Part shown: one piece after another, positions 1-64,000 of the stretch
How the letters are laid out: each line of letters opens with the position of its first letter
How positions within the stretch are numbered: position 1 is the first letter of the stretch
NCBI GenBank assembly: GCA_041657885.1
Contig: JBBABB010000001.1
Span: 267,184-331,183 of the forward strand
Direction: 5' to 3'
DNA: 64,000 bases
Source: Minisyncoccota bacterium
GTDB taxonomy: Bacteria > Patescibacteriota > Minisyncoccia > Phycocordibacterales > UBA9973
Position numbers and translations under genes: made by a program
Notes under the pieces: model-generated
The model's database searches: none
Told to the model about the DNA's origin: nothing
The model's input: the letters and a program-made list of their open reading frames with translations, nothing else

Positions 1-719
1 GCCATCCTCCCACCAACCGATAACCGACTGAAACCTTTTTGTATTACTTGTTCTAAATTTGACAATTCACTGTTCGTTGCAATCCGGAGCGCTTGGAAAG
101 TTTTGGTTGAAGGATTAATCCTTTTCCCTTTGTAAAACCTGCTAACGGCTTTTTCAATAATTTCATTTAGATCGAATGTCGTTTTAATCTTTTTCTCCAT
201 CCTTGCTTCTACGATTCCCTTTGCGATTTTTCTTGAAAATTTCTCTTCACCGAAACCATAAATAATATCTGCTAATGTTTCTTCACTCCAAGTGTTTACT
301 ATCTCATAAGCCGTCAGGTCATCACCACTCGGATCTCTTTTCATTGTCATCAATAGTGATTCGTTTTTAGAAAATGAGAATCCCCTATCTCCCTCTTCAA
401 GCTGGAATGAACTGAGACCTAGGTCAAGCAGAATTCGATCAACTTTTGGAATCTTTAAATCATCAAGAACTTTGTCTATGTTCTGAAATCCAGTTGTTTC
501 GAAAGTTACATTAGAATAAGTCTCATCAATTATTTTTTTTGATCTGGATATCGCATCTTTATCCAAATCAAAACAAATAATTTTTACATTCTTACCAAAA
601 CGCTTGATTATCTCAAGGGTATGACCTCCACCACCGAGTGTCCCATCTACAATCGTATCTCCAGACTTTATTTGAAGTCCATCGATTGATTCACCTAGTA
701 ATACAGAAATATGTTTCAT
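1..719 (-). CDS. rsmH: 16S rRNA (cytosine1402-N4)-methyltransferase RsmH (MraW), partial; the C-terminus runs off the window
   Basis: Translating the minus strand from the ATG at 717-719 gives MKHISVLLGESIDGLQIKSGDTIVDGTLGGGGHT..., a SAM-binding motif, followed by RsmH-like sequence. It sits immediately downstream of mraZ, the conserved mraZ-rsmH arrangement. Confidence 0.8.
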   Translation of the reverse strand, partial: MKHISVLLGESIDGLQIKSGDTIVDGTLGGGGHTLEIIKRFGKNVKIICFDLDKDAISRSKKIIDETYSNVTFETTGFQNIDKVLDDLKIPKVDRILLDLGLSSFQLEEGDRGFSFSKNESLLMTMKRDPSGDDLTAYEIVNTWSEETLADIIYGFGEEKFSRKIAKGIVEARMEKKIKTTFDLNEIIEKAVSRFYKGKRINPSTKTFQALRIATNSELSNLEQVIQKGFSRLSVGGRM

Positions 720-720
720 T

Positions 721-1155
721 TTAAAGAACACCTATCTGCCCCAATTTATCTGCGAGGGCGTCTGCCTGCGTCTCTACAACTTTTTTGTAGTCATTCCATG
801 CTTTTTCATTCCAGATTTCTGCGCGATTCTGTACACCAATAACAACAACTTTGGAAGTCAGGCCTGAACGATTTTTTAAATTTTCCGGGATTAGTATTCG
901 GCCATTCGTATCTACATCTACAATCACAGCTTGACCAAACATAAATCTCGAGAAACTTCTGTTATCACTCGCGAGCATTGAGGAGTCAGATAATTTCCCT
1001 GAAATCTTTTGCCACTCGTGGGTGGTAAAGATTGAAAGACAATTATCTAATCCTGGAGCAACAACAACACTCTTCCCCATTTCCTTTCGGAATTTAACGG
1101 GTAATGACATTCTATTCTTGTCATCCAATGTGTGAGTGTATTCTCCTATGAGCAT
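721..1155 (-). CDS. mraZ: Transcriptional regulator MraZ
   Basis: The 144 aa protein has two MraZ/SpoVT-AbrB-like halves, each with a DXXXR-type motif (LDDKNRMSLP and VDTNGRILIP). It lies directly upstream of rsmH. Confidence 0.85.
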   Translation of the reverse strand: MLIGEYTHTLDDKNRMSLPVKFRKEMGKSVVVAPGLDNCLSIFTTHEWQKISGKLSDSSMLASDNRSFSRFMFGQAVIVDVDTNGRILIPENLKNRSGLTSKVVVIGVQNRAEIWNEKAWNDYKKVVETQADALADKLGQIGVL

Positions 1156-1261
1156 AAAATTTCGTGGAATGAGTTTAATTTATAAAAAATTCTTTAACCC
1201 TAAAAATTTTCTTTATGAAAATTTCGGGCGAACAATTTTTAACAAAATTGTTTTAGCCCAC

Positions 1262-1310
1262 TTCATCCCACTTGCCTAATATTATACACCACTTCATCCC
1301 ACAAAACAAA
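1262..1310 (-). promoter_or_regulatory. Putative mraZ promoter/operator: direct repeats of GTGGGATGAAGTGG (MraZ-box-like TGGGA/GTGG repeats) flanking a TATAAT -10 hexamer
   Basis: On the gene strand the sequence reads GTGGGATGAAGTGGtgTATAATattaggcaaGTGGGATGAAGTGGG. MraZ is known to bind direct GTGGG/TGGGA repeats in its own promoter. Confidence 0.45.
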
Positions 1311-1340
1311 CAACCCCTCCCACCCTAAAACTGTGGATAA

Positions 1341-1387
1341 CTAATCAAGAAAAAACCTGTCCAAAAGACAGGTTTTTTCTTGATTAG
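1341..1387 (-). terminator. Rho-independent terminator downstream of lysS (bidirectional hairpin)
   Basis: aaaaacctgtc-caaaa-gacaggttttttt is a perfect stem flanked by A and T tracts. The outer repeat ctaatcaag...cttgattag extends the stem. Confidence 0.7.
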
Positions 1388-1390
1388 TTT

Positions 1391-2878
1391 CTATTCCTTC
1401 GGTTTCATTATCGGGAAAAAGATTACATCGCGGAGATTTTTCTGTTCTGTGAATATTGCCACGAGGCGGTCTATTCCCATTCCAAAGCCTGTCATTGGTG
1501 GCATACCGTGCTCCATGGCCGTCAGGAATCGCTCATCTATTTGCATCGCTTCTTCGTCACCCTCTTCTTTGGCTTTTGATTGTGCTGATAGAAGTTCTCT
1601 TTGTATCATTGGATTTACCAATTCAGCGTATTGATTTGTAATCTCTGCTCCAGCAATGATAAGCTGGCAAACTTTCGCTGTCCCATTTTCATTTTGTTGA
1701 GCCAAAGGTTTTAAGTCCCCCGGAAAATCTATCACAAAAGTTGGATTTATTATTTTTGAACGAGATGATTTTTTATAAATTTTATCCAGCAAGTTTCCAC
1801 GTCCAAATTTTTTTACTTCTTCTTCTTTTACTCCCCATTTTATAGCTTCCTTGCGAGCTTCATCAAGAGTGATAGTTTCTATATCAATACCGGCATCTTT
1901 TTGGAGCAATGAGCCAAAAGTAATACGAGGCCACTCCCCGCCCAAATCTACATCAGTACCATTGCCATCATTATCGTAAACTTTGTATGTTGTCTTTCCG
2001 ACTAAATTTGTCGCAATATTCTTAATAAGTTCTTCGGTCCATTCCATATTCGTCTCAAGTGTTTGATAAGCCGCATACCATTCAATCATTGTAAATTCTT
2101 GCAAGTGAGTAGGGTCGGTTCCTTCATTTCTAAAATTCTTTCCTATTTCATATACTCTTTCATACCCTCCAACCATAAGAATCTTATGGTCAAGTTCAAG
2201 AGCGATACGAAGAACCATCGGCATCGCATAATCATTGTGATAAGTCTCAAATACTTTCGCCATCGCGCCCCCTGCTTGAGTTTGCAATATTGGTGTTTCA
2301 ACTTCAAGGAAATTTTTATTATCAAAAAACTCTCGTGTAAATTTAATTATTTTTGAGCGAAGGATAAAGCGATTATATACATCTTTATCCATCAAAATAT
2401 CGAGATAGCGCTTGCGATATATCTCTTCTTGGTCTTGAAGGCCGTGCCATTTATCAGGAATAGGAAGAAGGGCTTTTGTCGCCATCTTCCAGTCTTTTAT
2501 TAAAATACTTTGTTCCCCTCTTTGAGTGACAAAAAGGGACCCAGTTACAGATATAAAATCGCCATTATCAATTGTGTCTACAAATAAATTAAATACCTCA
2601 TCGCTCAAAGAATCTTTTTTAAGAACTGCTTGTAATCTCTTGTCTCCATCTTGCAATACTATAAACAATATTGACCCTTGTCCTCGCACAACGATAACTC
2701 TACCAACAACTGAAATATTTTTCTTTTCGGAAGTGGATGCAAGTTTATCAAAAGAATTTTTTACTTCCTTTATTGAATAATCGCGCGCGACAAAAGGAGG
2801 ATACGGATCCATCCCTGCTACCCTTAATAATTCTATTTTCTTGATTCGCGCGTCGCGCAATTCTTCTATTGATGCCAT
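1391..2878 (-). CDS. lysS: Lysyl-tRNA synthetase, class II
   Basis: The 495 aa protein has an N-terminal OB anticodon-binding domain and class II motifs (FRNEG, GGAGMGIDRLVAIF-like GFGMGIDRLV). Confidence 0.9.
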   Translation of the reverse strand: MASIEELRDARIKKIELLRVAGMDPYPPFVARDYSIKEVKNSFDKLASTSEKKNISVVGRVIVVRGQGSILFIVLQDGDKRLQAVLKKDSLSDEVFNLFVDTIDNGDFISVTGSLFVTQRGEQSILIKDWKMATKALLPIPDKWHGLQDQEEIYRKRYLDILMDKDVYNRFILRSKIIKFTREFFDNKNFLEVETPILQTQAGGAMAKVFETYHNDYAMPMVLRIALELDHKILMVGGYERVYEIGKNFRNEGTDPTHLQEFTMIEWYAAYQTLETNMEWTEELIKNIATNLVGKTTYKVYDNDGNGTDVDLGGEWPRITFGSLLQKDAGIDIETITLDEARKEAIKWGVKEEEVKKFGRGNLLDKIYKKSSRSKIINPTFVIDFPGDLKPLAQQNENGTAKVCQLIIAGAEITNQYAELVNPMIQRELLSAQSKAKEEGDEEAMQIDERFLTAMEHGMPPMTGFGMGIDRLVAIFTEQKNLRDVIFFPIMKPKE

Positions 2879-2883
2879 ACCCT

Positions 2884-3348
2884 CTATTGTATATCAATTA
2901 GAGTGTATTTGACTAGTCCCTTGGGGGTTTTGATAGATATAACATCTCCCTTTCTCTTGCCGAATAGTGCTTCACCTAGCGGAGATTTATTTGATATTTT
3001 GTTATTTGTCATATCTGCTTCCTCTGCCCCTACAATACTGTAGGTTATCTCATCTTTGGAATTTTCTTTTATAACTTTAACAGTAGTTCCAATTTCAACA
3101 CTTGCACTAAAATGCTTTTTTACCACTACGGCAGATTTGAGCATATGATCTATTTGGAGTATGCGGTCTTCTGTTTTTCCTTGATCCTCGCGTGCTTGGT
3201 GATATTCGGCATTCTCCGAAAGATCCCCGAGAGCCCTAGCAGCTTCTAAAGATTCAAGTATTTCCTTGCGTTTTGTCGTCTTTAAATAATTGAGCTCATT
3301 TTCTAAGGCTTGTTTTTTCTCTTCTGTTATATAATTTATTTCATCCAT
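2884..3348 (-). CDS. greA: Transcription elongation factor GreA
   Basis: The 154 aa protein has an N-terminal coiled coil with acidic tip residues and a C-terminal FKBP-like domain, in a GreA-like arrangement. Confidence 0.8.
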   Translation of the reverse strand: MDEINYITEEKKQALENELNYLKTTKRKEILESLEAARALGDLSENAEYHQAREDQGKTEDRILQIDHMLKSAVVVKKHFSASVEIGTTVKVIKENSKDEITYSIVGAEEADMTNNKISNKSPLGEALFGKRKGDVISIKTPKGLVKYTLIDIQ

Positions 3349-3369
3349 AATTTGTCCATATTAGCTTAT

Positions 3370-5076
3370 TTAGTGATATAAGTCAAAGTATTCTGGAGTA
3401 TAAACACTTATATAATCTATGACTTCGCTCATTACTCGAGTTGCATTACCTGATGCTGCTTTGGGACCACGCTCCATAACGAGGGCAAAGGCATATTTAG
3501 GATTATCATACGGGAAAAAACCTATTATCCAAGAGTTTGTATTTGTATTACCAAGTCCGACTTGTGCCGTACCAGACTTGGCAGCAACTTTTACATTTAC
3601 TAGATTAAGCGCTGTCGCAGTCCCCTCTGTTACTGCCATTCTCATACCCTCGTGTATAACATTTATATTATTGGCATCAACGGGAATAGTTATTTTTTGT
3701 GATTCAAAACTGCTATCTGCAAGAGTAATATGCGGAGTATAAATTGTTCCCATATTTGCAATTCCTGCTATTGCTTTTACCATTTGAATAGGAGTCACTT
3801 GAAAACCATACTGACCAATGGCAGTATTATAAGTATCACCAACTCGCCATATTTCCCCTTTAAATGTTTTTGTTTTCCATTCTGGAGTCGGGATTGTGCC
3901 GTCCTTTTCACCATTAAGATTAATCCCTGTCTTTTCTCCTATTCCAAATAATCTTGAATATTTATCAATATTTACTATACCTAAACCTTTTTGACTTTCA
4001 TATCCACCACCTATTTCATAAAAATATACGTCAGAAGAAATTGCAATCGCTTTTCTCATATCCACATAACCGAAAGTCCCGTGGTCCTTAAATACCGATT
4101 TTTTATCTGGAAAATAAGGATTAGGAATAGAAATTGACCCATTTGAGAAAATTACCTTTAATGGACTAATAATATTCTCAACTAACGCTCCATATCCCAA
4201 AAATGGTTTTATTATAGAACCTGGACTATACAATCCAGAAATAGTACGATTCAAAAATACTTTTCTTTTATCTGAAAAATATCCATTTATTGTTTTACTA
4301 TCACTGCCAAGAGATAAAACATTTCCATCGTATTCTGGAAAGCTGGTGATAGCGAGTAATTCACCAGTTTTTATATCCATAATTACTCCAGCTCCACCTT
4401 GGAAATTCACGTTTTGTGCCATCGACGATATTGAATCATACATTTTTTTTTGAATTCTGGAATCGATAGAAAGATTTATATTTTCCCCCGCTTTAGGTGG
4501 TGATATTATATTTTCTGATTGAATAACTCCATTAACATCTGTTTCTGTAATACGAACCCCATTGACTCCCGTGAGAATGTCATTATAAAAATTCTCTACC
4601 CCATCTTTACCTATAAAATTATCTTGCCAATAACGTCCAGATGAGTCTTTAGCTGGAGAGCTCACATAACCAAGAAGCAACCCAAATCCTGGGGATGAAT
4701 AATAAGATCTCTCGGGCGAAGATAATTTATTTATATCTTCCTTGTCCCATGTGTTCCAAGAAAGCAAAACTCCCTTACGATCATATATTAATCCCCTGTC
4801 AGAAAAAATAGGTTGCTTCTGGAGTGTATTATTTTCACTTTTTTTGAAATATGACCCACCTTTAATTATTTGGAGATTAAAAACTTGCCCAATGAATATA
4901 AATGATATCCCAAGAAAGAACAACCCGACCCAAAAGATAGAACGCTTTGATATTGCCTTCTCTAACCTGCCTTCAAACTGTTGTATATTAAAATTAGGTA
5001 AGTTTTTAGAATCAAGAAAAATTTCATCCGGATCAATATCTTTTTTTATTCGATTGTGATTAATGTGAAACCTCAT
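3370..5076 (-). CDS. Class B penicillin-binding protein (FtsI/PBP2-type transpeptidase)
   Basis: The 568 aa protein has an N-terminal TM anchor, a dimerisation domain and a transpeptidase domain with SXXK (SIIK), SXN (SSD) and KSGT (KSGTA) motifs. Confidence 0.85.
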   Translation of the reverse strand: MRFHINHNRIKKDIDPDEIFLDSKNLPNFNIQQFEGRLEKAISKRSIFWVGLFFLGISFIFIGQVFNLQIIKGGSYFKKSENNTLQKQPIFSDRGLIYDRKGVLLSWNTWDKEDINKLSSPERSYYSSPGFGLLLGYVSSPAKDSSGRYWQDNFIGKDGVENFYNDILTGVNGVRITETDVNGVIQSENIISPPKAGENINLSIDSRIQKKMYDSISSMAQNVNFQGGAGVIMDIKTGELLAITSFPEYDGNVLSLGSDSKTINGYFSDKRKVFLNRTISGLYSPGSIIKPFLGYGALVENIISPLKVIFSNGSISIPNPYFPDKKSVFKDHGTFGYVDMRKAIAISSDVYFYEIGGGYESQKGLGIVNIDKYSRLFGIGEKTGINLNGEKDGTIPTPEWKTKTFKGEIWRVGDTYNTAIGQYGFQVTPIQMVKAIAGIANMGTIYTPHITLADSSFESQKITIPVDANNINVIHEGMRMAVTEGTATALNLVNVKVAAKSGTAQVGLGNTNTNSWIIGFFPYDNPKYAFALVMERGPKAASGNATRVMSEVIDYISVYTPEYFDLYH

Positions 5077-5083
5077 TTTAATT

Positions 5084-5347
5084 TTATTTTTTATATAAAA
5101 TAATATTATTTTTTATATACTCAATTGCAATATATAAAGTTATAAGAACTGAAGAGAAAAATATTGGGGAAGAAATTATTCTATCTCCAGGAATAGTATA
5201 TAAAGAATAGATGATTACGCTAGCTACTATAAATTCATAAAAATTATTAAAAATAAATATACCAATAAATAACAAAAAAATACTAACCCACCAAGGAAAA
5301 ATAAAAACCGAAAGAAATAATACTATATCAAAAATAACTCTTTTCAT
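5084..5347 (-). CDS. Hypothetical small integral membrane protein
   Basis: The 87 aa protein is very hydrophobic with 2-3 predicted TM helices. It sits just upstream of the PBP gene on the same strand. Confidence 0.4.
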   Translation of the reverse strand: MKRVIFDIVLFLSVFIFPWWVSIFLLFIGIFIFNNFYEFIVASVIIYSLYTIPGDRIISSPIFFSSVLITLYIAIEYIKNNIILYKK

Positions 5348-5392
5348 TATATATATATTATACTAGAGTATAACTCTATTTGACAAATATTA

Positions 5393-6223
5393 TTATCTGT
5401 TTCGTATTTTACGATATATAAAACGTAGAATAAAAAATACAACTATGACTAAAATTCCATAGAAAACAATTTTGTTACCAAAAATAAAAGAAAGGAATGT
5501 AAATAAAAAGAGCTTAATATAAGCGATTGGTTTCTTTACTGCATCTTCAATATTACTTTTTTCATCTAAGGTTTTGGCTACTGTTTTTTCTTCACTTTTA
5601 ATTAAATTTATTTCTTTTTGTGTTTCATCCTTAACCGCAGTTACTTGTGTAAAAGTTTTATCGCGAAAATTATCTAATACAGTAAAACCATCTGAAATAG
5701 AAGTACTAACTTTTTCTGGAATAATGCCATTTATTTCAGCACTTGTTTTATTTATTTGATTCTTTAGTAAATCCGTCTCGGACACAGATTCACCTAAATT
5801 ATTCTTAACTACTACAGAGACAAATTGCTTGTCGTTAGAAGTTGCGATACGAGTAAGTATAACTTTTTCTTTTTTACTAGAAACAGTTACTGCTGATGAG
5901 ATAATTTTTGCAGATAGGACATGATCCCCAGATGTAACTTTCCACGGGATATACACATCTTTTAATTCTAAAGCATTCAACACAACATCTCTATCACCTA
6001 GAACTACATTCTTATCATAAAATTCAACTTTTACGGACAATGAATTACTCTCTCCATTCCAAACTGCTGTGTGAATGTTAACAGTATCACCTTCTATAAG
6101 CTTATCTTTGGAATACCAAATCTGCCCAGGAATAAAGCCAGAAACAGCAGATACTTCAGCGTAAACTGGTAGTGAAAAGAAAATGGAAAATATAATTAAT
6201 AAAGAGAGAAAATATTTTTTCAT
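5393..6223 (-). CDS. Hypothetical secreted/membrane-anchored protein
   Basis: The 276 aa protein has an N-terminal signal peptide and a C-terminal hydrophobic anchor followed by a basic tail. I recognise no family. Confidence 0.4.
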   Translation of the reverse strand: MKKYFLSLLIIFSIFFSLPVYAEVSAVSGFIPGQIWYSKDKLIEGDTVNIHTAVWNGESNSLSVKVEFYDKNVVLGDRDVVLNALELKDVYIPWKVTSGDHVLSAKIISSAVTVSSKKEKVILTRIATSNDKQFVSVVVKNNLGESVSETDLLKNQINKTSAEINGIIPEKVSTSISDGFTVLDNFRDKTFTQVTAVKDETQKEINLIKSEEKTVAKTLDEKSNIEDAVKKPIAYIKLFLFTFLSFIFGNKIVFYGILVIVVFFILRFIYRKIRNR

Positions 6224-6241
6224 TATTTTATTATACCATAT

Positions 6242-7618
6242 TTAAATTTTTAATAAGTAATCCCCAACTTTTGAGGCTTCTCCTGCTCCCATTGTAATAA
6301 TAATGTCTTTATCATTCATATTTGGAAGTCCGACCTGCCTTGCCGTCAGGCAGGCTTCCAAATATTTTTCTACTTCCCTAAAGCCAAGAAAAGATTTTGC
6401 GTTATGTGTATTATTGTTTATTTCCTCTGCTAAAATTTCTGAACTTATCGTACCATCATCAATTTCACGAGCATAATAAATCGGTAATAATAAAACTTCG
6501 TCAGCATCGAAAAAACTTTTAGCGAAGTCCGGCAAAAGTAATTTTGTACGAGAAAATAAATGTGGTTGAAATACTACTGTTATTTTCCATCTGTCCCTCT
6601 TCGGATATAATTCGCGGAATCCTTCAAGCGTCGCTATTATTTCTGTTGGGTGGTGAGCATAATCATCGTAAAGAAGTGAACCTTGTGAGAGTTTTCCCCT
6701 AAACTCAAATCTTTTCCATGTTCCAGGAAATTCTCTCAAATATTTCTCGGAATCGGATTGAGAGACTCCGAGAACTGCGGCGGCGGCTACAGCCGCCACC
6801 GCATCCTTTTTGTTGTGTACTCCAGGAATTTTTAATTTCAAATCTGTATTAAAATAATCTTGCCAATCTACAACACGCGCATTTATGTCTTTGATTACAT
6901 CCGCAATATTTACATCGTTTGGATTACAAACTACATATCCATCACTTGGCACTTTCATCGCCATCTCATGGAATGCACTTTTTATATCTTCAATATCTTT
7001 ATAATAATCCAAATGGTCGCTATCAATATTCGTAATTACCAAAATCTTTGGATTTATATTTAAAAATGACCTTCTATACTCACAGGCCTCAACAACCAAA
7101 TACTTACTCTTTCCCGCAATAAAATTACTTTTGGTACCTATAAGTAAACTTCCCACAATAACAGTTGGATCATTACCATTATCACAAAGAATCTGTGCAA
7201 TCATTGCCGTAGTGGTTGTTTTACCGTGTGTTCCTGAAATCGCAATCGTATATTTATCACGACTTATAATATCAAGCATTTGCGGATATGAACGAACTTG
7301 GATTTCGGTTTCTTGCCCGTTTGCATTTTTATGCAAAATAGGGTGTTCTTTTATTTTTTTTGCAAGTTCTGGGTCATAAGTATCTATAGCAATTGTATAA
7401 ACTATTAAATCAGTATCTTTTGGAATATTCTCATATGATTGGCCAATTTTAATCGAAATCCCCAGCTTTTTAAGTTCCATCACAATTTCCCCTTCCTGCA
7501 TATCTTGCCCTGTCACATTCTTCCCTTCATGGAGCATCATTCTGGCCACCGCCGAAATCCCGATACCACCGATACCGATAAAGTGAACATTTTTAATTTT
7601 TGATAAATCTAGGTCCAT
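6242..7618 (-). CDS. murC: UDP-N-acetylmuramate--L-alanine ligase
   Basis: The 458 aa protein has a Mur ligase N-terminal Rossmann fold (GIGGIGISAVA) and the P-loop GTHGKTTTTAMIA. Confidence 0.85.
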   Translation of the reverse strand: MDLDLSKIKNVHFIGIGGIGISAVARMMLHEGKNVTGQDMQEGEIVMELKKLGISIKIGQSYENIPKDTDLIVYTIAIDTYDPELAKKIKEHPILHKNANGQETEIQVRSYPQMLDIISRDKYTIAISGTHGKTTTTAMIAQILCDNGNDPTVIVGSLLIGTKSNFIAGKSKYLVVEACEYRRSFLNINPKILVITNIDSDHLDYYKDIEDIKSAFHEMAMKVPSDGYVVCNPNDVNIADVIKDINARVVDWQDYFNTDLKLKIPGVHNKKDAVAAVAAAAVLGVSQSDSEKYLREFPGTWKRFEFRGKLSQGSLLYDDYAHHPTEIIATLEGFRELYPKRDRWKITVVFQPHLFSRTKLLLPDFAKSFFDADEVLLLPIYYAREIDDGTISSEILAEEINNNTHNAKSFLGFREVEKYLEACLTARQVGLPNMNDKDIIITMGAGEASKVGDYLLKI

Positions 7619-7619
7619 A

Positions 7620-8129
7620 TTATTTAAATAATTCTTCCAAATTTAATTTTCTAGGTTCTTTAATAACTAAAAACTTTTTATCTTTTATAGATTCTAATAT
7701 AGAAAATATTTTTGGTTTGCTATGATTATTCCAATTATACACCCATGAAAAAAATTTGATATCAAACTTGTTCTTAGATTCTATTGGTCGTCCATACCTT
7801 TTATCTAATCCTAGTTTAACTCTAATTAATCGTTTAATAATACGATACAACTGTAATCTTCTTGGAATATCAATAAAAATAATTAGATTTGCCCAATCCA
7901 CTCTTTGGGGTAAAGTGCTTGTATAATTTCCTTCTATAACACCAACATTTTCAGATAATAATTTTTTATTTATTTCTATTAATTCATTAATATCTTTCTT
8001 TTTCCAATTAAAATCTAAAAATAAATTATCTAAATGATATACTGGGTAACCTGTATATAAAGAAATTCTATTCGCTAAGGTAGATTTACCAGAGCCACTT
8101 CCTCCTAAAATTATGATTCTCTTATACAT
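7620..8129 (-). CDS. P-loop NTPase, adenylate-kinase-like (topology modulation/FlaR-like family)
   Basis: The 169 aa protein has the Walker A motif ILGGSGSGKSTLA at its N-terminus. Confidence 0.5.
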   Translation of the reverse strand: MYKRIIILGGSGSGKSTLANRISLYTGYPVYHLDNLFLDFNWKKKDINELIEINKKLLSENVGVIEGNYTSTLPQRVDWANLIIFIDIPRRLQLYRIIKRLIRVKLGLDKRYGRPIESKNKFDIKFFSWVYNWNNHSKPKIFSILESIKDKKFLVIKEPRKLNLEELFK

Positions 8130-8130
8130 T

Positions 8131-8739
8131 TTATTTGGCTTTATTTATAATATTTAGTATCTCAGGAAAAGCGGGTTGTTTAAAATGCCCTTTATTTTTA
8201 AATATATGGAAATTTGCATTAGAAATAATACTTTTAATAAATTCTGAATTTTTAAAGATACAAATATCATCGTCTTTTGAGTGCCAAAGATGTAATTCCT
8301 TACATTTCCTTCTAATTTTTTTAATATTTTTTACATTCAATTTAAAAGTTGAAAGCTTTTCTGGTCCCAGTCCATCATCAAAAATAGCTGGTGCAACTAA
8401 ATGAAGTTGATATATTTTTTTGGGAAAATTATTTTCAGATAGATATTTTAATAAGAAAATAGCCCCTAGTGAATGCCCAATTAAAATTGGATTTTTATCT
8501 TTAATAAAATCAAAATATTTTTTAAACCAAATTTTCCACTCTTCATACTTGGCATTTTTTTCACAAGGCATTTGTGGAATTAACACTTGATATTTATTTT
8601 TTAGACGCAAAGATAACCAATTTATCCAATATTTTTTCTTTTTATTTGGAACTAATTTATAATTTTTCAAAAAGTTCAAATAGTCCTTTTTTGAGCCAAA
8701 AGTATAACCTCCATGTATAAATAATATTTGTTTTTTCAT
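8131..8739 (-). CDS. Alpha/beta serine hydrolase (RBBP9/YdeN-like)
   Basis: The 202 aa protein has a GHSLG nucleophile elbow and downstream Asp and His residues (SKDD, KGHF) consistent with a catalytic triad. Confidence 0.5.
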   Translation of the reverse strand: MKKQILFIHGGYTFGSKKDYLNFLKNYKLVPNKKKKYWINWLSLRLKNKYQVLIPQMPCEKNAKYEEWKIWFKKYFDFIKDKNPILIGHSLGAIFLLKYLSENNFPKKIYQLHLVAPAIFDDGLGPEKLSTFKLNVKNIKKIRRKCKELHLWHSKDDDICIFKNSEFIKSIISNANFHIFKNKGHFKQPAFPEILNIINKAK

Positions 8740-9233
8740 ATATTTAATGATATTTCATCTACTTCTATTAATTCTTTACTAATAATTTTTGATGAATATT
8801 CTTTATTAGAGGGACAGTCAAAAAGAAAAGTTCCTTTGAATTTTTTTCCATCTAATAATAGTGGTAACCAAAATATATCATCTGGCCACATACTATCATA
8901 TGGTATCTCATCAACAGAAAACCAGCGTGGATTCATCTCTTCTGTTTCTTCGGGTGTTCCATCAAACTTATCAATAGAGTAAATATGAACTTCAAGCGAC
9001 GAAGAATGATCTTCAAATTCGAAATTTAATATTCCTCTTTTAGTCATTTCCTGTGCTTCCAGACAAGCCTCTTCTTTTAGTTCTCGTATAACAGCTTCTT
9101 CTATTGTCTCCTCTTGTCCTAATTTACCACCAAAACCGTTCCATCTACCAACACCAAATCCGCGCTTTTTCATTCCAAGCAATACTTTGAAATTCTGATG
9201 TATTATGCAAAGTGTTAATATTTTTTTCTGCAT
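8736..9233 (-). CDS. NUDIX hydrolase (MutT-like)
   Basis: The 165 aa protein has a NUDIX box, GGKLGQEETIEEAVIRELKEEACL, matching GX5EX7REUXEEXGU. Confidence 0.8.
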   Translation of the reverse strand: MQKKILTLCIIHQNFKVLLGMKKRGFGVGRWNGFGGKLGQEETIEEAVIRELKEEACLEAQEMTKRGILNFEFEDHSSSLEVHIYSIDKFDGTPEETEEMNPRWFSVDEIPYDSMWPDDIFWLPLLLDGKKFKGTFLFDCPSNKEYSSKIISKELIEVDEISLNI

Positions 9234-9234
9234 T

Positions 9235-10716
9235 TTATTTTACTTTCTTAACAATTTTCATGAATAAATCGTTGCGTTCATATTCGTTGTTAAACATTCC
9301 AAATGATGCAAAAGCAGGAGAGAAAAGAATTGTGTCACCTTTCTTTGCTAGTTTAATTGCTTTTTGAATTACGTCTTTCAAATCCTTCCCTATTTCATTC
9401 GTAATTGGTAATTTGTAATTCTTAATTAATTTTTCTGTTCCACTTCCTTCCAGAAAAATTACCGCTTTACAATATTTATTTATAACTTTTACAAAATCAC
9501 CAAGCGGAAGATTTTTGTCTGAACCCCCACAAATTAAAACAATTTTCTTTCCCCCTAGGCCTTGCCTAGGGGACACCAATGCTTCTATCCCCGCTATTGT
9601 CGCATCGGGGGTTGTAGCATTGTTATCATTGTAAATTTTTATTCCCTTATATATTTTTAGTAGTTGGAGACGTCCCTCTAATCCTTTAAATTTTTCTATA
9701 CTCTTTTTAATAGCTTCCATTGGCACGCCAAGCACTTGTGCGACGGCTACTGCACAAGCCATATTTTCTCGATGGTGGATTCCAGGGACATTGAATTTCC
9801 AACTTTCAACATCTTTTTTATCTATAACAATCAACTTTCCTTTTATTTCATTTTTATTTATTAACTTTTTCATTCCAGGACGGATAATAAGAATATCTCC
9901 CTTTTTTTGAAATTTAAAAATATTTGCCTTATCACTAAAATATCTCTCCATTGCTTTACTTGTAGTGAACTTAGTTGAACTATAATAATTCATATGGTCA
10001 GGCATAAATGTTGTAAAAACGGAAATATGAGGAGAAAGTTTCGCTTCGCCGAACCCTTGTAATTGCCAAGAATCTAATTCACAAACTAAAATATCACCAT
10101 CTTTTACTTTTTTAAGCAACGGTAATGTTGCAACACCACGAAGATTGCCACCTAAATATACATTTCTTTTTCCTCGTCCCGCCGTAGCCTTGGCGGAGGA
10201 GGATAAAATCTCATAAATCAAAGTTGTCGTCATCGATTTCCCTCTTGTCCCTGTTACTCCGATTATCATTACACCAGGTGCACATTTAGCAAAAAGAGAG
10301 ACGTCCATCTCAACGGGAATATTATTCTTTTTTGCCTCAGCAATATAGATGGAATCAAGAGGAACCCCTGCAGATTTTATAATCATATCTCTATCTTTAA
10401 AATTCTCAAGCCTATGTTCTCCTAAGACAAATTTTACTTTAGCTCCGTGATCGCGAAGCGATTTTACGGGGTTTTTTGAATTCTTATCCTTAATTCTTAA
10501 CCCGCCTGCTCCCGAACTATCGTGAGGGCGGGCAGGTTCGTAATTCTTAATTGCTTCTACTGAAGCTTTGAGTTGTTCTTTTGTCTTCAAGTCTGTGACT
10601 ATCAAATCTGCCCCGCATTCTGCCAAGAATTTGGTATATCCCAACCCACGTCCCAAAATCCCCAGTCCCATAACTGTAATTTTCTTCCCCTTAAAAAATT
10701 GTTTGTAATTTTTCAT
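9235..10716 (-). CDS. murD: UDP-N-acetylmuramoylalanine--D-glutamate ligase, carrying at least three in-frame GC-rich palindromic insertions
   Basis: The 493 aa protein has an N-terminal Rossmann fold (MGLGILGRGLG) and the Mur ligase P-loop GVTGTRGKSMTT. The segment ARPHDSSGAGGLRIKDKNSKNPVKSLRDHGAKV is atypical, and GC-rich repeats lie at 9551-9573, 10175-10202 and 10501-10535. Confidence 0.85.
   Translation of the reverse strand: MKNYKQFFKGKKITVMGLGILGRGLGYTKFLAECGADLIVTDLKTKEQLKASVEAIKNYEPARPHDSSGAGGLRIKDKNSKNPVKSLRDHGAKVKFVLGEHRLENFKDRDMIIKSAGVPLDSIYIAEAKKNNIPVEMDVSLFAKCAPGVMIIGVTGTRGKSMTTTLIYEILSSSAKATAGRGKRNVYLGGNLRGVATLPLLKKVKDGDILVCELDSWQLQGFGEAKLSPHISVFTTFMPDHMNYYSSTKFTTSKAMERYFSDKANIFKFQKKGDILIIRPGMKKLINKNEIKGKLIVIDKKDVESWKFNVPGIHHRENMACAVAVAQVLGVPMEAIKKSIEKFKGLEGRLQLLKIYKGIKIYNDNNATTPDATIAGIEALVSPRQGLGGKKIVLICGGSDKNLPLGDFVKVINKYCKAVIFLEGSGTEKLIKNYKLPITNEIGKDLKDVIQKAIKLAKKGDTILFSPAFASFGMFNNEYERNDLFMKIVKKVK
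9551..9573. repeat. Family B palindrome ccccctaggccttgcctagggga (in frame in murD; second copy 37527-37547 in miaA)
   Basis: It is the inverted repeat CCTAGGC/GCCTAGG flanked by C and G runs, and is identical apart from the central base in the two genes. Confidence 0.75.
10175..10202. repeat. Family C GC-rich repeat (CGCCGTAGCC-TTGG-CGGAGGCGG-like), in-frame copy in murD
   Basis: It reads cgtcccgccgtagccttggcggaggagg. Related copies are 20232-20259 (intergenic), 27369-27397 (leuS), and weaker variants at 37751-37776 and 14641-14665. Confidence 0.6.
10501..10535. repeat. Family A GC-rich palindrome (cccgcctgctcc-N-gggcgggcagg), in-frame copy in murD
   Basis: It reads cccgcctgctcccgaactatcgtgagggcgggcagg, a hairpin CCCGCC/GGCGGG. 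Other copies are at 40039-40069 (alr) and 42111-42140 (murB), and split arms lie at 19844-19854 and 19944-19953. Confidence 0.8.
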
Positions 10717-10761
10717 TATTTTACATTCTCACATTCTTGAGAATGTCGGAATGTTATTTTT

Positions 10762-12429
10762 TTAATTTATTTCTCTTTTGTAACAATCCTCACAGTATAT
10801 TTTATATTGGTTATGTTTTTCTTTGGGATATGTTGTTTGTGTTATATTACCACAAGAAGCACATTTCACTTCATTGAGAATTCTAGGATTTCGAGCATCC
10901 ATACGAGCTTGATGACGACAGTTGAAACATTTTGGTGGAATTGGTAATTTCATTCTTTTATAAAATGCAATTTCTCTTGAAATAAATTTATAATTATTAC
11001 CACAAGATTCACATTTCAAAATTTTATCAAGAAGCCCATCATCATTATACATCTCTGGATTTTTAGGTAAATCTTCATAATTACAATTTTCTTGCCCTTT
11101 TGTATGCGGAATATCATCTCGCCATCTAAATCCTTGCTCAATTGCCTCTTCTTTTGTAAGTGGCATATATTCATTAGCAATTGATTCATTATAACCAAAA
11201 GGACTCATCCAAATTGGAAAGAAGTTTCCCCAATCACCACTTTCTTTCATATTTTTAATAATTTGTGGCACAAGTTTTTCATATTCATCTTTGGGGTAAG
11301 GTTTATTTAAAATATGATATTCCTTATTTCGCAAACCAAAACAACCAAAACAATTCTTAGAATTATAGCAAGTATTCGAATAATACATGTAATTCGATTC
11401 TACAACGAGCTGTATCCCAATAACATTATTACTATTACCACCAGTTAAAACCTGATAACCGTACTCGACATCAACAGTAAAAGAAACATCTCGTGATTCA
11501 ATTGGGTTATTAACCGTATAACAATAACTACTATTTTCGCCTCCATTTTTTATATCAAAAGATTGTTGGACATTATGAGCATCATAAATATGATCCCCTG
11601 ACACATTATTATTATGAGACCCAAAGACAGTTCGCGTTGGCATTTTCTTTCTTAATTCTTCTCTTTTACCTAAAAAATATAAGATGCTTGCCTCACTATT
11701 TAGCGGATATTTTTCTAAAAATTTTTGATATTCTTCTTTTGTAAATTGTTCATTAAAAATACAATTATTTTTATGACGCAAGCCGACACAGCCAATACAA
11801 TTTACACAATCTCTGCAATCATAAAGTCCGATAGAATCTGCACAAGATTCACACTCTTGTGAATAAAATAATTTATTGCAGTTTACACAATCTATACACT
11901 CATAACAAAGCTCACATTTATTTATATAAAGATTATCTACACAATCAGTAGAATACCAAACAATATGTCCATAGTCACAATTTTCATCCTCAACACAACC
12001 AAAAATTAAATAACAATTTTTTGACCTAAGGGCAAAATTTGAATATTCACAATTTACACTATTTACATTAGTAATAGCAAAATGAGGCACTTTGTTTTCA
12101 AGTTCACCTAATTGTTCAATAAACGACTTGGTTAAATCTAAAGGAACAGCATATTCTCCTGCTTCCCAATCATCAGCCCACCATTCAGCGATATCCCAAA
12201 CAGGAAATGGAACATCAGGATTATACATAGAAATAATCATTTTGTTAGATTTGCTTGATGGTCGTTTATATAATGTTTTGAAATTTCTAAAAAGCATTTG
12301 CTGTTGTTGACGACATGTAGGGCAAAATTCTGGTACAGGTACTTTCATTCGATCGTAAAAAATATGATCATTCTGATCTACAATAAATCGATTTTTACAT
12401 TTTTGACAATTTTTTGTTTCTGTTTGCAT
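10762..12429 (-). CDS. Large cysteine-rich protein with N- and C-terminal CxxC zinc-ribbon modules (paralog 1 of 3 in the window; uncharacterised family)
   Basis: The 555 aa protein has more than 50 Cys. Terminal motifs of the form CxxC-x(n)-FY-x-K/R-x-K/D-V/L-P-x-P-x2-C-P/F-x-C-R are shared with the ORFs at 48864-50573 and 51444-53090. There is an internal duplicated block C.GC.GLR.K.Y.I.N.QY.KEEY. Confidence 0.6.
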   Translation of the reverse strand: MQTETKNCQKCKNRFIVDQNDHIFYDRMKVPVPEFCPTCRQQQQMLFRNFKTLYKRPSSKSNKMIISMYNPDVPFPVWDIAEWWADDWEAGEYAVPLDLTKSFIEQLGELENKVPHFAITNVNSVNCEYSNFALRSKNCYLIFGCVEDENCDYGHIVWYSTDCVDNLYINKCELCYECIDCVNCNKLFYSQECESCADSIGLYDCRDCVNCIGCVGLRHKNNCIFNEQFTKEEYQKFLEKYPLNSEASILYFLGKREELRKKMPTRTVFGSHNNNVSGDHIYDAHNVQQSFDIKNGGENSSYCYTVNNPIESRDVSFTVDVEYGYQVLTGGNSNNVIGIQLVVESNYMYYSNTCYNSKNCFGCFGLRNKEYHILNKPYPKDEYEKLVPQIIKNMKESGDWGNFFPIWMSPFGYNESIANEYMPLTKEEAIEQGFRWRDDIPHTKGQENCNYEDLPKNPEMYNDDGLLDKILKCESCGNNYKFISREIAFYKRMKLPIPPKCFNCRHQARMDARNPRILNEVKCASCGNITQTTYPKEKHNQYKIYCEDCYKREIN

Positions 12430-12462
12430 TTTAATTCTTAATTCGTAATTATTAATTCTTAA

Positions 12463-13959
12463 TTACTCAAAGCATTTCTGCAATTCTTCCATATCATCAA
12501 AATGGGTTTTCAAACCATTCACTTCTTGATAATCCTCATGACCTTTGCCAGCAATAAGGACGAAGTCGCCTGCGAGTGCTAACGAGCAGGCTTTCTCTAT
12601 GGCCATGTGTCTATCTTCTATTATATGAACTTTATCTTTAAGAGAGAGACCTTTCAATCCTTTTTTCATTTCTTTTAAAATATCTACTGGTTTTTCAGTT
12701 CGAGGATTATCAGACGTGAGAATAAGAATATCACTCATATCATAACCAATTTTTGCCATGATAGGCCGTTTGCTTTTATCTCGGTCTCCACCACAACCAA
12801 TAACTGCAATAACTCGTCCATTTTCCTTCATTCCATTTGCAGTTTTTAAAACATTTTCTAATGCGTCTGGAGTGTGAGCATAATCAACTATTCCAGTTAC
12901 TCCACTTTTACTTTTTATGTATTGAAATCGCCCTGGAACTGCTTCTAGTATTTTAATAATTTCTTTTATTTTTTCCCCGCCTTGTATTGCTTCAGGCGAG
13001 GCAAGTTTATCTCCATATAGAAGTAAAATTGCAACAGCATAAATTCCAAGCAAATTATAAGCATTAAATTCTCCAATTAATTTTGATTCAAATCTTTCGT
13101 TAAAATATTCGCACAGGTCTGACCTGTGCAAAATCTGCATAGGTCTGACCTGTGCATTTTTTAACCCAAAAGCATACTTTTTGGCTTTCGTCGTACTTAA
13201 CATATATTCTCCCTTTTCATCATCAATATTGGCTATTGCAAAACCTGTGGCGGGCAACATATCAAAGAAGCCCTTTTTTGCATCACAATAATTATCGATA
13301 GTTTTATGATAATCTAAGTGATCAAGTGTAAGATTTGTAAATATACCACCAACAAAAGAAAGTGCTGTTATTCTCTTTTCGCTAAACGAATGTGAGCTAA
13401 CTTCCATAAAACAATATTCGCAACTATTATCTACCATTCGAGCTAATAATTCATTTAAGGTTATGGAATCAGGAGTTGTTCTAGTTGCTTCAAAAAATTC
13501 ATCATTTATTTTGTTTACCACGGTCCCAATCATTCCAGCCTTATATCCTAAATTACGGAAAAGTTGGTGTAGAAGAGTCACGGTAGTAGTTTTTCCATTT
13601 GTTCCTGTCACCCCTATCAATTTTAATTTACGAGATGGATTACCATAAAAATTACCTGCAATTACGCCAACAACACTGTGGGTATCTGCTACTTTTATAT
13701 AAGTAACACCATTTTTAAATTCTTTAGGATTATTTTCATAAACTATTGTTGTTGCTCCTTTTTCAATAACTTCATCTATGAAAGAGTGTCCATCTAGAAC
13801 ATTCCCCCTTAACGCGACGAAAATAGCATGAGGTTCTATAACTTTAGAATTGAGCGACACGGAAGACACATGGGCTTCAAGATTACCATGACTTTCTAAA
13901 ACTGGGATATTTTCTAATAGTTCGCTTAGTATTTTCATCGATTTTATTTGTTTAACCAA
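12463..13959 (-). CDS. murE: UDP-N-acetylmuramoyl-L-alanyl-D-glutamate--2,6-diaminopimelate ligase
   Basis: The 498 aa protein has the Mur ligase P-loop GVTGTNGKTTT and a MurE-like C-terminal domain. It contains a tandem in-frame palindrome (13111-13155). Confidence 0.85.
   Translation of the reverse strand: MVKQIKSMKILSELLENIPVLESHGNLEAHVSSVSLNSKVIEPHAIFVALRGNVLDGHSFIDEVIEKGATTIVYENNPKEFKNGVTYIKVADTHSVVGVIAGNFYGNPSRKLKLIGVTGTNGKTTTVTLLHQLFRNLGYKAGMIGTVVNKINDEFFEATRTTPDSITLNELLARMVDNSCEYCFMEVSSHSFSEKRITALSFVGGIFTNLTLDHLDYHKTIDNYCDAKKGFFDMLPATGFAIANIDDEKGEYMLSTTKAKKYAFGLKNAQVRPMQILHRSDLCEYFNERFESKLIGEFNAYNLLGIYAVAILLLYGDKLASPEAIQGGEKIKEIIKILEAVPGRFQYIKSKSGVTGIVDYAHTPDALENVLKTANGMKENGRVIAVIGCGGDRDKSKRPIMAKIGYDMSDILILTSDNPRTEKPVDILKEMKKGLKGLSLKDKVHIIEDRHMAIEKACSLALAGDFVLIAGKGHEDYQEVNGLKTHFDDMEELQKCFE
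13111..13155. repeat. Family D palindrome (gcacaggtctgacctgtgc) in tandem, in frame in murE; a third copy in inverse orientation lies at 43968-43984
   Basis: It reads gcacaggtctgacctgtgcaaaatctgcataggtctgacctgtgc. The intergenic copy reads cacaggtcagacctgtg. Confidence 0.75.
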
Positions 13960-14519
13960 TTTTTATATTCTTCAATAATTTTTTGAGAAACTTCTTCAAG
14001 GGGTATTTGCGATGTATCAATTACCAAATCAAAATTATCATGAGCAGTAAAGTTCTCTATATCATATAATTTTTTATATCTTTTTCTTTCGCTTAAAAGA
14101 CGAGTGTTTATACTTTCCATAATACTTTCTCTTGTATCAAAACCAGAGGATTCAGTATGTCTGTTAGGATTTGATTTTTTATCTTCTAGAATTCTTTCCG
14201 AGGCAATACTTGGGTCAAGTTCTAAAAATACTTTAAATGATTCAGGTATAAAATAAAAACCGAGACGTGAATCTAAAACAACATCTTCTTTTTTACCTAT
14301 TTCTAAATTTCTATCATCTAACTCTTTATCTATAGAATTATCAGTTTCTGCATCTAAACCTAATTCAGCCAATGAAATTCCTTTATCATTCGCAATGGAA
14401 CGCATAAAGTCCCCAGTAGAATAATGTTTATAACCTAGAATTTCTGCCATTCTTTTTGCTGTTGATGACTTACCGCTTCCAAGCTTGCCAGCTATAGTGA
14501 TAATATGCTTTTTGTTCAT
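13944..14519 (-). CDS. cmk: Cytidylate kinase
   Basis: The 191 aa protein has the P-loop IAGKLGSGKSST and an NMP-kinase fold. Confidence 0.7.
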   Translation of the reverse strand: MNKKHIITIAGKLGSGKSSTAKRMAEILGYKHYSTGDFMRSIANDKGISLAELGLDAETDNSIDKELDDRNLEIGKKEDVVLDSRLGFYFIPESFKVFLELDPSIASERILEDKKSNPNRHTESSGFDTRESIMESINTRLLSERKRYKKLYDIENFTAHDNFDLVIDTSQIPLEEVSQKIIEEYKNWLNK

Positions 14520-14576
14520 AAACTTATTCTATCATAAATGATAGTCAAATAAAAACCCTTATGGTATAGTATTCTT

Positions 14577-15770
14577 ATGAAAATTCTGGCGATTGAAACA
14601 TCGTGTGACGAAACAGGAATAAGTATATTGGAGGTGAAAAAACCTGCCTCGCGCCAAGGCGGGTCTGGTAAAAAAGATATTTTTAAAATTTTAGCCAATA
14701 ATATACATTCCCAAGTTGAAATTCACGCCCAATATGGCGGTGTTTTCCCTGCTCTGGCTAAAAGAGAACATATAAAGAATCTACCTATTCTTTTTGAAAA
14801 AACAATTAAACAAGCAAAAATAAAAATAGAACAAATTGATGCAATCGCTGTAACATATGGACCTGGTCTTGAACCAGCCCTTTGGACTGGAATAGTTTTT
14901 GCTAAGGAACTTTCAAAGAAATACAATATTCCAATCGTGAAAGTTAATCATATGGAGGGTCATATATTTTCTATATTTCCCAAAAAAAGAAAAACATTCA
15001 CAATTGATTCTGATAAAAAAATATTCCCAATGCTTTCACTTCTTGTTTCAGGTGGACACACTGAACTTATTTTAGTAAAAAATTGGCACAAATATAAAAA
15101 AATAGGGCAAACGCGAGATGATGCAGTTGGGGAAGCTTTTGATAAAGTAGCACGTATGCTTGGACTTCCCTATCCGGGAGGACCAGAGGTCTCAAAGCTG
15201 GCAGAAATAGAACGAGAAAAAATTCCCCTCTCGAGGGGTGGCTTGAAAAGTCGGGGTGGATGCATTCCACCTCCCCCTTCGGGTACTCCTCAAGAGGAGA
15301 ATCTGCAACTCCCACGTCCTATGATTTATTCAAAAGATTATGATTTCTCTTTTTCGGGATTAAAAACCGCAGTATTGTATCTAATAAGAGATTTAAAAAA
15401 AGAACATTCCGACATTCTTGAGAATGTCGGAATAAAACAAAAAATCGCAAAAGAATTTGAAGATGCGGTAGTTGAAACATTAGTATACAAAACAATAAAA
15501 GCAATTAAAGAATATAAAATAAAAACTCTTATTGTTGGTGGTGGGGTCTCGGCAAATAAATATTTACAGGAGATAATGAACAAAGAAGTAAAAAATCTAA
15601 ATTTTAGTAGTCGGACTACTAAAATTTTAACAAAAGTTCACTTCCCTTCTAAAAGTTTAACTGGAGATAATGCTCTTATGATTGCTATCGCTGGATATTT
15701 TCAATATAAAAATAAAAAAGGAGTAAAAAATTTAAATTCTATAAAAGCCAAAGGAAATTTATCTTTATGA
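14577..15770 (+). CDS. tsaD: tRNA N6-adenosine threonylcarbamoyltransferase TsaD (Kae1/Gcp family) with a roughly 30 aa in-frame GC-rich insertion
   Basis: MKILAIETSCDETGISIL... and the HMEGH metal site match TsaD. The segment IPLSRGGLKSRGGCIPPPPSGTPQEENLQLPRP, encoded by the GC-rich palindromic DNA at 15225-15318, is not part of canonical TsaD. Confidence 0.85.
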   Translation: MKILAIETSCDETGISILEVKKPASRQGGSGKKDIFKILANNIHSQVEIHAQYGGVFPALAKREHIKNLPILFEKTIKQAKIKIEQIDAIAVTYGPGLEPALWTGIVFAKELSKKYNIPIVKVNHMEGHIFSIFPKKRKTFTIDSDKKIFPMLSLLVSGGHTELILVKNWHKYKKIGQTRDDAVGEAFDKVARMLGLPYPGGPEVSKLAEIEREKIPLSRGGLKSRGGCIPPPPSGTPQEENLQLPRPMIYSKDYDFSFSGLKTAVLYLIRDLKKEHSDILENVGIKQKIAKEFEDAVVETLVYKTIKAIKEYKIKTLIVGGGVSANKYLQEIMNKEVKNLNFSSRTTKILTKVHFPSKSLTGDNALMIAIAGYFQYKNKKGVKNLNSIKAKGNLSL

Positions 15771-15792
15771 TAAAATATGTTATATTTTATAT

Positions 15793-17994
15793 ATGAATAA
15801 TGACCAGCCCAACATTGACCCAAAATTCTTAAAACCATACAATCCACAAGAAACGGAAGATAGAATATATAAACTCTGGGAAGAGAGTGGTTTTTTTAAC
15901 CCAGATGTTTGTATTGAAAAAGGAATAATAGAGGAAAATGCTGAACCTTTTACTATAATAATGCCTCCGACTAATGCCAATGGGTCACTTCACGCCGGGC
16001 ACGGACTTGTGATGACAATTGAAGACCTAATGGTCCGATATAAAAGAATGCGCGGTTTTAAAACTCTTTGGCTTCCAGGACTTGACCATGCAGGATTTGA
16101 AACCCAAGTAGTTTATGAAAAAAAATTAGAAAAAGAAGGACGGACTCGATTTGGCATGGAAAGAAATGAACTATACAAAGAAATTTTAGATTTTACATTG
16201 CTTAACTCCTCAAATATCAAAGGTCAAGTTAGAAAAATGGGGGCCTCTTGCGATTGGTCACGAGAAAAGTTCACTCTTGATGACAATGTTATAAAAATTG
16301 TTTATAAAACATTTAAAAAACTTTATGATGATGAGTTGCTTTATAGAGGAAAAAGAATTATAAGCTGGTGTTCTAAACATCAAACTTCTTTTGCAGATAT
16401 AGAAATAAAAGACGAAGAAAAAATAGAACCTTATTATTATCTCAAATATGGTCCATTTATTATTTCTACTTCACGACCAGAAACAAAATTTGGTGATAAA
16501 TATGTCGTCATGCATCCAGACGATGAAAGATATGCTGAATACAAAGATGGACAAAAGATAGATCTCGAATGGATTAATGAACCAATAACAGCTACCATTA
16601 TTAAAGATAATGTTGTAGATATGGAATTCGGCACAGGAGTTATGACTATCACACCTTGGCATGATGTAATTGATTTTGAAATCGCTCAAAGACATAATTT
16701 AGAAAAAGAACAGATAATAGATGAAAACGGAAAACTTTTACCGATAGCCGGAGAATTTGCTGGAATGCATATAAAAAAGGCTCGTCCTTTAATCATTGAA
16801 AAATTACGAGGCAAAGGATTGGTTGAAAAAATAGAAGAAGACTACAAACACGTTATTCATACATGTTATAAATGTGGTACTACTATAGAACCTCAAATAC
16901 AAAATCAATGGTTTGTAAAAACAAAACCACTTGCTGAAAAAGCTCTTAAAAAAATACTAGAGGGAGAAATACAATATATCCCAGAACATTATAAAAAAAT
17001 TACAACTCATTGGTTAGAAAATATAATAGATTGGAATATTTCTCGTCAAATCGTATGGGGTATACCAATTCCTGCAAAAATCTGCGATAAATGTGAAAGT
17101 GGTTTTGTAGATTTAGAAGACAAAATTACAAAATGTGAAAAGTGCGGGAGTGAAGTTCGAAAAGATAATGATACCTTTGATACTTGGTTCTCATCAGCAC
17201 AGTGGCCATTTGCAGTATTTGACTATCCAGATGGAAAAGATTTTAAAATTTTTTACCCAACAAACGTTTTAGAAACTGCTGGGGATATTTTTCATTGGGT
17301 GGCAAGAATGATAATGCTAGGACTTTATATCACAGGGAAATCTCCATTTAACACAGTTTATATGCATGGTATGGTCCTTGACGCCAAAGGACAAAAAATG
17401 AGTAAAAGTAAGGGCAATGTTATTGATCCACTCACTTTAACCGATAAATATGGAATAGATGCCTTTAGAATAGGAATGGTAGTCGGGAATACTCCTGGTA
17501 CTTCTCTTTCTTTGTCCGAAGATAAAATTAGAGCTTATAAAAATTATGCGAATAAACTTTGGAATATAACTCGATTTGTATTGAGTAATACAAAATTTGT
17601 TAAATATAATGAAAAGTTTGAAGAATATACAGAAAGAGAAAATAATTTAATTGAAGAAATAGATGGATTGATAAAAGAAATCACCAAAGAAATGGATGGA
17701 TATAAATTCTATCTTGTTGGAGAAAAGATATACCAATACACTTGGTCTCGTTTTGCTGATGTAATAATAGAAGAAAGTAAGAATATTCTTATGGGAGATG
17801 ATGAAAAAGCACCTGCTTCCGCACAAGGCTCCAGCGAGACACAGAAAATTTCAAGAGCACAATTTTTGCTTGGAACATTAATAAAAATTCTTAAGATACT
17901 TCACCCATTCATGCCATTTGTGACAGAAGAAATATGGGGCATGATGCCAGTTCCCAATAAGAGATTATTAATGGTAGAAAAGTGGCCAAGTTAA
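15793..17994 (+). CDS. valS: Valyl-tRNA synthetase (short form lacking the long C-terminal coiled coil)
   Basis: It is a class I aaRS with HAGHGL (HIGH) and KMSKSKGN (KMSKS) motifs. The ValRS-type editing-domain signature TSRPETKFGDKYVVMHPDDERY is present. At 733 aa it is shorter than typical ValRS. Confidence 0.7.
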   Translation: MNNDQPNIDPKFLKPYNPQETEDRIYKLWEESGFFNPDVCIEKGIIEENAEPFTIIMPPTNANGSLHAGHGLVMTIEDLMVRYKRMRGFKTLWLPGLDHAGFETQVVYEKKLEKEGRTRFGMERNELYKEILDFTLLNSSNIKGQVRKMGASCDWSREKFTLDDNVIKIVYKTFKKLYDDELLYRGKRIISWCSKHQTSFADIEIKDEEKIEPYYYLKYGPFIISTSRPETKFGDKYVVMHPDDERYAEYKDGQKIDLEWINEPITATIIKDNVVDMEFGTGVMTITPWHDVIDFEIAQRHNLEKEQIIDENGKLLPIAGEFAGMHIKKARPLIIEKLRGKGLVEKIEEDYKHVIHTCYKCGTTIEPQIQNQWFVKTKPLAEKALKKILEGEIQYIPEHYKKITTHWLENIIDWNISRQIVWGIPIPAKICDKCESGFVDLEDKITKCEKCGSEVRKDNDTFDTWFSSAQWPFAVFDYPDGKDFKIFYPTNVLETAGDIFHWVARMIMLGLYITGKSPFNTVYMHGMVLDAKGQKMSKSKGNVIDPLTLTDKYGIDAFRIGMVVGNTPGTSLSLSEDKIRAYKNYANKLWNITRFVLSNTKFVKYNEKFEEYTERENNLIEEIDGLIKEITKEMDGYKFYLVGEKIYQYTWSRFADVIIEESKNILMGDDEKAPASAQGSSETQKISRAQFLLGTLIKILKILHPFMPFVTEEIWGMMPVPNKRLLMVEKWPS

Positions 17995-18102
17995 AACCTG
18001 TCCCGTACTAAATTTTTGATTAGGAAAAAATAAGAACATAAATAATTTATATAATATGAAGTCGAACAAAATGATGATTAATATTAAAATTTTAGTACTG
18101 GG

Positions 18103-18816
18103 ATGATTGAATTATTACAAAATCCTAAAATACTCTTGTTCGCCATTATAAGTGGTATAGTTCCAGCTATATTTTGGCTTTGGTTTTGGCTAAAAGAAGA
18201 AGATGAAGACGATCGTGAACCAATAGGACTTATCATTATATCTTTCATACTTGGTGGATTAATGGTTTTTGTTGCTGTTTGGCTTGAAAAATACTCCCTA
18301 AACTTTATTAAAGATAGTACTGTAAAAATTGTAACGTGGGCAACCATTGAAGAATTGCTTAAGTTTTTTGGCGTGGCAATTATTATATTCGGAAATCGTA
18401 ATATCAATGAGCCAATAGATTATCCTATATATTTTATAGCAACAGCACTAGGATTTGCTGCACTGGAAAATTTCCTTTATTTATTAAATCCATTTAATGT
18501 AAGCGGAACAATGGTCGGTATGCTTACTGGGAATTTGAGGTTCCTTGGTTCTACTTTACTACATGCCATATCAAGTGCTATGATAGGTAGTGCTCTGGGA
18601 TTATCTTTTTACCTAAAAAAATATCGAGCAATATATCTTTTCGCTGGTATATTATGTGCTGTCGCCTTGCATAGTGTCTTTAATTTTTTTATAATGAAAG
18701 GAAGTGGTGAAAATTTCCTTTCTGTTTTTGGATTTTTGTGGGTCGTCACGATTATTAACATACTTATATTTGAAAAATTAAAACGTATGGGCAAACATGT
18801 TCCCGTACTTAATTAA
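18103..18816 (+). CDS. PrsW-family intramembrane metalloprotease-like membrane protein
   Basis: The 237 aa polytopic protein has an EExxK motif (IEELLKFFG) and downstream His-containing helices (HAIS, ALHSVFNFF), as in PrsW/M82. Confidence 0.45.
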   Translation: MIELLQNPKILLFAIISGIVPAIFWLWFWLKEEDEDDREPIGLIIISFILGGLMVFVAVWLEKYSLNFIKDSTVKIVTWATIEELLKFFGVAIIIFGNRNINEPIDYPIYFIATALGFAALENFLYLLNPFNVSGTMVGMLTGNLRFLGSTLLHAISSAMIGSALGLSFYLKKYRAIYLFAGILCAVALHSVFNFFIMKGSGENFLSVFGFLWVVTIINILIFEKLKRMGKHVPVLN

Positions 18817-18825
18817 ATAAATAAT

Positions 18826-19323
18826 ATGATGAAAAAGAAATCATTTTTAGAACGCCTTACAGGTAGTATTCGATTTGAAGATAATGAGGAAAACGAGGAA
18901 GAAGAAGTGTCTTCTAATGGGTCAAAGAGAAAGATTAATTTTGAGTTAAAAGATAAAGACTTACCAAAAGAACCAAAATGGGAAGAAGAAATAGATGCGG
19001 AGTTAACAGTAGACCTATATCAAACCCCATCAGATATTATTGTACAGACAATGGTTGCTGGAGTACAACCAGATAACCTTTCTATAACTATTACTCGTGA
19101 TATGATTACAGTCCGTGGTAAACGTGAAGAAAATCAATCAATTGATAAAGATAATTACTTTGTCCAAGAACTTTACTGGGGATCATTCTCTAGAACCATT
19201 TCCCTACCAGAAGAAGTTGACCCCGAGGGAGCCGAAGCAATTGAAAAACATGGATTGTTAATTATTAAACTTCCGAAATTAGACAAAAATAGAGAGACGA
19301 AATTAAAAGTAAAATCAATTTAA
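18826..19323 (+). CDS. Hsp20/alpha-crystallin family small heat-shock protein
   Basis: A conserved alpha-crystallin domain (DLYQTPSDIIVQTMVAGVQPDNLSITI ... GSFSRTISLPEEVDPEGAEAIEKHGLLIIKLPK) is present. Confidence 0.8.
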   Translation: MMKKKSFLERLTGSIRFEDNEENEEEEVSSNGSKRKINFELKDKDLPKEPKWEEEIDAELTVDLYQTPSDIIVQTMVAGVQPDNLSITITRDMITVRGKREENQSIDKDNYFVQELYWGSFSRTISLPEEVDPEGAEAIEKHGLLIIKLPKLDKNRETKLKVKSI

Positions 19324-19325
19324 TT

Positions 19326-19356
19326 AAAAATCCTCCGACAATGTTGGAGGATTTTT
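19326..19356 (+). terminator. Rho-independent terminator after the hsp20 gene
   Basis: aaaaatcctccgacaatgttggaggattttt is an 8-bp GC-containing stem followed by a T-tract. Confidence 0.7.
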
Positions 19357-19365
19357 AATTTATTG

Positions 19366-19438
19366 TGCTTGGAGGCAGATTTGCACTGCCGACCCTTCCC
19401 TCTTCAGGGGAATGCTCTACTAACTGAGCTATCCAAGC
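19366..19438 (-). tRNA. tRNA-Phe (anticodon GAA)
   Basis: The minus-strand read GCTTGGATAGCTCAGTTAGTAGAGCATTCCCCTGAAGAGGGAAGGGTCGGCAGTGCAAATCTGCCTCCAAGCA folds as a cloverleaf with a 7-bp acceptor stem and anticodon loop CTGAAGA. No CCA is encoded. Confidence 0.75.
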
Positions 19439-19443
19439 GTATT

Positions 19444-19743
19444 TTATTCATTCAATGATTTTAATAAATTTTGTATGTCTGCTCCTCCGTTTTTAAGATT
19501 TTTTGTAATATCACTAACATTGTTTATTCCAGATACTCCTCCTGTATATACATTCAACAAATTTCCTAAATAAGGTTTAATAAAGTAAAAAGCTCCAACC
19601 GAAACTCCTATAATGAGAAACCAGTAAAAAATACGTGTAATCTGGGCCCAACGTTGAATTTTATAGAGTTTAAGAAGTATTTTATTATTCTCTTTAGATA
19701 ATCTTAAATTTTCCTCTAAAAGTTTTTTTGTTTCTTCTTCCAT
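19444..19743 (-). CDS. Hypothetical membrane protein with N-terminal coiled-coil
   Basis: The 99 aa protein has an N-terminal coiled-coil segment and one central TM helix. I recognise no family. Confidence 0.35.
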   Translation of the reverse strand: MEEETKKLLEENLRLSKENNKILLKLYKIQRWAQITRIFYWFLIIGVSVGAFYFIKPYLGNLLNVYTGGVSGINNVSDITKNLKNGGADIQNLLKSLNE

Positions 19744-19792
19744 TAATTATACTTTATCATATTTAAATGGAAAATAAAAGGTGCTAAAAAAG

Positions 19793-19973
19793 TGCCCTCG
19801 GCCAGAGTCGGACTGACATTAGACCCTTAGGACGGGCCGGTTCCCCGCCTGCCTAAGCCTGTGCCCCCGACACGAATCGAACGTACATCTATCCCTTAGG
19901 ACGGGACTGTTCTATCCATTGAACTACGGGGGCATAGGCACTGGCGGGCAGGTATCCGTTGAACTACGAGGGC
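19793..19973 (-). tRNA. Second tRNA-Arg(CCT)-like gene, interrupted in its D-loop by a 109-nt insertion that contains the complete tRNA-Arg above. The 5' piece is 19953-19973 and the 3' piece is 19793-19843.
   Basis: The 5' piece GCCCTCGTAGTTCAACGGATA joined to the 3' piece GAACCGGCCCGTCCTAAGGGTCTAATGTCAGTCCGACTCTGGCCGAGGGCA forms a full 72-nt cloverleaf (acceptor GCCCTCG/CGAGGGC). The insert is bounded by CCCCGCCTGCC...GGCGGGCAGG palindrome arms of repeat family A. Confidence 0.4.
19862..19933 (-). tRNA. tRNA-Arg (anticodon CCT), complete and embedded within a larger interrupted tRNA-like gene
   Basis: The minus-strand read GCCCCCGTAGTTCAATGGATAGAACAGTCCCGTCCTAAGGGATAGATGTACGTTCGATTCGTGTCGGGGGCA has a perfect 7-bp acceptor stem, a D-arm GTTC/GAAC, anticodon loop GTCCTAA and T-loop TTCGATT. 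Confidence 0.6.
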
Positions 19974-19980
19974 AATTTTG

Positions 19981-20220
19981 CTACTCTTTAATATCCAAAA
20001 GCTCCATAATTTTAGGCTTATTAAAACCAACGACTAATTTATCATCAATCGCAATAACGGGAACTCCCATTTGTCCACTTTTATCTATCATTTCTTTTCT
20101 TTTTTCTAAATTAGAAGAAACATCAAAATCTTCATAAACAATTCCTTTAGATGTAAAGAAATCTTTTGCCATGCGACAAAAATGACATGTTGGTGTACTG
20201 TAAACTGTTACTTTGCTCAT
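19981..20220 (-). CDS. Glutaredoxin-like protein (NrdH/Grx family thiol-disulfide oxidoreductase)
   Basis: The 79 aa protein has a CHFC active site after an N-terminal beta strand (VTVYSTPTCHFCRMAK) and a thioredoxin-fold C-terminal (GVPVIAIDDKLVVGF). Confidence 0.75.
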   Translation of the reverse strand: MSKVTVYSTPTCHFCRMAKDFFTSKGIVYEDFDVSSNLEKRKEMIDKSGQMGVPVIAIDDKLVVGFNKPKIMELLDIKE

Positions 20221-20392
20221 AATTTTTCTTTGGCTCGCCGTAGCGGAAGCGGAGGCGGCTATTATTAATTAATAAAGGATTTTCATTGTAACATAAAAAT
20301 AAAAATAAAAACAATTGTGCGAGTAGCGAGAATCGGACTCGCGTTTTTTGCTTGGGAAGCAAACATATTACCACTATATGATACTCGCATTT

Positions 20393-20773
20393 TTATTTAT
20401 TAAATATCTTTTTAACCCAATTCCAAAAACCATGACTCGTTTTATTGTCTATTACTGAAGAATTATTTTTATTTTCTTCATCAACTATTATTACCATTTT
20501 TTCTCCTTCTTTGGCAACTTGATATTTTTCTCTAATTATTTCTTCCTTACCTTCTTCTGTATCTAATTTTGATATGTCGAGAGATAAAGAAGATTCTCTT
20601 TGTTTTAAACTGTCTATTTGGTCTAAAATAAGTTCTTTTTTGTGAGAAGTTTCTCTTTCTTTTTGAATCAAGCCTACAATATTATATCCAAACAATACCA
20701 AAATACAAAAAAGAAATACCAGAGCAACCGGCGAATGCCAAAACTTATAATTACTTTTCTTCCATTTCTTCAT
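20393..20773 (-). CDS. FtsB/DivIC-like septum formation initiator (bitopic membrane coiled-coil protein)
   Basis: The 126 aa protein has one N-terminal TM helix, a coiled coil and an IIREKYQVAKEGEKMVII segment resembling the FtsB/DivIC C-terminal motif. Confidence 0.45.
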   Translation of the reverse strand: MKKWKKSNYKFWHSPVALVFLFCILVLFGYNIVGLIQKERETSHKKELILDQIDSLKQRESSLSLDISKLDTEEGKEEIIREKYQVAKEGEKMVIIVDEENKNNSSVIDNKTSHGFWNWVKKIFNK

Positions 20774-20918
20774 AATTAATGGTAGTATTATATCATGTTT
20801 TTCAACACAAAAAATAAGAAGAAAATAGAGAAAGCTTTTGCTATAGTTTCAATACTTGTAATCATAAGTATGATATTACTCTATATGCCTGGACTTTTTA
20901 GATAAGGGTAATAAAAAG

Positions 20919-22808
20919 CTAATTGTTACTACCACGTATCATTTTTAAAAACACATCATGGGATATGTTTATTTTTGCGTTTGATTGCATTCTTTTCTTA
21001 CCCCTTTTTTGTTTCTCAAGCAACTTTTTCTTTCTACTCACATCCCCTCCACCCACAACTTTACTTCTGTGCATAAGAACATCCTTTCTGAAAGCAGACA
21101 CTGATTCTGATGATATAATTCGCCCTAATGCCTTCCCTTGAATTTTAAAAGCAAATTGCTGTCTTGGAATAATATCTTTTAATTTTTCAACTTGGGCTTT
21201 CGCTTCATCTGTCACTTTTCTTCGTGATACCACTCGACAAAATGCCACCATTGGTTCATCAGCGACAACGATATCAAGCCTAACAACATCAGCTTCTCTG
21301 TACTCACCTATTTCATACGAAATAGAAGAATACCCCGAAGTGATGCTTTTCATATCATCAAAAAAATTACGCATGAGTTCTCGTAATGGCATTTCTAAAT
21401 CAATCGAGGACCTGTTGTCTCCAAAATTATCAGTTCCTTTAACTATGGCTTCGTGGTCATAGAAGAATGGCATAAGAGAACTTATATAGGTTGATGGGGT
21501 GATAATTTTTACATTGACCCACGGCTCAAAAACTTTGACGATATTTCCATCATCAGGGAAAAGATGAGGTGAGTAAATAATTTCTTCTTTTCCATTACGA
21601 AGTAATACTTTGTAAGTAATAGAAGGCATTGTTACTATTAATTGTAAATTAAATTCACGACTCAACCTTTCTGTAATTATTTCTAAATGAAGCATCCCCA
21701 AAAAACCACAGCGATATCCTCTCCCAAGTGAACCTGAATTTTCTTCTTCATATGAAAAAGATGAATCTGATAGTCGTAGTCGCCCCAGTGCTTGTCTGAG
21801 ATTGGGAAAATCATCCTGACTTTCTGGGTACACAGAGGCCCAAACTACTGGTTTAGGATTTTTATACCCCGGTAAAGCAAGCATCGGCTTTTTAAGAAAA
21901 GTAATAGTATCTCCAACTGATGCAATTCCTGGTTTTTTAATACCTGTCACAATATAACCAATTTCTCCACTACTTAAAAATTCACGTGGTTGTTCTTCGG
22001 GAGAAAATGTCCCAACTTCAAGTGAAATAAATTTTTCGGCAGAAACTGCAAACAAAAGTGATTCTCCTTTTTTAAATCCTCCATTAACCACACGTACATA
22101 AACTATAACTCCTCTATGATTATCATATTTGAAATCAAAAACTAAAGCTCGCCCTGTGTTTGATGATAATGCTAAATTTTCTCCAATATGAGGACAAGGA
22201 ATCTTTTTTATTATTTCTTCAAGTAACATTGCCACACCCTCACCCGTTTTTCCCGAAACAAGTAAAATAGTGTCTGGGTCGATGTCTAAAAGTAGCGCCA
22301 CTTCCATTTTTATTTCTTCAACTCGAGCCAGTGATGAATCAATCTTGGAAAGTACTGGTATAATCACAAGCCCAGAATCACGCGCCATTTGTAAGGTAGT
22401 GAGTGTTTGAGCTTGCACGCCCTGAGTCGCGTCCACGAGCAAAATAGAGCCTTCTACGGCCTTAAGAGCGCGAGAAACTTCATAAGAGAAGTCAATATGC
22501 CCAGGCGTATCTATCAAATTCAAAATATAATTCTCACCCCCTCCATGCCTCCCCCAAGAGGAGAGGTTTTGAATTTCCCCTTCCCCTTTGGGGAGGGGTT
22601 GGGGTGAGGTGTACTCCATTCTAACGGGCTGCATTTTTATAGTAATACCACGTTCTCTTTCCAATTCCATTGAATCTAAAACTTGATCTTTCATTTTACG
22701 TTTTTCTATCGTGCCAGTTATTTCTATCATTCGGTCAGCCAAAGTACTCTTGCCATGGTCAATGTGGGCAATAATTGAAAAATTTCTGATATTCTTAATA
22801 TCTGTCAT
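20919..22808 (-). CDS. lepA: Elongation factor 4 (LepA) with an in-frame MITE-like insertion of about 26 aa in the GTPase domain
   Basis: FSIIAHIDHGKSTLADR, NLIDTPGH and the LepA C-terminal domain match EF4. The insertion SPQPLPKGEGEIQNLSSWGRHGGGEN is encoded by the GC-rich element at 22534-22612. Confidence 0.9.
   Translation of the reverse strand: MTDIKNIRNFSIIAHIDHGKSTLADRMIEITGTIEKRKMKDQVLDSMELERERGITIKMQPVRMEYTSPQPLPKGEGEIQNLSSWGRHGGGENYILNLIDTPGHIDFSYEVSRALKAVEGSILLVDATQGVQAQTLTTLQMARDSGLVIIPVLSKIDSSLARVEEIKMEVALLLDIDPDTILLVSGKTGEGVAMLLEEIIKKIPCPHIGENLALSSNTGRALVFDFKYDNHRGVIVYVRVVNGGFKKGESLLFAVSAEKFISLEVGTFSPEEQPREFLSSGEIGYIVTGIKKPGIASVGDTITFLKKPMLALPGYKNPKPVVWASVYPESQDDFPNLRQALGRLRLSDSSFSYEEENSGSLGRGYRCGFLGMLHLEIITERLSREFNLQLIVTMPSITYKVLLRNGKEEIIYSPHLFPDDGNIVKVFEPWVNVKIITPSTYISSLMPFFYDHEAIVKGTDNFGDNRSSIDLEMPLRELMRNFFDDMKSITSGYSSISYEIGEYREADVVRLDIVVADEPMVAFCRVVSRRKVTDEAKAQVEKLKDIIPRQQFAFKIQGKALGRIISSESVSAFRKDVLMHRSKVVGGGDVSRKKKLLEKQKRGKKRMQSNAKINISHDVFLKMIRGSNN
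22534..22612 (-). mobile_element. Solo MITE-like GC-rich element (family F) inserted in frame in lepA
   Basis: It reads ctcacccccctccatgcctcccccaagaggagaggttttgaatttccccttcccctttggggaggggttggggtgag, with terminal inverted repeats CTCACCCC/GGGGTGAG. It is related to the leuS copies. Confidence 0.55.
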
Positions 22809-22850
22809 TCTTCTATCCTAACAAAAAAGACCCTGAAATCAAAGGTCATA

Positions 22851-22879
22851 CCTAGATAGAGGCTTCGCCTCTATCTAGG
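22851..22879 (-). terminator. Hairpin terminator between murJ and lepA
   Basis: cctagatagaggc-ttcg-gcctctatctagg is a 13-bp perfect stem with a TTCG tetraloop. Confidence 0.5.
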
Positions 22880-22885
22880 ATATGA

Positions 22886-24574
22886 TTACAGTTCGCCTTG
22901 TTCGGGGGCGATGACGCGGTTACGCCAGAATTTATTTTTAAAGGCATGGATGATATCAAATAATTCTTTATTCTTTAACATAATCAAAACTAACACTCCA
23001 GTGGTTATGCCTAAAATTCCAGACAAAAATCCCTGTAAGAAAATTCCTTTTCCTGTATTTATATTAAATATATTATCAAAAAAACCTAAAGAAATATAAG
23101 TAACTAATCCCATAACAACTGCACTTATAGTACTTTGAATAAAAGTTAAAGAGAGGTTAATTTTTTTATTGTCAAGAAAATCTCTTTTGAATAAAATCCA
23201 GATTAAAAAGAAATTGAGGAGTGAGCCCATAGCATAAGCAAGTGGCAATGCCAACATTATAGTCCCTGGAACATCTTTAACCCGTAAAATTATTTCTAAC
23301 CTTGAAAGTAATTCTGGATAATTACGGAAAATATAAATTAATATTTGGGCAAAAACAATAACCATAACAGAGGAAAAAACGTTTATTAATAAGGGTTTTT
23401 TTGTGTTTCCTGCGGCATAATATCCTCTAACAAATAAGAGTACAAGTCCCTGAGAAGCAAGTGATATTACAAAAAGTGCAACTGAAGCGGCAGTTAAACG
23501 AGTATCAAACCACGAGAAATTATTTGAACCGAGTATTACACGGACAATCTGAGCACGAAGAACAATTAAAAGAGTAATTGCGGGTAGTGACCAAAATATA
23601 ATTTGCCTAGCAGCAAAAATTATCTGCCCAATAAAATTATCCATATCTTTCATAGAAAATGATTTAACTAAAATTGGAAAAGCTGCCACGGAATAAGAAA
23701 TGCCAATAATACCGACTGGAACAGATTGAAGATTGTAAGCAAAAGTAAATAAAGATATAGACCCTTCCTTAAGAGTTGAAGCCATAGCTATAAGAAAAAT
23801 AAAAGCCAAACTATTACATGAAAGAGCTAATGTTCTCGGAGCAGATAATTTTACCACATGGATGACTTCTCGCCATTTTATTTTAAAACTAAATTTAGGG
23901 AAAAAGTTATGCTTCAACACCACGGGAACTTGTATAAGGAAATGCATAGTAGCCCCCACAATAACTCCAATACTTAAGCCATAAACTCCAAATTGGGGAT
24001 AAAGAAATATTACACCTAAAAGAATTCCAAAATTATAAAAGATAGGAGATAATGAGAAAACAAGAAAATTTCTAAATAATTGAGTCACTGTGCCAATCAA
24101 ATTAGATAATCCAATAAAAATTGGGGAGATCAACATTATGCGACTAGTTGTAATTAGTAAATGAATCTGAGAATCATTAAAACCAGGAGCTATATAAGAA
24201 ACTATATACGGAATAAAAATAGCAATTAAAATACTGGCCAATGCCATAAAGAGCATGAAGGCACTAAAAATATTATTCATAAATGCCCGAGCTTTGAGAG
24301 TTGTATCATTATCATTATTTATTTTATCCATCAAAAACGGCATAAGCACCGTAACGGAAGCAAGAGAAGCTATAGATATATATAAAAAATCCGGTATTCT
24401 AAAAGCTGCATAATAGACATCTAGTGTTGGGCCTGCTCCAACTATATGAGCAAGCGTTCTGTCTCTAATTAGCCCTAATAACTGAGACAGAAAAGCAAAG
24501 CCGCCAAGTAATAGGGCGGCTTCGTTTACTCCACGGAATTCTTTATTTAGGAATGTAAGAATACGATTAACCAT
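22886..24574 (-). CDS. murJ: Lipid II flippase MurJ (MviN)
   Basis: The 562 aa polytopic protein has a MurJ-like N-terminus (LLGGFAFLSQLLGLIRDRTLAHIVGAGPTLDVYYAAFRIPDFLY). Confidence 0.8.
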   Translation of the reverse strand: MVNRILTFLNKEFRGVNEAALLLGGFAFLSQLLGLIRDRTLAHIVGAGPTLDVYYAAFRIPDFLYISIASLASVTVLMPFLMDKINNDNDTTLKARAFMNNIFSAFMLFMALASILIAIFIPYIVSYIAPGFNDSQIHLLITTSRIMLISPIFIGLSNLIGTVTQLFRNFLVFSLSPIFYNFGILLGVIFLYPQFGVYGLSIGVIVGATMHFLIQVPVVLKHNFFPKFSFKIKWREVIHVVKLSAPRTLALSCNSLAFIFLIAMASTLKEGSISLFTFAYNLQSVPVGIIGISYSVAAFPILVKSFSMKDMDNFIGQIIFAARQIIFWSLPAITLLIVLRAQIVRVILGSNNFSWFDTRLTAASVALFVISLASQGLVLLFVRGYYAAGNTKKPLLINVFSSVMVIVFAQILIYIFRNYPELLSRLEIILRVKDVPGTIMLALPLAYAMGSLLNFFLIWILFKRDFLDNKKINLSLTFIQSTISAVVMGLVTYISLGFFDNIFNINTGKGIFLQGFLSGILGITTGVLVLIMLKNKELFDIIHAFKNKFWRNRVIAPEQGEL

Positions 24575-24592
24575 TGCTAATTTAAAGAATAA

Positions 24593-26962
24593 TTATTGTT
24601 TTTCTTGTAATGGTGGTTTTGTCGTACTATCTACTGTTTTAGTAGTATCGCTTTGTTGTGTAGGTGCATTAATTCCACTTATAGCATCTTTTATATCTTG
24701 ATTATCTGGAGCAATCTTGCTCAAGATATTAAATTGTATTAAAGCGTCACTTGTTCGTCCAACTTTCTTATATGACATACCTAAAAAGTAACGAGCGTTC
24801 AAGTAGCTATTATCTAAAATAACAGCTTTTTCAAAAGCGGAAACTGCCCCAGTATAATCACTTTTATTATAACGTAGTAACCCAAGTCTAAAGAAAACAG
24901 TAGGATCGTTTGGGGCTAATTCCCCTGCATATTCGGCTTGTTTTATAGCCTCAGAGAGATTACCTTCATTTGTTTCTATTTGAACTAGAAAGAAAATAGC
25001 ATCTATATAATTAGCCTTCAAATCGAGAGCTTGTTTTATATACTTTCTTGCTTCACTATTATTTTTATTTGTAAATTCAAGCGATGCTTTCGCTAAAATT
25101 ATAGATGGATTATTTGGAGCAAGTTGTGATGCTTTATTATAAGCAGCGATAGCACTTTCGTAGCTATTAGTGACAGATAAGGAAACTAGCGCACTATAAA
25201 CATTACCAAGGTTCATGTAATTTAAATATTGTTTTGGATTTTGATTTACCGCTAACCCTGCAGATTCTTGAGCAAGATTTATAAGTTGCTGAAGGTTTGA
25301 TTTAAGTGTATCTTGGGAAATTCCTTTATCATTAACAAGTATACCGATTTTACTTATGTATATTTGTGATAAGTTACGATAATAAACGTCATTTTTATCC
25401 AGATTTATCGCTTTTAATAACATTTCTTCTGAGGTAGATAGGGATTCCATTGTATTTTCACTATTTAATGCTTTAGAGAAATAAATAACCGAAGTAAATT
25501 TTTCAACATAAATATAGGTTAAAGAAATAGCAGAAACCATTAAAACAAGCAAAATCAGAATGGAAAAAAAACTATTGCGTGGATCAGATAAGAAGGAGAA
25601 ATCCTTGACTGGAATTGCTTGCTTATGAACCAATATACTAATCAATATACCGCTTGAAGAAAATGCCAACATTAACATCAAAATATTAGGATTATAAAAG
25701 ATAATAGTAACCCATGAATATATTGAAACCATTAAGGTCGTCATTATAAAATAGTTAGAGAGCGGATTCTGTAATGCTATACGGATAGATTGAATACCCC
25801 TTGCAACATATATAACTAAGAATAATAACAATGAAATAAGACCGAGTAATCCAGTGGTTACAACAAAGGTAGTAAACAAACTAAAACCATTTGTAAAATC
25901 AACATTCCAGAATATTGTCTGCGCTATTTCTTTTGGTTGCCAAAGAGCCCAGTCAATGACAAAGGTGTTTGGACCAGTTCCAAAGAGTGGGTTGTGTTTT
26001 ATAGATTTCCATGCAATTTGAGTTGTAGTTACTATTGATGGACGAATATCAGGATTATTAAGGTTTACATATTTAGAAATAAAACCATTTACCAAATTAC
26101 CACCAACTAAGAACATCAAAGAAACAAAGATAATAATTAAAGAAGTAAAAGGAAATTTCTTTTTATTGTTTTCACCTTGAATAATTTTAACTCCGGAATG
26201 TTGTAAAGATGTACTATAAACAAAAATAATTACAGAAAAAACACCAACAAGAATCCATGCTAAAGGAATATTTATTATAACAAGGAATAACAATCCTAGA
26301 ACCAATAACAAATATTGAGCTATTTTAAATACTCCCTTTGTTTTTAATAATTCTAGAGTAAATATTGATAGCAAAACCAAAAGACCAAACAATAGGGCAA
26401 AGTTATTCCAACTACCAACTAAATTGCCCGATGATACTCCTTGTAAAAACCCTGGTAAAATACGGTCAAAACCAATAAATATATTAAACAACTCAAATAA
26501 TGCCAAAAACAATCCCCCTATAAATAAAGCGCCTATAAAATACCATGAACGCTTCTCTGATTGAAAATAAATAGAGGATAAGAAAAAAATAATGAAAAGA
26601 ACCAGCATTGACCCGAATGTTCCAATCTCAAAACCACTACCAAAAAGTGATACATATAGAGACGATGAAAAAAATGAAGAAACCAAAAATACCAAAGGAA
26701 TAGCCATTGCAAATAAAATCAATTTATCTTTAGGAACCACAAATTTACCATCACCTAATCTAGAGATTAACCAGAAAAACAGAGAAAGCGTTACTCCGAC
26801 AGATAATAGAAATCCTTTACTTGCTTCAAGTGTGACAGAAGTATAAGGAATAAAGAAGAAAAGACACGCAAACAAAGTAAAAAGAAGAGTCACAAACGAC
26901 AATTTATTAAAAAATGCTACTTTTTTTGATTCCATTTGATTTTGCAAAATCATGTCGCGCAA
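24593..26962 (-). CDS. Polytopic membrane protein with O-antigen ligase/polymerase-like (Wzy_C-type) domain and C-terminal TPR repeats
   Basis: The 789 aa protein has about 12 TM helices followed by roughly 5 TPR-like repeats (AIAAYNKASQLAPNN..., AIKQAEYAGELAPND..., AVSAFEKAVILDNSY...). Confidence 0.45.
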   Translation of the reverse strand: MRDMILQNQMESKKVAFFNKLSFVTLLFTLFACLFFFIPYTSVTLEASKGFLLSVGVTLSLFFWLISRLGDGKFVVPKDKLILFAMAIPLVFLVSSFFSSSLYVSLFGSGFEIGTFGSMLVLFIIFFLSSIYFQSEKRSWYFIGALFIGGLFLALFELFNIFIGFDRILPGFLQGVSSGNLVGSWNNFALLFGLLVLLSIFTLELLKTKGVFKIAQYLLLVLGLLFLVIINIPLAWILVGVFSVIIFVYSTSLQHSGVKIIQGENNKKKFPFTSLIIIFVSLMFLVGGNLVNGFISKYVNLNNPDIRPSIVTTTQIAWKSIKHNPLFGTGPNTFVIDWALWQPKEIAQTIFWNVDFTNGFSLFTTFVVTTGLLGLISLLLFLVIYVARGIQSIRIALQNPLSNYFIMTTLMVSIYSWVTIIFYNPNILMLMLAFSSSGILISILVHKQAIPVKDFSFLSDPRNSFFSILILLVLMVSAISLTYIYVEKFTSVIYFSKALNSENTMESLSTSEEMLLKAINLDKNDVYYRNLSQIYISKIGILVNDKGISQDTLKSNLQQLINLAQESAGLAVNQNPKQYLNYMNLGNVYSALVSLSVTNSYESAIAAYNKASQLAPNNPSIILAKASLEFTNKNNSEARKYIKQALDLKANYIDAIFFLVQIETNEGNLSEAIKQAEYAGELAPNDPTVFFRLGLLRYNKSDYTGAVSAFEKAVILDNSYLNARYFLGMSYKKVGRTSDALIQFNILSKIAPDNQDIKDAISGINAPTQQSDTTKTVDSTTKPPLQEKQ

Positions 26963-27038
26963 TTGTCTTTTAAGCGCAACGTTGATAAATTAAATAATAA
27001 TATAACCGTTTAATTATACACAATAAGTGTAAATAAAA

Positions 27039-29849
27039 CTAGACGACTATGTTGATAACTTTACCTGTAACATAAATAACTCTTTTAATCTCTTTATTCT
27101 CTGTCCAAGCGATTATACTCTTGTTTTTGAGGGCTATATTTTTAATTTCTTCTTCAGTTATATCCTTTGATATCATGATTTCAGCCCTAACTTTACCATT
27201 TACCTGTATTGCTATTTTTATTTCTTCTTCTATAATTTTCTTTTTGTCCCATTTTGGCCATTTACTTTTATTTATGGACTTTTTTTCTCCCAATAAATAC
27301 CATAACTCTTCTGTTATATGAGGGGCAAATGGCGAGAGAATTTGAAGAAACATTTTAAAATCTTTCTTCGTCACGCCGTAGCCTTTGGCGAAGGCGGATT
27401 CCATCTCATTTATCAATACCATCATAGATGAAACCGCTGTGTTGAAATTCATGGACTCTATATCTTCCGAAACTTTTTTGATTGTTTTATGAAGAAGCGT
27501 TTGAAACGAAGCAACCCCTCCTAAATCCTCCCCAGAAGGAAGGACTTTAAATTCCACTCCCTTCCCTTTGGGAAGGGTTGGGGATGGGTTGTAATGAATC
27601 CTCTCTCCTATTCGCCAAACTTTTTCAAGAAAACGACGCGACCCGATTATACTTTTTGTGTTCCAAACAACTGTCTGGTCGAATGGGCCCATAAACATTT
27701 CATAAAGTCGCAAAGTGTCTGCGCCATAAGTTTTCACGATATCGTCTGGATTAACAATATTGCCAAAGCGTTTAGACATTTTTCTCCCATCTTCACCGAT
27801 AATTAAACCAACTGATTGTAATTTCTTAAATGGTTCAAGAGTTGAAACAACTCCAATATCATAAAGGAATTTGTGCCAAAAACGAGCATAAATTAAATGC
27901 CTTGTGGCATGTTCAGCTCCGCCGACATAAAAATCAACTTGATTCCAATATTTTTCCTTTTTCTTATCAACTAGAGCTTTGTTGTTCTTTGGATCCATAT
28001 AACGCAAGTAATACCACGAACTCCCAGCCCATTGGGGCATTGTATTTGTTTCGCGTTTCATCATTTTTGCATTTTTACCTTTACCAACTTTAACATTTAC
28101 CCAATTAGAAATATTTGCCAGTGGTGATTCCCCTGTACCAGTTGGTTCATAAAATTTTACTCTTGGTAAAACAACTGGTAAATCTTTTTCCTTAATAGGA
28201 ACAATTTTGTCGCCATCGTGCAAAACAGGAATTGGTTCCCCCCAATAACGTTGTCTTGAAAATACCCAATCACGAAGTTTGTATTTTGTAACAATTTTTC
28301 CGCCAACTTCTTTGGTAATTTCATTAGCATCAACAAGCTGTCTATTAATAATTGGCAAGTTGTATTTTTCAGCAAATTCTTTATCACGACTGTCGTGTTG
28401 TGGTACTGCCATTATTGCTCCCGTGCCGTAACTAGCCAAAACATAATCCGCAATCCAGATTGGGATTTCTTCACCGTTTGCTGGATTTATCGCTTTTATT
28501 CCTTTTAATTCAACTCCTGTTTTTAGTTTATCTTCTCTAGTTCTTTCTATGTCTGTTTTGTTTTTAATTTGTTTTATATAATCTTCTACTTCTTTTTTAT
28601 TTGAAATATTATCAGAAAGTTTCTTCACTAATTCGTGTTCAGGTGCAAGTACAAGATAAGTAGCACCGAAAATAGTATCTGCCCGAGTAGTAAATACTTT
28701 AATACTTCCTAACTCAACCCCTCCTAAATCCTCCCCAAAGGGAAGGACTTTTAATGCTTTATTAATTTTATTTATAACAGAATCTATATTTTTTAAAACT
28801 TCTTCATTTTTAAATCTGATAACTTTAAAACCAAGTATTTTTAAAATTTCAGTTCTTTCTTCATCTTTTTCTTTTTGTAAGTCATGAATATCTCCATCAA
28901 CTTCTATTACTAAATTTTTTGAGAGACACACAAAATCAACAATGAATTTATTTATGATATGTTGTCTTCTAAAATGATATTCTTTATTCTTTTTTAAGAT
29001 TTGCCATAATTTTTTCTCAGCTTCTGTAGAGTTTTCACGCATCTCAAGAACCTTACCTTGAAGCAATTTCCATGTTTGTGAATCTGTCGTATAGTACCCC
29101 GGCATTTCTCCCTTCCCTTTGGGAAGGGCTGGGGATGGGTTCTTAATTTTAAATTCTATTTCACTTCCTTCTGACTTTCCTATCCAGTTTTTTTGACTTT
29201 CTTTAATTGATTCAGGCCAATTCAGTGAATCTAAATCTTTAAGTAATCTTTCAGCATAATCTGTAATGCGAAGCACCCATTGACGCATAGGTTTTTGTTC
29301 AACAAAAAAACCACAACGTTCACATTTACCATCTTCTACATCTTCATTAGCTAAACCAGTTTTGCAAGAAGGACACCAATTAATTGGTTCATACGATTCA
29401 TAAGCTAAACCTTTTTCTAAAAGTTTCAAAAATATCCATTGGGTCCATTTATAAAATTTCGGGTCAGTTGTATTTACTTCTCTAGACCAATCATAATCAA
29501 ATCCGAGTATTTCTAATTGTTTCTTAAAACGAATAACATTTTTAGGTACCGAAACAGCAGGATTAGTTTTAGTTTTTATGGCATAATTTTCAGCCGGAAG
29601 ACCAAAAGCATCAAAACCCATGGGATGCATAACGTTTGCTCCTTGCATTCTCTTCATTCTAGATATGACGTCAGTGGCAATATAACCCTTAGGATGACCA
29701 ACATGAAGACCTTCACCAGAAAGATATGGGAACATATCAAGCACATAATATTTAGGCTTTTTAGAAAAATCTAAAGTTTTATAAATTTTCTTCTTTTCCC
29801 AATCTTTTTGCCATTTTGATTCTATTTTTTTATGGTCGTATGTTTTCAT
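27039..29849 (-). CDS. leuS: Leucyl-tRNA synthetase carrying two in-frame MITE-like insertions, one with an embedded DUF559 (Vsr-like PD-(D/E)xK) endonuclease domain
   Basis: It is a class I aaRS with HVGHPKGY (HIGH), KMSKRFGN (KMSKS) and the LeuS editing domain, 936 aa in total. Between EIEFKIK and SIKVFTTRADT there is an insert of about 145 aa containing ...LWQILKKNKEYHFRRQHIINKFIVDFVCLSKNLVIEVDGDIHDLQKEKDEERTEILKILGFKVIRFKNEEV..., which matches DUF559. Confidence 0.9.
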   Translation of the reverse strand: MKTYDHKKIESKWQKDWEKKKIYKTLDFSKKPKYYVLDMFPYLSGEGLHVGHPKGYIATDVISRMKRMQGANVMHPMGFDAFGLPAENYAIKTKTNPAVSVPKNVIRFKKQLEILGFDYDWSREVNTTDPKFYKWTQWIFLKLLEKGLAYESYEPINWCPSCKTGLANEDVEDGKCERCGFFVEQKPMRQWVLRITDYAERLLKDLDSLNWPESIKESQKNWIGKSEGSEIEFKIKNPSPALPKGKGEMPGYYTTDSQTWKLLQGKVLEMRENSTEAEKKLWQILKKNKEYHFRRQHIINKFIVDFVCLSKNLVIEVDGDIHDLQKEKDEERTEILKILGFKVIRFKNEEVLKNIDSVINKINKALKVLPFGEDLGGVELGSIKVFTTRADTIFGATYLVLAPEHELVKKLSDNISNKKEVEDYIKQIKNKTDIERTREDKLKTGVELKGIKAINPANGEEIPIWIADYVLASYGTGAIMAVPQHDSRDKEFAEKYNLPIINRQLVDANEITKEVGGKIVTKYKLRDWVFSRQRYWGEPIPVLHDGDKIVPIKEKDLPVVLPRVKFYEPTGTGESPLANISNWVNVKVGKGKNAKMMKRETNTMPQWAGSSWYYLRYMDPKNNKALVDKKKEKYWNQVDFYVGGAEHATRHLIYARFWHKFLYDIGVVSTLEPFKKLQSVGLIIGEDGRKMSKRFGNIVNPDDIVKTYGADTLRLYEMFMGPFDQTVVWNTKSIIGSRRFLEKVWRIGERIHYNPSPTLPKGKGVEFKVLPSGEDLGGVASFQTLLHKTIKKVSEDIESMNFNTAVSSMMVLINEMESAFAKGYGVTKKDFKMFLQILSPFAPHITEELWYLLGEKKSINKSKWPKWDKKKIIEEEIKIAIQVNGKVRAEIMISKDITEEEIKNIALKNKSIIAWTENKEIKRVIYVTGKVINIVV
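27513..27591 (-). mobile_element. Solo family F MITE-like element (both terminal repeats adjacent, no cargo) inserted in frame in leuS
   Basis: It reads caacccctcctaaatcctccccagaaggaaggactttaaattccactcccttccctttgggaagggttggggatgggttg. In the leuS frame this gives NPSPTLPKGKGVEFKVLPSGEDLGGVA. Confidence 0.6.
28715..29141 (-). mobile_element. Family F element with cargo: about 427 bp, with terminal inverted repeats, encoding in frame with leuS a DUF559 endonuclease-like domain
   Basis: The ends caacccctcctaaatcctccccaaagggaaggactttt (28715-28752) and ctcccttccctttgggaagggctggggatgggtt (29108-29141) are inverted repeats. Translated in the leuS frame they give LPFGEDLGGVEL and NPSPALPKGKGE. Confidence 0.6.
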
Positions 29850-30000
29850 GAATTAATGTATTATACCAGAAAAATATGATTATAGGGAAACAATATAAAA
29901 AGCTCCTCTCTGAATAGCTCTTCTTGAAGGGTACGCAAATTTTTTACTAGAAATTTGTTCAGTTCTCGCGCCGTCGCGCTCCAAAGCCCCTTCAATAAGA

Positions 30001-30600
30001 CTATTCAGAGATACGCTTTAATTTCTTCTCCCCTTGGCGTAAAATGACAAAACTATTATTTTCTAGTTTAATGAGAGTTGAAGGTTTTAATTTTCTTTTC
30101 CCGCCGTTGATATATAGATTCGGTCCTAAGCAATGCTTAGGACTGAAATATGCTTTGGCTTGTTTTATTGTTTCCGCAGGTGGTAATCCTTCAGGGTTTG
30201 CGCTTGGCGCCACAAGTGGCCCAACTTTTTTTATTAGATTGTAAAGATTTTTATTTCGAGGTCCAATCATCCGAAAAGCAATTCCATTTGTTCCTCGATG
30301 AATATATTTAAATTTTGAAAGTTTGCAAGGCAAAATGACACTGACTTTCCCCGGCCAAATTTTTTTCAAAAATTTGGCCTGTTCTTTTCCTATCTTTACC
30401 TCAAACAATCTCAAATCATTATACGAAGCAATAAGAACAATAAAAGGTTTATTTTCGTTTCTTCCTTTTATTTCGTAAATTTTTTCAACTACCCTTTTCG
30501 ACATCGCCTTTCCGATTATCCCATACAAAGTATCCGTAGATAATACAACTATCCCATCATTCTTAAGTATTTTTATCGCTTTTTTCCAATCATTTTTCAT
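30001..30600 (-). CDS. tsaC: L-threonylcarbamoyladenylate synthase (TsaC/YrdC/Sua5 family)
   Basis: The 199 aa protein has the YrdC-domain motifs VVLSTDTLYGIIG and IKGRNENKPFIVL. Confidence 0.7.
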   Translation of the reverse strand: MKNDWKKAIKILKNDGIVVLSTDTLYGIIGKAMSKRVVEKIYEIKGRNENKPFIVLIASYNDLRLFEVKIGKEQAKFLKKIWPGKVSVILPCKLSKFKYIHRGTNGIAFRMIGPRNKNLYNLIKKVGPLVAPSANPEGLPPAETIKQAKAYFSPKHCLGPNLYINGGKRKLKPSTLIKLENNSFVILRQGEKKLKRISE

Positions 30601-30602
30601 TA

Positions 30603-31592
30603 TTATATTCTAAACTCTATTACATCCCCATTTTTAACTATATAATCCTTGCCTTCTGTCCTCACTTTCCCATGGGCGCGAGCGTCAGTGTAACTTCCAG
30701 CATTGAGCAAATCCTGCCAATACACAACTTCGGCACGAATAAATTTATCTCGAAAATCCGTGTGAATTGCCATCCCAGCCACAGGTGCGGTGCTTCCCTT
30801 TTTTATTGTCCAAGCTCGTGTCTCATCAAGTCCCGTTGTAAAATAAGTTTGAAGCCCAAGCAATTCATAACTTTTTGTAATCAATTCATCAAAACCACTT
30901 TCAAAAACAGGATCAACTTTTACTGAACAAATGTTTGGAAGTTCGACTTCCAAATTTGGGCACGCCTGCGAAGTATTTAGCACATAAAGCATTGGTTTCA
31001 GTGTAAGTAAATTCAAAGATTTAATTTTAAATTTTTCATCATCATTCAAGTTTGCTTCTGTGGCCATTTCCCCTTTTTCAAAAACAACCATCAGCTTTTT
31101 CAAAATTAATTCTTCAGCAATTGCCTCTTTATCTTGTTTTTTTAATTCCTTTCCTATGCTTGCAATTCTCTTTGAAACTATTTCAAAATCAGAAAGAACA
31201 AGCTCGAGATTTATAACCCCAATATCATCCATTGGATTTATTTTATTTTCTACATGGATTACTGAATTGTCTTCAAATGTACGCACCACGTGTGCAATCG
31301 CATTCACTTCACGAATATTCGTTAAAAATTTATTTCCAAGACCTTCCCCTTTTGATGCTCCAGCTACAAGCCCGGCGATATCCACGAATTCTATAACCGC
31401 TGGAATTGTCTTGGCTGACTTGGAAAACTCCGAAAGCTTCCATAAACGCTCGTCAGGAACAGGCACAATCCCCACAGATGGGTCTATTGTGCAAAATGGG
31501 TAATTCTCACAAGGTACACTCTTTTTCGTAAGAGCGTTAAACAGCGTGGATTTCCCGACATTTGGCAAACCAACAATTCCGATACTAAGCAT
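30603..31592 (-). CDS. ychF: Ribosome-binding ATPase YchF (Obg-family GTPase/ATPase)
   Basis: The 329 aa protein has the G1 motif GIVGLPNVGKSTLFNALT and a C-terminal TGS domain (HTDFRDKFIRAEVV). Confidence 0.8.
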   Translation of the reverse strand: MLSIGIVGLPNVGKSTLFNALTKKSVPCENYPFCTIDPSVGIVPVPDERLWKLSEFSKSAKTIPAVIEFVDIAGLVAGASKGEGLGNKFLTNIREVNAIAHVVRTFEDNSVIHVENKINPMDDIGVINLELVLSDFEIVSKRIASIGKELKKQDKEAIAEELILKKLMVVFEKGEMATEANLNDDEKFKIKSLNLLTLKPMLYVLNTSQACPNLEVELPNICSVKVDPVFESGFDELITKSYELLGLQTYFTTGLDETRAWTIKKGSTAPVAGMAIHTDFRDKFIRAEVVYWQDLLNAGSYTDARAHGKVRTEGKDYIVKNGDVIEFRI

Positions 31593-31957
31593 AGAATGAG
31601 TTTAACAAAAAAAAATTATATTTCCAAATACAAAATTAAATGATAATATTAAATTATGGAAAAAATACCAGAAATAAGATTTGTTCCCTTCGAGAGATTT
31701 GCTGTAAAGGCTGAGCAAAAAGAGAATCCTAGGCTAATGCCATATTTGTCATATTCTATAGCAATACCAGATGAAGAGAGTAAAAATGTAGTTAATAATT
31801 TAATAAAAGAAGATTTGGAAAGACTTTTCGAAGAATAGATAAGGTCAGTTTTGTCTTAATATTTCCATTCAAACATCATCCCAAGTTCGGAGCCAGTTAG
31901 TATAGAGATATTCAAAGCTATTTACTATTTAAGTATAAAGGTGTTATAATATATAAT

Positions 31958-33403
31958 ATGAAAACAAATATTATAAAAAGGGGTGTTATAACTTTATTTT
32001 TATTAATAATTTTTTTAATCTCTCCTTCGGTTTTAGCTCAAGAACAAGTTCAAGTTTATTCAGGATTTAATAGATTTACTGATAATGTCAGATTACTTTT
32101 TTCTAATGGAGATAGTAAAGTTAGGTTAGCTTTAGAAATAAGAAAAAAAGAAGTAAATTCTGCTTTAGAAAATACAAAAAATGGTAAAACTGAAAATGCT
32201 ACCAATAATCTTAAGAGGGCTCAAAAAAAACTTAAAGTTATTCAAGAAAGTGTATCCCTAAAAACTTCTGAAGAGGTTAAGATAAGTGTTGAAGAAATTC
32301 AAAAAATAATAGATGAAGATAATCTCCCGGAAAAGTTTAGAGAGTACAAATTAGAAGAAGAAAAAACACAATTAGCTACAGAGCTTACTCTAAAAACTTT
32401 TGAATATTGTAAAGAACTTGCAAAAGGAGGATACGAGGAAATGCTAAAAGAAGAAGTATGTAATCCAGATACTGCGCAAGAAGGACTAGAGGATGAATTA
32501 AAAGAACTAAAAAATCTTCAAGAAAAATTATTCACTGATTTAATGTGGAATATTAGAAGTTGTATAGATGACCCTGGAACTTGTAGTTGTGATGAAGTTC
32601 TTGATATTGGACAAAAAACAAAATGCCAAAAAATGATTGCTTTTGCAATTAAATGTGAATATAAAGAGGATGAAATCTCTTGTGGTGAATTAAAAGCCAT
32701 GGAACCTAAACAAGGAGATAATTTTGCAGAAAGTTTTATCCCTAGTTTTTTAATGAATTTATTTAAAGAAAAACAATCAATGATAGATTATAATATTCAA
32801 AAGTCAGATGGTGTTCCTCCTGAATGCTGGAATTATAATAATAAACCAGAATGTAGACAATATGATTATCTAAAAGAATGGCATTATAGGGGGGAGAATG
32901 ATGAAGAAAGGCCGGGGAAACCGAAAGAAAAAGAACCAACAATGCAAGAATCAATTCCAGTATGTTTCAATAAAGATGGAACTTTTCTAGAAGAAAAATG
33001 TGGAGAAATTATAATAGTTAAAAATGAGAAAGGGTTAATAAATTATATTACTAAAAATCAGATTGATGAAATTATTAATAATTTTGAAAATGTTTCAGAA
33101 GAACATAAGATAGATATAAATGGAGAAAAAGGAGGAATCATGATAAATGAAATGAAGGAAGAAATTAATAATATTAAAGAAGAGATAGGAGAAAGAACTT
33201 TTGCTCCGGGAACTCAGGAAACTGGAAAAGTAGAAAATGATGTAAAAAATAATGTAATAGAAGAAAATAATGGTGCAAAAGATGGTGATGATGGTTTAAA
33301 ACCAGAAATTAAGATAGATGTTGATTCTGATTCTAATAATGGAGATGATGGTTTTACTAATGAAATTAAAACAGATATTTCTGGAAGTAGCCAAAATAAC
33401 TAA
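31958..33403 (+). CDS. Hypothetical secreted protein (signal peptide, Cys-containing central region, acidic Gly/Asp-rich C-terminus)
   Basis: The 481 aa protein has an N-terminal signal peptide (FLLIIFLISPSVLAQEQ) and a K/E-rich coiled-coil region. I recognise no family. Confidence 0.45.
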   Translation: MKTNIIKRGVITLFLLIIFLISPSVLAQEQVQVYSGFNRFTDNVRLLFSNGDSKVRLALEIRKKEVNSALENTKNGKTENATNNLKRAQKKLKVIQESVSLKTSEEVKISVEEIQKIIDEDNLPEKFREYKLEEEKTQLATELTLKTFEYCKELAKGGYEEMLKEEVCNPDTAQEGLEDELKELKNLQEKLFTDLMWNIRSCIDDPGTCSCDEVLDIGQKTKCQKMIAFAIKCEYKEDEISCGELKAMEPKQGDNFAESFIPSFLMNLFKEKQSMIDYNIQKSDGVPPECWNYNNKPECRQYDYLKEWHYRGENDEERPGKPKEKEPTMQESIPVCFNKDGTFLEEKCGEIIIVKNEKGLINYITKNQIDEIINNFENVSEEHKIDINGEKGGIMINEMKEEINNIKEEIGERTFAPGTQETGKVENDVKNNVIEENNGAKDGDDGLKPEIKIDVDSDSNNGDDGFTNEIKTDISGSSQNN

Positions 33404-33433
33404 AAAGGTCGAGATTAAAAAAAAATTAATTAT

Positions 33434-33781
33434 ATGAAAATAAAAATATTTTCTAATGTTGCAAAAGTTTGTGTAGTTTTATTAGTAGTTTCTACCCTTA
33501 TTTACAGAATTACTGAAATAATGCTTTTTAAAGGTACGGTGGGATACTCATTCTCTAGTGCTATTACTGGGATGATAACCTTAATTCTTCTTTTAGCAGT
33601 TTCCTTTTTTTGTTTACACAAAAAACAAAAATGGGGATTTTGGTATTGTCTTTTCTTGTTTATCTTCTTGCTCCTGGCTTATCTATTTAAAGCTCCTTTT
33701 GTTTGGCCATATGCTGTTTTTGTAATTCTGTCTATAATTCCGATTATTTCACTATTTATTTTAAAAAAGGAATTTAAATAA
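33434..33781 (+). CDS. Hypothetical integral membrane protein
   Basis: The 115 aa protein has 3-4 predicted TM helices. Confidence 0.4.
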   Translation: MKIKIFSNVAKVCVVLLVVSTLIYRITEIMLFKGTVGYSFSSAITGMITLILLLAVSFFCLHKKQKWGFWYCLFLFIFLLLAYLFKAPFVWPYAVFVILSIIPIISLFILKKEFK

Positions 33782-33829
33782 GGTCGATGTATTAAATATT
33801 AATAATTAAGATAAAAATAATTTTATTTT

Positions 33830-34468
33830 ATGAATGAAATAATAGAGAAAAAATCTATGCCAAAATGGATCAAGATCGGTATTTTGATAGCCGGTGCAAT
33901 TCTTATTGTAGTTGGTCTCTTTAAAATTTTTGGTAATGATACTAATGTCCTTGTTAATAAATTTAACGAAGTACAGGCTCCGAATGCGGTTATTAAGAAT
34001 GATCTCATAAGCGTAAGCAATATTTTACTTGGAATTGGCGCAAAGGAAACAAACAAAGATTACACTGGTATAGTTTCCGATCTTCAAACTATCTTTGTTA
34101 AACTTGATGATGCCGAAGTCCAGATTGCATCAACGTCAGCCCCCTTAACTGAACTTCAAGGTATAATTGACAGTTCTTCCGATCAGAGCGTGAAAATAAC
34201 TGGTACGCACTTTATTGACGTTTTTAAATTAAAGAATGTTGCTCAGCTGAAAATGATTAGTGACACCAGAGATTTCGTAAATCAAGCCATTACTTTCTAT
34301 AATGAAATGGCTCAGAATAAGAAAATAACTATTGATGTGAAAAAGTTTAATGCTACAGTGAGTACCCTTGGTGTGAATGCGCAGAGTATGACGGATATTG
34401 GTGTGCAGTATGAAGTAGCTGCAAATGACTTTGCCAAAGCAGCTGGGTTTATAATTGAGAGTAAATAG
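33830..34468 (+). CDS. Hypothetical membrane-anchored protein
   Basis: The 212 aa protein has a single N-terminal TM helix and a soluble helical domain. Confidence 0.4.
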   Translation: MNEIIEKKSMPKWIKIGILIAGAILIVVGLFKIFGNDTNVLVNKFNEVQAPNAVIKNDLISVSNILLGIGAKETNKDYTGIVSDLQTIFVKLDDAEVQIASTSAPLTELQGIIDSSSDQSVKITGTHFIDVFKLKNVAQLKMISDTRDFVNQAITFYNEMAQNKKITIDVKKFNATVSTLGVNAQSMTDIGVQYEVAANDFAKAAGFIIESK

Positions 34469-34550
34469 AAAAATAAACAATTCCTTAAAAAATAACCTAA
34501 TTTGATATAGCAAGTATATAGCAAGAACGATTCTTGCTACTTTTAACCTT

Positions 34551-35585
34551 TTACATTCCCATTCCAGAGCTACTTCTAGTGTCTAGATAAGTTTCTGGTA
34601 TTGGGTTTTCAAATTGCCCTTGTTCTTGTGCTTTTTTCATCCACTCTAATTGTTCAGGAGTCAGTTTATTATATTCTTCTTCCATTTTTTGTTGTAAATT
34701 ATTTAAATCTTCCATATTAAGAGAACTCCCATTAGATGGAATTGTATCTCCTTGTGGAATTAGACTATCATCTAACCCTTGCAGTTGTTTAAAAGTTTCT
34801 AAATCTTTCGGAGACAAACTATTTCCATAAAATTCTTGCATCTTTTTTAAAGCTTCTTTATTAATTCTATTATTAGCTCCAGATGGAATTTTGGTTCCAC
34901 TTGGCAGACAATTTTGCATAATTATTGACATAAAATCATTTTGACTAACTTCACCATTTTTTGTTTTATCACCAATATTATTTATTATTGATTTAAAACA
35001 ACTTTGCATTTCTGGTGGTGCCTGTTTAAGCCCTTCTCCTACTTGTTTTGATATATCTTCAGAAATTAAATTAAATTTTTTGCTGAATTCTAAACATTTA
35101 GAAAAGTTTATTTCTTTTGAGCAATATTCAATGCATGTTTTTTGGTCTTTACATTCACCTGGAAGTTTGTCAATATCTTTCAATACCTTAGAAATAGCTT
35201 TAGCTCGCTTTAATTGCTCAAGTGAAATAAGTTCATGTTTTTCTGCAAATGTTAAACATTCATTAATATGCAAAGATTCTTCACAATATTGTTCGCAAGT
35301 TCTTTGATTTGCGCATTTCCCAGGTCCACCTTGTTTTAATACTTCTGAAAATTTTCGTGTTTTTGTAGCATCCTCTGTAGAAATTATACCTGCTTTTTCA
35401 CCAAAATCCACGCATTTTAAAATATTTTCTTGTTTTTCGCAATATACATGGCAATCTTTTATGTCTTTACAATTTCCTAATTTTATTACTGGATATTTAA
35501 TGTTTTCTAAAGATGTTGTCGCTAAAACTACATTAAAAAAAATTATGCTTGTAATAAATGTTAAAATTATAAATAATGTTTTCAT
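34551..35585 (-). CDS. Secreted cysteine-repeat protein (about five tandem roughly 40-aa modules, 4 Cys each)
   Basis: It has a signal peptide and repeated modules such as NCKDIKDCHVYCEKQENILKCVDFGEKAGII, KCANQRTCEQYCEESLHINECLTFAEKHELI and ECKDQKTCIEYCSKEINFSKCLEFSKKFNLI. Confidence 0.5.
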   Translation of the reverse strand: MKTLFIILTFITSIIFFNVVLATTSLENIKYPVIKLGNCKDIKDCHVYCEKQENILKCVDFGEKAGIISTEDATKTRKFSEVLKQGGPGKCANQRTCEQYCEESLHINECLTFAEKHELISLEQLKRAKAISKVLKDIDKLPGECKDQKTCIEYCSKEINFSKCLEFSKKFNLISEDISKQVGEGLKQAPPEMQSCFKSIINNIGDKTKNGEVSQNDFMSIIMQNCLPSGTKIPSGANNRINKEALKKMQEFYGNSLSPKDLETFKQLQGLDDSLIPQGDTIPSNGSSLNMEDLNNLQQKMEEEYNKLTPEQLEWMKKAQEQGQFENPIPETYLDTRSSSGMGM

Positions 35586-35596
35586 ATTATTATTTA

Positions 35597-35797
35597 TTAA
35601 TTGCTAAATGGATTCTTGTAACTATTAGAAAAAGGGTTTGTTTCCGTTTTAAACGGATTTGTTTCTGGTAATTTTATAGGCTCTTCAATTTTTTGAGAAA
35701 AAAATTTATTTAAAAAAACAGGCTTTTTTATAAAAACTACCCATGCAATAGCTATTACGACGATTATAATAATAACTGCAATAATTATTTTTTTCAT
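35597..35797 (-). CDS. Small hypothetical membrane protein
   Basis: The 66 aa protein has one TM helix (IIAVIIIIVVIAIAWVVFI). Confidence 0.3.
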   Translation of the reverse strand: MKKIIIAVIIIIVVIAIAWVVFIKKPVFLNKFFSQKIEEPIKLPETNPFKTETNPFSNSYKNPFSN

Positions 35798-36035
35798 AAA
35801 ATACTTTAAATTAGCTTCTAGTATCTAAATTATACAACAAAAATCATAAAATAACCACAATCCAACCCTCTTTTAAGTGGCGACGGAAGTTCTATCGTAA
35901 ATTCAAATGGAATCTGTTTTTGAGCTATATTATTATCAAAAAATCGTGTTGTGTTCGTGTCGTGCCGATACTTAGTGACATATAGAGAACTCTACCAAAT
36001 TAGAGAGTAAAAAATAAAGAAATTATTAATTTTAA

Positions 36036-36635
36036 TTAGTCCACTTTTCTTGTAATATATCCAGTAATTAATCTATTCAAAAAATATATCAAAATTATCA
36101 AAGCGATAATTACCAAGAAGACATATTCACTTCTTTTTATAACTTTGCTAAGAGTTAAATATGCTTGGCCTGATAAAAAACCAACAACGGAATAAAAAAT
36201 AGTTTTGGGTATCGCAACGCTAACCGCTGTCTCAAAAAACTTTTTAAACGGTGTATGAGTCGCCCCGATAATGATTATCCCCGGAGTTCCAATAAATGGA
36301 GAGACCTTGATTAAAATAACTGCTTTGCGAGTATGTTTATGTAAAAGTTGCTCTATCCTTTTTACACGACTTTCGGTTAATCCAAGAGATTGGAAAAATG
36401 GAGTATTTATAATCTTACGACTTTTGTATCCAACAGTATAAAAAAACAAGTCTCCTCCTATATCACCCAAAATAGCAAGAATCACAATAAAAAAAAGATT
36501 AAAGACTCCCAGTGCTGCTCCAACTCCTGCAGCTATTGTAACCATCGGTCCTTCAATTAAAGATGCAATTAGAAAAAGAAAATATCCATGTGATATAACC
36601 CAAGGAACAAGAGTGGAAAGATTTGATGCGTCCAT
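36036..36635 (-). CDS. DedA-family (VTT/SNARE-associated domain) membrane protein
   Basis: The 199 aa protein has a DedA-like core (GYFLFLIASLIEGPMVTIAAGVGAALG ... G.PG.) and 4-5 TM helices. Confidence 0.6.
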   Translation of the reverse strand: MDASNLSTLVPWVISHGYFLFLIASLIEGPMVTIAAGVGAALGVFNLFFIVILAILGDIGGDLFFYTVGYKSRKIINTPFFQSLGLTESRVKRIEQLLHKHTRKAVILIKVSPFIGTPGIIIIGATHTPFKKFFETAVSVAIPKTIFYSVVGFLSGQAYLTLSKVIKRSEYVFLVIIALIILIYFLNRLITGYITRKVD

Positions 36636-36661
36636 AATTATTTTTTAATTTAAAATTTCTA

Positions 36662-36964
36662 TTATTTCTGCATTAATCCCATAAGTGGTTCTAACGCTTC
36701 GCGATGCTTCATTATTTCTGCTTTGTATTTACCCATGACTAAAACCGCAGCATATTGCTCCCCTAATCCAGTTTTTTTCTTAGCTTCAATTTCTTTGGTA
36801 ATTTTTTCAAAAAGCTCTTTAACTTCTTTGTTTGACTCAAGCTCTTTCAAACTTTTTGCAATTTCTGGATTTTCATCAAGTTGCTTTGCAATTTCTTCTG
36901 CCTTATCAGAAGATACCCCTTTCAAACGAAGAGCTTGTTTTGTAATAAATTTTTTGAATCCCAT
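36662..36964 (-). CDS. Hypothetical protein
   Basis: The 100 aa protein is a helical K/E-rich ORF with good coding periodicity. I recognise no family. Confidence 0.35.
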   Translation of the reverse strand: MGFKKFITKQALRLKGVSSDKAEEIAKQLDENPEIAKSLKELESNKEVKELFEKITKEIEAKKKTGLGEQYAAVLVMGKYKAEIMKHREALEPLMGLMQK

Positions 36965-37005
36965 AGTATATAAATTCTAACACAAAATATGCTAGAATTC
37001 AAAAT

Positions 37006-37935
37006 ATGAATAAAATCATTGTTATACTCGGCCAAACCTCTACTGGAAAGAGTGATTTTGCAGTAGAAGTAGCAAAAAATATAAATGGCGAAATAATTTC
37101 AGCAGATTCAAGACAAGTTTATAAAGGTATGAATTTAGGAACTGGTAAAATTACAAAAAAAGAAATGTGGGGTATACCGCATTATTTACTTGATATCACT
37201 TCCCCCTCACGAGTTTTTTCCGTTAGTGATTTCCAAAAATTGGCAAACAAAAAAATAAAAGAAATTTTAGAAAAAGGTAAAACTCCCATAATTTGTGGTG
37301 GTACAGGATTTTATATTGATTCCATCATAAATAGAACAATTTTCCCTGAAGTTCCACCAAATAAAAAACTCCGAGAAATTCTCGAGAGAAAAACCACAGA
37401 AAAACTTTTGGAAATATTAAAAAAAATAGATAAAAATCGCGCCCAAAATATTGACCAAAAAAATAGAATTCGCCTGATTCGTGCAATTGAAATAGTAAAA
37501 ACTCTCGGCAAGGTCCCAAGTCTTTCCCCTAGGCCGTGCCTAGGGGAAGATAAATATTTAAAAATTGGACTCACTATGCCACCTGAAGTTTTGAAAGAAA
37601 GAATCAAGACTCGTTTACTCATACGCATTAAAAAAGGTATGATAAAAGAAGTTGAAAATTTACACAATCAAGGCGTGTCTTGGAAACGAATGAATGCTCT
37701 TGGGCTTGAATATCGATACGTTAGTAATTATTTAAAAGATAGCAAAACCATGCCTCCGCTAAAGCTTCGGCAGGCGAAGAAAGAAATGATTGAAAAATTA
37801 AATACCGAGATTTGGCATTACGCTAAACGTCAAAAGACATGGTTTAAAAGAGATTTTAACACAATTTGGATAGACCCAAGAAAAAAGAGTGAGAAAAATA
37901 AAGCTCTAAAAGAGATAAAGAGATTTTTAAAATAG
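37006..37935 (+). CDS. miaA: tRNA dimethylallyltransferase MiaA (contains two in-frame GC-rich palindromes)
   Basis: The P-loop ILGQTSTGKSDFAVEVAK and the IPT-family motif SADSRQVYKGMNLGTGKI match MiaA. In-frame repeats lie at 37527-37547 (SPRPCLGE) and about 37751-37776. Confidence 0.8.
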   Translation: MNKIIVILGQTSTGKSDFAVEVAKNINGEIISADSRQVYKGMNLGTGKITKKEMWGIPHYLLDITSPSRVFSVSDFQKLANKKIKEILEKGKTPIICGGTGFYIDSIINRTIFPEVPPNKKLREILERKTTEKLLEILKKIDKNRAQNIDQKNRIRLIRAIEIVKTLGKVPSLSPRPCLGEDKYLKIGLTMPPEVLKERIKTRLLIRIKKGMIKEVENLHNQGVSWKRMNALGLEYRYVSNYLKDSKTMPPLKLRQAKKEMIEKLNTEIWHYAKRQKTWFKRDFNTIWIDPRKKSEKNKALKEIKRFLK

Positions 37936-37938
37936 AGA

Positions 37939-38277
37939 CTAATAATACAAAATGAATAAATAAACAGCAAATGGAATAATCCAAGACAACCAATCAAGTA
38001 TTCCATTTAGTAATTTCTGATTATATTTTTTAGGATGTAAATAAAATTCTTGATAAGTTATCCAAATGACTAAGAGGATAAAAACAATAATTGGTACATT
38101 TATATATACATAAAAATATAAAATGTGTGAAAGAATTATCAACAGTAATGATCCAATAATATGAAAAATCTCCCTAAAAAACTTACAAGGGAAAAATAAA
38201 AAACCATCTACTATTTTTGGTTTAAGTTGAGGAAATACTTTATCTGGTATTCTATCTAAATAATCTAAAAATAACAT
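37939..38277 (-). CDS. Hypothetical integral membrane protein
   Basis: The 112 aa protein has 3 predicted TM helices. Confidence 0.35.
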   Translation of the reverse strand: MLFLDYLDRIPDKVFPQLKPKIVDGFLFFPCKFFREIFHIIGSLLLIILSHILYFYVYINVPIIVFILLVIWITYQEFYLHPKKYNQKLLNGILDWLSWIIPFAVYLFILYY

Positions 38278-38361
38278 TATAATTATTCTAAACTACTGCG
38301 GGCAGTGTGGTTGGCTGTTGGAACTAGTTTGTTGAGAAATAAGAACATAATAGATTTTTAA

Positions 38362-38862
38362 TTACTTATTAGGTTTTGAGTTAAAAGGATAAAGGTTAAA
38401 AAAATCATTCATGAGTTTAATAAAAGCAATATGGTCATCTTCTAAGTCCCATTTAAGGTCTCCCGACACTATATGATTATTCATTAATGAAGTTGTAATT
38501 TTAATATTAGTTCCTGGTGGTGCAGAAATTGTTCCTGATGGTAGGCTAGCTATATCTATTGATTGCATATTTTCTAAATCTACTCCGTGCTCAAAGTCGT
38601 CTCGTATTTTAATTTTCTTTATTAAAGAGGTGTTTTTACCTTTAAGATTTGCTATGCGAGAATCGTAAGTAGCTACATCTTCTAATTGTCTAAATAATCT
38701 ACGTAGAAGTATTACATAAAAATCTACATCGTGAATTGGTGAAACTTTTTTCTTCCTAAATTCTTCGTGAGAAGTATTTAAAATACGTTCGCGTTGAAAT
38801 TCTAAACTATTTAGTTTTGATTTTATGTCATGTTGAAACAACATTTTATCTCTGTCATACAT
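38362..38862 (-). CDS. Hypothetical protein
   Basis: The 166 aa soluble ORF shows coding-like periodicity. I recognise no family. Confidence 0.35.
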   Translation of the reverse strand: MYDRDKMLFQHDIKSKLNSLEFQRERILNTSHEEFRKKKVSPIHDVDFYVILLRRLFRQLEDVATYDSRIANLKGKNTSLIKKIKIRDDFEHGVDLENMQSIDIASLPSGTISAPPGTNIKITTSLMNNHIVSGDLKWDLEDDHIAFIKLMNDFFNLYPFNSKPNK

Positions 38863-38873
38863 ATATTTTTTTG

Positions 38874-38944
38874 CGGGCGATGGAGGAATTGAACCCCCGC
38901 CAATTCTTTTGGAGAGAATTGTACTACCACTATACTAATCGCCC
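38874..38944 (-). tRNA. tRNA-Trp (anticodon CCA)
   Basis: The minus-strand read GGGCGATTAGTATAGTGGTAGTACAATTCTCTCCAAAAGAATTGGCGGGGGTTCAATTCCTCCATCGCCCG folds as a cloverleaf with anticodon loop CTCCAAA. Confidence 0.75.
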
Positions 38945-38967
38945 TAGAACGCTTGGATTATAACACA

Positions 38968-38995
38968 AAATTAACAAAAATAAAAATCCCATTTG
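38968..38995 (-). terminator. Hairpin terminator between rpmG and tRNA-Trp
   Basis: aaaaatcccatttgggattttt is a palindromic stem flanked by A and T tracts on both strands. Confidence 0.55.
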
Positions 38996-39001
38996 GGATT
39001 T

Positions 39002-39160
39002 TTATTTTTTGGACTCTTTATGTTTAGTGTTCTTTTTACACCATTTGCAATACTTCTTAAGCTCAATCTTTTTAGTGACGAGTTTCTTGTTCTTGCTTGA
39101 CCAATAATTTGTGCGCTTACAGGTAGTGCAAGCCAATCTAAATAATCTATCTTGTGACAT
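39002..39160 (-). CDS. rpmG: 50S ribosomal protein L33 (below the 60-aa cutoff of the ORF track)
   Basis: The minus strand translates to MSQDRLFRLACTTCKRTNYWSSKNKKLVTKKIELKKYCKWCKKNTKHKESKK. This has the L33 zinc-ribbon pattern C-x2-C ... LELKKYC-x2-C-x3-T-x-HKE and lies in the conserved rpmG/tRNA-Trp neighbourhood. Confidence 0.8.
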   Translation of the reverse strand: MSQDRLFRLACTTCKRTNYWSSKNKKLVTKKIELKKYCKWCKKNTKHKESKK

Positions 39161-39289
39161 AGTGGTTATACAATACTATAAAAGACCCCAAAATGCAAGA
39201 GAAAAACAGCAGGAATTTATTTTCAAATTATTGACTTAACTAATTTTATGTGTTAAATTTACGAAAACTGTTAAAAGAAAGGATCACAA

Positions 39290-39907
39290 ATGAAAGAAAT
39301 CTGTGTTTGGGCTGTGGGCTTCGTAATGTTATTGTTTTCCTTGAGATATATCTATCTCATCAAGAAACAAAAGATTAGCCCCGCCCTCTCAACTTGGGTT
39401 GTCTTTCTTTTGGGGACGATCTTGAGTTTGGTAACTTATGCCATCGCCGAAGATCATGATTTTCGGTCAGGTATTTTAAACACCGTAGATGTTGCTTCTG
39501 TCTCTATTATCATAATCGCTATTATAATTTATAGGGATAAAAATAGAAAAATTAAACCCTTTGATAGATGGTATATGATAGGTATAGGATTAATTGTTCT
39601 GTATGGTTTTCTTTCTAAGGATGCGTGGAATTCAAATATTTTCACCCAGATATTGATTGGAGTTGGATACATACCAACTTTCCAAAAATTAATATCAGAA
39701 AAGAAAAATACGGAATCCTTTTCAACTTGGAGCTTGAGCATTTTGTCAGGTGTGATTGCTTTTTACCCCGCGATAGTAGATGGTAATTCTTTGGCGATAA
39801 TTTACGCCACCCGTGCCATTATTATTGTCTCTCTTTTGATGTTAACTATGCTCTACTTTGAAATTTATTCAAAAAGGAAATTGGTTAATTCAAAAAAAAT
39901 AAACTGA
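39290..39907 (+). CDS. Hypothetical integral membrane protein
   Basis: The 205 aa protein has about 6 TM helices. Confidence 0.4.
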   Translation: MKEICVWAVGFVMLLFSLRYIYLIKKQKISPALSTWVVFLLGTILSLVTYAIAEDHDFRSGILNTVDVASVSIIIIAIIIYRDKNRKIKPFDRWYMIGIGLIVLYGFLSKDAWNSNIFTQILIGVGYIPTFQKLISEKKNTESFSTWSLSILSGVIAFYPAIVDGNSLAIIYATRAIIIVSLLMLTMLYFEIYSKRKLVNSKKIN

Positions 39908-39935
39908 GCCATTAAAATTTTAGTGGCTTTTGTTT

Positions 39936-41099
39936 TTATTTAATAACTCTTGGCAAAAGAGCACTTATCCTTGTTGTTGCTTCATAATTTATCGTTCCTG
40001 ACTCCTTAGCAATTTGTTCAGCAGTAATTTCATTTTTACCCCGCCTGCTCCCTCGTGAGGGCGGGCAGGCCTGTTTTCCTAAAATTACGACTTCATCCTC
40101 TGGCAACACATCTTTAATATGAGAAATATCAACTACAATCATATTCATAGCAACTCTCCCCAAAATTTTTGCTCTCTTACCTTTTACTAAAACTTCCCCA
40201 GTATTTGAAAGCAGACGTGGAATACCATCAGCATAACCCTGTGGAATTACTGCTATCTTGGTCGTTTTCTTTGTTATATATGTAAGCCCATAACCGATTG
40301 GATGATTCGCGGGGAGAACTTTAATCTGAGCTACGTGTGTCACCCATTTCAAAACTGGTTTCAAAATTATTTTCTTTTTATTTAAATATTCTAAATGTTC
40401 ACTTGGCCACATTCCATAAAGCCCGATACCAAGTCGAACAATATTGTGTAAGCTATTTCCTTTTTCATAAACTAGAATTCCAGAAGTTGCTGAAATGTGG
40501 GTTTTAATATTTTCAAAACTATTTTTTCTAAAAATTTCTACACATTTATGATACATATCTATTTGTTTCTGTGCGTAGGTGAAATTCATGGTGTCTTCAA
40601 TATTTGCAAAATGAGAATAAATTCCATCGAGTTCTATATTCTTCAACTTTTTGAGTTCAACAATAAAATTATCAATCTGGCTTGGCATTATTCCTTCTCT
40701 ACCAAGACAAGAATCAATAGCAACATGTACTTTGACTTTCATTTTTAAACTCCCAGCAATAAAATTTATTTTCAATAAATGAATCAAATCAAAAGCAGAT
40801 ATTATCGCTTTTGATTTTATGGCTCTTTTTATACCATCTCCATTCAAATAACCAAATACCAAAACGGGTTTATTTGTAACCTTTCCAACTCTTTCAAATT
40901 CTTCAATACTATTTACTTGGAAATAATCTGTATAAGGAGCAATAATTTTCGTCACCTCAACATCCCCATGCCCGTAAGCATTTGCTTTTATAACAGAAGC
41001 AATCTTTGTACCGTTTTTCAGTAATCCTCGAAACTGCTTGATATTATGTATCAAGTTTTCTTTTGAAATCTCTATATATGAAAGTGGTAAATTTTGCAT
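39936..41099 (-). CDS. alr: Alanine racemase with an in-frame family A palindrome insertion. Its start is revised to the internal Met because the longer ORF overlaps tRNA-Leu.
   Basis: ASVIKANAYGHGDVEV contains the PLP-lysine motif and the fold is Alr-like. QACPPSRGSRRGKNEI is encoded by ccccgcctgctccctcgtgagggcgggcagg at 40039-40069. The track ORF 39936-41177 would overlap the tRNA at 41102-41183. Confidence 0.75.
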   Translation of the reverse strand: MQNLPLSYIEISKENLIHNIKQFRGLLKNGTKIASVIKANAYGHGDVEVTKIIAPYTDYFQVNSIEEFERVGKVTNKPVLVFGYLNGDGIKRAIKSKAIISAFDLIHLLKINFIAGSLKMKVKVHVAIDSCLGREGIMPSQIDNFIVELKKLKNIELDGIYSHFANIEDTMNFTYAQKQIDMYHKCVEIFRKNSFENIKTHISATSGILVYEKGNSLHNIVRLGIGLYGMWPSEHLEYLNKKKIILKPVLKWVTHVAQIKVLPANHPIGYGLTYITKKTTKIAVIPQGYADGIPRLLSNTGEVLVKGKRAKILGRVAMNMIVVDISHIKDVLPEDEVVILGKQACPPSRGSRRGKNEITAEQIAKESGTINYEATTRISALLPRVIK

Positions 41100-41101
41100 T
41101 G

Positions 41102-41183
41102 TGCCGGAGGAGAGAATCGAACTCTCACCCCTTACGAGACACGATTTTGAGTCGTGCGCGTCTACCAATTCCGCCACTCCGGC
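41102..41183 (-). tRNA. tRNA-Leu (anticodon CAA), type II with a long variable arm
   Basis: The minus-strand read GCCGGAGTGGCGGAATTGGTAGACGCGCACGACTCAAAATCGTGTCTCGTAAGGGGTGAGAGTTCGATTCTCTCCTCCGGCA has anticodon loop CTCAAAA and T-loop TTCGATT. Confidence 0.8.
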
Positions 41184-41220
41184 AATAGAAGTAGTATACT
41201 AAAAATCTATTTAAAATCAA

Positions 41221-42384
41221 TTATATTATCTCCGGTTCTTGCTCTAGTGTTATCCCAAATTTTTGCTCAACTATTTTTATTATTTCATTTCTAGCATTTA
41301 TAAGATCTTCTTTTGTAGCATTTCCGTTGTTTACCAAGACAAGGGCATTCTTGTCATAGACAGAAACATTACCAAATGACTTCCCTTTTAATCCTGCATT
41401 TTCAATGAGCCAACCAGCGGGAATTTTTACTAGGTCTTGCCTAGTCGTTTCCAGTGGAAAAAATTTAGCATTTGGGAAATCTGCTTTAATTTTATCGGCT
41501 ACACTATTTGAAACAATAGGATTCTTGAAAAATGAACCGACATTTGGAATTTCTTTTGGGTTTGGTAATTTTTCTTTACGAATTTCAATAATTGCTTCGC
41601 GAATTTGTTTTAAATTAGGATTCTCTATTTTGTGTTCTTCGAAATATTTTGAGACGCCAGGATATCCTAATGCTGGAGAAAGGTTTTTTTCTCCTCCTTG
41701 TTGAGGAGGAGTGCCCTTTGGGGCGAGGTGGTGACTAATTAATTCTAAATCACCACCCCCTACCCCCTCCTCCAAAAGGAGGGGAGGAACTTTATTAAGT
41801 CTATATGTTACAGCGGTTATTATGTATTTCCCTTTATCTTCATTTTTGAAAATACTATCACGGTACCCAAATTTACAATCTTTATTTGAAATAGTTTTAA
41901 TTTTATTTTCTTTGATATCAAAAACCTCCACTTCCAAAATGGTATCTTTAACTTCTACTCCATAAGCCCCGACATTTTGGACTGGCGTTGCTCCAACTGT
42001 TCCAGGAATTGCCGAAAGTGCCTCTAATCCTTGCAGATTCATTTCAACAGTTTTCTCTACAATTTTGTCCCAAATCTCGCCAGCTCCAACTTTTATATCT
42101 GCATATTTTTCCGTTTCGTTCCCGCCTGCTCCCTTGTGAGGGCGGGCAGGTATTATTTCAAAACCTTTAATTTCTATTTTTATAGCAAACACATCAATAA
42201 TTCCATCCGAAAATACAATATTTGAACCCCCGCCTAATATAAAAATTGGGGTATTTTTTTCTCTTGCCATTAAATAAACATTTCCTAGCTCATCTTTTTT
42301 ATCAATTTTTACAAAATAGCGAAATTGCCCTCCTATATGTAGTGATGAATAATCCCGGATATCTACGTATTCTTGTATTTTCAT
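41221..42384 (-). CDS. murB: UDP-N-acetylenolpyruvoylglucosamine reductase MurB with two in-frame GC-rich palindromic insertions
   Basis: It has an FAD-binding domain (ILGGGSNIVF) and a MurB C-terminal domain. Inserts occur at ARPHKGAGGNETEK (family A, 42111-42140) and VPPLLLEEGVGGGDLELISHHLAPKGTPPQQGGEK (41690-41790). Confidence 0.8.
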   Translation of the reverse strand: MKIQEYVDIRDYSSLHIGGQFRYFVKIDKKDELGNVYLMAREKNTPIFILGGGSNIVFSDGIIDVFAIKIEIKGFEIIPARPHKGAGGNETEKYADIKVGAGEIWDKIVEKTVEMNLQGLEALSAIPGTVGATPVQNVGAYGVEVKDTILEVEVFDIKENKIKTISNKDCKFGYRDSIFKNEDKGKYIITAVTYRLNKVPPLLLEEGVGGGDLELISHHLAPKGTPPQQGGEKNLSPALGYPGVSKYFEEHKIENPNLKQIREAIIEIRKEKLPNPKEIPNVGSFFKNPIVSNSVADKIKADFPNAKFFPLETTRQDLVKIPAGWLIENAGLKGKSFGNVSVYDKNALVLVNNGNATKEDLINARNEIIKIVEQKFGITLEQEPEII

Positions 42385-42425
42385 ATTACTTGCAATTATA
42401 TCATATATGAGATAAAATAGTAAGT

Positions 42426-43940
42426 ATGAAAAAAGAACAAACCGAGCAACAAAAAATTGGGTATTTTATTAAGGAATTGAGAGAAAGCCGTGGTATGACT
42501 CAAGAAGCATTTGCGAAAGCACTGGAGACATCGCAAAGCTCTATTCCCCGCATGGAAAAGGGTGAGCAAAATTTCACAACTGAATTATTATTAAAAATAA
42601 GTAAAGTCCTAGACCATCAGGTTGTCTGCATAAATGATTCAATAGATTTTCAAGTACACGGCGGGAAAAAGTTAAGCGGAAGTATCAAAACAAATTTTTC
42701 TAAGAATGGTTCTGTTGGGCTTCTTTGTGCTTCACTACTCAACAAAGGGATAACAACCCTTCACGGCATCGCGCGCATCGAAGAAGTTAATCGTGTAATT
42801 GAAATCCTTGAAAGTATTGGAGTTCAAACAAAATGGGTTGGTCCAAATTCTCTTCAGCTTAATCCACCTAAACAACTAGCTTTAGAAAAAATAAATGTTG
42901 AATCTGCAGTTAAAACTCGTTCTATTGTAATGCTCATGGGTCCGCTCATACATTTATTCCCCACTTTTAAACTTCCTCACGCTCAAGGATGCAACCTTGG
43001 TAAACGCACTATCGCTGCTCACACTTATGCCCTTGAAGATTTAGGCGTAAAGATAAAGACAACTGCAACAAATTATGAAATAGAGTCCAAGAAATTAAAG
43101 CCTGGAAATATTGTCATGTATGAATCCGGAGATACTGCTTGCGAAAATGTCCTCACCGCTGCGTCAAAAATTGATGGAATCACAACTATTAGTTTCGCCA
43201 GTGCCAACTATATGGTTCAGGAAGTTTGTTTTTTCCTTGAAACACTTGGAGTAAAGATTGACGGCATTGGTACCTCTACTCTCGTTGTCCACGGAATAAA
43301 AGAAATTAATAAAAATATTGAATACTGGAATAGTGAAGACCCTATTGAATCAATGATGTTCATATCTGCAGCGGTTATCACTGACTCAGAACTCGTAATC
43401 ACCCGTTGCCCTATTGATTTCCTTTCGCTTGAATTAGAAAAAATGAAAAGAATGGGATTAAAATATAAAATATTGAAAAGATATCTCTCGTACAATGGAC
43501 GAACAAAATTAGCTGACATTAAAATACTACCTGGTAAATTAGTTGCTCTTGCTGACAAAATTTCTACAAATCCATACCCTGGAATAAATATTGATAATTT
43601 GCCATTTTTCGTACCTATTGCAATAAAAGCAAAAGGTCAGACCATGATTCACGACTGGGTCTACGAGAACCGCGCTATTTACTTCACAGAACTTAATCGT
43701 CTTGGAGCCAATGTCACTCTCGCTGATCCGCATCGGGTTTATATTCAAGGTGGTACACCATTAAAACCTGCTCAAGTCGTTTGTCCTCCTGCGCTTCGTC
43801 CATCTATGGTAATACTCGTCTCAATGCTTGCCGCTCCTGGTACTTCAATCTTGCGTAATGTCTATATGATTAATCGTGGTTATGAAGAAATAGCCGAACG
43901 TCTAAACTCTATTGGCGCTGATATTAAAATTTTGAAATAA
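42426..43940 (+). CDS. murA: UDP-N-acetylglucosamine 1-carboxyvinyltransferase (MurA/EPT family) fused to an N-terminal XRE-type helix-turn-helix domain
   Basis: Residues 10-65, IGYFIKELRESRGMTQEAFAKALETSQSSIPRMEKGEQNFTTELLLKISKVL, form a Cro/C1-type HTH. The remaining roughly 430 aa match MurA (KLSGSIKTNFSKNGSVGLLCASLL, active-site loop KLPHAQGCNLGKRTIAAH). Confidence 0.7.
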   Translation: MKKEQTEQQKIGYFIKELRESRGMTQEAFAKALETSQSSIPRMEKGEQNFTTELLLKISKVLDHQVVCINDSIDFQVHGGKKLSGSIKTNFSKNGSVGLLCASLLNKGITTLHGIARIEEVNRVIEILESIGVQTKWVGPNSLQLNPPKQLALEKINVESAVKTRSIVMLMGPLIHLFPTFKLPHAQGCNLGKRTIAAHTYALEDLGVKIKTTATNYEIESKKLKPGNIVMYESGDTACENVLTAASKIDGITTISFASANYMVQEVCFFLETLGVKIDGIGTSTLVVHGIKEINKNIEYWNSEDPIESMMFISAAVITDSELVITRCPIDFLSLELEKMKRMGLKYKILKRYLSYNGRTKLADIKILPGKLVALADKISTNPYPGINIDNLPFFVPIAIKAKGQTMIHDWVYENRAIYFTELNRLGANVTLADPHRVYIQGGTPLKPAQVVCPPALRPSMVILVSMLAAPGTSILRNVYMINRGYEEIAERLNSIGADIKILK

Positions 43941-44023
43941 AAAACCACAACACATTTTATTCATTTTCACAGGTCAGACCTGTGACTGTGAGAACTCAAG
44001 AAAAATGCTAAAATGTATATGTA

Positions 44024-44596
44024 ATGACGAAACGAGAACAATTGGATAAATTAAATATTTACTGGCAGGAGAACTGCAAGTGCGAACTGCGAAAAACAGC
44101 AACTCAAGCGGTTTTTGGTGATGGAAATGCGGAAAGTGATATCGTATTTATCGGAGAAGCTCCGGGGAAAAATGAAGATATTAAGGGAAGACCATTTGTT
44201 GGAGCTGCAGGAAAATTCTTAGAAGAAATGCTTGAAGGTATTGGAAAAAATCGTAGTGATATTTATATTACAAATATTGTAAAATATCGCCCGCCAAATA
44301 ATCGCGACCCAGAACCAGAAGAAAAAGAAGCTTGCAACGAATGGCTTATAAATGAACTCAAAATAATTTCTCCAAAATTAATTGTCTTTCTCGGAAGACA
44401 TTCAATGACACGGTTTTTCCCTACGGAAAAAATCTCTGAAATTCACGGGAAGCTTTTAATAAAAACTATCCCCGAACTTGGCAGACAAGCATTTCTTCCA
44501 CTTTATCATCCTGCCGCCGCTTTATATAACGGAGACATGAGGGAAAAATTAATCAAAGACTTCAAAAAAATTCCAAAAGCCCTAGAGAAAATTTGA
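44024..44596 (+). CDS. Uracil-DNA glycosylase, family 4 (Fe-S type)
   Basis: The 190 aa protein has GEAPG and a Cys cluster (CKCEL...C) at the N-terminus, followed by FVGAAGKFL and HP.A motifs typical of UDG family 4. Confidence 0.8.
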   Translation: MTKREQLDKLNIYWQENCKCELRKTATQAVFGDGNAESDIVFIGEAPGKNEDIKGRPFVGAAGKFLEEMLEGIGKNRSDIYITNIVKYRPPNNRDPEPEEKEACNEWLINELKIISPKLIVFLGRHSMTRFFPTEKISEIHGKLLIKTIPELGRQAFLPLYHPAAALYNGDMREKLIKDFKKIPKALEKI

Positions 44597-45985
44597 TTAT
44601 TCAATTATTGTCATATCTTCGACCCTGATTCCTTTTTCTATATAATCTTCCACACTATTTTTCTTTTTTATGAGTAAAAAGGAAGCTACTCCTATGCCAA
44701 TAACCACCAAAAGGCCGATAATTGGGTAAATTGATTTTGGGATATTAGAACCAGATTCTCCGGCACTTGCGCCAAGGTCATTTAAATTTATTACCTGTGA
44801 GTCTTGTGATAAATCATCATCTAGCGAACTACTGTCCGCTTGAATTGGATTGATATATGATACTACTTTGCTTACTGACGAAACTCTCGATGTTAACTTT
44901 TTTGTTTCTGTTGGATAAGTAGCAGTTATCTCTTTGTTCGGGTCTGTGATAACAACCGAGGCGATATCCCCACCCACAAAACCAGTTATCTTCGGCGATA
45001 ATTTTATTTTTTTATTTGGTAAAAGAGTTGTTTCCTCTGGAATTATAAAATAATGCGTTCCGGCCGTGACAATCCAATTTGAAAGAATTATTTCAGAACT
45101 TGATTTATTCTCAATTTCTATATATGGGTCTGATGCGCTTCCAACTGAGCTTATGAAAATTTCGGACGGAATAACTTTTATTGTAATCCTATTTGTAGCA
45201 TCAGCTATTTGACTAAAAGTGCTATCAAAATACGAAAGTGTTAAGGCGTATTCTCCAGGATACTCATATATGTATTCAAAGGAGCTAGAATCTCCAACCT
45301 TTCTCACCATCCCATCGCCGAAATTCCAAACAAAGTTACCAACAGTGTAGGTCTCTCCTCTGTTGGTAGTAGTCAGTGAACTAAGTAAAAAAGGAATTCC
45401 AGCTGTAATAATCTTTGGCGATATAATTTTGGTTGTTATTTTTAGAATTTCAGGATTGTTTTTAACAAGAGGAGTAGGGTCAATGTTTTCGTCTGTTGTA
45501 TCACTAGTATTTTCATCTAGTGAATTATTTGATGAATCAGAATTAGGTAAATTTTTTGTTGGATCTTGATTTGTTATCCATTTGCCAGATATTAAAACCC
45601 CAGACTTATCTTTTGCAGGAGCCTTAATAATTCCATCTGTACCATAGATTACCGAATCAATTGTATTAGATGAGTTATCTTTTAGAATAATTGTATCCCC
45701 ATCATTATTGAGCCAACTTTTAGAATTTTCAAAAACAATAAATCCATTTGCAGATATTGTTCCATTTAAAATTAGGTCATCTGTCACTTTGTCGTTACCA
45801 TCAACCAATTTCCATCCATTAAGAACGATTGGACTTCCTGTTGTATTTAATAATTCAATCCATTCAATTCCGTCGGTTGGGCTAGATACAAATTCATTAA
45901 TAATTACATTTGCATGCGCTAAATTTATCCAAGAGAAAAATACTACTAGCAAAATTATATAATGTTTAATTATTTTTGGTGTCAT
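44597..45985 (-). CDS. Secreted lamin-tail-domain (LTD) protein with C-terminal membrane anchor
   Basis: It has a signal peptide, an N-terminal LTD signature (ANVIINEFVSSPTDGIEWIELLN), a Ser/Asp-rich linker and a C-terminal TM helix followed by KKKN. Confidence 0.5.
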   Translation of the reverse strand: MTPKIIKHYIILLVVFFSWINLAHANVIINEFVSSPTDGIEWIELLNTTGSPIVLNGWKLVDGNDKVTDDLILNGTISANGFIVFENSKSWLNNDGDTIILKDNSSNTIDSVIYGTDGIIKAPAKDKSGVLISGKWITNQDPTKNLPNSDSSNNSLDENTSDTTDENIDPTPLVKNNPEILKITTKIISPKIITAGIPFLLSSLTTTNRGETYTVGNFVWNFGDGMVRKVGDSSSFEYIYEYPGEYALTLSYFDSTFSQIADATNRITIKVIPSEIFISSVGSASDPYIEIENKSSSEIILSNWIVTAGTHYFIIPEETTLLPNKKIKLSPKITGFVGGDIASVVITDPNKEITATYPTETKKLTSRVSSVSKVVSYINPIQADSSSLDDDLSQDSQVINLNDLGASAGESGSNIPKSIYPIIGLLVVIGIGVASFLLIKKKNSVEDYIEKGIRVEDMTIIE

Positions 45986-45995
45986 AACAATAAAT

Positions 45996-48173
45996 TTATT
46001 CTAATACTTTACGTAGCACATCTTCCGGCACTTCCCTTTTTGCCTTGCGTTTCTGCCAAGAATTTGTATTAGGTTTTATTTCGGGTTCTGGTTGCGAAAC
46101 AGGAATGTCTTTTTGAGATGGTCTGGCTCCTCGTCCTCCCTCATCCGAGGACCTCTCAAAAAGATTTTCCTGTGAAGCAACCTCTATCTTCTCTTCTTTT
46201 TTTACTTCTACTGATTGAATCACTTTTTCTTTCTCTTTAATCCTTGATAACACATCTTTAAGCGTTGCTTTCTTTTCTTCTGACGCCTCTTTTGTGGGTA
46301 AAGTATTTGCTACTCTTACATTAGAATTATTATTTTCTTTTAATGCAGAAAGAGACATAGGTTCTTGTTTAGAAATAGGCGCAACAGTTTCCTCTATTTT
46401 AAATCCTTTTTCTTCTGCCCCCTCCTTACCTCCTTTAGCAATTTTCTCCAACAATCCTCGCAAAAGTGGAGAAGGCCCAGAGTGTTTCTTTTTTTCTACA
46501 AAAGAAGTCCTTCTGTCATTGGTATTAACATTGTTTGTTGCTTGAGATGAACCCTGTGGTTTATATGAAGAATCTTTCGGCTTACTAAACCCAGAAAAAT
46601 TATTGTGAGGTGCCCCAGCTTTTTGTTCCATGGGTTTAAATTCTATCCCCAACATCGCTAACGGCTCAGTCGAAACTTTTTCTTCTTGATGAGCTGAACG
46701 AGATGCCACAAATCCGCTTTCTGGTTTAAGCTCACCACTTTTAATTTTGTACATACACTCTTTACAATAAACAGGCCTACCTTCTTTGGGCTCAAAAGGG
46801 ACCATCGTGGACTTACCACAATTTGAACAATCAGCTTTGTATTTCGCATCACCATCTCCGACTTGAAGCATTCCACTCCACTTTGAAATTTCATCTTCAA
46901 CTTCTGCTCGTGGACGAGTATATAGTTTACGTGATGACTCTATAATTTTATCTTTAACACCTTTTGATAAATCTATTTTTATTGGAGGAAGAGTTGTCGC
47001 CGAGAATGGACGACTAGTTACACCATCAATCATTAACTTAACATAAATATGAAAGTTGGGTAAATTTACCAAATCTAGTGCTGTAAATTCAGGCTCAAAT
47101 TCTTTTTCTAAAAATTCGGCATCATCTCCACCAACACGGAAAACAATCATAGTCCCAACGTTACCGAAAACAGCATCACGAACTTTTGTGCTATCTTTAC
47201 TCTCAAGTTGAGCTGTATATTGGTGAGCCACAGTAAGATTGAGTCGATATTTACGAGCTTCAGAGAGAATATTTGCAAATGCATCCGTCGCAAAGTTTTG
47301 GAATTCATCAACATACAAATAAAAATCTTTTCTATCTTCTTCGGGAATTCTGACACGCTCCATCGCGGCAAGCTGAATTTTTGTAATAATCATACCTCCT
47401 AAAAGTGCTGAATTGTCTTCACCGATACGCCCTTTTGAAACGTTGACGAGAAAAATTTTCCCCTCATTCATTATTTTGAAAATATCAATAGTTGATTTTG
47501 GCTGACCAACAACATTACGAATAATAGAAGTTGAAAGGAATTGACCGACCTTATTTTGAATCGGAGCTATTGCTTCATTACGAAATTGGTCACGCCATTG
47601 TTCATATTCATGAACCCAAAAAGCTTTAACAACAGGGTCTTTCAAATTACCAATTATCATTTGTCGATAATCTTTATCCACCAAGAGTCTTGGGATACCT
47701 AGAAGCGTTGTCCCTGGAGTATCAAGAAGCGCAAGAATTGCATTATTCAAAATGTATTCCATACGAGAACTCCAAGCATTAGCCCAAATCTTCGTAAAAA
47801 TACCCATCAGCCCTGATGCTACTAAGTGTTTATATTTTGGATCGTCAAGTTGTATAACATTAAAACCGATATGAAATTCTGTATCAGCTGGATTAAAATA
47901 TATTACATCTTTTACTCTGTGGTCTGGAATAAGATGGAGGATTTCTTCTACGGTCTCTCCGTGCGGGTCCACCACACAAACGCCTTCACCATTCTGAATA
48001 TTCTGGGCAATAAGATTGGAAAGAAGAACAGATTTACCAGTACCTGACTTTCCCAAGATATACATATGCTGGCGACGATCTTTACGTTTTATGCCAAAAA
48101 TAGCATTAGTACTACGGAAGTTTGTTCTACCAAAATAAGTAATGTCTCGATTGTGTGGAATTTCATTTTCCAT
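45996..48173 (-). CDS. FtsK/HerA/T4CP-superfamily P-loop ATPase (DUF87 or TraG/VirD4-like, soluble) with an internal CxxC zinc ribbon and a long low-complexity C-terminal tail (paralog B)
   Basis: Walker A ILGKSGTGKSVLLSNL is followed by VCVVDPHGE, Walker B FYLYVDEFQNF and VAHQY. The zinc ribbon CSNCGKSTMVPFEPKEGRPVYCKEC sits at about aa 440-470, followed by a roughly 250 aa K/E/S/P-rich tail. There is no N-terminal TM segment. Confidence 0.6.
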   Translation of the reverse strand: MENEIPHNRDITYFGRTNFRSTNAIFGIKRKDRRQHMYILGKSGTGKSVLLSNLIAQNIQNGEGVCVVDPHGETVEEILHLIPDHRVKDVIYFNPADTEFHIGFNVIQLDDPKYKHLVASGLMGIFTKIWANAWSSRMEYILNNAILALLDTPGTTLLGIPRLLVDKDYRQMIIGNLKDPVVKAFWVHEYEQWRDQFRNEAIAPIQNKVGQFLSTSIIRNVVGQPKSTIDIFKIMNEGKIFLVNVSKGRIGEDNSALLGGMIITKIQLAAMERVRIPEEDRKDFYLYVDEFQNFATDAFANILSEARKYRLNLTVAHQYTAQLESKDSTKVRDAVFGNVGTMIVFRVGGDDAEFLEKEFEPEFTALDLVNLPNFHIYVKLMIDGVTSRPFSATTLPPIKIDLSKGVKDKIIESSRKLYTRPRAEVEDEISKWSGMLQVGDGDAKYKADCSNCGKSTMVPFEPKEGRPVYCKECMYKIKSGELKPESGFVASRSAHQEEKVSTEPLAMLGIEFKPMEQKAGAPHNNFSGFSKPKDSSYKPQGSSQATNNVNTNDRRTSFVEKKKHSGPSPLLRGLLEKIAKGGKEGAEEKGFKIEETVAPISKQEPMSLSALKENNNSNVRVANTLPTKEASEEKKATLKDVLSRIKEKEKVIQSVEVKKEEKIEVASQENLFERSSDEGGRGARPSQKDIPVSQPEPEIKPNTNSWQKRKAKREVPEDVLRKVLE

Positions 48174-48255
48174 AGATTGGATTCATTATACAATGATTCT
48201 TCCAAATAAAAAAGGGGTTATAATATTCAAAACATAAATGCTATAATCTAAAAAT

Positions 48256-48849
48256 ATGATTCCAGAATATTTCGCCTATCTTTCAATTCCTTTCATTGCT
48301 ATCGGTTCTTTCTTTTATATAAGAGATACCATCAGGGGGAAAACAAAACCCAATAGAGTTTCTTGGATATTTTGGATGATTGCTCCTTTTGTTGGTGTAT
48401 ATATAGGTTATAAATCTGGAGTTAGTCTTCCCCTACTTGCATCTACATTTGCCGCAGGATTTTGTCCTTTTCTTGTTTTAATTGCATCTATCTTTAATAA
48501 AAATTCGTATTGGAAAACTACAAAGTTTGATATTTTGTGTGGAATATTATCTCTAATAGCAATTATAATATGGGTTACAACAAAAAATGGAGCTATCTCA
48601 ATCACCTTTGCTGTTCTAGCTGATTTGTTCGCAAGTATTCCAACAATTATTAAAAGTTGGAAACATAGCGAGACAGAAAACATTGGCCCATATTCTTTTG
48701 GCACGATAAATCAAATAATTACTATTTTGGCTATAAGTAAATTTTCTTTTTTAAACCTAATTTTCCCTATTTATTTTATTTTAGATAATATAATTATTAT
48801 TTTAGGAGTAAAAAGAAAAAGTATTTTCAAACTAATCACTAGAAACTAG
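48256..48849 (+). CDS. Hypothetical integral membrane protein (about 6 TM) located between the ATPase and Cys-rich genes
   Basis: The 197 aa ORF is hydrophobic. It is the only plus-strand gene inside the 45996-54700 module. Confidence 0.4.
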   Translation: MIPEYFAYLSIPFIAIGSFFYIRDTIRGKTKPNRVSWIFWMIAPFVGVYIGYKSGVSLPLLASTFAAGFCPFLVLIASIFNKNSYWKTTKFDILCGILSLIAIIIWVTTKNGAISITFAVLADLFASIPTIIKSWKHSETENIGPYSFGTINQIITILAISKFSFLNLIFPIYFILDNIIIILGVKRKSIFKLITRN

Positions 48850-48863
48850 CTACTGGAAACTAA

Positions 48864-50573
48864 TTAATAAACTTCCGCTTGATAGCATTTTTCACAATAG
48901 ATTATTTCTGGACGGTCGGGGGCATAAGGGGTTTTAATTTCTATACCACATTTATTACAATTTCTATCATATAATCCGGGCTTATTTGTCCTATTAAATC
49001 TACGAGCGTGTCGACATTTTGGGCAAGAATGTGGAATTGGTTGATTAAATTTTTCTAATAATTCAAATTCAACATCGCTTATATTAAATCCTTTGTCACA
49101 GGTGCTACACCTGATAACTTCCTTTTTTATTCCTTTTGTCGTCTCATTAAATGTCTGTGGTAAAGAATCCGCCGAGTAGGTAAAGTTGTAAGTTTGTTTT
49201 GGAATATCGCACCAATTATAACCCTGAGTTTCAGCTTGTTTTTTTGATAATGGATTATATTCATAAGCCATGGTTTCATTATATCCAAAGGGAGATAGTT
49301 CTGGCGGTAAAAATTCTCCATATGTATAAGTATGCCCTGTTTTGTTTTTCCAAGGATTCTTTTTCATATCAGCAATAATTTTTTCTTTTAGTTCAAAATA
49401 TTCTTCTTTTGTGTATTGTTTATTCAAAATACAATATTGTTTTCTTTTCAAATTTACACAACCAAAACAATCTTTTCCTTGAATACAATAAAAAGAATAT
49501 TCTACATTTTGTGCATTTGGCCAACACTCTGCGCAAAATTTATTATTGTAAGCTCCTTCTCCTACAATGTAACATTCATAAAGTAGAGACGATTCAGCCC
49601 CCCATCCAGTATAATCATAACAATCTTTTGCCCCCTTAAGAGATAAATATTGAACGAAGCGACAATCTTCAGCTCCCGAAACAAGAAAAGCATTTTTTGT
49701 ATTCTTCGATTCATAAACATATTCTCCTGTAACATTTATATTTAAACTATTACCATGATAGGATCGTTTAGGCGCACTACTCCAAAAATTTTCAGATTGA
49801 TTTTTTAATTTTTGTTGACTTCCATAAGTATCTAATTTTAATTCTTTTAACTTTTCAAAATATTCATTTTTTAAATATTTCTTATTAAAAATAAAGTAAC
49901 TTTTATTTCGTAGATTTACGCATCCAATACAATCATTACACCCATAACACGACTGGCAAAAATAACAATTTATACAACTATCTAATTCTTCGCTCCATTT
50001 GCAGTTATAACATTTATAAATTCCAACACATTCATAACACAATTCTGATTCTTTGGCACGATAACAGTCAAGAAGATCTTTATTGTGAGCAGTCATCATT
50101 GTATAAGCACAGTGTTCATCGTAGTCAGCATAGATTGTCATAAAACAATTTTTCTGATACGAGGCGTTGTTTGCATATTTTGTATTAACAAGTGATGGGT
50201 AAAGGGATTCAAGCGCAACAAAGATAGATTTCTTTCGAAGCTCAATTAATTGCTCAAAAAAAGGTCTATTTTCATCGTATTCCATCCCATATTCTGTCCC
50301 ATCCCAATTGTCTTTCCACCAACAAGGATTACAGTACATTTTTGTTTCCCCCTCTGGGGGATACAAACAAATAACAAGCTCCCCACATGAATCGCATTTT
50401 TTCTTATAAAATGACGACAAATTACCAAAAACCATTCTTCGCATCATCCTACACTCTGGACAAAAAGTTGGTGCTGGAACTTTTATTTTCTCGTAAAATG
50501 AAAAATCGTCAGGCTCGATAACGAAGTCGTGTTTGCAATTCTGACATATTCGGTTTTCGCTTTTATATTCCAT
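48864..50573 (-). CDS. Large cysteine-rich multi-zinc-ribbon protein (paralog 2)
   Basis: The 569 aa protein has the N-terminal ribbon CQNCKHDFVIEPDDFSFYEKIKVPAPTFCPECR and the C-terminal ribbons CPKCRHARR...CNKCGIEIKTPYAPDRPEIIYCEKCY. Its internal repeat blocks are shared with the ORFs at 10762-12429 and 51444-53090. Confidence 0.6.
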   Translation of the reverse strand: MEYKSENRICQNCKHDFVIEPDDFSFYEKIKVPAPTFCPECRMMRRMVFGNLSSFYKKKCDSCGELVICLYPPEGETKMYCNPCWWKDNWDGTEYGMEYDENRPFFEQLIELRKKSIFVALESLYPSLVNTKYANNASYQKNCFMTIYADYDEHCAYTMMTAHNKDLLDCYRAKESELCYECVGIYKCYNCKWSEELDSCINCYFCQSCYGCNDCIGCVNLRNKSYFIFNKKYLKNEYFEKLKELKLDTYGSQQKLKNQSENFWSSAPKRSYHGNSLNINVTGEYVYESKNTKNAFLVSGAEDCRFVQYLSLKGAKDCYDYTGWGAESSLLYECYIVGEGAYNNKFCAECWPNAQNVEYSFYCIQGKDCFGCVNLKRKQYCILNKQYTKEEYFELKEKIIADMKKNPWKNKTGHTYTYGEFLPPELSPFGYNETMAYEYNPLSKKQAETQGYNWCDIPKQTYNFTYSADSLPQTFNETTKGIKKEVIRCSTCDKGFNISDVEFELLEKFNQPIPHSCPKCRHARRFNRTNKPGLYDRNCNKCGIEIKTPYAPDRPEIIYCEKCYQAEVY

Positions 50574-50628
50574 GTTGAATTTTTCTTATCCATAACACTT
50601 TTTGACGACCGCATTAATCCGTTATTGT

Positions 50629-51054
50629 CTATTCTTTATCCTTTTTATTTAAAATTGAAGAATGGAAAATTTCGGGGTTGTGTGGTTTGCCACACACAAT
50701 TTCTATTTTTGGTAAATTACCATTTTTTATGGATTTATTTAAATTATTTAAAAGTGCATGTTGGTCATAGCCGAGATAAACAACATCCGGTTTAACTTCT
50801 TTTAAAATATTATATGTCCCTATTTTAAGGTCACCTAAAAGAACTAAATCTATATCTGGAACTTCTAAAAGTGTATTTATTCTTTCCACTTCATTATTTT
50901 CTGGTAATTGACCCTTCAACTCTTTTACAACACTATCACGCGCAATAATAGCCACAAGATGATTACCTTGCTTTTTTGCATCCTTTATAAAAGATGAGTG
51001 TCCATCATGTATCCCATCAAAAACACCAAAAATTACTACGGTTTTATTAATCAT
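50629..51054 (-). CDS. Cytidylyltransferase-like nucleotidyltransferase (TagD/RibL-like HxGH family)
   Basis: The 141 aa protein has VVIFGVFDGIHDGHSSFIKDAKKQG, an HxGH nucleotidyltransferase motif, and a Rossmann-like fold. Confidence 0.5.
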   Translation of the reverse strand: MINKTVVIFGVFDGIHDGHSSFIKDAKKQGNHLVAIIARDSVVKELKGQLPENNEVERINTLLEVPDIDLVLLGDLKIGTYNILKEVKPDVVYLGYDQHALLNNLNKSIKNGNLPKIEIVCGKPHNPEIFHSSILNKKDKE

Positions 51055-51057
51055 ATT

Positions 51058-51363
51058 TTATTCAATAACTTTCATCATCCATTCTTTGTATGGGTGGTTT
51101 ATTCGGCGGACATCTACCCCTGCAATAAGTGGAACACTATAAGTGTGGTGTTCTGAAATAATCTGATTCACTTCTTCTATTTTTAATTCAAATGTAGTGA
51201 CCAAAAGCATCGCTTGCGACACACATTGAAAAGAACCTTCCCAACTATAACAAGAAGATATTGACCAAAAATCAACACAAGCCGCTATCTTTTTATTTAC
51301 AATTAATGACCCAAGTTCTTGAGCTTCGTCCATATTTTTACATGTTGTATATATAAATACCAT
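51058..51363 (-). CDS. cutA: Divalent-cation tolerance protein CutA
   Basis: The 101 aa protein has IAACV, SISSCYSWEGS and HTYSVPLIA...NHPYKEWM motifs that match the CutA1 family pattern. Confidence 0.55.
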   Translation of the reverse strand: MVFIYTTCKNMDEAQELGSLIVNKKIAACVDFWSISSCYSWEGSFQCVSQAMLLVTTFELKIEEVNQIISEHHTYSVPLIAGVDVRRINHPYKEWMMKVIE

Positions 51364-51443
51364 AAAATATATAGATAAATTAGGTTACGACCCTTATTTT
51401 TTAATTATATCACTATTTAAAGAGAGGTCTATATAAAAACACT

Positions 51444-53090
51444 TTAGTTTATATTTTGCTTATAGCACTCTTCACAAGCAATTTTTTTATATCCCCACTC
51501 GGGAGGATAATAGGCATCGATATTTTTCTTGCAGTAATAACAATTATATGGATAAGCCGTCAAAACTGTCGTGTACTTCATATTATTTTTTATTCGCACA
51601 TCAAAATGATATCGTGGAAGTGGAATATTATTTTGTTTGTAAAAAATTAATTCATTTTCAGCTATATTAAACCGCCAACCTGTCTCTGGACAAATAAGTG
51701 CTTGAGTTATTATAGTATCAGGAACATCATCTATGGAATCAGGTAATTCACTTGTTGGTATTCCTTCTATATGACTTTCACTAACATCTTCCCAATAACC
51801 ACCAAGTTTTAAAATATCTTCTTTTTTGGTTTCTGGAAAATATAAGAAGCTAGTAGAAAAATTAAATGGCCCAGCACTCATAGAATATGGCAAAAACTTT
51901 CCATATTCGCCTCTTTCTTTCATATCTTCAATAATTCTTGTCCTGAGCTTGTCGAAGGATTCTTTCGTATATTGTTTATTCAAAATACAATATTTCTTTT
52001 TCTTCAAACCAACACAACCGAAACAATATTCACATTCAAGACATAAATCCAAATATTCGGAATATCTTGATTGGGTCCAAGCCGAATATTTTAAAGCAAA
52101 AATATTCATACAACCGGCACAATTACCAGATAATTCTCCATACCAGCAACCATTACAATCTATATTGGATGTCTCTTTCATCCCTCTGACGCAATTATAA
52201 CTATCTTCAGAGTCGCTGATAGTAAAACAATTATGACAATTTTTCGTGTTCATCAGATTATCTCCATCAGAATTATAAGTTTTCAAATTAAAGTTTTCCC
52301 TATGAATTGCTTCTTTTTGCGCAATTTCTTCGAAATGTTTTTTGTGTAATTGAATTGATTTATATGAGCCAAGAAAGAATAACCCTAATTTTTTATCATA
52401 TTCCTCCTTAGAATACTGAACATTCTCTATGCAGTATGATTTGCCTCGCAAATTCCAACACATAAAACAATCCTGGCAGTTGCGACAATCTTGTAAAAAA
52501 TATGAATCAATACAATCCTTGGAATTTCTGGAATAGAACAATTTAAAAGAATTGAAACAATTAACCGAATCAAAACACTTTTCCGAATCAAAACAAACTA
52601 CTACATCTATTGAATTTCTAACTCTTAGATTTCTGTATGAATAATATAAATCTTCACATACTTCCATTGAACGAGATAAGTAACAATTTTTAGAATTCCA
52701 AACATCATCACACCAATCACAATTCGTATTTTTACTTCCATTCTGATGCGGATGTGGAACTTTTTCTTGAAGTTTTTGTAATTGAGTAAAAAATGGTTTT
52801 GAAGAATCATAATCTTGTCCAAAACTCATCACATCCCAAGCATCACTATGCCATTCTGTTAAAGTATAAATCGGATATCTATTCTTTTCTGGAAAAGTTG
52901 TAATTAAACTGTCCCCTGATAAATCAGAAACCCCTTTACGAAATTTACCAAACAACCAAAAAGACAAGTGTAATTTTATTCGGCAAAAGAAACACAATGT
53001 CGGTAATTCAATATCAACCTTTTCATACATAGATAATTTATCTTTTGTTATAGAAAACTCTTTCTTACAGTGTTCGCAAACTTTTTTCAT
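51444..53090 (-). CDS. Large cysteine-rich multi-zinc-ribbon protein (paralog 3)
   Basis: The 548 aa protein has the N-terminal ribbon CEHCKKEFSITKDKLSMYEKVDIELPTLCFFCR and the C-terminal ribbon CYYCKKNIDAYYPPEWGYKKIACEECY. Its internal block CFGCVGLKKKKYCILNKQYTKESFDKL is conserved with the other two paralogs. Confidence 0.6.
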   Translation of the reverse strand: MKKVCEHCKKEFSITKDKLSMYEKVDIELPTLCFFCRIKLHLSFWLFGKFRKGVSDLSGDSLITTFPEKNRYPIYTLTEWHSDAWDVMSFGQDYDSSKPFFTQLQKLQEKVPHPHQNGSKNTNCDWCDDVWNSKNCYLSRSMEVCEDLYYSYRNLRVRNSIDVVVCFDSEKCFDSVNCFNSFKLFYSRNSKDCIDSYFLQDCRNCQDCFMCWNLRGKSYCIENVQYSKEEYDKKLGLFFLGSYKSIQLHKKHFEEIAQKEAIHRENFNLKTYNSDGDNLMNTKNCHNCFTISDSEDSYNCVRGMKETSNIDCNGCWYGELSGNCAGCMNIFALKYSAWTQSRYSEYLDLCLECEYCFGCVGLKKKKYCILNKQYTKESFDKLRTRIIEDMKERGEYGKFLPYSMSAGPFNFSTSFLYFPETKKEDILKLGGYWEDVSESHIEGIPTSELPDSIDDVPDTIITQALICPETGWRFNIAENELIFYKQNNIPLPRYHFDVRIKNNMKYTTVLTAYPYNCYYCKKNIDAYYPPEWGYKKIACEECYKQNIN

Positions 53091-53170
53091 AATATTTTTA
53101 ATTCATAGAATTTTTCTCCTCAAGGACTTGCCTTGGGCTCTCTAAAGGCAAGACCTTTTCCCGAAAAATT

Positions 53171-54700
53171 CTAAATCAACGGCTCGCCACCTTTTTCTCC
53201 TTTTTTTGGTTTCTCTCTAGGGTTTGATTCTTTATTTATACTTTCACTTTTATTTTCTTCATTACCTATTTCTTCTTCACCTTCTTCTTTTTTATCTGCC
53301 ATTATGGCAGCTTTTTCTTGAGCAGACCTTATGATAGTTGCTTCTTCTTCAGCAATTAATCTCTGCGCTTCACCTGCCAAAATAGAATATTTGCGTCGAG
53401 AGGCCTCTATAGCTTCTTGACGATAAGAAGGATGAGTGGCTGGCAATACACGCAATGTTTCAGCAGAAAATGGGTCATAACTTTCTCCATCAATTGTCAT
53501 CTTAATAAAAAATTCCCCAACTCCAAGATTAATCATATCTTTTACATCAAAAATAGGAGCAAAATCCGATTTAAGTTTTACGGCGTCATCTCCCCCAACA
53601 CGAAAGGCAATAATAGAACCTGTATTACCAAGTACTGCTTCTTCAACCTTAGGCATAAGTTGACCAACATATTGGTGGGCTACTATAAGATTTATGCCAT
53701 ATTTACGAGCTTCTGAAATAATATTTTCAAAAGTATCAGTAACAATATTATGGAACTCATCCACATATAGATAAAAATCATTACGATCTTGTGGTTCTAA
53801 TTTAGCACGAGCCATACCAGCTTGCTTAATTTTAGTAAGAAACATTGCTCCAAAGAAAGAAGAGTTCTCCTCACCTATTTTCCCTTTTGACAGATTAATC
53901 AAAAGAATCTTTCGCTCATTCATTAATTCTTCCAGATCAATTTTATTTTCTTTTTGTCCAAAAATATTACGGAGCATTGGGTCAGAAAGAAACTGGCCTA
54001 ATTTGTTAACCAGAGGAATAATAGCATCAGTATCAAATTTCTCAGACCAGTCAGCGAATTCTATTGCCCAGAATCTTTTTACCATATCATCCCCTATATA
54101 CTCCACAACCTTCTGACGATAGTTACGATCAGTAAGCATACTAATCATTCCCCGCATAGTAGCATGAGGATAATCAAGAAGAGCAAGCGTTGTAAAACGA
54201 AAAACGTGCTCAAGACGAGGAGTCCAGTTTGCTCCGAATTGTTTTCTTAAAACTTCTATCAATCCTTGAGTGAGTTGATGTTTAAAAGTTGGGTCGATGT
54301 TTGCTAGAGGATTAAATGATGAAGGATAATTTATGTCGCCTGGGTCGATTATACAAATATCTTCAATTCTCTCTTTAGGAATAAAATTTAAAATATCTTC
54401 AATAAGCTCTCCGTGTGGGTCTATAACACAAACACCTTGGCCGTAAGCTATATCTTGTCTAATCATTAATTCTAAAAGCTTAGACTTACCAGTACCTGAC
54501 TTTCCAATTATGTACATATGACGTCTACGGTCAATACGCTTGATACCAAAGACGAATTTCTTTTCTTCTAGAGATGCAACATAGTTCGTACGCCCAATAA
54601 AAACAACATCACTTGGGTCTGATTTCCCGAGAGTTGGAAGATCTGGAGGCGGCGGAGCATATTTAATTATCTGAATTTTGTTTGGCTTATTGAGTGACAT
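53171..54700 (-). CDS. FtsK/HerA/T4CP-superfamily P-loop ATPase (paralog A, shorter, lacking the zinc ribbon and tail)
   Basis: The 509 aa protein has Walker A IIGKSGTGKSKLLELM, then VCVIDPHGE, Walker B FYLYVDEFHNI and VAHQY. It is collinear with residues 1-430 of the ATPase at 45996-48173. Confidence 0.6.
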   Translation of the reverse strand: MSLNKPNKIQIIKYAPPPPDLPTLGKSDPSDVVFIGRTNYVASLEEKKFVFGIKRIDRRRHMYIIGKSGTGKSKLLELMIRQDIAYGQGVCVIDPHGELIEDILNFIPKERIEDICIIDPGDINYPSSFNPLANIDPTFKHQLTQGLIEVLRKQFGANWTPRLEHVFRFTTLALLDYPHATMRGMISMLTDRNYRQKVVEYIGDDMVKRFWAIEFADWSEKFDTDAIIPLVNKLGQFLSDPMLRNIFGQKENKIDLEELMNERKILLINLSKGKIGEENSSFFGAMFLTKIKQAGMARAKLEPQDRNDFYLYVDEFHNIVTDTFENIISEARKYGINLIVAHQYVGQLMPKVEEAVLGNTGSIIAFRVGGDDAVKLKSDFAPIFDVKDMINLGVGEFFIKMTIDGESYDPFSAETLRVLPATHPSYRQEAIEASRRKYSILAGEAQRLIAEEEATIIRSAQEKAAIMADKKEEGEEEIGNEENKSESINKESNPREKPKKGEKGGEPLI

Positions 54701-54751
54701 ATGTTTATATATTGTATCAAATTACAATAAAATAGTATAATATAGACGTAT

Positions 54752-56065
54752 ATGGAGAAGGAAGAAAAGAAAGAACCATTATCACAAGAAGGAGACCTGC
54801 CCGAAATGCACAAGCAGGCGGGAAATTATATTAAAAAGCTTGGCCCAGGAATTATTACTGGAGCAGCCGATGATGACCCCGCTGGAATTGCTACCTATTC
54901 TCAAGCTGGTGCTCAATATGGAACAGGTCTAACTTGGCTTGCTGCTTGGACATATCCCTTTGTAGCTACCGTTCAAGAAATGTGCGCTCGTATTGCTCTC
55001 GTCACCGGACGAGGTTTGGCCGCTAACATAAAACATACCTATTCAAGAGAAATACTTTACGTTTGTACAATTCTTTTATTTTTTGCTAACACATTAAATA
55101 TTGGTGCTGATTTAGGGGCCATGGCAAAAGCAGTCCAGCTACTAGCTCCCGGGGCTTCATTTATTTTTTTAGTTGTGTTTATTGGTATCGTTGGATTATT
55201 TTTAGAAATATTAATTCCCTATAGAAGATATACAAAATATCTCAAATGGTTAGTTATCGCCGTTTTTGCATATATTGCCACTGGATTAATTATCAATATG
55301 GATTGGTCTGTGTTGCTACGAGATGGACTTATTCCACAAATTACATTTTCTAAAACTCAAATTCTTCTCATCACCGGAATATTGGGAACTACCATTTCTC
55401 CATATTTATTTTTCTGGCAAACTTCACAAGAAATAGAAGAGGAAATTTCCGAAGGCAAGACGACTGTTCGCTCACGCAAAGGAACTACCCACGCCGAAAT
55501 TAAAGAAATGCGAGTTGATATTTGGGCTGGAATGTTTTTGTCTAATCTCGTCATGTTCTTTATTATTGCTGTCTGCGCTAATACTCTTTTTGTCAATGGA
55601 ATTACAAACATAAGTACCGCCGCCGATGCTGCTCGTGCACTTCGTCCTCTTGCTGGACAATGGGCATCGTTACTTTTTGCCGTAGGAATTATTGGAACTG
55701 GATTGTTGGCTATTCCAGTACTGGCGGGTTCCGCTGCTTACGCAATTTCTGAAAGTTTTGGATGGAGAGAAGGATTATACCGAAAATTTAAAACAGCTCA
55801 TGCATTTTATGGAGTCATCGCTGTTTCAATTATCATCGGTATTTTAATTAATTTTATTGGCATTGACCCGATTAAAGCGCTCATTTATTCGGCCATTGTA
55901 AACGGAGTTGTTGCTCCAGTAATTCTGATATTCATAGTTAAAATAAGTAGTAGTAAAAAAATAATGGGTGAATTTAAAAATTCCCTGATAATAAAAATAT
56001 TAGGATGGACAGCAACCATATTTATGGGCATTGCCGCAGTTGCTACAATTATTTCCTTGTTCTAA
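54752..56065 (+). CDS. mntH: NRAMP-family divalent metal (Mn2+/Fe2+) transporter
   Basis: The 437 aa protein has about 11 TM helices and an NRAMP signature near the N-terminus (GPGIITGAADDDPAGIATYSQAGAQYG). Confidence 0.7.
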   Translation: MEKEEKKEPLSQEGDLPEMHKQAGNYIKKLGPGIITGAADDDPAGIATYSQAGAQYGTGLTWLAAWTYPFVATVQEMCARIALVTGRGLAANIKHTYSREILYVCTILLFFANTLNIGADLGAMAKAVQLLAPGASFIFLVVFIGIVGLFLEILIPYRRYTKYLKWLVIAVFAYIATGLIINMDWSVLLRDGLIPQITFSKTQILLITGILGTTISPYLFFWQTSQEIEEEISEGKTTVRSRKGTTHAEIKEMRVDIWAGMFLSNLVMFFIIAVCANTLFVNGITNISTAADAARALRPLAGQWASLLFAVGIIGTGLLAIPVLAGSAAYAISESFGWREGLYRKFKTAHAFYGVIAVSIIIGILINFIGIDPIKALIYSAIVNGVVAPVILIFIVKISSSKKIMGEFKNSLIIKILGWTATIFMGIAAVATIISLF

Positions 56066-56084
56066 TAAAAATGTAATTGGGTTT

Positions 56085-56495
56085 TTATCCATGGTTTAGT
56101 TTATTTCGGAATCTCTTATTTTCAAGTTGGCGGATACCTGCTTCACTAAAACCGAAATGATGCCCGACTTCATGCCAGACAACTTCGTAAACTAGCTCCT
56201 TTATTTTTTCTGGGTCGCCTGCGCAAATATTTTCTATCGGTTTCTGAAAGATAGTAATCTTGTCGGGTAGAACATTGAAATACCCTTCCCCCCGCTTCGT
56301 CCGAGGTACACCTTCATAGAGCCCAAGAAGTGTTTGTCTGAGCATTATATTTTTCTCTCTTAATTTTCTGCTTCGAGTCTCGTCTTCCACAAAAAAAGCA
56401 ACATTGTTGATTTTCTTTTTTATGTTATCTGGAAACCTCTTTAGTGCGTCCGCCACCAACTTTTCAAAATCTTCTGTTCTCATATTGTGCCCCAC
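56085..56495 (-). CDS. Zincin-like metallopeptidase (DUF1025/Zincin_1 family)
   Basis: The 136 aa protein has an HExxH motif in VVWHEVGHHFGFSE. Confidence 0.5.
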   Translation of the reverse strand: MGHNMRTEDFEKLVADALKRFPDNIKKKINNVAFFVEDETRSRKLREKNIMLRQTLLGLYEGVPRTKRGEGYFNVLPDKITIFQKPIENICAGDPEKIKELVYEVVWHEVGHHFGFSEAGIRQLENKRFRNKLNHG

Positions 56496-56500
56496 TAATA

Positions 56501-56755
56501 TTACTCTGCCGGGAAAATTGCCAAACCTTCCCCTGCTTTTTGTGAAAGCTTTATTGCTATCTCTTGTCCCTTTTTCCCTGACTGGATTGGCTTATGATCC
56601 AGTTCCATGGAAGTGATTGTCTCCTCAAACTCTTGGCCACCGTGTTTTATTTTTATCTTGTCTCCAACTCGAAGAACTTCATTGAGTTTGACCACAGCTA
56701 CGCTAATCTTGTCGTACCAGTGGGTTATTTTCCCAATTGAATTATTTTTTACCAT
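56501..56755 (-). CDS. Hypothetical small beta-barrel protein (EF-Tu domain-2-like)
   Basis: The 84 aa protein has the G-x-I-x-G ... GD-x-I pattern (IGKITHWYDKISVAVVKLNEVLRVGDKIKIK) of translation-factor beta-barrel domains. Confidence 0.3.
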   Translation of the reverse strand: MVKNNSIGKITHWYDKISVAVVKLNEVLRVGDKIKIKHGGQEFEETITSMELDHKPIQSGKKGQEIAIKLSQKAGEGLAIFPAE

Positions 56756-56858
56756 AAAATTTATATGTTAAATTGTTTTATAAAATCGACTCCTTTTTTC
56801 TCTCTAATACTATAATTGTAATACAAACAACAAAAAAAGAAAACAAGCCAACCAAATA

Positions 56859-56890
56859 ACATTCTCACATTCTTGAGAATGTGAGAATGT
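56859..56890. repeat. Family E perfect palindrome (acattctcacattcttgagaatgtgagaatgt) immediately downstream of the ArsR-family gene
   Basis: It is a 32-bp near-perfect inverted repeat. Related copies lie at 57184-57219, 10723-10754 and 15403-15432. Confidence 0.8.
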
Positions 56891-57171
56891 TAAAATTGGC
56901 TAATAAAAAGACAGAAATTCTTTCCGTAGGGGGAAATAGTATGTTCTACTTTGCGTCCTCTATATGATTTATTTAGCAAACCGGCTTGAACTAGACGTCG
57001 AGTATGTTCAGATATAGTTTTCATATTACAATCCAGACTCTCTGCAATATCTTCTAATGTAATCCCTGAATTTTTAAACACAAGCATTAATATCGCAATA
57101 CGACGATGATTTGCTACTCCCTTAAAATGCCTTTCAAGTTGTTTGGCTGTTTTTAATTTATTTGTTTTCAT
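56890..57171 (-). CDS. ArsR/SmtB-family winged-helix transcriptional regulator
   Basis: The 93 aa protein has an HTH in ANHRRIAILMLVFKNSGITLEDIAESLDCNMKTISEHTRRLVQAGLL followed by a wing (SYRGRKVEHTI). Confidence 0.65.
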   Translation of the reverse strand: MKTNKLKTAKQLERHFKGVANHRRIAILMLVFKNSGITLEDIAESLDCNMKTISEHTRRLVQAGLLNKSYRGRKVEHTISPYGKNFCLFISQF

Positions 57172-57183
57172 ATTTTTATTCTA

Positions 57184-57219
57184 CCACATTCCGACATTCT
57201 TGAGAATGTCGGAATGTGG
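57184..57219. promoter_or_regulatory. Family E 36-bp perfect palindrome (ccacattccgacattcttgagaatgtcggaatgtgg) in the promoter region of the ArsR-family gene; candidate operator
   Basis: It lies between the sppA stop (57234) and the ArsR start (57171). It shares the core ACATTCTTGAGAATGT with three other copies. Confidence 0.5.
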
Positions 57220-57233
57220 TTTAATACTTATTT

Positions 57234-58130
57234 TTACTCCCAGCAAATCTCTAGTTTCTCCCCTATTACTCCTTCGAGATATTTCTCAACTTCATTTATT
57301 CCCCCTATCTCATCTATCAAACCTAGTTCTTTCGCTTTCTCTCCAAGTACTGTTGAACCATCGGCAAATTTTTTGACTTCCTCTATCGGTATTTTACGAT
57401 TATCTGAAACTGCTTTGACGAAATTCTCATAAATAATATTTACATCTCTCATAAACAAATCTTTTTCTTCTTTAGTTAAAGACATATCAGGACTTCCAGA
57501 ATCTTTAAATTTACCTGAACTTAACTGCTCATATGCATATCCCTCTTTTTTATTATTTTCTGCATTATTCAAATAAGACATTGTCACTCCAATACTTCCC
57601 ACATCTGAATTCTTTGATGCCCATATTCTACTTGCGCTACTTATTGACCAATATGCAGACGAAGCTCCTATATCTCTTATGAAAGCAATGACTGGCTTAT
57701 CACTATTTTTAATCGCGTCAGCAATCTCTTCTCCAGCTACAGGTGAACCACCAACTGAATCCACTTCAACTACAATAGCTTTAATATCAGGATTTGCATT
57801 GGCATTTTGTATTGACCAGAGAACGTTTTCACTCGCAACAACATCATAATCAACAGAAGGGTCACCCTCTGCATGCTCCGGTATATACGTCATTACAGTT
57901 CCATGCAAGTTAATACCTGTAACTGTGCAATCCTCATTTATATATTTATCAGAACCATCTGAAAATGAATTATTACCAGAAGGCCAACCAATCACAAAAT
58001 AAAGGATAATTCCCCCAATCCCGATACCTAAAGCAATAATCAATATCCACCTAATAGGTGACACAAGTTTTTTAAAAAATGTTTTAATTTTTTCCAATAT
58101 AATTTTCCCTTTAAATGTCGGCTCGTCCAT
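57234..58130 (-). CDS. sppA: Signal peptide peptidase SppA (S49 family, 36K type)
   Basis: The 298 aa protein has an N-terminal TM segment and an S49 catalytic region (IRDIGASSAYWSISSASRIWASKNSDVGSIGV). Confidence 0.75.
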   Translation of the reverse strand: MDEPTFKGKIILEKIKTFFKKLVSPIRWILIIALGIGIGGIILYFVIGWPSGNNSFSDGSDKYINEDCTVTGINLHGTVMTYIPEHAEGDPSVDYDVVASENVLWSIQNANANPDIKAIVVEVDSVGGSPVAGEEIADAIKNSDKPVIAFIRDIGASSAYWSISSASRIWASKNSDVGSIGVTMSYLNNAENNKKEGYAYEQLSSGKFKDSGSPDMSLTKEEKDLFMRDVNIIYENFVKAVSDNRKIPIEEVKKFADGSTVLGEKAKELGLIDEIGGINEVEKYLEGVIGEKLEICWE

Positions 58131-58226
58131 AAAGTTATACTTTCATCATAAACCTTTTTATAAAAGATGACAAATTATTCCATAATAAGAACTGCTCTTG
58201 TTATACAATGGAGGATATAATTGAAG

Positions 58227-58541
58227 TTATTTTATCATTTTAAAAACGACTTCATCACCATCAAAAAGTGGAGAATATTGTTTTGGTGGATAACCATTGA
58301 TAGTAAACCCTAATTCCCCTGGCTTACAAACTTTCATCATTTTGGGATATTCCATAAAAATACTATTAAGTAAAAACATAAAATTAGCACTAGTACTCAT
58401 CGCTACTTTGTGACCAGAAGTACCTGTTATTTTTTCTAAATTTTTATCAAATATAACATTAATAGAGATAGAACTTGAAAAATTTTTTTCATCTTGAATT
58501 TCAGGCTTATATGATTTTACTTTTTGTATTTTTGTTTTCAT
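58227..58541 (-). CDS. Hypothetical protein
   Basis: The 104 aa ORF overlaps the upstream ORF by 4 nt, which suggests translational coupling. I recognise no family. Confidence 0.35.
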   Translation of the reverse strand: MKTKIQKVKSYKPEIQDEKNFSSSISINVIFDKNLEKITGTSGHKVAMSTSANFMFLLNSIFMEYPKMMKVCKPGELGFTINGYPPKQYSPLFDGDEVVFKMIK

Positions 58542-58753
58542 AAAATTATTCTTTTCTTAATCTCATCTAGCACTTTTAAAAACTCCTCAATGTGATCATG
58601 AAATATGACGATATTATTTTTGATTCGCTCTTCATTTTCTTGCCTAGATTCTGTGATGTGGAGATATTTCTCACCTGATTTAGTCATCCTTATATCAAAA
58701 AAGTATGTCCGACCCCCGGCTTTAATGTTTTTTGAATAAATAGATTCTTGCAT
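58538..58753 (-). CDS. PUR-alpha-like (DUF3276-like) nucleic-acid-binding protein
   Basis: The 71 aa protein has KAGGRTYFFDIRMTKSGEKYLHITESR, which matches the bacterial PUR-like repeat pattern. Confidence 0.35.
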   Translation of the reverse strand: MQESIYSKNIKAGGRTYFFDIRMTKSGEKYLHITESRQENEERIKNNIVIFHDHIEEFLKVLDEIKKRIIL

Positions 58754-58774
58754 AATATTTATTATTTAGTTATT

Positions 58775-59374
58775 TTATTTTTTCCAGATAATATGTCCAT
58801 TAATACTATGCTTTTCATAAGTTTCTAGGATATCGGTACAAAACTTTTCTAATTCCCTATTATTTTCACTTTTTGCTAATTCATATAAACGAATGAACAT
58901 TCTCTTGCCAGTTTCGGTTTGTTTTAAATTTTTCTTAATAAAATTATGTTGTGAGCATAAAATTTGTCCATTTTCAATTGTTGCTTCACCTCCAAGATCT
59001 TTGGGTTTTATATGATCAACATGTAAATCAATACCGTCTTTTTTACCTCTGCCACAAATTACACATTTATATCCATCTCTTTTCAGAATTATCACTTTTT
59101 GAGCAACAGTAAAATCTTCCAATTCTCTTTTGTATGCTTTATCGGGATCATATTTATAAATCCCTTTTGCAATTTTTATTAAAAAACCACTTTGAGATAA
59201 ATGACGAATAGCTCTGTCGGGGTCACGAAAAACATTGCCTGTTCTTTTCAGATAAGTTGATACCACCCAATCAACAACTTCTGGGTGTTTTATATCTCTA
59301 TTTGGATTTTTCTTAAAAAACTCAATAATAAGGTTTTTTTGAATATTATTATTTTTCTTATTGTTTTTTTTCAT
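58775..59374 (-). CDS. HNH endonuclease (candidate restriction endonuclease partner of the adjacent methyltransferase)
   Basis: The 199 aa protein has an HNH/zinc-finger core DGYKCVICGRGKKDGIDLHVDHIKPKDLGGEATIENGQILCSQHN. The N-terminal winged-helix-like domain is K-rich. Confidence 0.65.
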   Translation of the reverse strand: MKKNNKKNNNIQKNLIIEFFKKNPNRDIKHPEVVDWVVSTYLKRTGNVFRDPDRAIRHLSQSGFLIKIAKGIYKYDPDKAYKRELEDFTVAQKVIILKRDGYKCVICGRGKKDGIDLHVDHIKPKDLGGEATIENGQILCSQHNFIKKNLKQTETGKRMFIRLYELAKSENNRELEKFCTDILETYEKHSINGHIIWKK

Positions 59375-59378
59375 AAAA

Positions 59379-60305
59379 TTATTTCAATAAATTTAATTGA
59401 TTAATTTTTGCTTCTTCTTGTAAGCGTTTTATTGCCATATTACAATAATCTTTATCTATATCAATACCAATTCCTTTTCTATTATGTAAATAAGAAGCAA
59501 TAAGAGTTGACCCACTACCTAAAAATGGATCCAATACTATATCACCAATAAAACTAAAAAGTTTTATGCATCGTTTTGGTAATTCAACTGGAAATGGTGC
59601 AGGATGTCCACCTGCCCCCTTTTTACTTTGTCCATTAAATGTCCAAATGCCATTTGTCCAATCCATAAATTCTTTTTTAGTAATATCATTTTCTCTACTA
59701 TTTCCAGTTTTTTTCCAGCTATCTTTATATAAAACTAATATTAGTTCTACTGGTGCAATAACATAAGGAGCAGAGGCAGACATAAAAGAACCCCATGCGG
59801 TACGACGAGATATATTTCCTTCGTTCCAAATAATTGTTGAGTGATATTTCCAGCCAACATCTTTTGCAATTTTTGTAATATCCGCACCAACAGACTTCTG
59901 TCCTCCTTTATTTTTATCAAGTGGAATGTTGAGTAAAAATCGTCCTTCATTTTTAGCTAAATCAAAACATTTTTTAATCCATTTTTGAGTAAATTCTAAA
60001 TAATCTTCATAGGTTAAATTATCACCATTGGAATTATAATGAATGTCAACATTATATGGTGGCGAAGTAATAATCAAATCAACTGAATTGTTTGGAATTG
60101 TGGAAATTTTTAAAATATCATCATTAAAAATTTTTATATTCTTTGTTTCAAAATAAACCCCATCCATTTTTTTTGCAATTGGAACAGAGTATGAGGCCAC
60201 TGAAGTCTCGCGAACTAAATCATTTTTCAAAGATGGTTTTTTATAATATTTCCTGATTATTTTTTGTGTTTTTTTATAAATCTTTTTTTGTTTTTTATTT
60301 TTCAT
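59379..60305 (-). CDS. DNA methyltransferase, beta-class amino-MTase (N4-cytosine or N6-adenine)
   Basis: Motif IV DLIITSPPYN precedes motif I VLDPFLGSGSTLIAS, the beta permutation found in PF01555 N4/N6 methyltransferases. Confidence 0.75.
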   Translation of the reverse strand: MKNKKQKKIYKKTQKIIRKYYKKPSLKNDLVRETSVASYSVPIAKKMDGVYFETKNIKIFNDDILKISTIPNNSVDLIITSPPYNVDIHYNSNGDNLTYEDYLEFTQKWIKKCFDLAKNEGRFLLNIPLDKNKGGQKSVGADITKIAKDVGWKYHSTIIWNEGNISRRTAWGSFMSASAPYVIAPVELILVLYKDSWKKTGNSRENDITKKEFMDWTNGIWTFNGQSKKGAGGHPAPFPVELPKRCIKLFSFIGDIVLDPFLGSGSTLIASYLHNRKGIGIDIDKDYCNMAIKRLQEEAKINQLNLLK

Positions 60306-60342
60306 TAGTCATATTATATCATATTTAAAAGCTTTTTGTATA

Positions 60343-60603
60343 TTACCAACTCTTATACGCATCTTTGCGATGGTGGATTCTAAGGATTAAAATAACGAGT
60401 TCTTTTTTTCTTATTTCATATATAATCCGAAAAGGCCAGGCTCGCATAGAATATTGATTTGGTAATTCACCACTCAATTTCTTCCCAGAAAAAGGATACT
60501 TGAGAATTGCTTCAAGAATTACACGAGCTTTTATACGGTCTGCATCTTCTAAATTAGCGAGTCCTTTTTTTGCTCTTGGTTTTAGAACGAGTATAAACGC
60601 CAT
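60343..60603 (-). CDS. RelE/ParE-family type II toxin
   Basis: The 86 aa protein has WPFRIIYEIRKKELVILILRIHHRKDAYK, which matches the RelE/ParE C-terminal pattern. Confidence 0.6.
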   Translation of the reverse strand: MAFILVLKPRAKKGLANLEDADRIKARVILEAILKYPFSGKKLSGELPNQYSMRAWPFRIIYEIRKKELVILILRIHHRKDAYKSW

Positions 60604-60925
60604 ATTTTCTTTTTGGTTTTTCTGCGACCTTTACTGCCATCCCCCATTCTCTTTTTAAATCATCAAATGTGGACCATTTTTTCCATTCACCAGTACGAAA
60701 TGCTTCATCTGCTTCTGCAATGTCTTTTTTAATATCAGGAAATTCTTCTAAAACAGAAATTGTTTCAATCAATGATTCATATTCCTCGGCAGACATAATA
60801 ACTACCTTTGGTTTGCCACCTTCGGTAATAGTATAAACTCTGTTTGGTATTTGCACTTCTTCGGCAATATCAAATATGCGCTTACGAGCCTCTGTTATTG
60901 AAATTGTTCTTTTTGTATCCATCAT
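60554..60925 (-). CDS. Phd/YefM-family antitoxin (overlaps the toxin start; basic C-terminal extension)
   Basis: The N-terminus ISITEARKRIFDIAEEVQIPNRVYTITEGGKPKVVIMSAEEYESLIETISVLE is Phd/YefM-like. It lies upstream of and overlaps the RelE-like ORF. Confidence 0.6.
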   Translation of the reverse strand: MMDTKRTISITEARKRIFDIAEEVQIPNRVYTITEGGKPKVVIMSAEEYESLIETISVLEEFPDIKKDIAEADEAFRTGEWKKWSTFDDLKREWGMAVKVAEKPKRKYGVYTRSKTKSKKRTR

Positions 60926-60964
60926 ATGTGTACATTATAACGTACATACTTTTTTAAAGCAAGC

Positions 60965-61624
60965 TTATAAAATTTTTGCTTGTTGAAAACTCAAATAGCC
61001 ACTTTTACTTAAAATGATATGATCTATAATATTAATGCCAAGAATTTTACCAGCTTCCACTAAACGCTTTGTAACTTCTTTATCTTCAGGCGAAGGTTCT
61101 AAATCTCCAGATGGATGATTATGTGCAATAATTATACTCGCTGCATGAAAAGATAATGCAGGTTCAAAAACTTCCCGTGGGTGCACAAGACTGGCATTCA
61201 ATGTTCCGATAGAAATAGTCTGACGTTCTATAAGACAATTTTGAGTATCAAGATAAAAAGCAACGAAATTTTCTCTTTGCAATGTACGAATATCCGCGCA
61301 AAAATTCCAAACATCACTCGCAGAAAGAATTTCTGGTTTATTTTCAGTATTTAATCTTTTTCCTAATTCAAGGAGAGCTGTGATTTGTGAAGCTTTTGCA
61401 GAGCCAAGACCTTTTATTTCTAATAAATCCTTGAGAGTTATTTTTTTAATTCCTATTTTTTTTATCTTTACTAAAATTTTCTTTGATAATTCAAGAACAT
61501 TTAACCCTTGAATTCCAGAACCTAAGAGAAGTGCTAAAAGTTCATAATCTTTTAATTTTTCAGAACCATATTTTGCAAGTTTTTCACGGGGTAAATCTAC
61601 TTTTTGTAAATCTTTAATTTTCAT
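60965..61624 (-). CDS. radC: RadC-like JAB/MPN-domain protein (UPF0758)
   Basis: The 219 aa protein has an N-terminal HhH-like region and the JAMM motif HNHPSGDLEPSPED. Confidence 0.75.
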   Translation of the reverse strand: MKIKDLQKVDLPREKLAKYGSEKLKDYELLALLLGSGIQGLNVLELSKKILVKIKKIGIKKITLKDLLEIKGLGSAKASQITALLELGKRLNTENKPEILSASDVWNFCADIRTLQRENFVAFYLDTQNCLIERQTISIGTLNASLVHPREVFEPALSFHAASIIIAHNHPSGDLEPSPEDKEVTKRLVEAGKILGINIIDHIILSKSGYLSFQQAKIL

Positions 61625-61693
61625 AATTAATTCGTAATTACTCTTCCATCATACTCCTTTTTTCTCATCTTCTCAAACCCCCAAAGAAAAAGG

Positions 61694-61726
61694 TCGCATC
61701 CAATCTGATTGGGCGACCTTAATTAG
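61694..61726 (-). terminator. Hairpin plus T-tract (minus strand) ending an ORF-less transcription unit
   Basis: The minus strand reads AAGGTCGCCCAATCAGATTGGATGCGACCTTTTTCTTTGG, an 8-bp outer stem plus inner palindrome followed by T-rich sequence. Confidence 0.45.
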
Positions 61727-62282
61727 CATCTTGAATTTTCATGGGGGAATTTTTTTGTAAAACTTTTAATAATTAAACAAATTTTTCTGCGTATTTTCGG
61801 CAGTGTTTATTGCCACAGCAATAAACGGAATTGTTATTTAAAGACACTTTCCATTTTGCTGATTTTTTACAATCTGGCTTTAAACAAATTTTTTTTCGAC
61901 TTAAACTCCAAGATACTTTTTGAAAAATCAGTCGTTCTTTTGTCATAGTAGTGCGTTTTTAGATTAACGAATTTTGCCTTCATTTTACAATTTATGGAGG
62001 GAGTTGTCAAATTAAACTTTTTGCACAAAATTAAAAGATGAAATTTTTTGTATGCTTCGCATGCAGAATTATTGTGTATCACGAGTTACTAAGTATAGCG
62101 GACCATGAGTACATTTCTCGCCCGCGACTAAAATTAGTGTTGTATGCTTCATATGCTAAATTATTGTGTATCACGAGTTACTAAATTTTTTGCTTCATTA
62201 AATCGCAAAAAACGTAAGTACTCGCGACCCCGGCTCGGTAATTTTTGTACTCAAAAATTATACCTGCGCCTTCCACAGACTA

Positions 62283-62310
62283 AAAATCCCCAAGCAGTTG
62301 GGGATTTTTT
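62283..62310 (-). terminator. Rho-independent terminator immediately after tRNA-Ala
   Basis: aaaaatccccaagcagttggggatttttt is a 10-bp stem with flanking A and T tracts. The outer repeat cacagac...gtctgtg extends it. Confidence 0.6.
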
Positions 62311-62317
62311 ACGTCTG

Positions 62318-62390
62318 TGGACCTTAGCGGACTCGGACCGCTTGCCTCCTCATTGCAAATGAGGCGCTCTACCAGATGAGCTAAAGGCCC
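62318..62390 (-). tRNA. tRNA-Ala (anticodon TGC)
   Basis: The minus-strand read GGGCCTTTAGCTCATCTGGTAGAGCGCCTCATTTGCAATGAGGAGGCAAGCGGTCCGAGTCCGCTAAGGTCCA has a G3:U70 identity pair, anticodon loop TTTGCAA and an unusual T-loop TCCGAGT. Confidence 0.75.
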
Positions 62391-62484
62391 AATGTAAACA
62401 TCTTACCGTATTTTTATTTTTTTGCAATAGTTAGTTTTATACTTTTCAATAAAAAACAAAAGTGATCTCCCTCTTTTTTATATA

Positions 62485-63621
62485 CTATCTCACAGGAAAA
62501 TATTCTCCTGTGAGATTCTTTGAAAGGACAAACTGATACAGCTGACTCTTTCTTGAACGGAAGGAGGCAGCGGAAGATAAAAGGTAATACTCCCACATAC
62601 GATAAAACCTTTCATCGTAATAATCGGATTTTACCTTGTCCCAATTTCTTTTGAAATTTCTATACCAAGCCATTAATGTTTTATCATAATGTCTTGGCCC
62701 AAAATTGTGAAGATCATGGATTGTAAACAACCTCTCAGATGCTTTCGCTATTTGTTTTATTGAAGGCACCATAGAATTCGGGAAGATGTACTTTCCGAGC
62801 CAAGGTTCAGAGTGTGTTACAGACTTCAATTCTCCGATAGTATGCAAGAGAAATAAACCACCATCGGCAAGAGATTTGTGAACAATTTTCATAAACTCTC
62901 TGTGGTTTTTGTAACCAACATGTTCAATCATGCCACAAACTACTATTTTGGAAAATTTCTCTTTTTCTAGGTCACGGTAATCCATTTGTATTATCGTGAC
63001 GGGTAAACCACTCGTAAAATTGCGAGCGTATTCGGCCTGTTCCGAAGAAATAGTTACGCCAGTTACCCGGCAACCATAATTCTTTGAAGCAAACTTTGCA
63101 AACCCTCCCCAGCCACAACCAATGTCTAAAACATGGTCTTCGGGGGTAAGTTTTAATTTCTGACAAATGAGATGAAGTTTTTGTTCTTGGGCTACACCAA
63201 GAGCATCAGTATTTTTAAAATATCCACATGTGTATTGATTATATGGGTCTAAAAATGATTCATATAATTCCGGGGACAAATCGTAGTGATCTCTCGCCAC
63301 TTTCGTACTCCCTGAGCGGGTTTGGGGATTGAAAAGAATAGCTCCAAGGTATGAAAACGCTATTCTCCACGGATTTATTTTTTTATCCAAATTCGCGTTT
63401 AAAATCTTCGTGAAAAACTCATCAAGTTTTTCACAATTAAACCACCCGTCCATATATGCCTCACCTAATCCAAGCGAGCCATAGCGGATGACACGGTAGT
63501 AAAGCGGAACAAGAAATTGAGGCTCAATACGGATATCCCAAGGATTTGGGCCATTGACCTCGACCCCTGAACCACTTAATAAGTGATTAATTTTATGCAA
63601 CGCTTTTTCTTCTTTCTTCAT
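62485..63621 (-). CDS. cfa: Cyclopropane-fatty-acyl-phospholipid synthase family SAM-dependent methyltransferase
   Basis: The 378 aa protein has SAM motif I VLDIGCGWGGFAKFASKNYGCRVTGVTIS and a CFA-synthase-like N-terminal and C-terminal organisation. Confidence 0.75.
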   Translation of the reverse strand: MKKEEKALHKINHLLSGSGVEVNGPNPWDIRIEPQFLVPLYYRVIRYGSLGLGEAYMDGWFNCEKLDEFFTKILNANLDKKINPWRIAFSYLGAILFNPQTRSGSTKVARDHYDLSPELYESFLDPYNQYTCGYFKNTDALGVAQEQKLHLICQKLKLTPEDHVLDIGCGWGGFAKFASKNYGCRVTGVTISSEQAEYARNFTSGLPVTIIQMDYRDLEKEKFSKIVVCGMIEHVGYKNHREFMKIVHKSLADGGLFLLHTIGELKSVTHSEPWLGKYIFPNSMVPSIKQIAKASERLFTIHDLHNFGPRHYDKTLMAWYRNFKRNWDKVKSDYYDERFYRMWEYYLLSSAASFRSRKSQLYQFVLSKNLTGEYFPVR

Positions 63622-63813
63622 ATTTTTATATTATACATTAAACCTAAAAAGAGTAAAATTATGTGCGCGTCCATTTGGGAAACCTAGTTGACAACAATTT
63701 TCACTTGTGGCACTATAGTGAAGATATTGGCTCTTTGATATTTGAGTTAAGTATTTGGTTAGTTTTCTTAGCTTCTTTAGGGAATTTAAGATAACTAACC
63801 AAAAAATAAAAAT

Positions 63814-64000
63814 ATGATACAAGCCGTTGCTTTATTAGCTGAATTGTTCTTTGGTGATTTAATGACTGAAGAACAACCCACTGTAGAAAAATACCCGAAT
63901 TTTACTAACCGAAGAGGGGAAGAGTTATCTTTGGAAGATATTATAGATGGAAGAGTAGTGACTATTGCAGAAATTACTTATCTTTTTAAAAAACCCGCAA
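63814..64000 (+). CDS. Hypothetical protein, 5' partial ORF running off the window end
   Basis: The ATG at 63814 opens a frame with no stop before the window end (MIQAVALLAELFFGDLMTEEQPTVEKYPNFTNRRGEELSLEDIIDGRVVTIAEITYLFKKP...). It is preceded by an AT-rich spacer. Confidence 0.3.
   Translation, partial: MIQAVALLAELFFGDLMTEEQPTVEKYPNFTNRRGEELSLEDIIDGRVVTIAEITYLFKKPA

What the first reader, a model, noticed from the sequence alone, without database searches (positions are those of the whole stretch)
61694..62262. ORF-less transcription unit (candidate ncRNA) between radC and tRNA-Ala, containing a 45-bp direct repeat
On the minus strand a TATAAT hexamer (62257-62262) lies just downstream of the tRNA-Ala terminator, and a strong hairpin plus T-tract lies at 61694-61726. 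The roughly 550 nt between them has no convincing ORF. The only track ORF, 61867-62082, is low-complexity and basic. The unit contains two copies of gtatgcttc-N-atgc-N-aattattgtgtatcacgagttactaa (62050-62094 and 62143-62187, period 93 bp) and a perfect 9-bp hairpin (61805-61826). I could not match it by eye to RNase P, tmRNA, SRP or 6S RNA signatures.
Basis: seen in the sequence. Interest (0 to 1): 0.5.

Follow-up and report, generated by a model that had tools for sequence, protein, structure and literature searches.

The report
tRNA-Ala insertion scars plus small gene
The supposed 550-nt non-coding RNA is two things: a stack of conserved, hairpin-rich non-coding modules that pile up behind a tRNA-Ala gene where mobile defence islands insert, and a real, conserved gene for a 57-residue cysteine-rich protein.

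Summary
The repeat, the TATAAT and the terminal hairpin are real, with coordinates a few bases off. The unit is not ORF-less.

**Small gene (62010-61686, minus strand).** It has a TTGACA-N17-TAAAAT promoter, a 57-aa Cys-rich ORF (61946-61773) and a long terminator. The ORF is open in seven diverged lineages, with in-frame indels only and pN of 0.2-0.45 against pS of 0.5-0.9.

**Non-coding module (62321-62048).** It has a hairpin P that includes the tRNA 3' end, then hairpins H1, H2 and H3. Behind it lies a 5'-truncated second module that keeps the same 45-nt 3' part, and this gives the direct repeat.
- The module family has no Rfam match.
- In the sequences examined it occurs only directly 3' of tRNA-Ala, on the same strand. 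I found it in about 11 independent metagenome loci besides the window.
- Covariation is strong: 94.6% of cells paired against 84% in shuffles, and 12 pairs changed on both sides.
- The TATAAT lies inside a covarying helix.

**Link to mobile elements.** Related modules are flanked by 14-16-nt repeats of the tRNA 3' end. One sits at the far end of a ~10-kb element whose large serine recombinase overlaps tRNA-Ala. A co-occurring strain is nearly identical to the window (97.4% over 1.6 kb, differences clustered) and diverges abruptly inside H2.

**Best reading.** These are stacked end-modules of integrative elements that target tRNA-Ala. Whether they act as RNA or as DNA is unresolved.

The parts
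62317..62390 (-). tRNA-Ala(UGC). This is the anchor of the whole arrangement.
   Evidence: ARAGORN; Rfam tRNA, 63.3 bits.
62272..62321 (-). Hairpin P. It is a long stem that starts in the last 4 nt of the tRNA (TCCA) and encloses a CCCC-N8-GGGG-ATTTTT terminator-like core. Its 3' arm carries an inverted copy of the tRNA 3' end (GTGGA).
   Evidence: Inverted repeats I4 and I8; coordinates; the same layout appears in relatives.
62232..62270 (-). Hairpin H1 (GGCGCAGG-TATAATTTTTG-AGTA-CAAAAATTA-CCGAGCC).
   Evidence: RNAalifold and pair counts show three pairs with changes on both sides: GC/AU, UA/CG and CG/GC. Per-locus folds are identical in shape.
62170..62228 (-). Hairpin H2. It has a 12-bp base with one bulged A and two G-U pairs, a 3/2 internal loop, a 9-bp apical stem of free sequence, and an 11-nt loop that tends to begin GA and end GAA or CGA.
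   Evidence: MFE is -21.9 kcal/mol on the sense strand against -14.5 on the antisense strand. The sense strand is the more stable in 10 of 10 loci. The 12-bp base, bulge and 3/2 internal loop are kept in all 10; the 9-bp apical stem with its ~11-nt loop is kept in six, and four loci (L085, L088, L089, L090) have a different apical arrangement. Double changes occur in the base (L086, L095) and in 7 of the 9 apical pairs.
62160..62274 (-). The complete 'core-type' module as matched by the covariance model built from nine loci.
   Evidence: Model R1: 132.9 bits, E 1e-35, all 116 positions matched.
62140..62184 (-). Direct-repeat copy A. It comprises the 3' arm of H2, the single-stranded linker ACACAATAATT (62169-62159) and the small hairpin H3 (62158-62141).
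62093..62139 (-). The 47 nt between the repeats. This is the last ~40 nt of an 'M1-type' module and ends in GGTCCGCTA (62104-62096), which is a relic of a displaced tRNA-Ala 3' end.
   Evidence: nhmmer with the M1 profile: positions 115-154 match window 62135-62096, E 4e-7. modR profile: E 1e-9. In L087 the same module runs on into a full copy of the tRNA 3' end.
62048..62092 (-). Direct-repeat copy B. It is the 3' part of the degenerate, 5'-truncated second module.
   Evidence: The whole second unit (62157-62068) scores only 13.7 bits with R1. The homologous copy in L095 is visibly decaying.
61982..62010 (-). Sigma-70-type promoter of the small gene (TTGACA-17-TAAAAT).
   Evidence: 11 of 12 matches, the best site in the scan. 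TTGAC(A/G/T)-N15-17-(-10-like hexamer) is kept in eight relative loci (L093, L095, L097, L106-L109), read by eye from the sequences printed.
61773..61946 (-). Gene for a 57-aa, basic, Cys-rich protein (C-x4-C ... CCG-x3-C). It is probably a small zinc-binding protein.
61686..61720 (-). Intrinsic terminator of the small gene: a long hairpin followed by TTTTT.
   Evidence: Sequence. The stem covaries across relative loci (GGTCGC/GCGACC, GGTCAC/GTGACC, GCCGT/ACGGC, GGCCAT/ATGGCC, GGCCG/CGGCC), read by eye.

Best explanation
The region holds two unrelated features.

**(1) Small protein gene, 62010-61686.** This is an independent, conserved gene for a 57-residue Cys-rich protein.

**(2) Stacked non-coding modules, 62321-62048.** These are the non-coding end modules of integrative elements that insert into the 3' end of tRNA-Ala.
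- Each module starts with a hairpin that contains an inverted copy of the tRNA 3' end.
- It continues with hairpins H1 and H2.
- It ends in a shared ~45-nt 3' part: the H2 3' arm, a conserved single-stranded linker, and H3.

The window holds one complete module followed by the 3' remnant of a second, older one.

**Proposed mechanism.** A large serine recombinase carried by the intact elements recombines the element with the tRNA 3' end. Each insertion pushes earlier elements downstream. Later deletions then remove the recombinase and cargo and leave only the end modules.

**Shown**
- The structure and conservation of the modules, and their exclusive tRNA-Ala linkage in the sequences examined.
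- tRNA-3'-end repeats around modules in relatives.
- A recombinase overlapping tRNA-Ala in relatives, with an M1-type module at the far end of one such element.
- A strain-level breakpoint inside H2.

**Inferred**
- That the window's core-type module has the same origin as the M1-type module.
- That the recombinase is what moves them.
- What the folded structure is for: RNA, single-stranded DNA, or a protein-binding site.
For: **Small gene**
- An exhaustive HMMER search finds five relatives of 54-63 aa, with E from 2e-10 to 7e-4. A profile search adds a sixth.
- The ORF is open in 7 lineages with in-frame indels only. Identity by codon position is 0.59/0.69/0.49. pN is 0.21-0.45 against pS of 0.52-0.88.
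- The promoter and the covarying terminator are conserved.
- Only 3 of 35 long ORFs in the window have a Shine-Dalgarno-like motif, so its absence here says nothing against coding.

**Modules: distribution and conservation**
- A 20-mer from the repeat hits 8 metagenome contigs. Six have tRNA-Ala upstream on the same strand; the other two (L085, L088) have no tRNA gene and keep only a fragment of its 3' end ahead of the P hairpin.
- Three further module-bearing contigs, representing two more independent loci, were found through the small gene (L095 and L096 are the same locus; L108 is the other).
- There are no other copies in the 64-kb window, none in 80 unrelated loci, and none in IMG/VR.
- Module sequence is ~90-100% identical between loci (by eye on alignment A4), although Nramp genes of the same genomes are only 72-77% identical in DNA.

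**Modules: structure**
- 94.6% of cells are paired against 84.1+-1.2 in shuffles (0 of 500 reach it). 12 pairs changed on both sides. Slid controls give 31-49%.

**Link to insertion**
- In L084 the whole module is flanked by a 16-nt exact repeat of the tRNA-Ala(GGC) 3' end. In L087 an M1-type module is flanked by a 14-nt repeat of the tRNA-Ala(UGC) 3' end.
- M1-type modules match the core-type model, E 7e-7 and 5e-5.
- The recombinase family overlaps, convergently, the 3' end of tRNA-Ala (L092, L110, L111), of tmRNA (L112) or of tRNA-Glu (L114-L117).
- In L111, ~10 kb away, an M1-type module (E 4e-7 against the L087 copy) is followed by a degenerate copy of the tRNA 3' end and a terminator.
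- The window and the co-occurring L095 are 97.4% identical over 1,635 nt (about 42 differences, clustered in a few stretches). From 62223, inside the H2 5' arm, they diverge to 65-95% in the array and ~55% in the ORF. The H2 allele of L095 matches that of the distant L086.
- Downstream cargo differs between loci: RadC, toxin-antitoxin and methylase-HNH here; DndB, restriction-modification or nothing elsewhere.
Against: - No recombinase is present in the window or in any array-bearing locus. The only match is the tRNA antisense.
- A core-type module, as opposed to an M1-type one, was never seen at the end of an intact recombinase element.
- Within the window the only trace of a displaced tRNA 3' end is a 9-nt relic, which would mean nothing on its own.
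- tRNA-Glu elements of the same recombinase family have no such module at their far end.
- Large serine recombinases normally need only short sites of about 50 bp (my own knowledge), so the elaborate conserved structure is not explained by recombination.
- Covariation and wobble pairs favour the tRNA-sense strand. G-U cells number 19 against 7 A-C cells, and canonical pairing is 94.6% on the sense strand against 90.8% on the antisense. This points to a folded single strand, which fits an RNA gene at least as well.
Confidence: 0.6

Rival explanations
1. The module is a stand-alone structured small RNA gene, or a functional 3' trailer of tRNA-Ala. It would be made by read-through of hairpin P or from the internal -10 box. 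Its 3' part is duplicated because mobile elements use this RNA gene as their target, as happens with tmRNA genes. The RNA itself would have a cellular function.
For: - Covariation is strong and conservation is at tRNA level.
- G-U pairs and U-G changes are tolerated only on the sense strand, and H2 is more stable on the sense strand in 10 of 10 loci.
- The apical loop ends (GA...GAA) and the single-stranded linker are conserved.
- The 5' part is single-copy, while the 3' part recurs downstream around inserted DNA (L086, L087, window). Dehalococcoides shows the same pattern with 20-bp repeats of the ssrA 3' end bounding tandem islands (PMC3146451).
Against: - There is no conserved promoter. TATAAT becomes CTTAAT or CATAAT while pairing is kept.
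- Each module is preceded by a terminator-like hairpin.
- L091 has only the M1-type variant. L092, L107 and L110 have tRNA-Ala with no module at all. The module is therefore dispensable.
- In L084 and L087 whole modules are themselves insertions bounded by tRNA-end repeats.
Confidence: 0.25
2. The modules work as folded single-stranded DNA. Candidates are a transfer origin or another nicking site for an HUH-type enzyme, in which a conserved hairpin arm is followed by a conserved single-stranded cleavage region.
For: - The most conserved stretch is the 3' arm of H2 plus the following ~10 nt.
- The apical part of the hairpin is free in sequence but fixed in shape.
- There is no promoter, and the position is at the end of an integrative element.
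- Y1-type transposase genes lie nearby in L106 and L110.
- Coupling-protein-like genes are conserved neighbours.
Against: - No relaxase or Rep gene was seen in any locus.
- The Y1 transposase genes are not adjacent to modules.
- The coupling-protein genes are syntenic with housekeeping genes and look like core genes.
- H1 and the closing helix of M1 have no role in this model.
Confidence: 0.08
3. This is the first reader's model: one ~550-nt ORF-less non-coding RNA running from the TATAAT at 62262 to the terminator near 61700.
For: TATAAT and the terminator exist on the same strand. The whole stretch folds with z = -2.7.
Against: - The 3' 60% is a conserved protein gene with its own promoter.
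- The two halves occur separately in other genomes. Arrays occur without the gene in L084-L091, and the gene occurs without arrays in L092-L094, L097, L106, L107 and L109.
- TATAAT is inside a covarying helix.
Confidence: 0.02
4. The array is a cis-regulatory leader (riboswitch or attenuator) of the small gene, or an operator array bound by the small protein.
For: It lies directly upstream of the gene's promoter in the window, L095 and L108. The small protein is basic and Cys-rich.
Against: - The promoter lies downstream of the array, so the array is not in the gene's leader.
- In other loci, arrays are followed by unrelated genes or by a terminator and a convergent gene.
- The gene occurs without arrays.
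Confidence: 0.03
5. The two repeats form a minimal CRISPR-like array, or a type III antitoxin repeat array.
For: The repeats are 45 nt with a 47-nt spacer.
Against: - The 'spacer' is conserved between the window, L095, L091 and L108 and belongs to a recognisable module.
- There is no cas or toxN-like gene among the annotated neighbours.
- The repeats carry no CRISPR-like palindrome of their own.
Confidence: 0.01

Closest known systems
Tandem genomic islands at ssrA in Dehalococcoides (ssrA-GIs; PMC3146451)
   Same: - A small structured-RNA gene is the target.
- A recombinase of about 530-540 residues of the large serine family lies next to the target on the opposite strand.
- Short direct repeats of the target's 3' end bound the islands.
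- Several islands or remnants stack downstream, some without an integrase. The paper calls these cis-mobilizable elements and the process accretion.
- In the family studied here, one member also sits on a tmRNA gene.
   Different: - The main target here is tRNA-Ala.
- The stacked remnants are only 90-330 nt and non-coding.
- They carry an elaborate, covarying hairpin structure that has no counterpart in the described ssrA islands.
- The repeated unit in the window is not the tRNA 3' end but the 3' part of the module.
tRNA-gene-targeted genomic islands and prophages in general (att repeats of the tRNA 3' end)
   Same: Insertion at the 3' end of a tRNA gene, restoration of the tRNA, a displaced 3' fragment at the far end, and defence-type cargo (established knowledge; here).
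   Different: Most described cases use tyrosine integrases (my own knowledge). There is no integrase in the window, and the remnants are structured and conserved beyond the att core.
Integron attC sites
   Same: Conserved imperfect inverted repeats with an extra-helical base enclose a central part that is free in sequence and length but keeps hairpin shape, and one strand is favoured. This is how H2 behaves.
   Different: By eye there is no RYYYAAC/GTTRRRY box. No IntI-type integrase is present. The units are not each paired with an ORF cassette. The sequence is highly conserved, whereas attC sites are conserved in structure only.
Unannotated small zinc-ribbon or treble-clef-like proteins
   Same: The length is 54-64 aa. 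There are two pairs of Cys (C-x2/4-C and CCG-x3-C), beta strands and a C-terminal helix.
   Different: There is no Pfam or PHROG family, no PDB sequence match and no Foldseek match. It forms its own small family of seven clusters.

Membership tests
Any Rfam 15 family (incl. tmRNA, RNase P, SRP, 6S, riboswitches, HEARO, retron-type RNAs) | Covariance-model score at or above the family's gathering score. | tested here: not met
   Only tRNA passes. In 61600-62420 the best other hits score 14-26 bits against cut-offs of 47-86. The result is the same in relatives. ARAGORN finds no tmRNA.
tRNA-targeted integrative element (genomic island) | Integrase gene next to the tRNA. | tested here: not met
   There is no recombinase in the window (tblastn; Pfam on neighbours). 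The feature is met in relatives L092, L110 and L111. The window can therefore at most hold a remnant.
tRNA-targeted integrative element (genomic island) | Direct repeat of the tRNA 3' end at the distal boundary. | tested here: inconclusive
   In the window no second copy of the 14-mer is found at up to 2 mismatches; only a 9-nt relic remains at 62104-62096. In relatives the repeats are clear: 16 nt in L084, 14 nt in L087 and 16 of 18 nt in L111.
tRNA-targeted integrative element (genomic island) | Break of synteny or strain-variable cargo starting at the site. | tested here: met
   The window and L095 are nearly identical (97.4% over 1,635 nt) up to 62223 and diverged after it. Cargo differs between loci. 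In L093 and L109 the small gene abuts Nramp, whereas in the window 5.7 kb of genes lie between them.
Structured non-coding RNA (generic) | Helices supported by compensatory changes beyond what relatedness gives. | tested here: met
   12 pairs with double changes (1 of 500 shuffles reaches this), covariation score 0.33 against 0.126 (0 of 500), slid controls far lower. Only 9 sequences were used, so this is supportive rather than proof.
Structured non-coding RNA (generic) | The element is transcribed as a discrete RNA. | not testable with these tools
   No expression data are available. No conserved promoter is present, and a terminator-like hairpin lies upstream.
CRISPR array | Variable spacers between identical repeats, usually with cas genes nearby. 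| tested here: not met
   The spacer is conserved across loci. There are no cas genes among the neighbours.
Retron non-coding RNA | Reverse transcriptase gene directly downstream. | tested here: not met
   Downstream genes differ in every locus. Where they were annotated, none carries a reverse-transcriptase domain; for the rest only ORF lists were read.
Riboswitch or leader of the small gene | Constant association with, and location in the 5' UTR of, the regulated gene. | tested here: not met
   The promoter lies between the array and the ORF. Array and gene occur apart.
Protein-coding gene (57-aa ORF) | Frame kept open in diverged relatives, with an excess of synonymous change. | tested here: met
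   with supporting.

The most novel reading that the evidence does not exclude
The modules may be a previously undescribed class of folded nucleic-acid element carried at the end of serine-recombinase defence islands of Patescibacteria. In the M1 form, the 5' end is an inverted copy of the local tRNA 3' end. It changes with the local tRNA (GGACCTTA in L087 and L091, GGAACGTA in L111). The module plus the displaced tRNA fragment therefore closes into a tRNA-like acceptor helix. Such an RNA or single-stranded DNA could take part in the insertion, excision, transfer or control of the island, or could mimic tRNA-Ala.
Probability: 0.3. Interest if true: 0.7.

Novelty: new variant of a known kind. 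Interest (0 to 1): 0.5.

Why it matters
Patescibacteria have tiny genomes, and little is known about how they gain and lose defence genes. This locus shows a concrete route. A very widespread and highly conserved large serine recombinase family (63-89% identity over the 120 clusters listed) sits on the 3' ends of tRNA-Ala, tRNA-Glu and tmRNA genes. In the two contexts that extend upstream of the recombinase (L113, L114-L116) it carries type I restriction-modification cargo.

The conserved hairpin modules left behind tRNA-Ala are not in Rfam. They give a sequence and structure tag for finding such hotspots in metagenomes. If they are functional as folded strands, they would be a new component of such elements.

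The work also adds a small, conserved, unannotated Cys-rich protein family. It illustrates how a short ORF missed by eye can turn a 'non-coding RNA' into an ordinary gene.

Tried and rejected
- **Rfam.** I ran it at gathering score and at E<=10 on the window and on relatives. Nothing was found beyond tRNA and two unrelated SAM riboswitches.
- **BLAST.** The region has no match in phage or plasmid collections.
- **IMG/VR scans.** Three module patterns gave nothing or only chance 16-mers.
- **RadC synteny.** 80 RadC loci were fetched. The closest (79% identity) has a different upstream gene and no tRNA, so RadC is cargo and not an anchor.
- **tmRNA idea.** The M1 module has no similarity to the clade's own tmRNA.
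- **By-eye ideas.** I considered SRP RNA, RNase P, retron RNA, integron attC, a DGR template/variable repeat pair and a T-box. I dropped all of them for lack of the defining motifs or partner genes.
- **Closing helix.** RNAalifold proposed a helix between TTGTG (P 3' arm) and CACAA (linker). It never varies, and in the window one of the five pairs would be a mismatch (by eye on the sequence). It therefore has no support.
- **Small-protein structure.** The model has pLDDT 76, and Foldseek against the PDB gave no match with E<0.4. Pfam, PHROGs and PDB sequence searches were all empty.
- **Second unit.** I tested whether it folds like the first. The minimum-energy fold differs and the model score is only 13.7 bits, so I treat it as a decayed copy.
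Full report
**1. What is in the sequence**

All features below are on the minus strand, downstream of tRNA-Ala(UGC) at 62390-62317.
- TATAAT lies at 62262-62257.
- Two 45-nt repeat copies lie at 62184-62140 and 62092-62048. They are 41/45 identical and 92 nt apart.
- Their 26-nt core is identical in both copies and occurs nowhere else in the window. No matches are expected by chance.
- A long hairpin followed by a T-run lies at 61720-61686.
- Rfam gives nothing but the tRNA, both at gathering score and at E<=10.

The observation therefore holds, apart from coordinates that are 2-6 nt off. The exception is the statement that there is no convincing ORF.

**2. The 3' part is a protein gene**

- The ORF list contains a 57-aa ORF at 61946-61773: MTKERLIFQKVSWSLSRKKICLKPDCKKSAKWKVSLNNNSVYCCGNKHCRKYAEKFV.
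- It is preceded by the best promoter-like site of the scan, TTGACA-17-TAAAAT at 62010-61982 with 11 of 12 matches. It is followed by the terminator.
- A word-indexed search found only the protein itself. An exhaustive HMMER search of 1.8 billion representatives found five small relatives, 54-63 aa and 45-60% identical. A profile search added a sixth.
- Eleven columns are invariant, including four Cys, a Trp and CCG...RK.
- I fetched the DNA of the relatives. The frame is open in all seven lineages and all indels are in frame. Identity by codon position is 0.59/0.69/0.49. pN is 0.21-0.45 against pS of 0.52-0.88.
- TTGAC(A/G/T)-N15-17-(-10-like hexamer) promoters and a long terminator whose stem covaries are present in every lineage (sequences).
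- Only 3 of 35 long ORFs in the window have a Shine-Dalgarno-like motif, so its absence here means nothing.
- The protein has no Pfam, PHROG, PDB-sequence or Foldseek match. The AlphaFold model (pLDDT 76) shows three strands, a short helix and a C-terminal helix.
- The gene usually lies next to, and convergent with, an Nramp transporter gene.

**3. The 5' part is a conserved, structured, non-coding module tied to tRNA-Ala**

- A 20-mer from the repeat occurs in eight metagenome contigs. Six have tRNA-Ala upstream on the same strand. The other two, L085 and L088, have no tRNA gene and keep only a fragment of its 3' end ahead of the P hairpin.
- Three more module-bearing contigs came in through the small gene: L095 and L096, which are the same locus, and L108.
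- The conserved sequence extends far beyond the repeat and consists of:
  - hairpin P (62321-62272), which begins in the last bases of the tRNA;
  - hairpin H1 (62270-62232);
  - hairpin H2 (62228-62170);
  - a single-stranded linker, ACACAATAAT;
  - a small hairpin H3 (62158-62141).
- H2 keeps its base in all ten loci: a 12-bp stem with one bulged A and a 3/2 internal loop. The 9-bp apical stem of unrelated sequence with its ~11-nt loop is seen in six of them. The four loci L085, L088, L089 and L090 have a different apical arrangement.
- On a nine-sequence alignment, 94.6% of cells pair against 84.1+-1.2 in shuffles (0 of 500). 12 of 35 pairs changed on both sides. Slid controls reach only 31-49%.
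- The sense strand is favoured. It has 19 G-U cells against 7 A-C cells, and H2 is more stable on the sense strand in 10 of 10 loci.
- The TATAAT is in the 5' strand of H1. Its first base changes to C together with its partner (U-A to C-G). In L089 and L090 it reads CTTAAT, so it is not conserved as a promoter.
- Module sequence is about 90-100% identical between genomes (by eye), whereas their Nramp genes are only 72-77% identical in DNA.
- Profile and covariance-model searches find modules only behind tRNA-Ala. There are none elsewhere in the window, in 80 unrelated loci or in IMG/VR.

**4. Why there is a direct repeat**

- The covariance model matches 62274-62160 at 132.9 bits and the next 90 nt (62157-62068) at only 13.7 bits.
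- The 47 nt between the repeats are the last part of a second, related module type, which I call M1. This type is complete in L087 and L091 (nhmmer E 4e-7), and it matches the core-type model at E 5e-5 and 7e-7.
- In L091, L095, L108 and the window, this M1 end is joined to the same 3' part: the H2 3' arm, the linker and H3.
- The window therefore holds one complete module and the 3' remnant of a second. The shared 3' part is the repeat.
- In L095 the second copy is visibly decaying.

**5. Link to mobile elements**

- *Flanking repeats.* In L084 a whole module is flanked by a 16-nt exact repeat of the 3' end of the local tRNA-Ala(GGC). In L087 an M1 module is flanked by a 14-nt repeat of the tRNA-Ala(UGC) 3' end. 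In the window the M1 remnant ends in the 9-nt relic GGTCCGCTA.
- *Strain breakpoint.*
  - L095 comes from the same sample as a near-identical copy of the window (L002). It is 97.4% identical to the window over 1,635 nt, from the methyltransferase gene through the tRNA and H1. The roughly 42 differences are clustered in a few stretches.
  - From 62223, inside the H2 5' arm, identity drops to 65-95% in the array and about 55% in the small ORF.
  - The H2 allele of L095 is that of the distant L086.
- *Variable cargo.* The cargo after the array differs between loci. Here it is RadC, Phd/ParE and a methylase with HNH. Elsewhere it is DndB, restriction-modification genes or nothing.
- *Recombinase.*
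  - In L092 a 529-aa large serine recombinase lies convergent with tRNA-Ala and overlaps it.
  - The family is very large and 63-89% identical across Patescibacteria.
  - In the 8 contexts whose flanks I read, representing 5 distinct loci since L114-L117 are the same place, its 3' end overlaps the 3' end of tRNA-Ala (L092, L110, L111), tmRNA (L112) or tRNA-Glu (L114-L117). In a ninth, L113, ARAGORN found no adjacent tRNA.
  - A GC palindrome follows (GGTCGCGCGC-NTG-CGCGCGAY), which resembles the base of H2.
  - Its last 22 codons are the antisense of the tRNA, which is why the window's tRNA gives the only recombinase match.
  - Type I restriction-modification genes lie upstream of the recombinase in L113 and in L114-L116.
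- *Far end of an intact element.*
  - In L111, ~10 kb from the tRNA and recombinase, an M1-type module (E 4e-7 against the L087 copy) is followed by a degenerate copy of the tRNA 3' end and a terminator. This is the far end of the integrated element.
  - The 5' end of M1 is an inverted copy of the local tRNA 3' end and changes with it. M1 plus the displaced tRNA fragment therefore folds into a closed structure with an acceptor-like helix.

**6. Interpretation**

The most economical reading is that the array consists of end modules of tRNA-Ala-targeting integrative elements, stacked by successive insertions and stripped of recombinase and cargo by deletion. This is the pattern described for tandem islands at ssrA in Dehalococcoides, which also use a ~540-residue serine recombinase next to the target and include integrase-less remnants (PMC3146451).

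Several things are not shown.
- No core-type module was seen at the end of an intact element.
- The window has no recombinase.
- Recombination alone does not explain an elaborate covarying fold.

A plain RNA gene used as an insertion target therefore remains a serious rival (0.25). A single-stranded-DNA site such as a transfer origin remains a minor one.

**7. Verdict**

The finding is real but mis-described. It is not one ORF-less RNA. It is a small conserved protein gene plus a new, Rfam-absent, structured non-coding module family that marks an insertion hotspot behind tRNA-Ala. Interest is moderate (0.5). It would be higher if the modules prove to be functional folded strands of the mobile elements.

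Noticed in passing
L092:348-1937, L110:113-1816, L111:10001-11590, L112:573-2141, L114:10001-11587: A very large family of large serine recombinases, 63-89% identical across Patescibacteria. In nearly all contexts read, its 3' end overlaps the 3' end of a tRNA-Ala, tRNA-Glu or tmRNA gene on the opposite strand. The last 22 codons are the antisense of the tRNA, and a GC palindrome follows. Type I restriction-modification genes lie upstream in L113 and L114-L116.
   Followed up: partly
window 56066-61772: About 5.7 kb of island-like genes lie between the small gene and the convergent Nramp gene (54752-56065). They include RadC, Phd/ParE, an N6/N4 methylase with HNH, DUF3276, NfeD/S49, an HTH protein and a zincin. 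In L093 and L109 the small gene abuts Nramp directly, so there appears to be a second insertion point just after the small gene's terminator.
   Followed up: partly
window 61640-61685: The stretch after the terminator (TTTGAGAAGATGAG...GGAGTATGATGGAAGAGTA) is conserved between the window and the otherwise diverged L095. In the near-identical strain L002 it is where most of the few differences cluster. It may be a recombination junction or a regulatory site.
   Followed up: no
window 61721-61747: A 3'-UTR motif, CCCATGRAAAAT...YCAAGAT, lies just before the terminator and is conserved in six or seven lineages of the small gene, although the ORF is only about 50% identical. No function is known.
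   Followed up: no
window ~56850 vs L001:10773-11697: The near-identical contig L001 carries an extra ~920 nt (a 91-aa ORF and an acylphosphatase gene) that the window lacks. Beyond that point identity drops to 86%. This is strain-level variation at the far side of the island.
   Followed up: no
window 62144-62362 (+): A 72-aa ORF lies antisense to the tRNA, P, H1 and part of H2. Its C-terminus matches the recombinase tail only because that tail is encoded by the tRNA antisense. I regard the ORF as spurious.
   Followed up: yes
window 45996-48173 and 53171-54700: Two TrwB/TraG-like coupling-protein genes, one with a treble-clef zinc finger, are conserved next to CutA1 and a cytidylyltransferase gene in several relatives (L092, L097, L110). 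They look like core genes rather than part of a conjugative element.
   Followed up: no
whole window: Only 3 of 35 ORFs of at least 200 aa have a Shine-Dalgarno-like 4-mer at -20 to -5, which is at or below the background of 8%. This organism apparently does not rely on Shine-Dalgarno pairing.
   Followed up: partly
L106:57-731 and L110:3979-4629: IS200/IS605-type Y1 transposase genes lie close to the tRNA-Ala / small-gene locus in two relatives. L097 has an rve-type transposase fragment directly upstream of the small gene's promoter.
   Followed up: no
L106:1190-1230: A remnant of the H1 5' strand (GTGAAAGGCGCATATAAT) is joined directly to the small gene's promoter. L107 encodes the identical protein but has an inverted tRNA-Ala there instead. 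This suggests a recombination-prone point just upstream of the promoter.
   Followed up: no
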